DNA of 18,325 nt from positions 1 through 18,325 of the IMG/VR virus record IMGVR_UViG_3300042922_000644. One strand, written 5' to 3'. The notes beneath the pieces are model-generated. The model did no database searches. It was not told the origin of the DNA and saw only the letters and a program-made list of their open reading frames with translations. Below are positions 1-18,325 of this stretch, one piece after another. How positions within the stretch are numbered: the first letter of the stretch is position 1; each line of letters begins with the position of its first letter. The translations under genes were made by a program, and so were the position numbers. Source of the DNA: a virus.

Positions 1-127
1 AAAGAGTATTTTACAGATGATGAATACCTACAGTTATTAAAAGAGAATGGATACGATACAATTATTCAGCCTGACTATAACAAGGAAACAGATCAGAAAA
101 TGCTATTACTTACGGTACTGGATATCT
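1..127. repeat. Terminal overlap, copy 1, identical to 18199-18325
   Basis: A base-by-base read shows aaagagtattttacagatgatg...cggtactggatatct at both ends. A 127-nt length is typical of the k-mer overlap in a circular assembly. Confidence 0.95.
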
Positions 128-306
128 TAGAAGCTGTCTCGAATGACATTGATATAATGAGAAAGGTTGAAACTGAATTTACTACTACCAGTGATGCTTA
201 TAAGTACATGGAACAGAGAATTCAGCAAGTCAAAGATAGAATTGCAAGTATACCAGAACCAGATCAGGAATATAGTCCATTTTCATTAATGTATACTAGA
301 AAGTAA
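1..306 (+). CDS. 3' portion of a junction-spanning CDS (ATG at 18160, 114 aa in total). Possible gp6-like head-tail connector/adaptor.
   Basis: Position 1 falls on a codon boundary of the frame opened by the ATG at 18160, which has the RBS aagaaagga 8 nt upstream. The stop is at 304-306. The track ORF 100..306 is only the internal-Met remainder. The N-terminus MTTLNRLKLELGNKEYFTDDEYLQLLKEN resembles the L..LK..L.i...dDe.l..li pattern of connector proteins. That function is weakly supported. Confidence 0.6.
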   Translation, partial: KEYFTDDEYLQLLKENGYDTIIQPDYNKETDQKMLLLTVLDILEAVSNDIDIMRKVETEFTTTSDAYKYMEQRIQQVKDRIASIPEPDQEYSPFSLMYTRK

Positions 307-315
307 AATTTGCTA

Positions 316-344
316 TTGACTCCTTTAAGTACAAGATGTACAAT
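316..344 (+). promoter_or_regulatory. Sigma-A-type promoter of the par operon, overlapped by iterons
   Basis: TTGACT (316-321), a 17-nt spacer, then TACAAT (339-344). It lies in the 87-bp gap upstream of parA, and the spacer and -10 overlap the GTACAAG repeats. Confidence 0.55.
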
Positions 345-385
345 AGGTACAAGAAGTTGCACATTAAGTACAAGAAGTACAAGGA
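329..385. repeat. Centromere/operator-like iteron array 1 (9-bp GTACAAGAA units)
   Basis: Tandem units gtacaagat, gtacaatag, gtacaagaa, gttgcacattaa (degenerate), gtacaagaa and gtacaagga begin at 329, 338, 347, 356, 368 and 377. Confidence 0.8.
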
Positions 386-393
386 GGATGATT

Positions 394-1161
394 ATGCAAG
401 TAATTGTAATAGCTAACCAAAAAGGCGGTATTGGTAAAACAACAACCGCCACAGCATTATCAAGTATATTAGCAAAAAAGGGATATAAAACCCTTTTGAT
501 AGATGCAGATATGCAAGGTAATAGTACAGACACATTTAGAGCAATTATTGAGGGTCAAGCAACGCTTTACGATGTCTTATTAGAGTCGGACAGTCAAAGA
601 ACATCAATTGTAGAAGCAATTCAGCACACAGAGGTAGGACAGATTGTAGCTGCTGATCCTTTACTTAGGAAAGCGGATGAAGTTCTTAATAGTGATGTGA
701 ATGGACTTTATAGGCTTCAAGATGCTATATCAGAGTTAAAAGGATACGATTATATTATTATTGATACTGCTCCAAGCATGAATTCATTACTTTATAACTG
801 CTTAATATCTGCCGACAAGGTAATAGTTCCTATAACTGCCGATAGATACGGTTTACAAGGATTATCACAGCTTAACCAGACAATTCAAGCAATTAAGAAA
901 AGGCAAAATACTAGATTAACAATTGCTGGCTTGCTTTTAGTGAAATTCAATGAGAGGACAAACCTTTCTAAAGAAGTAAAAGAGTCTCTTGATACTATAG
1001 CTAATCAGATGGAAACTAAGTTATTTAAAACTTCTATTAGAGAAAGCACAAAAGCGAAAGAAGCACAGGCATTACGAAAAGCATTAATTGATTATGCTCC
1101 AAATTCAACTACAGCACTTGATTATATTTCTTTCACTAATGAATTGATAAAGGGGGCATAA
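394..1161 (+). CDS. parA: ParA/Soj-family partition ATPase (type Ib, no N-terminal HTH)
   Basis: MQVIVIANQKGGIGKTTT carries the deviant Walker A motif KGGxGKT. IIIDTAPS is Walker-B-like. The AAGGAGG RBS lies 6 nt upstream of the ATG at 394. The track's TTG start at 310 would run through the iterons and promoter. Confidence 0.9.
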   Translation: MQVIVIANQKGGIGKTTTATALSSILAKKGYKTLLIDADMQGNSTDTFRAIIEGQATLYDVLLESDSQRTSIVEAIQHTEVGQIVAADPLLRKADEVLNSDVNGLYRLQDAISELKGYDYIIIDTAPSMNSLLYNCLISADKVIVPITADRYGLQGLSQLNQTIQAIKKRQNTRLTIAGLLLVKFNERTNLSKEVKESLDTIANQMETKLFKTSIRESTKAKEAQALRKALIDYAPNSTTALDYISFTNELIKGA

Positions 1162-1165
1162 CAGA

Positions 1166-1447
1166 ATGGCAAAAAATAAACCTAGTACATTTGGGGCAAC
1201 CGACAATCTTGACTTTGGTATTACTCATAATACACAAGAAGTACAACAAGTACATGAAGTTACACAACATGAAGTACAACGAGAATATGGAAGTACCCAA
1301 GGAAATAAGAACGGATCAAAACTAAAAAGAATTAACATGGCTTTTTCTGATGCTAACCATGAATATATAACAAAGGAAAGTAGAAAGAATGGAATGTCTG
1401 CAACCGCATTTGTAAATATGATAATTGATAATCATCGAAATCAATAG
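1166..1447 (+). CDS. Small ribbon-helix-helix centromere-binding protein (ParG/omega-like partner of ParA)
   Basis: This 93-aa gene starts 4 nt after parA. The C-terminus KRINMAFSDANHEYITKESRKNGMSATAFVNMIIDNH fits a strand-helix-helix (RHH) pattern. The N-terminal half is low-complexity. Confidence 0.65.
   Translation: MAKNKPSTFGATDNLDFGITHNTQEVQQVHEVTQHEVQREYGSTQGNKNGSKLKRINMAFSDANHEYITKESRKNGMSATAFVNMIIDNHRNQ
1231..1282. repeat. Iteron array 2, embedded in the 5' half of the RHH partner gene
   Basis: Units tacacaagaa, gtacaacaa (1241), gtacatgaa (1250), gttacacaacatgaa (1259, degenerate) and gtacaacga (1274). Unit, 9-bp phasing and unit order match array 1. Confidence 0.7.
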
Positions 1448-1465
1448 TTGTAAAGGAGAGTAAAT

Positions 1466-1726
1466 ATGACATTACGTAATTTTCTAAAAATGCATGAAGG
1501 TGGGGTAGCTTGCGTATCCATTCAGCAAGAACCATATGATTATAACAATCATAGATATACAAAGACTTACTTTGAGGAAGAACAACAAGAAGATATACTT
1601 GCTTCTGATACGTTCAAGAGAATAGCTAATAAGCAAGTAGACCATTTTAACGTAATAGGCGGTGGTATGTATAAGGTTGAATTTTGCATTTATCTGAAAG
1701 GAGAAGATCATGCACACAGTAATTAA
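1466..1726 (+). CDS. Hypothetical protein (86 aa)
   Basis: AAGGAGAG RBS 7 nt upstream of the ATG. No motif recognised. Confidence 0.6.
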   Translation: MTLRNFLKMHEGGVACVSIQQEPYDYNNHRYTKTYFEEEQQEDILASDTFKRIANKQVDHFNVIGGGMYKVEFCIYLKGEDHAHSN

Positions 1727-1934
1727 AGGTACTAAGACGGTTGAGGAATTTAAGCAGCTTAAAGCATACCTAGAGCAGAGAGCAAAAGAACTTTATACAG
1801 AGCATAAAAGCCATTGGGATACATGGAGATTCGGAGATATCGACAAGGTTTGGATTGACAAGGATGGGTTTATCTGTATTCAGTACGAAAGTGGTGATTG
1901 GTGGCATTATAACGAACAAGGGGAATGGTGGTAA
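1710..1934 (+). CDS. Hypothetical protein (74 aa, Trp-rich C-terminus)
   Basis: AAAGGAGAAG RBS upstream. It overlaps the previous gene by 17 nt, consistent with translational coupling. No motif recognised. Confidence 0.6.
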   Translation: MHTVIKGTKTVEEFKQLKAYLEQRAKELYTEHKSHWDTWRFGDIDKVWIDKDGFICIQYESGDWWHYNEQGEWW

Positions 1935-2058
1935 TACACGTTTAAAATCATTAATTATAAGCCATTTTAAGCCTTTATTTTATCAATTAGGTATAAATCT
2001 ATGCCTATGGTAATTTAAAGGCTTTTTAACGTTAATATGAAAGGAAAATAACAAGAAT

Positions 2059-3174
2059 ATGGATACTTTATATAGACAGTTTAAAGAAGCTTTAAAGAGA
2101 GAGGGAAAGACGGTCAAGGGGTATTATAATAATACCGACTATACTTGTCTTTTTAGAAAAAATTCAGATGATAATACCACTGATGGACACGTAACTATAT
2201 TCTATGAGATTGGATCAGGAATATATCAAGGTCAATTACTCTCCTTTGGAGAAAAGCACTTTGTAGTTTTAAATCAGGAGTCAGTTGAAAATTCGGTTTA
2301 TTATAAATCGGCTCTATTGGAATGTAATATCTTATTACCATTGGTGGAGAATATGAGATATAAATATATTCCATGCTATGCCTACGGTATGACTTCTCCA
2401 ACGGTTATATCAAATAATATAATGAGTATTGTAGATGGAAAATGTGAAATTATATCAGAGTATACAGATAAATTCACAACTTCAATAATTGATCTTTTGG
2501 TTAATATATTGGGTGGATATTATAAAATTCAGAACGTACATAATAAGTCAGGAATTGCTCATGTATATGTAGAAAGAGGTTTACAGCCATCATGGGTATA
2601 TGATTTTACTTTAAGTGCTGATGGTTCACAGTATCTTATTAATACCACTACAACATTAATTCCACTTGCAACAAAAAGTAGTATAGTAGACGATACCGCA
2701 ACGATTACATATACATCTAGTAATAATGCTATTGCTATAGTAAATTCGAGTGGTGTGGTGTCCTTTATTTCACCAGGTACTGTAACGATAACAGCAACAT
2801 GGGTAGAGCAGAATAAAACCGACACAGTAACATTAACAGTATTAGCGGAAATATTACCTTATACATTCAATCTAACTACTCAATATTTACCTGAAGATAC
2901 TTGTAATTTGGGAACTGCAAAAATATATAAAGTTTCATTAGTTGATAAAGTAACATCACTTCCAGTTGATTTTACACCATCATGGACATTTAATTGGAAT
3001 GGAATGGCTTCTAATAATTTTACGGTTACTTATCCGACTACATATCAATGCTCAATAAAAACCCTTGATGATAACTATGATTTATTAGGTTTAACCTATG
3101 TTGTCACTTGTAGTTGTACTTATAATGATAAATTATATTCTGATAGTTTAACGGTAACTATTGAATTATATTAA
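2059..3174 (+). CDS. Virion structural protein with a bacterial Ig-like (Big_2) domain. Possible neck/head-closure or tail protein.
   Basis: ATITYTSSNNAIAIVNSSGVVSFISPGTVTITATWVEQNKTDTVTLTV (about nt 2596-2844) is a classic Big_2 signature. The N-terminal segments IYQGQLLSFGEKHFVVLNQ and GGYYKIQNV loosely resemble head-closure beta-barrel proteins, with low confidence. Confidence 0.65.
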   Translation: MDTLYRQFKEALKREGKTVKGYYNNTDYTCLFRKNSDDNTTDGHVTIFYEIGSGIYQGQLLSFGEKHFVVLNQESVENSVYYKSALLECNILLPLVENMRYKYIPCYAYGMTSPTVISNNIMSIVDGKCEIISEYTDKFTTSIIDLLVNILGGYYKIQNVHNKSGIAHVYVERGLQPSWVYDFTLSADGSQYLINTTTTLIPLATKSSIVDDTATITYTSSNNAIAIVNSSGVVSFISPGTVTITATWVEQNKTDTVTLTVLAEILPYTFNLTTQYLPEDTCNLGTAKIYKVSLVDKVTSLPVDFTPSWTFNWNGMASNNFTVTYPTTYQCSIKTLDDNYDLLGLTYVVTCSCTYNDKLYSDSLTVTIELY

Positions 3175-3178
3175 ATTT

Positions 3179-3220
3179 AAAGAGGGTCTAATATGTCTTG
3201 GCATATCATAAACCCTCTTT
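3179..3220. terminator. Hairpin between convergent genes (candidate bidirectional terminator)
   Basis: A 9-bp stem pairs aaagagggt (3179-3187) with accctcttt (3212-3220). An inner stem pairs atatg with catat. It lies between the + gene ending at 3174 and the - gene ending at 3224. Confidence 0.5.
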
Positions 3221-3223
3221 TAC

Positions 3224-3382
3224 TCATTTGCTATTCTTTTTCTCATTTTCAAGATGTGCAGCAAGTATAGAAACTATATAATTTGATGTATTTCTTATAT
3301 TCTTCTTTGCTAATTCGTCAAGTTCCTTTTTCATTTCTCTTGGTACTGTAACCAACATTCTGACTTTATCATCACTAACCAT
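3224..3382 (-). CDS. Ribbon-helix-helix (CopG/Arc-like) transcriptional regulator, 52 aa. The only minus-strand gene, and absent from the ORF track.
   Basis: The reverse complement reads GTGAAAGGAGATGATATC ATG GTT AGT..., giving MVSDDKVRMLVTVPREMKKELDELAKKNIRNTSNYIVSILAAHLENEKKNSK then a stop. It has a GGAG RBS and a strand-helix-helix pattern typical of RHH repressors. The length is 159 nt, which is 53 codons. Confidence 0.75.
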   Translation of the reverse strand: MVSDDKVRMLVTVPREMKKELDELAKKNIRNTSNYIVSILAAHLENEKKNSK

Positions 3383-3409
3383 GATATCATCTCCTTTCAC
3401 TTGTAATGT

Positions 3410-3444
3410 ATTATAATCATACTACATATCAAAGTGTAAATCAA
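3410..3444 (-). promoter_or_regulatory. Leftward promoter for the RHH gene
   Basis: On the minus strand, TTGATT (3439-3444), a 17-nt spacer, then TATGAT (3416-3421), followed immediately by TATAAT (3410-3415). It lies about 25-30 nt upstream of the RHH start. Confidence 0.5.
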
Positions 3445-3467
3445 GTGAAAATATTAGCAATTTAGTG

Positions 3468-3496
3468 TTGACAAGTGATATCACAAGTGGTATTAT
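3468..3496 (+). promoter_or_regulatory. Rightward near-consensus sigma-A promoter with a GTGATATCAC operator in its spacer
   Basis: TTGACA (3468-3473), a 17-nt spacer, then TATTAT (3491-3496), preceded by TGG as an extended -10. The palindrome GTGATATCAC at 3475-3484 sits inside the spacer. A GTGATAT half-site lies at 3508-3514. Confidence 0.7.
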
Positions 3497-3560
3497 CTTC
3501 CTAAGAAGTGATATTAACAGCTTCGAAACAAAAAACACACAAAAAAGGGAGATTAAAAGT

Positions 3561-3911
3561 ATGGCTAATTATGATCTATTCAAAGGAACTAGAGAAATTG
3601 AGATTGACGAGTTACAGGACAACCTTGAAATGTTGATATGGCAAAGTGGGGTTGAGAAGTTCAAAATTACAGAAGCATTCAGAACAAAGGAAGAGGGGTA
3701 TGAAGCAAAGGAGTATATTTTAGAGGGTCTTGAGGTTGAAGTAGAGAATGGAATAGCTTGCTTTGGAGATGTAAACGATGATATTTATAATGAATATCAT
3801 GTATTAATGGCTTTACCGATTGATATGGTTAAATTCTATACTTTCAATTCTAGGATATTTGAAATCGTTTGTACTGATGGATTAATCATCATTCAAGCGA
3901 TTATGCCGTGA
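3561..3911 (+). CDS. Hypothetical, strongly acidic early protein (116 aa)
   Basis: The ATG at 3561 has the RBS AAGGGAGA about 8 nt upstream. The track's GTG start at 3465 would begin inside the promoter. My count gives about 24 Asp/Glu against 9 Lys/Arg. Confidence 0.65.
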   Translation: MANYDLFKGTREIEIDELQDNLEMLIWQSGVEKFKITEAFRTKEEGYEAKEYILEGLEVEVENGIACFGDVNDDIYNEYHVLMALPIDMVKFYTFNSRIFEIVCTDGLIIIQAIMP

Positions 3912-3950
3912 CTGACTAGCTATATTGAAGATTTAGAGATAATTGATAAA

Positions 3951-3976
3951 ATATTTTAGTGATATCACTAAAATAT
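3951..3976. promoter_or_regulatory. 26-bp perfect palindrome (operator candidate) centred on GTGATATCAC
   Basis: ATATTTTAGTGAT|ATCACTAAAATAT, with the two halves verified as exact reverse complements. It abuts the -35 of the RNAP gene promoter. Confidence 0.7.
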
Positions 3977-3979
3977 ATA

Positions 3980-4009
3980 TTGACATCACTTAGTAACACG
4001 TGGTATAAT
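3980..4009 (+). promoter_or_regulatory. Near-consensus sigma-A promoter of the RNAP gene
   Basis: TTGACA (3980-3985), an 18-nt spacer, then TATAAT (4004-4009), preceded by TGG as an extended -10. Confidence 0.7.
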
Positions 4010-4046
4010 ATAAGTGTAAGGGGGTAGTCTGCCCTTTTACACTTAT
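4010..4046 (+). promoter_or_regulatory. 15-bp stem-loop at the very 5' end of the RNAP transcript (or a DNA inverted-repeat operator)
   Basis: ataagtgtaaggggg (4010-4024) pairs with cccttttacacttat (4032-4046), including two G-U pairs. The loop is 7 nt. It starts 1 nt after the -10, and no U-tract follows. Confidence 0.55.
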
Positions 4047-4082
4047 AGTTATCAGCAAACACAACATAAAAGGAGAGGTTTA

Positions 4083-6851
4083 ATGGAAAAAGGCGTTAAG
4101 ATAAAGAATTATTATGCAGGAGAGATTTACGGATATAAACTAGGAACTAGAGAATATTTATCATCAAATGAAGCTGTATTAAATGATAGCTTATTAAATA
4201 GATGGTTGAGAAAAAATGGTTTACAAGTTGAGAAGAACAGCACAAAAGATTTGATTTGTATTGACTTCTCTTTTGGTCACAATGATTTTAAAAGTGAAAA
4301 TGCAAAACTTAATCGAATGATTAAAAAAGTTGATAAAAAGATTGCTGAAATAGACACTTCTAACAGTGATGAAGAGAAAGCTATGAAAAAGCTTTTACTT
4401 AGAGATAAAAAGCTACGCTATAACAGAGCAAAAGCTAAAATTAAGAGTTTAAACGATTCAAACCCTGAAATATTCAAACAAGTTAAAAAGGATGATATGA
4501 GAGTTGAATTCTATACTAAGCAATCATCGTCATTAGATAATAAAGTTGAAATAGATAATATTGATTATGAAATGCTTTATAGAAGTACATCAAAAGCAAA
4601 AACAGGAAAAGCAACTTTCATTAACAGTGACCTATACAAAGATACATATAAATGGATGACAATGGGGTTAGGAGATTTAGAGGACAATAAGAAAATAGTT
4701 GAAATGTCGGCTTATATGGGTTTGGTTGCATCTAGTATTATTGATACAATCAAAATAAAACCGTCTGAAATACTATTTTTAGAGGATAGAGAAAGCGAAT
4801 GCAAAGCAGAAGCTAATATCGTAAAAGTGAAAAATGGAATATGTGTAGTAGAACCAGAAGAAACAACTATATCTAATTGGCTATGGGATGGAATGTCATT
4901 GATCGACAGTGATTTTTTGGAGGAACACATAAAACAAAATGGAGTTGAATTGAATTCTATGGTTTTGCTTCGTAACCACTTTTTCAAAAGTTGTGCATTC
5001 AAAACACGAATAAAATTATTTATGCAAGAACGATTTGGAGAAGATTACGAAACTAAAACTATAAAGGATATGTTTGGAACTAAAAAAGCCAAAGATATTA
5101 AGCTGATAGTTACGGATAAGTCTCTAAAGTGGTTAAAATTCACTAATTTAATGGGAGATAACCCCTATAAATATTGGTGTGATAGATTAAAAGAAGATGG
5201 TTATATATTCGGTATTGTAAAGACAGATCATCCGAGTAAGCTAGGATCAGTACAAAAAATGTCTGCACAAATGATAAATAGTCTTGAATTAACCAGAGGA
5301 AAAGAAAAAGAGGAAATAAAAGAAATCGCAAAGCTAGGGACTGAAAGAGTAGTTAATATAAAGGCAGACAATGACGAATTTATCAAGTTTTTAAGAGAAA
5401 AAGCTACACTAATCAATCATTATAATATGTTAGCAGACCTTTATGAGTATAATAAAGAATTTGCTAATAATAAATGGTGGAAAACAGAAAAGAGAAAAGT
5501 AATTCATGATTATGTTGAAACTTTAAGGTGTGGGGAAATTCCAGTATCAGGTGATAATTTAACCGTAGTTGGAAATCCATACGCTTTATTACTTCATGCC
5601 ATAGGTGAGAATTGGGAAGATGATAATACACTGGTTCATGAGGATGGAGCAATTCAATGCTATACTAAGAGATTTGATAGTGATAAATATATTACTGGAT
5701 TTAGATCACCACATAACAGCCCTCATAATATTTTATATCTGCATAACATGAAATCTGATATCCTAGACCATTACTTTGATTTTTCAAAGAATATTATAGT
5801 GGTAAATATGATTAAGACAACCGCACAATCGAAAGCTAATTCAATGGACATGGATTCTGACTTTATTTTTGCCACAGATGAACCAACGATTACGAATATA
5901 GGTAAAGTATGCTATTTAAAATATAAAACCATCGTAAACTCTATCAAAGAAATGTCGAAAGAATATATCAATGAAAAGGAGTCTTTCGCAAAGATGGATA
6001 GCGAATTAGCAAAGGCACAGGACACAATTGGAAAATCAAGCAATTTGGCTCAACGTGCTTTAAGTTGGATATATGATGAATATTCAAGAACTGGTAAGGT
6101 TAATAAGGGTTTAGAGAACAACATAATCATCTTAGCAACACTTGCACAGGTTGCAATAGACCAATGTAAAAAAGGATTTGAGATTGATCCAGAAAAAGAA
6201 GTTAAACGAATACAAGAGTCATATATCATGAAAGGAAAAAAATCTCCTAGATTTATGCACTGGACAAATAAAATAAAGAAAATTAACACAAAAGAGTATA
6301 AGTGCCCTATGGATTTATTAGAAAAAGAATTAGACGATATTTCTAATAATGACAGTCCTACAGGATATGAAAATCAATTATATTTTAATCTAATGGAGGG
6401 AAAAGCAAATAGCAGACATAAGAACATAATTAGAGACTTGATAGAGGATTATGACAATAAAATCAAGGAGCATTATGCGGAAACTTATAAGAGTAGACCT
6501 AAAAATGATGATAAAGAGAATTATGAAAAAGAATTATTAAATGCAGCGAGTAGACTAAGTGAAAAAATAAATAGGATTAAACTTGATGATAAAACCATGA
6601 ATAGATTGATTGCAGAGGTTTTCGTTGAAAAGAATAGCATATTCGCTAAATACAGACGGAAACTATTAAATGCTTTATACAACAAGCACGATGATAAAAG
6701 TAAGTTCCTAAGTAATTTTAACAATGCGGAAATAGTGTTGGAAAAAATTAAAATCCAAAATGAAGAGGAAGAAAAAGCTAAGAAAAAATCATCAAAATTG
6801 CAGAATGAAAAAGTCAAAAAGCATAAAAAAGCTATCAAAATAAAGGACTAG
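4083..6851 (+). CDS. Candidate single-subunit two-barrel DNA-dependent RNA polymerase (YonO / cellular RdRP-like), 922 aa
   Basis: ANSMDMDSDFIF carries a DxDxD motif (D589, D591, D593; nt 5847-5861), preceded by ITGFRSPHNSPHNILYLHN (nt 5697-5732). This parallels the RNPxLHPGD ... DLDGD arrangement of RdRP/QDE-1-type enzymes. YRSTSKAKTGKATFINS (nt 4578-4619) resembles the basic ARxGQxFS motif of the second barrel. The C-terminal tail is Lys/Glu-rich. The RBS AAAAGGAGAGG is strong. Confidence 0.6.
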   Translation: MEKGVKIKNYYAGEIYGYKLGTREYLSSNEAVLNDSLLNRWLRKNGLQVEKNSTKDLICIDFSFGHNDFKSENAKLNRMIKKVDKKIAEIDTSNSDEEKAMKKLLLRDKKLRYNRAKAKIKSLNDSNPEIFKQVKKDDMRVEFYTKQSSSLDNKVEIDNIDYEMLYRSTSKAKTGKATFINSDLYKDTYKWMTMGLGDLEDNKKIVEMSAYMGLVASSIIDTIKIKPSEILFLEDRESECKAEANIVKVKNGICVVEPEETTISNWLWDGMSLIDSDFLEEHIKQNGVELNSMVLLRNHFFKSCAFKTRIKLFMQERFGEDYETKTIKDMFGTKKAKDIKLIVTDKSLKWLKFTNLMGDNPYKYWCDRLKEDGYIFGIVKTDHPSKLGSVQKMSAQMINSLELTRGKEKEEIKEIAKLGTERVVNIKADNDEFIKFLREKATLINHYNMLADLYEYNKEFANNKWWKTEKRKVIHDYVETLRCGEIPVSGDNLTVVGNPYALLLHAIGENWEDDNTLVHEDGAIQCYTKRFDSDKYITGFRSPHNSPHNILYLHNMKSDILDHYFDFSKNIIVVNMIKTTAQSKANSMDMDSDFIFATDEPTITNIGKVCYLKYKTIVNSIKEMSKEYINEKESFAKMDSELAKAQDTIGKSSNLAQRALSWIYDEYSRTGKVNKGLENNIIILATLAQVAIDQCKKGFEIDPEKEVKRIQESYIMKGKKSPRFMHWTNKIKKINTKEYKCPMDLLEKELDDISNNDSPTGYENQLYFNLMEGKANSRHKNIIRDLIEDYDNKIKEHYAETYKSRPKNDDKENYEKELLNAASRLSEKINRIKLDDKTMNRLIAEVFVEKNSIFAKYRRKLLNALYNKHDDKSKFLSNFNNAEIVLEKIKIQNEEEEKAKKKSSKLQNEKVKKHKKAIKIKD

Positions 6852-6911
6852 CAGTAATTACAATTCGTCCGTTATATGATAACATAAGCAAGATATAAAT
6901 ATCCTAATTGG

Positions 6912-6940
6912 AGTATACACTATATTTTCTTATATGTCAA
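6912..6940 (-). promoter_or_regulatory. Candidate leftward promoter pointing antisense into the 3' end of the RNAP gene
   Basis: On the minus strand, TTGACA (6935-6940), a 17-nt spacer, then TATACT (6912-6917). No credible downstream ORF. Confidence 0.35.
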
Positions 6941-6989
6941 TACCTTTTTTAAAATATTTTTAGACTACTACAGCATTCATATATAGCCT

Positions 6990-7038
6990 ACCACCCATGA
7001 GTGGAGTTCATTTGTGGGTGGTCACTTTCATTTTTTTA
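6990..7038 (+). terminator. Weak candidate terminator downstream of the RNAP gene
   Basis: An 8-bp stem pairs accaccca (6990-6997) with tgggtggt (7015-7022) around a 17-nt loop. The T7 run at 7031-7037 is separated from the stem by 8 nt. Confidence 0.35.
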
Positions 7039-7085
7039 CACAATTTTATTGCATTACAAACAAACCATAGAATGGCTTAATCAGT

Positions 7086-7114
7086 ATTTTACACGAATGC
7101 TTACATATTGTCAA
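7086..7114 (-). promoter_or_regulatory. Candidate leftward promoter inside the long non-coding region
   Basis: On the minus strand, TTGACA (7109-7114), a 17-nt spacer, then TAAAAT (7086-7091). No ORF with an RBS lies downstream, so a non-coding or antisense transcript is possible. Confidence 0.35.
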
Positions 7115-7251
7115 CAATTATTTTCAATAATATGCCACTACTGCAAGTGGTTTATTATAAATCCTCTCTTTCTACATTATTTAATTCAATTGTTTCAGCT
7201 AAATTTCTGTAATTTAACTTAACAGATGTTTTTCCATGGACTCTAAGCAAA

Positions 7252-7324
7252 GGGGAGAAATTGTCCTACTCCCCAACCTCCAGATAATTACCGCCTATCT
7301 CCTTTTGGATAAAGGCGGTTTTTA
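7252..7324 (+). terminator. GC-rich hairpin followed by an intrinsic terminator, just upstream of the capsid operon
   Basis: Hairpin 1 pairs ggggag (7252-7257) with ctcccc (7269-7274). Hairpin 2 pairs accgcct (7290-7296) with aggcggt (7313-7319), has an inner tcc/gga stem, and is followed by a T-run at 7320-7323. Confidence 0.55.
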
Positions 7325-7411
7325 TATATCAACTATTAACAATGTATTAGGGGCAATCCTATGAACTCATAGAGGGCAAACGGTAAAGCAACTAGAAAGG
7401 TAAGGTAATAT

Positions 7412-7906
7412 ATGGATTTAAAAGAATTAGGATTAACCGCAGACCAAATAGAAGCGGTAAACAAAGCTATTCAGAGTGAAACTGATAAGGTAAGAACTGA
7501 CTACAGTTTGAAACTTAAAACAGCTAATGACGAATTAAGCAAGTTCAAACCCAATGAGAAATCAGATGCAGAAAAAGCACTTGAACAGAAACAAAGGGAA
7601 CTTGAACAAAAAGAATTAGAGATTGCAAATAAGGAAAAATCCTATAAGTTGAAAGACAAATTAACTGAAAAGGGTTTATCTCCTGAATTAGCAAAATATC
7701 TAAATGCAGGTGATGATCTGGATAAGTTCGTTGATGAATTAAGCGGTACATTTAACAATTTACTGGTTAATAACGGATTTAAACCCTCTGACCATAAAAA
7801 GAGTGAGGGTATCACCAAAGAGCAATTTGCTAAGATGAATTATATGGAACGTGCAAAATTGCAAGATGAAAAACCAGAATTATATAAGATTTTATCTCAA
7901 AAATAA
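7412..7906 (+). CDS. Capsid scaffolding protein (DUF4355-like)
   Basis: A 164-aa, helical, Lys/Glu-rich protein. It begins MDLKELGLTADQIEAVNKAIQSETDKVRTDY and lies immediately upstream of the major capsid gene. Confidence 0.75.
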   Translation: MDLKELGLTADQIEAVNKAIQSETDKVRTDYSLKLKTANDELSKFKPNEKSDAEKALEQKQRELEQKELEIANKEKSYKLKDKLTEKGLSPELAKYLNAGDDLDKFVDELSGTFNNLLVNNGFKPSDHKKSEGITKEQFAKMNYMERAKLQDEKPELYKILSQK

Positions 7907-7923
7907 CATAAGGAGGAATTATC

Positions 7924-8757
7924 ATGGCTTTAATTAAACCAGACGTATACGCAGGCTTAGTGCGTGAAAAATTTGATAGTAAGATTAAGATTGCTACAAT
8001 GGCAACAGATTTAGGATACCTTACAAATACTACAGTTGGTGAGACAGTAACATTCCCTAAGTGGAAATTACTTTCCGCAGCCGAGGACGTTGTAAAGGGT
8101 ACTCCTATTGGCTCTGAATCTCTGGATCAGGAGTCTAGTACAGCAACGATTAAGATTGTTGCTCCAAAGGGTGTAGAAATTTATGACATTGATAACATTA
8201 CCGCACTTGGTAACGCAATCAATGAAGCAGCTACACAGCAAGGACAGAATATTGCTCGTAAGATCGATTTAGACCTTATTACAGAAGCAAAGACAACACC
8301 ATTAAAGAAAGCTACATCGGGTGCTACAGCTATTACATTAACTGAAATGGATGGAGCATTAGGCTTATTTGGTGATGAACAGGATGCGGAAAGCTTTTCA
8401 GGAATTGTAATTCATTCCTCTATTCTTCCGTCATTCTTAGGAATGGATAACTTTGTATCCACTGACAAGACATTCATGACAATGGGTAACGGTATTGTAA
8501 GAAATGGATTAGTTGGATATTACAGAGGTATTCCAGTATACATGGCTAATCATGGTACATATGACAGCACTACAAGCGAGTGCCTGACATTTATTATTAA
8601 GAGGAATTCCCTTGGATTTATGACTAAGAGAGACATTAGTACAGAAATCAAGAGAGAGCCAGAATATTTAAGAAGTACAGTATATTCAAATATGATTTAT
8701 GCTTGTAAGCTTCTTGCTGATGATGGTATCGTCTTAATGAGAAAGACTATTGCATAG
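7924..8757 (+). CDS. Major capsid protein (HK97-fold type)
   Basis: A 277-aa protein with a strong AAGGAGG RBS. It follows the scaffold gene. The N-terminus ALIKPDVYAGLVREKFDSKIKIATMATDL and the overall composition are typical of small HK97-like capsid proteins paired with DUF4355 scaffolds. A stable hairpin lies downstream. Confidence 0.75.
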   Translation: MALIKPDVYAGLVREKFDSKIKIATMATDLGYLTNTTVGETVTFPKWKLLSAAEDVVKGTPIGSESLDQESSTATIKIVAPKGVEIYDIDNITALGNAINEAATQQGQNIARKIDLDLITEAKTTPLKKATSGATAITLTEMDGALGLFGDEQDAESFSGIVIHSSILPSFLGMDNFVSTDKTFMTMGNGIVRNGLVGYYRGIPVYMANHGTYDSTTSECLTFIIKRNSLGFMTKRDISTEIKREPEYLRSTVYSNMIYACKLLADDGIVLMRKTIA

Positions 8758-8797
8758 TATTAGGTTCTGTCCTTTCGGACAAAAGCTAGTATTAATA

Positions 8798-8828
8798 AGG
8801 GGTGTACTCTATTTTAGGGTATACCCCT
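8798..8828 (+). terminator. Stable stem-loop after the capsid gene (terminator or RNA-stability element, no clear U-tract)
   Basis: A 9-bp stem pairs aggggtgta (8798-8806) with tatacccct (8820-8828). A smaller hairpin, tgtcc-tttc-ggaca, lies at 8768-8781. Confidence 0.4.
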
Positions 8829-8853
8829 ATCTAATTGTAAAGGAGTTGAAAAG

Positions 8854-9081
8854 ATGTTAAACGGTAAGAAACTACAGTTTTTAAGGATATATCATGGTTA
8901 CTCACAGAAATATATAGCTGATGCAATCGGTGTATCTGAAAGATGGATAGGAAAGATTGAGAATGAGGGTTCTACACCGTCAGAGGAAGTATACGAAAAT
9001 TATTTACTTGCTTTATATGGCAAGCTTAAACCAAAGAAAGTGAAAGCGGAAAAGACCGCCACGAAAAAGGATACCGAATAA
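8854..9081 (+). CDS. XRE-family helix-turn-helix protein (75 aa)
   Basis: LQFLRIYHGYSQKYIADAIGVSERWIGKIENEGSTPS fits the HTH_3 pattern (SQ..lA...GvS...is..E.G). The C-terminal tail is basic. Confidence 0.8.
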   Translation: MLNGKKLQFLRIYHGYSQKYIADAIGVSERWIGKIENEGSTPSEEVYENYLLALYGKLKPKKVKAEKTATKKDTE

Positions 9082-9133
9082 TAGGTATGCTTATTTTTTT
9101 ATGCAACAAAGTTGATAGAAAGGAGCGTCATAT

Positions 9134-9337
9134 ATGACGGGTAAGGAATTTAGAAGATGGAGAAGAAACGAGGACATTACACAGGATAAAGTAGCCGATA
9201 TGTGCGGTATTGACAAAAGTACCGTATCAAGATGGGAAAATGAATTAATAGTTATTAGTGATAAACACTACAACAATATAATGAATTTCATTGATTACAT
9301 GACAAATAAAAACAATATGAAAGGTAGGGTATTTTAA
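9134..9337 (+). CDS. XRE-family helix-turn-helix protein (67 aa)
   Basis: FRRWRRNEDITQDKVADMCGIDKSTVSRWENE fits the HTH_3 pattern. The RBS is GAAAGGAG. Confidence 0.75.
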   Translation: MTGKEFRRWRRNEDITQDKVADMCGIDKSTVSRWENELIVISDKHYNNIMNFIDYMTNKNNMKGRVF

Positions 9338-9543
9338 TGTTTGGTAAGGTTAGTAAGTATTTTAAAGATAGAAATTATGGATTTATTAAAGGTGATGATG
9401 GTTATACATATTTTGCACACGTAAGTAATATTCAGGATGGTATTTTAGAAAGAGGTTACATAGTAGATTTTCAACCATTCACAGATAAAAACGGTAAACA
9501 ACAAGCAGGAAATGTAATTGTAGTTGAGTCTGATATAGATTAA
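9337..9543 (+). CDS. Cold-shock-domain (CspA-like) nucleic-acid-binding protein (68 aa)
   Basis: The RNP1-like motif is NYGFIKG and the RNP2-like motif is TYFAHVSNIQ. Length and layout match single-domain cold-shock proteins. The start overlaps the upstream stop (TAATG). Confidence 0.85.
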   Translation: MFGKVSKYFKDRNYGFIKGDDGYTYFAHVSNIQDGILERGYIVDFQPFTDKNGKQQAGNVIVVESDID

Positions 9544-9561
9544 TGAAAGGGGTGAATGCTT

Positions 9562-11307
9562 ATGAGTAGTCTAATGGTAGTACAAGAACAAAGGCAAATA
9601 ATTTTTGCGGTGGACTCAGCACATAGTAAAGTAGTTTGTAATATGAAAACCAAAGAAAAAAAGATATCTCGTTATCTGAATGATGATGTTGATAAAATCC
9701 ATTTTATCGGTAAGGATATTGCCTTTGTGTCAGGTGCTAACTATGTGATTGATCCAGTTATAGAAAAGCTTAATGATTTTCTTGATAGTAAAAAACGAAT
9801 TTATACAGAAGAATTGAAAAAGTATCTATTAGAAAATTACCCATATTCAAAGTGTCCGATTAAAGAGTATGGACTTAGTGATATTGGAATTACTATTCTT
9901 CGAGTGATGAATAATGAGGCTATAATGATTAAAATGGATCAATGTAATGATTTTGAGCCAGTAATAAGCAAAGCAAAACAAGGAGAAATAAAGCTTTCAG
10001 TAGATGGATTTGACAATCAACGAATTTATGAGAACGGAAGTAAATTCTTAAATAGATTATCTAATTTTGGATGGAGATCCCCAGAAGCTTTAATAACGAT
10101 ATATCAGAATAATTATAGTGAGGGTGTAGGCGGTCTAATTAAGGTTTATAAATTAGATTGGAGTGGTTGCAATCTTATTAAGTCACAAAAACTAGAAGAG
10201 AAAAACCTAAACTATATAAGTATTGATGAAGATGGGAATGAAATCGAAAGTAATGATAAGTTAGAATTTAAGTCATGCTTACAAGCTTGCACTGGTACTT
10301 TCACAGGAACGGTACAAGCAGGGCAAGTAATAGGCGGTACAGTTGAGGGAACAACTATTAACGGTTCAACAATCAACGGTACTGTAATAAATGGATCAAC
10401 AATATATGGCGGTGAAATAATTGGTGGTACAATTACAAGTGAAGCAGGTGGAATTGATTATGGAACAGTTACTATTGATGATGGTGCTGTCATTTCGTCA
10501 TTTGATAATGGTGGGGATCATATTGAACTCACTATGGGTGGTGTATCCTTTGATGTTGGAATTCATTTAGCTGATGGTAGAACAGCATATTCAAATTTAC
10601 AACATTCAGGAGTAAGAACTGGATTAACTGGTGGTAGTTATGCGGAATATTTAAGAAGTGGAATTAATATTGGTACTTCAAGTTCATACAATTTTACAGC
10701 AGATAATAGTGGTAATGTGTCTTGTAAGACATTGAGTATTAATGGTGCTTCTCCTTTAACTACAAGCAATTATTCTTCGTATGCAGCTCCAATATCACAT
10801 ATGCAATCATCCTATACTATTACACCAACACTGACCGCCGCACAAAATATTTCACTTTATGGTGAACCCAACGCAGCCAGTACATGGTGGGTAAATGCCA
10901 ATTTCGAGAAGCTTTCTGCTTCTGATTTTAGGTTGAAAAAGAATATATTTGATATCAATATTCCAAACGATGTATACTTTGACCTAAAGCCTAAACAATA
11001 TGAATTTAAGTGCGATGAAAACCGTAATGGTGTATGCTTCGGACTTGTAGCACAACAGACACAAAATGTATTCAGTAAATACGGTTTAAATCCCACAGAT
11101 TATAATTTATTTAGGTTCTCTGATCCAAAGTCTTATACTGATGAGGGGTTATATGTAGGTAAGGATAAAATTAATTCAATTAACTACGAGAATATGACAT
11201 CATGGACAGTTAAAATAGTACAGGACTTGAATAAGAAAATAAGTGATTTAGAAAGCCGAATTAATGTATTAGAAGATAAATTGTCAGAAAATTCAACAAA
11301 TTTATAG
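9562..11307 (+). CDS. Tail fibre/spike with a C-terminal Peptidase_S74 intramolecular chaperone domain and an unusual N-terminal domain
   Basis: The C-terminus has SDFRLKKNI (Ser codon at 10921), then CFGLVAQQ, then the coiled coil ISDLESRINVLEDKL, which is the S74 auto-cleaving chaperone signature. The middle has GGTVEGTTINGSTINGTVINGSTIYGGEIIGGTI beta-helix-like repeats. The ATG at 9562 is preferred over 9556 because of its spacing from the GAAAGGGG RBS. Confidence 0.85.
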   Translation: MSSLMVVQEQRQIIFAVDSAHSKVVCNMKTKEKKISRYLNDDVDKIHFIGKDIAFVSGANYVIDPVIEKLNDFLDSKKRIYTEELKKYLLENYPYSKCPIKEYGLSDIGITILRVMNNEAIMIKMDQCNDFEPVISKAKQGEIKLSVDGFDNQRIYENGSKFLNRLSNFGWRSPEALITIYQNNYSEGVGGLIKVYKLDWSGCNLIKSQKLEEKNLNYISIDEDGNEIESNDKLEFKSCLQACTGTFTGTVQAGQVIGGTVEGTTINGSTINGTVINGSTIYGGEIIGGTITSEAGGIDYGTVTIDDGAVISSFDNGGDHIELTMGGVSFDVGIHLADGRTAYSNLQHSGVRTGLTGGSYAEYLRSGINIGTSSSYNFTADNSGNVSCKTLSINGASPLTTSNYSSYAAPISHMQSSYTITPTLTAAQNISLYGEPNAASTWWVNANFEKLSASDFRLKKNIFDINIPNDVYFDLKPKQYEFKCDENRNGVCFGLVAQQTQNVFSKYGLNPTDYNLFRFSDPKSYTDEGLYVGKDKINSINYENMTSWTVKIVQDLNKKISDLESRINVLEDKLSENSTNL

Positions 11308-11335
11308 GTAATTAACTGACAATTATTGGTAAATA

Positions 11336-11364
11336 TTGACAAACTTATTTGAATACAATATATT
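11336..11364 (+). promoter_or_regulatory. Sigma-A-type promoter
   Basis: TTGACA (11336-11341), a 17-nt spacer, then TATATT (11359-11364). Confidence 0.5.
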
Positions 11365-11369
11365 TCTCT

Positions 11370-11397
11370 TTACTATATATCACTTATATGCTAAAAT
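11370..11397 (+). promoter_or_regulatory. Second sigma-A-type promoter (extended -10)
   Basis: TTACTA (11370-11375), a 16-nt spacer, then TGC TAAAAT (-10 at 11392-11397). The spacer contains the ATATCAC half-site. Confidence 0.45.
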
Positions 11398-11428
11398 GAT
11401 ACTCATAAATAATAAGGAGATGTCATAA

Positions 11429-11647
11429 ATGCAATACATAGAAAATACAACAAGTGAAGCAATAGTAATATTTGCTGGTCATGTAGCAAGGAAGTTGCTT
11501 AAAAGAGGTTTTACCATCATTGACATTAAACCAGATCATACAAATAAGCTTAAAACAGTATTTGTATTCCGAGTTGAAAGAGATATTGAACAACAACTTG
11601 CAGAGATTACATATGAAGAGAAAAATAGAGAGCGAATATTAGCATAG
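11429..11647 (+). CDS. Small hypothetical protein (72 aa), possibly DUF5659-like
   Basis: The RBS is AAGGAGA. AIVIFAGHVARKLLKRGFTIIDIKPDHTNKLKTVFVFRVERDIEQQL resembles small phage proteins with the pattern a.yL...Gf.l..i.....k..FvFe. Confidence 0.55.
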   Translation: MQYIENTTSEAIVIFAGHVARKLLKRGFTIIDIKPDHTNKLKTVFVFRVERDIEQQLAEITYEEKNRERILA

Positions 11648-11659
11648 TAAACCCTTAAA

Positions 11660-11691
11660 GGGGTGTCATTTTCGACACCTCATTTTTATTT
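11660..11691 (+). terminator. Rho-independent terminator
   Basis: ggggtgtc (11660-11667), loop attttc, gacacctc (11674-11681), followed by atttttattt. Confidence 0.7.
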
Positions 11692-11743
11692 ACTATATTT
11701 GTAAGTATTCAAAAAAACACAACAAAAAAGGAGCAACTAAATA

Positions 11744-13609
11744 ATGAAAGTAAAACTGATGCTAGACAAGCATGAGTTTCAGGCTAAACCTACGGGATTT
11801 GAAACTGGAGGTATTCAGAAACGAATTGCACAAACAGAAATTGAGATTGAAGAACTTGCAAACGGTCTATGTCATGGCTATACATGCAAACCGGCACTTC
11901 TTATTGGTAGTAAGAGTGCCGATTGGATAGAACAACAAGTATTCATGTTAGATTTTGACCACGACACGACGGTTGGGGAACAGTTGAGTGTCGCAGATAA
12001 TTTAGGTATTAAACCAGTATTCTTATATACATCTTTTAGCCATTCCGAAAAAGAACATCACTTTCGTATGGTTTTCATCAATGATTATATTATAACAGAT
12101 GTAGAGCAAAGAAACAAGCTACAATCTACACTAATTCACCTTTTCGATAAATCGGACAAGGTTACTTTTGATTGCACAAGAATATTCTATGGTGGGTGTG
12201 GTCACACTCCTATTTCCCCAAACTACGAAGCAAGAATAAACGCTGATGAAATCATCAATAAGTATTACAAGCCTGAATATGATATCTCTAAGCCTGTCAA
12301 AAAGGCTAAAATCAAGGAAAAATCCATTGATAAAGAGAATATTAAGGTTTCTATTAATGATGATTATTTAGCGAATGTACAAGCAATTAAAGAGTTAAAT
12401 GTACGCAAAATGAGGGAGATAGTAGGCACTTCGTTGAAAAGGGTACCTAATAAAGAAGATAACCTCTTATCAGGTACCCCTAACAGTGGCGGTCGTGTTG
12501 TGCTGCACTCGTTGAATGAATTGTATGATTATATAAATAATATTGATTTGTGTGCTTTTTTGGGCATAGATGAGGGATATTTCATTAATTGTATTCTACC
12601 TAATCATGATGATGATAACCCATCGGCTCATATATTTACTACTAAGGATGGAACACAAGTATATAAATGCTTCGGTTGTGGTAAGGCTCTAACTATTATT
12701 GCATTAGTGGAGATACTAGCAAAGACAACTAGAAGAAAATCAATCGAATTTATCAAGAGAGTTTATAATATTGAATTGGTAGAGTCTGATTGGATGAGAG
12801 AACAAAGAGAAATAATGAGGGAGAATGTATACTATCTGGATACAGAAGAATTCAAAATAGAATTCCCAAACTTATCGAAGCTAATAAGGACTAGGAAAAT
12901 TCATTTAAAAGCCTTGATTACATATTTTTCACAGCTTATTAGTGAGGAACTACAAGTAGACAATAAACCTCTCTTTTTCAGTGGGTATCCTAAATTATTA
13001 GATGTATGTGGTATCAATCAAAATAAAAGAGTTAAGTTGTCACAATCACTTACTTTATTCCATCTTTTGAATTTGATTGAGAAGATTGAGCCTGAAAGAC
13101 TTCCAAAAGACCAGTTGAATAAGGCAAAACATATTAGTGCAAAGTATGGATTTAAGAAGCTTACAAACTTCTACCAGTTCAATGAATATGGTTATCTTCT
13201 CCTTGAAGAAAGTGAAGAGATTGCAAAGGAACTTATTGCAAAGAATATCTCAATTAAAGGTATTAGTAGGGAATATATAATGCGTACATTTGGAACTGAA
13301 TTAGCAGACAAGGTATTTCCACAATACAAATATGAAAATCATCGTGGTAATGGAGTTACAAAGAAATCTGATGAAATGACATTGAAAATCAGTGAAGCAT
13401 TACTGGAAGTGATTAATAATCAAGGCTACATAAGGGAATGTGATTTAAAGGTTAATGATAAGATTGAAACTCAATGGAAAAGGAGTATTCAAGAGATATT
13501 AGATGCTTATGGACTTGTGAGAGTTAGAGCAACTAAATCGAACAAAGAGAAATATAACATTCCTGACGAAATTCCATATCAATCCTTTGTGATTGTAAAA
13601 GCTGAATAA
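11744..13609 (+). CDS. Replication protein: AEP-family primase-polymerase N-terminal domain fused to a DnaG-type CHC2 zinc finger (621 aa)
   Basis: AEP motifs are FMLDFDHD (DxD), HHFRMVF (His motif) and FDCTRIFYGG. The zinc finger is CILPNHDDDNPSAHIF...YKCFGCGKALTIIALVE (about nt 12590-12700). No Walker A helicase motif was seen. Confidence 0.7.
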   Translation: MKVKLMLDKHEFQAKPTGFETGGIQKRIAQTEIEIEELANGLCHGYTCKPALLIGSKSADWIEQQVFMLDFDHDTTVGEQLSVADNLGIKPVFLYTSFSHSEKEHHFRMVFINDYIITDVEQRNKLQSTLIHLFDKSDKVTFDCTRIFYGGCGHTPISPNYEARINADEIINKYYKPEYDISKPVKKAKIKEKSIDKENIKVSINDDYLANVQAIKELNVRKMREIVGTSLKRVPNKEDNLLSGTPNSGGRVVLHSLNELYDYINNIDLCAFLGIDEGYFINCILPNHDDDNPSAHIFTTKDGTQVYKCFGCGKALTIIALVEILAKTTRRKSIEFIKRVYNIELVESDWMREQREIMRENVYYLDTEEFKIEFPNLSKLIRTRKIHLKALITYFSQLISEELQVDNKPLFFSGYPKLLDVCGINQNKRVKLSQSLTLFHLLNLIEKIEPERLPKDQLNKAKHISAKYGFKKLTNFYQFNEYGYLLLEESEEIAKELIAKNISIKGISREYIMRTFGTELADKVFPQYKYENHRGNGVTKKSDEMTLKISEALLEVINNQGYIRECDLKVNDKIETQWKRSIQEILDAYGLVRVRATKSNKEKYNIPDEIPYQSFVIVKAE

Positions 13610-13620
13610 AATAAATTATT

Positions 13621-13650
13621 GGGGTGTCCTATTGTGGGATGCCCTTTTTT
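13621..13650 (+). terminator. Rho-independent terminator
   Basis: gggtgtcc (13622-13629) pairs with ggatgccc (13637-13644), with two G-U pairs, followed by T6 at 13645-13650. Confidence 0.7.
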
Positions 13651-13674
13651 AATGTAGAAAAGGAGATTAATAAA

Positions 13675-13911
13675 ATGGATGATGCAACATTTAGATATAA
13701 GAATGAAATTATAGGAATAGTTCAATTACAGATATTAGATAAGGTTATTACAAAGGAAATCACATTAGAGGAAAAGAACGAAATTATGAAACAGATGCTT
13801 GAAACGGATTGTGATTTTCTCCTTTTAGGAAATACATTTTTCAATAAAAAAGCTATATATATCATTGATTTTCCTCAAAGACAACAGGAGGTATACAGTA
13901 ATGATAAGTAA
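13675..13911 (+). CDS. Hypothetical protein (78 aa)
   Basis: The ATG at 13675 has the RBS AAAGGAGA. The track's GTG start at 13624 lies inside the terminator hairpin. Confidence 0.55.
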   Translation: MDDATFRYKNEIIGIVQLQILDKVITKEITLEEKNEIMKQMLETDCDFLLLGNTFFNKKAIYIIDFPQRQQEVYSNDK

Positions 13912-14110
13912 AAGTGGAGGAATAGTTGATGGTAAATTTGTACCTATGGTTGAATTTATCGTTCATTTTATGGACGGAGAGAAGAAAACAATGGGGATTG
14001 ATAATTATCATGCTAAAGAATTAATGGATCGTATGTTGGATAGCAGTTCAGTAATTGATATTGGTGGGTTATTTATTGTGAAGAACAATGTTAAATATTT
14101 TGAATTTTAA
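13901..14110 (+). CDS. Hypothetical protein (69 aa)
   Basis: The ATG at 13901 has an AGGAGG RBS 9 nt upstream. It overlaps the upstream gene by 11 nt. Confidence 0.55.
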   Translation: MISKSGGIVDGKFVPMVEFIVHFMDGEKKTMGIDNYHAKELMDRMLDSSSVIDIGGLFIVKNNVKYFEF

Positions 14111-14121
14111 GGGGGTAAATA

Positions 14122-14529
14122 ATGGCACAAGCAAGAACAGAGTCCATATTGCAGAAATTAAAGGCTATAGTGCCTGAATACATAGCAAGGTTTATTATCT
14201 GGTATTATTCCGAAGAAGATAAACGATGTGATTTTAAAGACTTCATGCCATATGAACCAATGGTAAAGGGAAAATCACTTGATGATTGCTTAGAATGGCT
14301 TACTAGGGAAGATGCTCAAGAAGCTATGCAAACATATCATAAACACATGAAGAAATTCAGATTAATGCAAATTTATGATGCTATGTTTGAAAAAGCAGTA
14401 CAAGGAGATACTAACGCTGCCAAATGGGTTGAAGCATTTTCAAATAGTTCTTTCTTTGATGAAAGTACAGACGAAATAGACGATTTTATGAAAAAAGTGA
14501 ATATCCCTGCATTGAAAGGGGGTAAGTAA
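14122..14529 (+). CDS. Probable terminase small subunit (135 aa)
   Basis: Its position immediately upstream of terL, overlapping it (TAATG), supports the call. The segment MQIYDAMFEKAVQGDTNAAKWVEAF resembles the conserved helix of small-terminase / phBC6A51-type HTH proteins. Confidence 0.5.
   Translation: MAQARTESILQKLKAIVPEYIARFIIWYYSEEDKRCDFKDFMPYEPMVKGKSLDDCLEWLTREDAQEAMQTYHKHMKKFRLMQIYDAMFEKAVQGDTNAAKWVEAFSNSSFFDESTDEIDDFMKKVNIPALKGGK

Positions 14530-18325: not shown

Follow-up and report, generated by a model that had tools for sequence, protein, structure and literature searches.

A predicted YonO-type RNA polymerase gene ahead of the scaffold-capsid operon in an 18.2-kb circular phage replicon

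The window analysed here, a stretch of viral DNA of 18,325 nucleotides, contains as the longest entry in its open reading frame listing a gene at positions 4083 to 6851, and the question arises which kind of protein is encoded there and which role it would play in so small a phage. Since the ends of the window overlap exactly by 127 nt, the replicon is a circle of 18,198 bp, of which this gene makes up 15.2%, in agreement with the first-pass annotation of this DNA, which had put the largest gene at about 15% of the replicon and had called its product a candidate YonO- or RdRP-like two-barrel RNA polymerase. The replicon belongs to a family of phages of about 16-19 kb and carries genes for ParA/ParG, a primase-polymerase, head proteins, portal, and terminase; its capsid protein (277 aa) also matches Streptomyces and Microbacterium phages.

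Family assignment, predicted fold, and active-site residues

The protein matches PHROG 8308 over its full length (residues 15-909, E 4.6e-85), and YonO of SPbeta, the founding member of this PHROG, is placed in the same group with 1220 bits. When the family profile is compared with YonO by hhalign, the two align with 98.2% probability (E 5.7e-14, 444 columns), with three motifs in register and DMDSD of the window protein on DNDGD of YonO, such that the search against YonO recommended in the first-pass annotation turned out positive. By BLASTP, a protein of PMBT24 annotated as RdRP is found (4e-21), with DFDGD opposite DMDSD. Concerning the Pfam RdRP family PF05183 (gathering threshold 23.8 bits), to which a relationship had likewise been suggested, the expectation held in part: the window protein itself has no match in the Pfam scan at E<=0.1, whereas its homologs P0227 (34.5 bits) and P0256 (29.4 bits) pass the threshold; judged from these sequence scores, the link of the window protein to this family runs via homologs and is transitive only. 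With the window protein, a Pfam-positive homolog, or either of two family profiles as query, sequence searches of the PDB yielded nothing relevant.

The protein, which the first-pass annotation had taken to be probably very divergent and could not place by eye beyond its motifs, is no orphan: its homologs fill about 1000 clusters at 50% identity, and its closer relatives (44-48% identity) are the polymerases of SPbeta-like phages from Clostridia and Bacilli. Contigs of 17-21 kb with 40%-identical homologs were considered as further small phages and rejected; with YonJ/YonG/YonD and HU as neighbours, they turned out to be pieces of large SPbeta-like phages.

The AlphaFold model of the protein (pLDDT 87.4, pTM 0.80) is matched by Foldseek to RDR2 and QDE-1 with E values of about 5e-13 and a probability of 1.00 over about 660-1040 columns (TM 0.45-0.50). 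The top 14 structural matches are all cellular RdRPs, the structures compared having included no YonO. Next follows gp66 of the crAss-like phage phi14:2 (PDB 6vr4; E 1e-3, probability 0.99, TM 0.21/0.10) and after it, with weak scores, Rpb1 of Pol II, the Pol II matches having E values above 0.2. Among the Foldseek matches, no unrelated family is in competition, neither a helicase nor a nuclease, which had been named as findings that would speak against the assignment. Within BFVD, a phage 'RdRP' is matched with E 2.5e-46 and TM 0.74, and one segment of the model has a match to a stand-alone DPBB protein (BFVD rank 9, probability 0.99). The model points to a catalytic cleft of two double-psi beta-barrels. 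Its size of 922 aa and its global match to RdRPs instead of beta/beta-prime would imply that the SBHM/flap insert and the other msRNAP domains, which YonO-like RNAPs are described to lack (PMC7824862, PMC5467207), may be absent here.

Within the coding sequence, the following features are distinguished:

4083-6851, plus strand: coding sequence of the YonO-like single-chain two-barrel RNA polymerase, 922 aa, ATG start
4578-4628, plus strand: basic motif YRSTSKAKTGKATFINS with R167/K173/G175/F179, residues 166-182, short helix before barrel 1
4866-5000, plus strand: barrel 1 core (beta-subunit-like), WD269G and LLR297NHFFK302, residues 262-306
5682-5870, plus strand: barrel 2 core (beta-prime-like), FR541SP543H and triad D589-M-D591-S-D593, residues 534-596
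6156-6170, plus strand: IDQCK with the family-invariant pair D693/K696, residues 692-696, in 34 of 34 homologs

The three motifs on which the original call had been based are read from the translation at the positions given for them: DMDSD at residues 589-593 (nt 5847-5861) within ANSMDMDSDFIF (residues 585-596), GFRSPHNSPHNILYLHN upstream of the triad (residues 539-555), and the basic motif at residues 166-182. DxDxD by itself is poor evidence for polymerase identity; about 0.35 chance occurrences are expected in a protein of such composition. The motifs gain their significance from conservation: throughout the family, the triad, R541/P543, and K173 vary hardly or not at all, and they are aligned to the corresponding motifs of YonO. 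R541, P543, D591, and D593 are present in all 34 homologs and D589 in 33 of them, and this block aligns with LRSPH...DNDGD of YonO and FRSP...DFDGD of PMBT24; serine at the fourth position of the triad motif, in place of glycine, is the norm in the family. In the basic motif, position 173 holds K or R in all 33 sequences, while G175 is kept in 31/33 and F179 in 28/33.

Eight residues are universal in two-barrel RNAPs, i.e., D709, R738, K743, R962, P964, D1007, D1009, and D1011 in QDE-1 (PMC2919709), and all eight are found in the window protein (D269, R297, K302, R541, P543, D589, D591, D593). The mapping is based on the YonO alignment for the motifs, and on invariance and spacing for the barrel-1 residues: across 34 diverse homologs, YonO included, D269, R297, and K302 are each kept in 33 or 34, and the D-R, R-K, and R-D spacings are 28, 5, and 48 here vs. 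29, 5, and 45 in QDE-1. These three barrel-1 residues were absent from the motif list of the first-pass annotation. The model is beta-rich over residues 221-344 (barrel 1 region) and 486-598 (barrel 2), and it has a helix at residues 169-173. In QDE-1, the DPBB1 auxiliary helix (D1AH) carries R671/S677 and contacts the product strand (PMC9508822); by analogy, the basic motif at 166-182 most likely corresponds to this product-binding helix preceding barrel 1. Barrel 2 would provide R541/P543 and the Mg-binding triad D589/D591/D593, barrel 1 would provide D269, R297, and K302, and the short helix with K173 would probably hold the RNA product.

Further constraint is seen in the gene itself. Compared with its homolog in the genome L008 (84% identical, with 86% for the CDS where it is set against the DNA downstream), the identity at codon positions 1, 2, and 3 is 0.89, 0.94, and 0.75, as under purifying selection. 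In homologs from large phages, group I introns home into precisely the triad and the ID..K motifs (in L011-L013, the intron sits exactly at ID..K), which is a sign of functionally constrained sequence. Sequence and model agree in that the gene product is predicted to be a YonO-type single-chain RNAP with its active site between two double-psi beta-barrels, and PHROG 8308, the hhalign comparison with YonO, the Foldseek matches to RDR2/QDE-1, and the eight residues support the earlier call.

The best structural matches to the window protein are enzymes named RNA-dependent. A two-barrel polymerase working mainly on RNA templates, like RDR/QDE-1, and making antisense or double-stranded RNA for regulation or conflict, would agree with the 14 cellular RdRPs at the top of the structural comparison, with the homologs passing Pfam RdRP, and with the existence of phage relatives that cope without the gene, which suits an accessory role; moreover, before the biochemistry, Ruprich-Robert and Thuriaux weighed an RNA-based role for YonO-like proteins (PMC2919709). 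We nevertheless regard such a role as unlikely: YonO, the sole characterised member from bacteria and phages, is by experiment a processive DNA-dependent RNAP, which transcribes the SPbeta late operon and whose triad mutants are dead (PMC5467207), DNA-dependent activity is known from QDE-1 too (PMC9508822), no RNA-silencing partners encoded in the 18-kb genome are recognised with Pfam and PHROG, and gene position and regulation, described below, suit an early-to-late switch. The protein shares with QDE-1/RDR2 (PF05183), as far as the model goes, the overall fold (over about 900 columns) and the eight active-site residues at nearly the same spacing, whereas sequence identity is 11-14%, and RNA silencing there is set against a DNA phage here, for whose enzyme a DNA template is presumed.

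Regulatory DNA on both sides of the gene

Upstream of the gene, four features are situated:

3958-3969, no strand assigned: palindromic operator-like site AGTGATATCACT, from a pattern search, 10 nt ahead of the -35 element of the polymerase promoter
3980-4009, plus strand: sigma-70 promoter with TTGACA, 18-nt spacer, TG, and TATAAT, the sole 12/12 match in the window
4009-4047, plus strand: 18-bp inverted repeat or 5'-UTR hairpin over the expected transcription start (dG -23.1 kcal/mol, z -4.6)
4070-4078, plus strand: ribosome-binding site AAGGAGAGG, read from the sequence and kept in L081

The near-consensus host-type promoter that had been noticed before the gene is confirmed, with 12 of 12 positions and a TG extension; the total count of promoter-like sites in the window is no higher than in shuffles. 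Both this promoter and the palindrome are kept in the sibling phage L081 despite a different downstream ORF; the 84%-identical gene of L008 lacks such a promoter in front of it. The palindrome AGTGATATCACT exists in a second exact copy (17736-17747), in a copy with one mismatch within the spacer of a second sigma-70-like promoter (3474-3485), and in a copy with two mismatches overlapping the -35 of the polymerase promoter (3979-3990). The proteins of two Cro/CI-type HTH genes (8854-9081 and 9134-9337) are candidates for its putative binders. A minus-strand ORF at 17743-17991, considered as a repressor, was rejected, as it is without Pfam or PHROG support. Concerning the hairpin over the expected transcription start, none of 200 shuffles is equally stable, and L081 exhibits a compensatory change from AAGTGT/ACACTT to AGGTGT/ACACCT; the hairpin may act as an operator or as an RNA element. 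In the mechanism we propose, the host RNA polymerase would transcribe the gene from the sigma-70 promoter, and the palindromic operator, whose sequence recurs at the second early promoter, would gate it.

This arrangement bears on whether the enzyme might instead travel in the phage particle and be injected for early transcription, as with N4 vRNAP or crAss-like gp66. The structural relationship to phi14:2 gp66, likewise a phage-encoded single-chain two-barrel polymerase with a recognisable structural match, would suit such a role, as would the position of the gene between a structural-type gene with a Big_2 domain and the head genes. However, gp66, a protein of 2166 aa, is part of the virion and serves early transcription, and its match is far weaker than that to non-virion relatives. 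Virion RNAPs are very large proteins, encoded among virion genes and serving early genes without host promoters, whereas the protein studied here has 922 aa, its gene is preceded by a perfect host-type promoter with operator-like sites, and other early genes have sigma-70-like promoters as well (at 3468 and 11336), such that an injected polymerase is not needed. A capsid protein of 277 aa and a genome of 18 kb would moreover imply a small capsid with little room, and altogether we judge packaging in the virion to be extremely improbable.

Between the polymerase gene and the scaffold-capsid operon, the following features are found:

6852-7045, no strand assigned: non-coding block directly 3' of the gene, candidate cognate promoter or regulatory site, 95% identity to L008
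6990-7022, plus strand: terminator-like hairpin 1 with a stem of 14-15 bp, followed by a U-rich stretch (dG -20.8 kcal/mol, z -3.6)
7290-7325, plus strand: canonical intrinsic terminator, hairpin and UUUUUAUAU (dG -18.6 kcal/mol, z -5.2), right end of the exchangeable cassette described below
7320-7411, plus strand: leader of the late (scaffold-capsid) operon with TTTTTATATATCAACTATTAAC, GGGGCA..GAACT, a small variable hairpin, GGG, and GCAACTAGAAAGG (ribosome-binding site)

The gene immediately precedes the scaffold/capsid operon and stands behind the best sigma-70 promoter of the replicon with its operator-like sites; ahead of the late operon, no strong sigma-70 promoter was found in the promoter search of the window, and two terminators intervene. 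From this layout, the function we favour, and consider most likely, is that of an early DNA-dependent RNAP for the late operon, in line with the early-to-late role that the first-pass annotation had expected. The two hairpins would halt host transcription ahead of this operon, and the phage enzyme would start at a cognate site within the co-inherited non-coding DNA at 6852-7318 and continue, passing the terminators, into the late structural genes, like YonO at the SPbeta late operon.

The block at 6852-7045 is 95% identical to L008, the single genome compared that has this polymerase type, vs. 86% for the CDS and 75% for third codon positions, although, with two sequences compared, recombination of a patch could account for its conservation. 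Towards its 3' end, the CDS is likewise 90-92% identical to L008. The block is absent from L081, which bears another polymerase type, and a sigma-70-like site lies within the block on the minus strand, at 6940-6912. At the position equivalent to the canonical terminator, L081 and L008 possess a hairpin with another sequence, and the T-run after it is unchanged. The architecture of the leader is kept across the phage family with any polymerase type and also in polymerase-less relatives; the leader is therefore not polymerase-specific, and late expression in this family has no universal need for the enzyme, which weighs against the function favoured here, as does the next result. Intergenic motif and k-mer searches found no cognate phage-polymerase promoter: the best 16-mers shared among the intergenic regions of the window equal shuffle maxima, and the 14-mers of 6852-7411, sought in the DNA that follows related polymerase genes, are no more frequent there than in shuffles. 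Neither Rfam nor tRNA scans gave a hit in the window, L014, L081, or L082.

Exchange of the gene together with its downstream DNA

The comparison of the window with L081 delimits one further feature:

4047-7318, plus strand: exchangeable cassette of the polymerase ORF and 467 nt of downstream non-coding DNA

The two genomes are collinear with 71-91% nucleotide identity except for this segment and the ParA/ParG block (306-1939), and in L081 a polymerase only 29% identical occupies the same slot. Such a joint swap of ORF and non-coding DNA would be expected if the enzyme requires a site matched to it. The phages L082 and L083 possess the same primase and no polymerase; a large ORF after the portal gene of L083 was considered as a divergent polymerase and rejected, since it is a host PknB-type kinase.

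Tentatively, the segment might be understood as a plug-in late-transcription cassette of about 3.3 kb, in which polymerase and promoter travel together and can be swapped or lost. Perhaps its flanks are fixed, with the host-promoter/operator switch on one side and the late-operon leader on the other. It is also conceivable, though again doubtful, that the terminators insulate the late genes from host RNAP and are read through by the flap-less phage enzyme.

The same comparison speaks to a role of the polymerase in replicating a plasmid-like replicon, by making a primer or R-loop at the origin for the host DNA polymerase. Transcription-primed replication occurs in other systems, e.g., in ColE1 and T7, and these precedents are in line with such a role; so are the lack of a DNA polymerase gene recognised in the replicon with Pfam and PHROG, and its long ORF-free regions with repeats (6852-7411 and 17712-18160). 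However, the replicon has an AEP primase-polymerase of its own, which bears a DnaG-type zinc domain (11744-13609), such that the RNA polymerase is not needed for priming. The primase gene is 95% conserved in L081, where the RNA polymerase is replaced, and the same primase occurs without any polymerase in L082 and L083, and we consider this role very unlikely.

Among the possibilities weighed, we hold as probable the explanation as a whole, namely that a host-promoter-driven, DNA-dependent YonO-type RNAP transcribes the late operon from a cognate site within 6852-7318.

Relation to known enzymes and significance

The organization is most readily compared with that of SPbeta. Like the gene of YonO, the window gene is a phage gene that precedes late structural genes and is separated from the late operon by a long non-coding stretch, and the proteins are similar in motif order, in the aligned triad and R-x-P, and in size (839 aa in YonO vs. 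922 aa). Despite these similarities, there are differences: identity is about 18%, DMDSD stands in place of DNDGD, an HU-like neighbour is lacking, and the genome has 18 kb as against 134 kb. A putative RdRP-like RNAP with a DxDGD-type loop is also described for an actinophage supercluster and for Lactococcus and Faecalibacterium phages (FP_oengus), as signature gene of that tailed-phage group (bioRxiv 10.1101/842583); those genomes, however, have about 37-43 kb, and terminal HTH domains are reported there, whereas none are seen here. A tblastn search with the window protein did not recover the polymerases of these phages. The enzyme family is already known, and what is new is its occurrence as a swappable cassette in so small a genome.

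If the tentative reading as a cassette is true, a YonO-type promoter would be confined to a segment of 467 nt, and this would be, to our knowledge, the smallest tailed-phage genome with its own RNA polymerase. PHROG 8308, labelled 'unknown function', and about 1000 metagenomic protein clusters, most of which are annotated as hypothetical, as is the GenBank record of the window protein, are now given a function. No simpler relatives of cellular RNA polymerases are known than the YonO-type enzymes, and promoter recognition and terminator handling were left open by the single experimental study of YonO (PMC5467207). With an 18.2-kb circle, one polymerase gene under a host promoter and operator, two terminators, and one late operon, and with the polymerase-swap variant L081 and the polymerase-less L082 and L083 at hand as natural comparisons, the replicon constitutes a very compact natural system for how minimal polymerases find promoters and cope with terminators.

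Identity and active site of the polymerase

The ORF at 4083-6851 (+ strand; 922 aa), than which the window contains no longer one, encodes a two-barrel polymerase of the YonO/RdRP family whose active site is intact. The three motifs from which the first-pass annotation had proposed such an enzyme are situated where it had placed them (DMDSD at residues 589-593, GFRSPHNSPHNILYLHN at 539-555, and YRSTSKAKTGKATFINS at 166-182), and the gene indeed occupies about 15% of the replicon (15.2% of an 18,198-bp circle). DxDxD alone is weak evidence, since chance alone would put about 0.35 occurrences in this protein; as far as sequence goes, it is homology and conservation that carry the argument.

Concerning homology, neither the Pfam search nor the PDB sequence searches returned a match for the window polymerase; residues 15-909, however, are covered by a match to PHROG 8308 ('unknown function'; E 4.6e-85), which also contains YonO (1220 bits; sequence from the SPbeta record, L003:11360-13876, minus strand). 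Aligned with YonO, a profile of 28 family sequences reaches a probability of 98.2% (E 5.7e-14, 444 columns), pairing STSKAK/SAGQIR, WDG/TDG, LLRNHFFK/MVRLPWVK, FRSPH/LRSPH, and DMDSD/DNDGD, such that the suggested kinship with YonO is borne out by both profile and common PHROG. A homolog in the Enterocloster phage PMBT24, annotated as 'RNA-dependent RNA polymerase' (BLASTP 4e-21), exhibits DFDGD opposite DMDSD. An exhaustive search (E<=1e-3) yielded 996 homologous clusters at 50% identity. Two of the homologs found, P0227 and P0256, exceed the Pfam gathering threshold for RdRP PF05183 (P0256 spanning positions 55-571 of the 582-position profile).

Homologs (29% identity, E ~1e-45, annotated as hypothetical proteins) are also encoded by non-mobilizable Clostridium plasmids in PLSDB, namely by NZ_CP120752.1 and NZ_CP075911.1 of C. 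perfringens (36-37 kb) and by NZ_CP013295.1 of C. botulinum (197 kb), which are probably phage-plasmids. In large IMG/VR phages, group I introns interrupt homologs (Rfam RF00028, 84 bits, E ~1e-21 each; L011 2252-2501 and 2812-3061, likewise in L012 and L013), one just ahead of the DFDSD triad (window residue 588/589) and the other at the QV|IID..KR motif (around residue 690); an intron of L010 (about 2742-3631) contains an HNH/NUMOD-type homing endonuclease ORF.

The AlphaFold model (36 homologs) is confident (pLDDT 87.4, pTM 0.80). Foldseek ranks 1-14 against the PDB are occupied solely by the eukaryotic RdRPs RDR2 and QDE-1 (E 4.6e-13 to 1.5e-9, probability 1.00, query-normalised TM 0.35-0.50, 620-1040 columns), followed by the virion RNAP of the crAss-like phage phi14:2 (E 1e-3, probability 0.99); large subunits from Pol II and archaea score below the latter and non-significantly. 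In BFVD, a protein from a metagenomic podovirus, named 'RNA dependent RNA polymerase', comes first (E 2.5e-46, TM 0.74), and one segment of the model is matched by a stand-alone double-psi beta-barrel protein. Because no unrelated fold competes, the confident match to an unrelated family by which the first-pass annotation would have been refuted does not arise.

Ruprich-Robert and Thuriaux describe eight residues as invariant across all two-barrel RNAPs, in QDE-1 D709, R738, K743, R962, P964, D1007, D1009, and D1011 (PMC2919709). In an alignment of 34 diverse homologs, including YonO, PMBT24, the three small-phage types, and distant metagenomic members, D269, R297, K302, R541, P543, D591, and D593 do not vary, and D589 is kept in 33. 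Their spacings match those of QDE-1 (in barrel 1, D to R 28 against 29 and R to K 5 in both; in barrel 2, R to the first D 48 against 45). D693 and K696 are further invariant residues of the family, and the fourth triad position is usually Ser, with Gly, as in YonO, in the minority. The far-upstream basic motif (166-182) likewise proves to be a family feature, with K173 always K or R and G175 and F179 conserved; the model places it on a short helix (169-173) preceding barrel 1. From this same relative place we infer that it is the counterpart of the QDE-1 'DPBB1 auxiliary helix' (664-678, with R671 and S677), which binds the RNA product (PMC9508822). Codon-position identities to the 84%-identical homolog in L008, a genome with the same polymerase type, are 0.89/0.94/0.75 (positions 1/2/3), and judged against this homolog the gene is under purifying selection.

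The replicon and its exchangeable cassette

The first 127 nt of the window recur exactly at its end, and the molecule is therefore an 18,198-bp circle or terminally redundant. Its genes are as follows:

Genes of the replicon
310-1161: ParA
1166-1447: weak ParG-like protein
2059-3174: Big_2-domain protein
4083-6851 (+): RNA polymerase
7412-7906: scaffold
7924-8757: HK97-type capsid protein
8854-9081 and 9134-9337: two Cro/CI-type HTH proteins
9556-11307: tail fibre
11744-13609: AEP primase-polymerase fused to DnaG-type zinc domain
14529-16100: large terminase
16389-17711: SPP1-type portal

Since neither an integrase nor a DNA polymerase was recognised among them, the replicon looks like a small phage-plasmid. 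The primase-polymerase call is based on a Foldseek match to the PrimPol of cyanophage S-2L (E 2.5e-5); the protein (621 aa, PHROG 25531, 'unknown function', invariant LDFDH motif) consists of an AEP part, a CHC2 zinc domain of the DnaG type, and a helical C-terminal part, and has homologs in many 16-18-kb contigs as well as in bacterial chromosomes.

The ParA/ParG partition cassette (306-1939) is flanked by ACAAGAAGTACAA-type direct repeats (331-382 and 1221-1299), probably centromere sites. Since the sibling genome L081 lacks it and 47 related IMG/VR loci contain no homolog, plasmid-type maintenance looks recently acquired. The 450-nt non-coding region 3' of the portal gene (17712-18160), in which TGCATGATTATACAGTA occurs as two direct repeats and ATGCATAA-like motifs several times (about 17985-18075), could serve as an origin or a pac site; for the minus-strand ORF 17743-17991, family searches gave no support. 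A 25-nt inverted repeat (1976-2000/3929-3953, 88% complementary, of borderline significance by rough estimate) has intergenic arms flanking the Big_2 and o148 genes.

The nearest relatives of the polymerase (44-48% identity) are found in large SPbeta-like phages beside homologs of HU, YonJ, YonG, and YonD, and a neighbour-joining tree nests it among the polymerases of such phages. Portal, terminase, capsid, scaffold, and several small genes place the window in a different family, the IMG/VR contigs of which cluster at 16-19 kb. Across this family, the slot between the Big_2 and scaffold genes was compared for those lineages legible within a 10-kb flank, several others reaching beyond it:

Content of the slot
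window and L008: window-type polymerase (84% identical to each other)
L081 and L016: second polymerase type
L041 group, 22 loci: third polymerase type, motif MDFDSD
L082 and L083: no polymerase

L081 (18,274 bp; identities to the window of 95% for the primase, 97% for o72, 77% for terminase, and 71% for capsid) aligns collinearly with the window (71-91% nucleotide identity) outside two blocks, 306-1939 (ParA/ParG) and 4047-7318. The latter comprises the polymerase ORF and 467 nt of non-coding DNA downstream. Its left breakpoint lies at about the start codon, before which L081 retains an operator-like palindrome, the -35, the -10, and the 5'-UTR hairpin (with a compensatory change); its right breakpoint lies at a terminator hairpin, retained in structure and differing in sequence, after which the common leader TTTTTATATATCAACT... 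follows. In L008, the first 194 non-coding nt past the stop codon are 95% identical to the window, compared with 86% for the CDS, whereas the DNA upstream of the gene is unrelated. The polymerase has been exchanged as a unit with its downstream non-coding DNA.

Regulatory sites and a possible role in late transcription

The near-consensus host-type promoter reported by the first-pass annotation is present at 3980-4009 (TTGACA, 18 nt, TG, TATAAT) and is the sole 12/12 match in the window. The exact 12-nt palindrome AGTGATATCACT is situated 10 nt 5' of its -35 (3958-3969) and again at 17736-17747; a copy with one mismatch (3474-3485) lies in the spacer of the second-best promoter, and one with two mismatches (3979-3990) overlaps the -35 of the polymerase promoter. 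This occurrence at both early sigma-70-like promoters and 3' of the portal gene suggests a putative operator set, for the regulator of which the two Cro/CI-type HTH genes (8854-9081 and 9134-9337), oddly sited between the capsid and tail-fibre genes, are candidates. An 18-bp inverted repeat or hairpin (4009-4047; dG -23.1 kcal/mol, z -4.6) spans the expected start site. Two hairpins follow the stop codon (6990-7022, z -3.6; 7290-7319, z -5.2), the second of which, with the subsequent UUUUUAUAU, forms a canonical terminator. Two minus-strand 11/12 sigma-70-like promoters (6940-6912, within the block conserved with L008, and 7114-7086) are directed leftwards in this non-coding DNA and could yield a transcript antisense to the 3' end of the polymerase message.

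The window promoter scan revealed no strong sigma-70 promoter for the late operon, which starts at 7412. The leader just 5' of the scaffold gene (window 7320-7411, compared with L008, L014, L016, L019, L026, L028, L041, L047, L081, L082, and L083) has the same architecture throughout the family, with or without a polymerase: T-run/TATATA, GGGGCA..GAACT, a small hairpin varying in sequence and retaining its pairing, GGG, and GCAACTAGAAAGG-ATG. This conservation suggests an RNA or DNA element. Every family member, polymerase-bearing or not, also possesses an ORF-free stretch of 0.56-2.3 kb 5' of the scaffold gene (window 6852-7411; L081 2735-3914; L082 4063-6404; L014 about 400-1643), none of which matches Rfam; in SPbeta, a similar gap of 1.7 kb contains the YonO start site together with an unannotated ncRNA.

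The polymerase thus lies behind a host promoter flanked by putative operators, with two terminators and the late operon following it. If the enzyme works as YonO does (PMC5467207), it would act as a DNA-dependent RNAP, an activity that QDE-1 likewise has (PMC9508822), and an RNA-templated role is less likely. Host RNAP would produce the polymerase early; it would then transcribe the late operon from a cognate start site within 6852-7318, reading through the terminators, and YonO has no flap and responds less to pausing (PMC5467207). Against this mechanism count the existence of relatives without a polymerase and the search for a promoter motif of the enzyme, which found none. Replication priming and packaging of the enzyme in the virion are less likely than late transcription.

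Two-barrel single-chain RNAPs have been recognised as a family since 2003-2010, and their characterisation followed in 2017. Some mid-size phages are reported to have RdRP-like polymerases among their signature genes (bioRxiv 10.1101/842583). The kind of enzyme is therefore not new, and the novelty is its context. It is found in an 18-kb genome that devotes 15% of its length to it; to our knowledge, the genomes of phages known to encode an RNAP of their own measure about 38 kb or more. Together with its flanking DNA it constitutes a cleanly exchangeable cassette, the layout of which narrows where a YonO-type promoter should lie.
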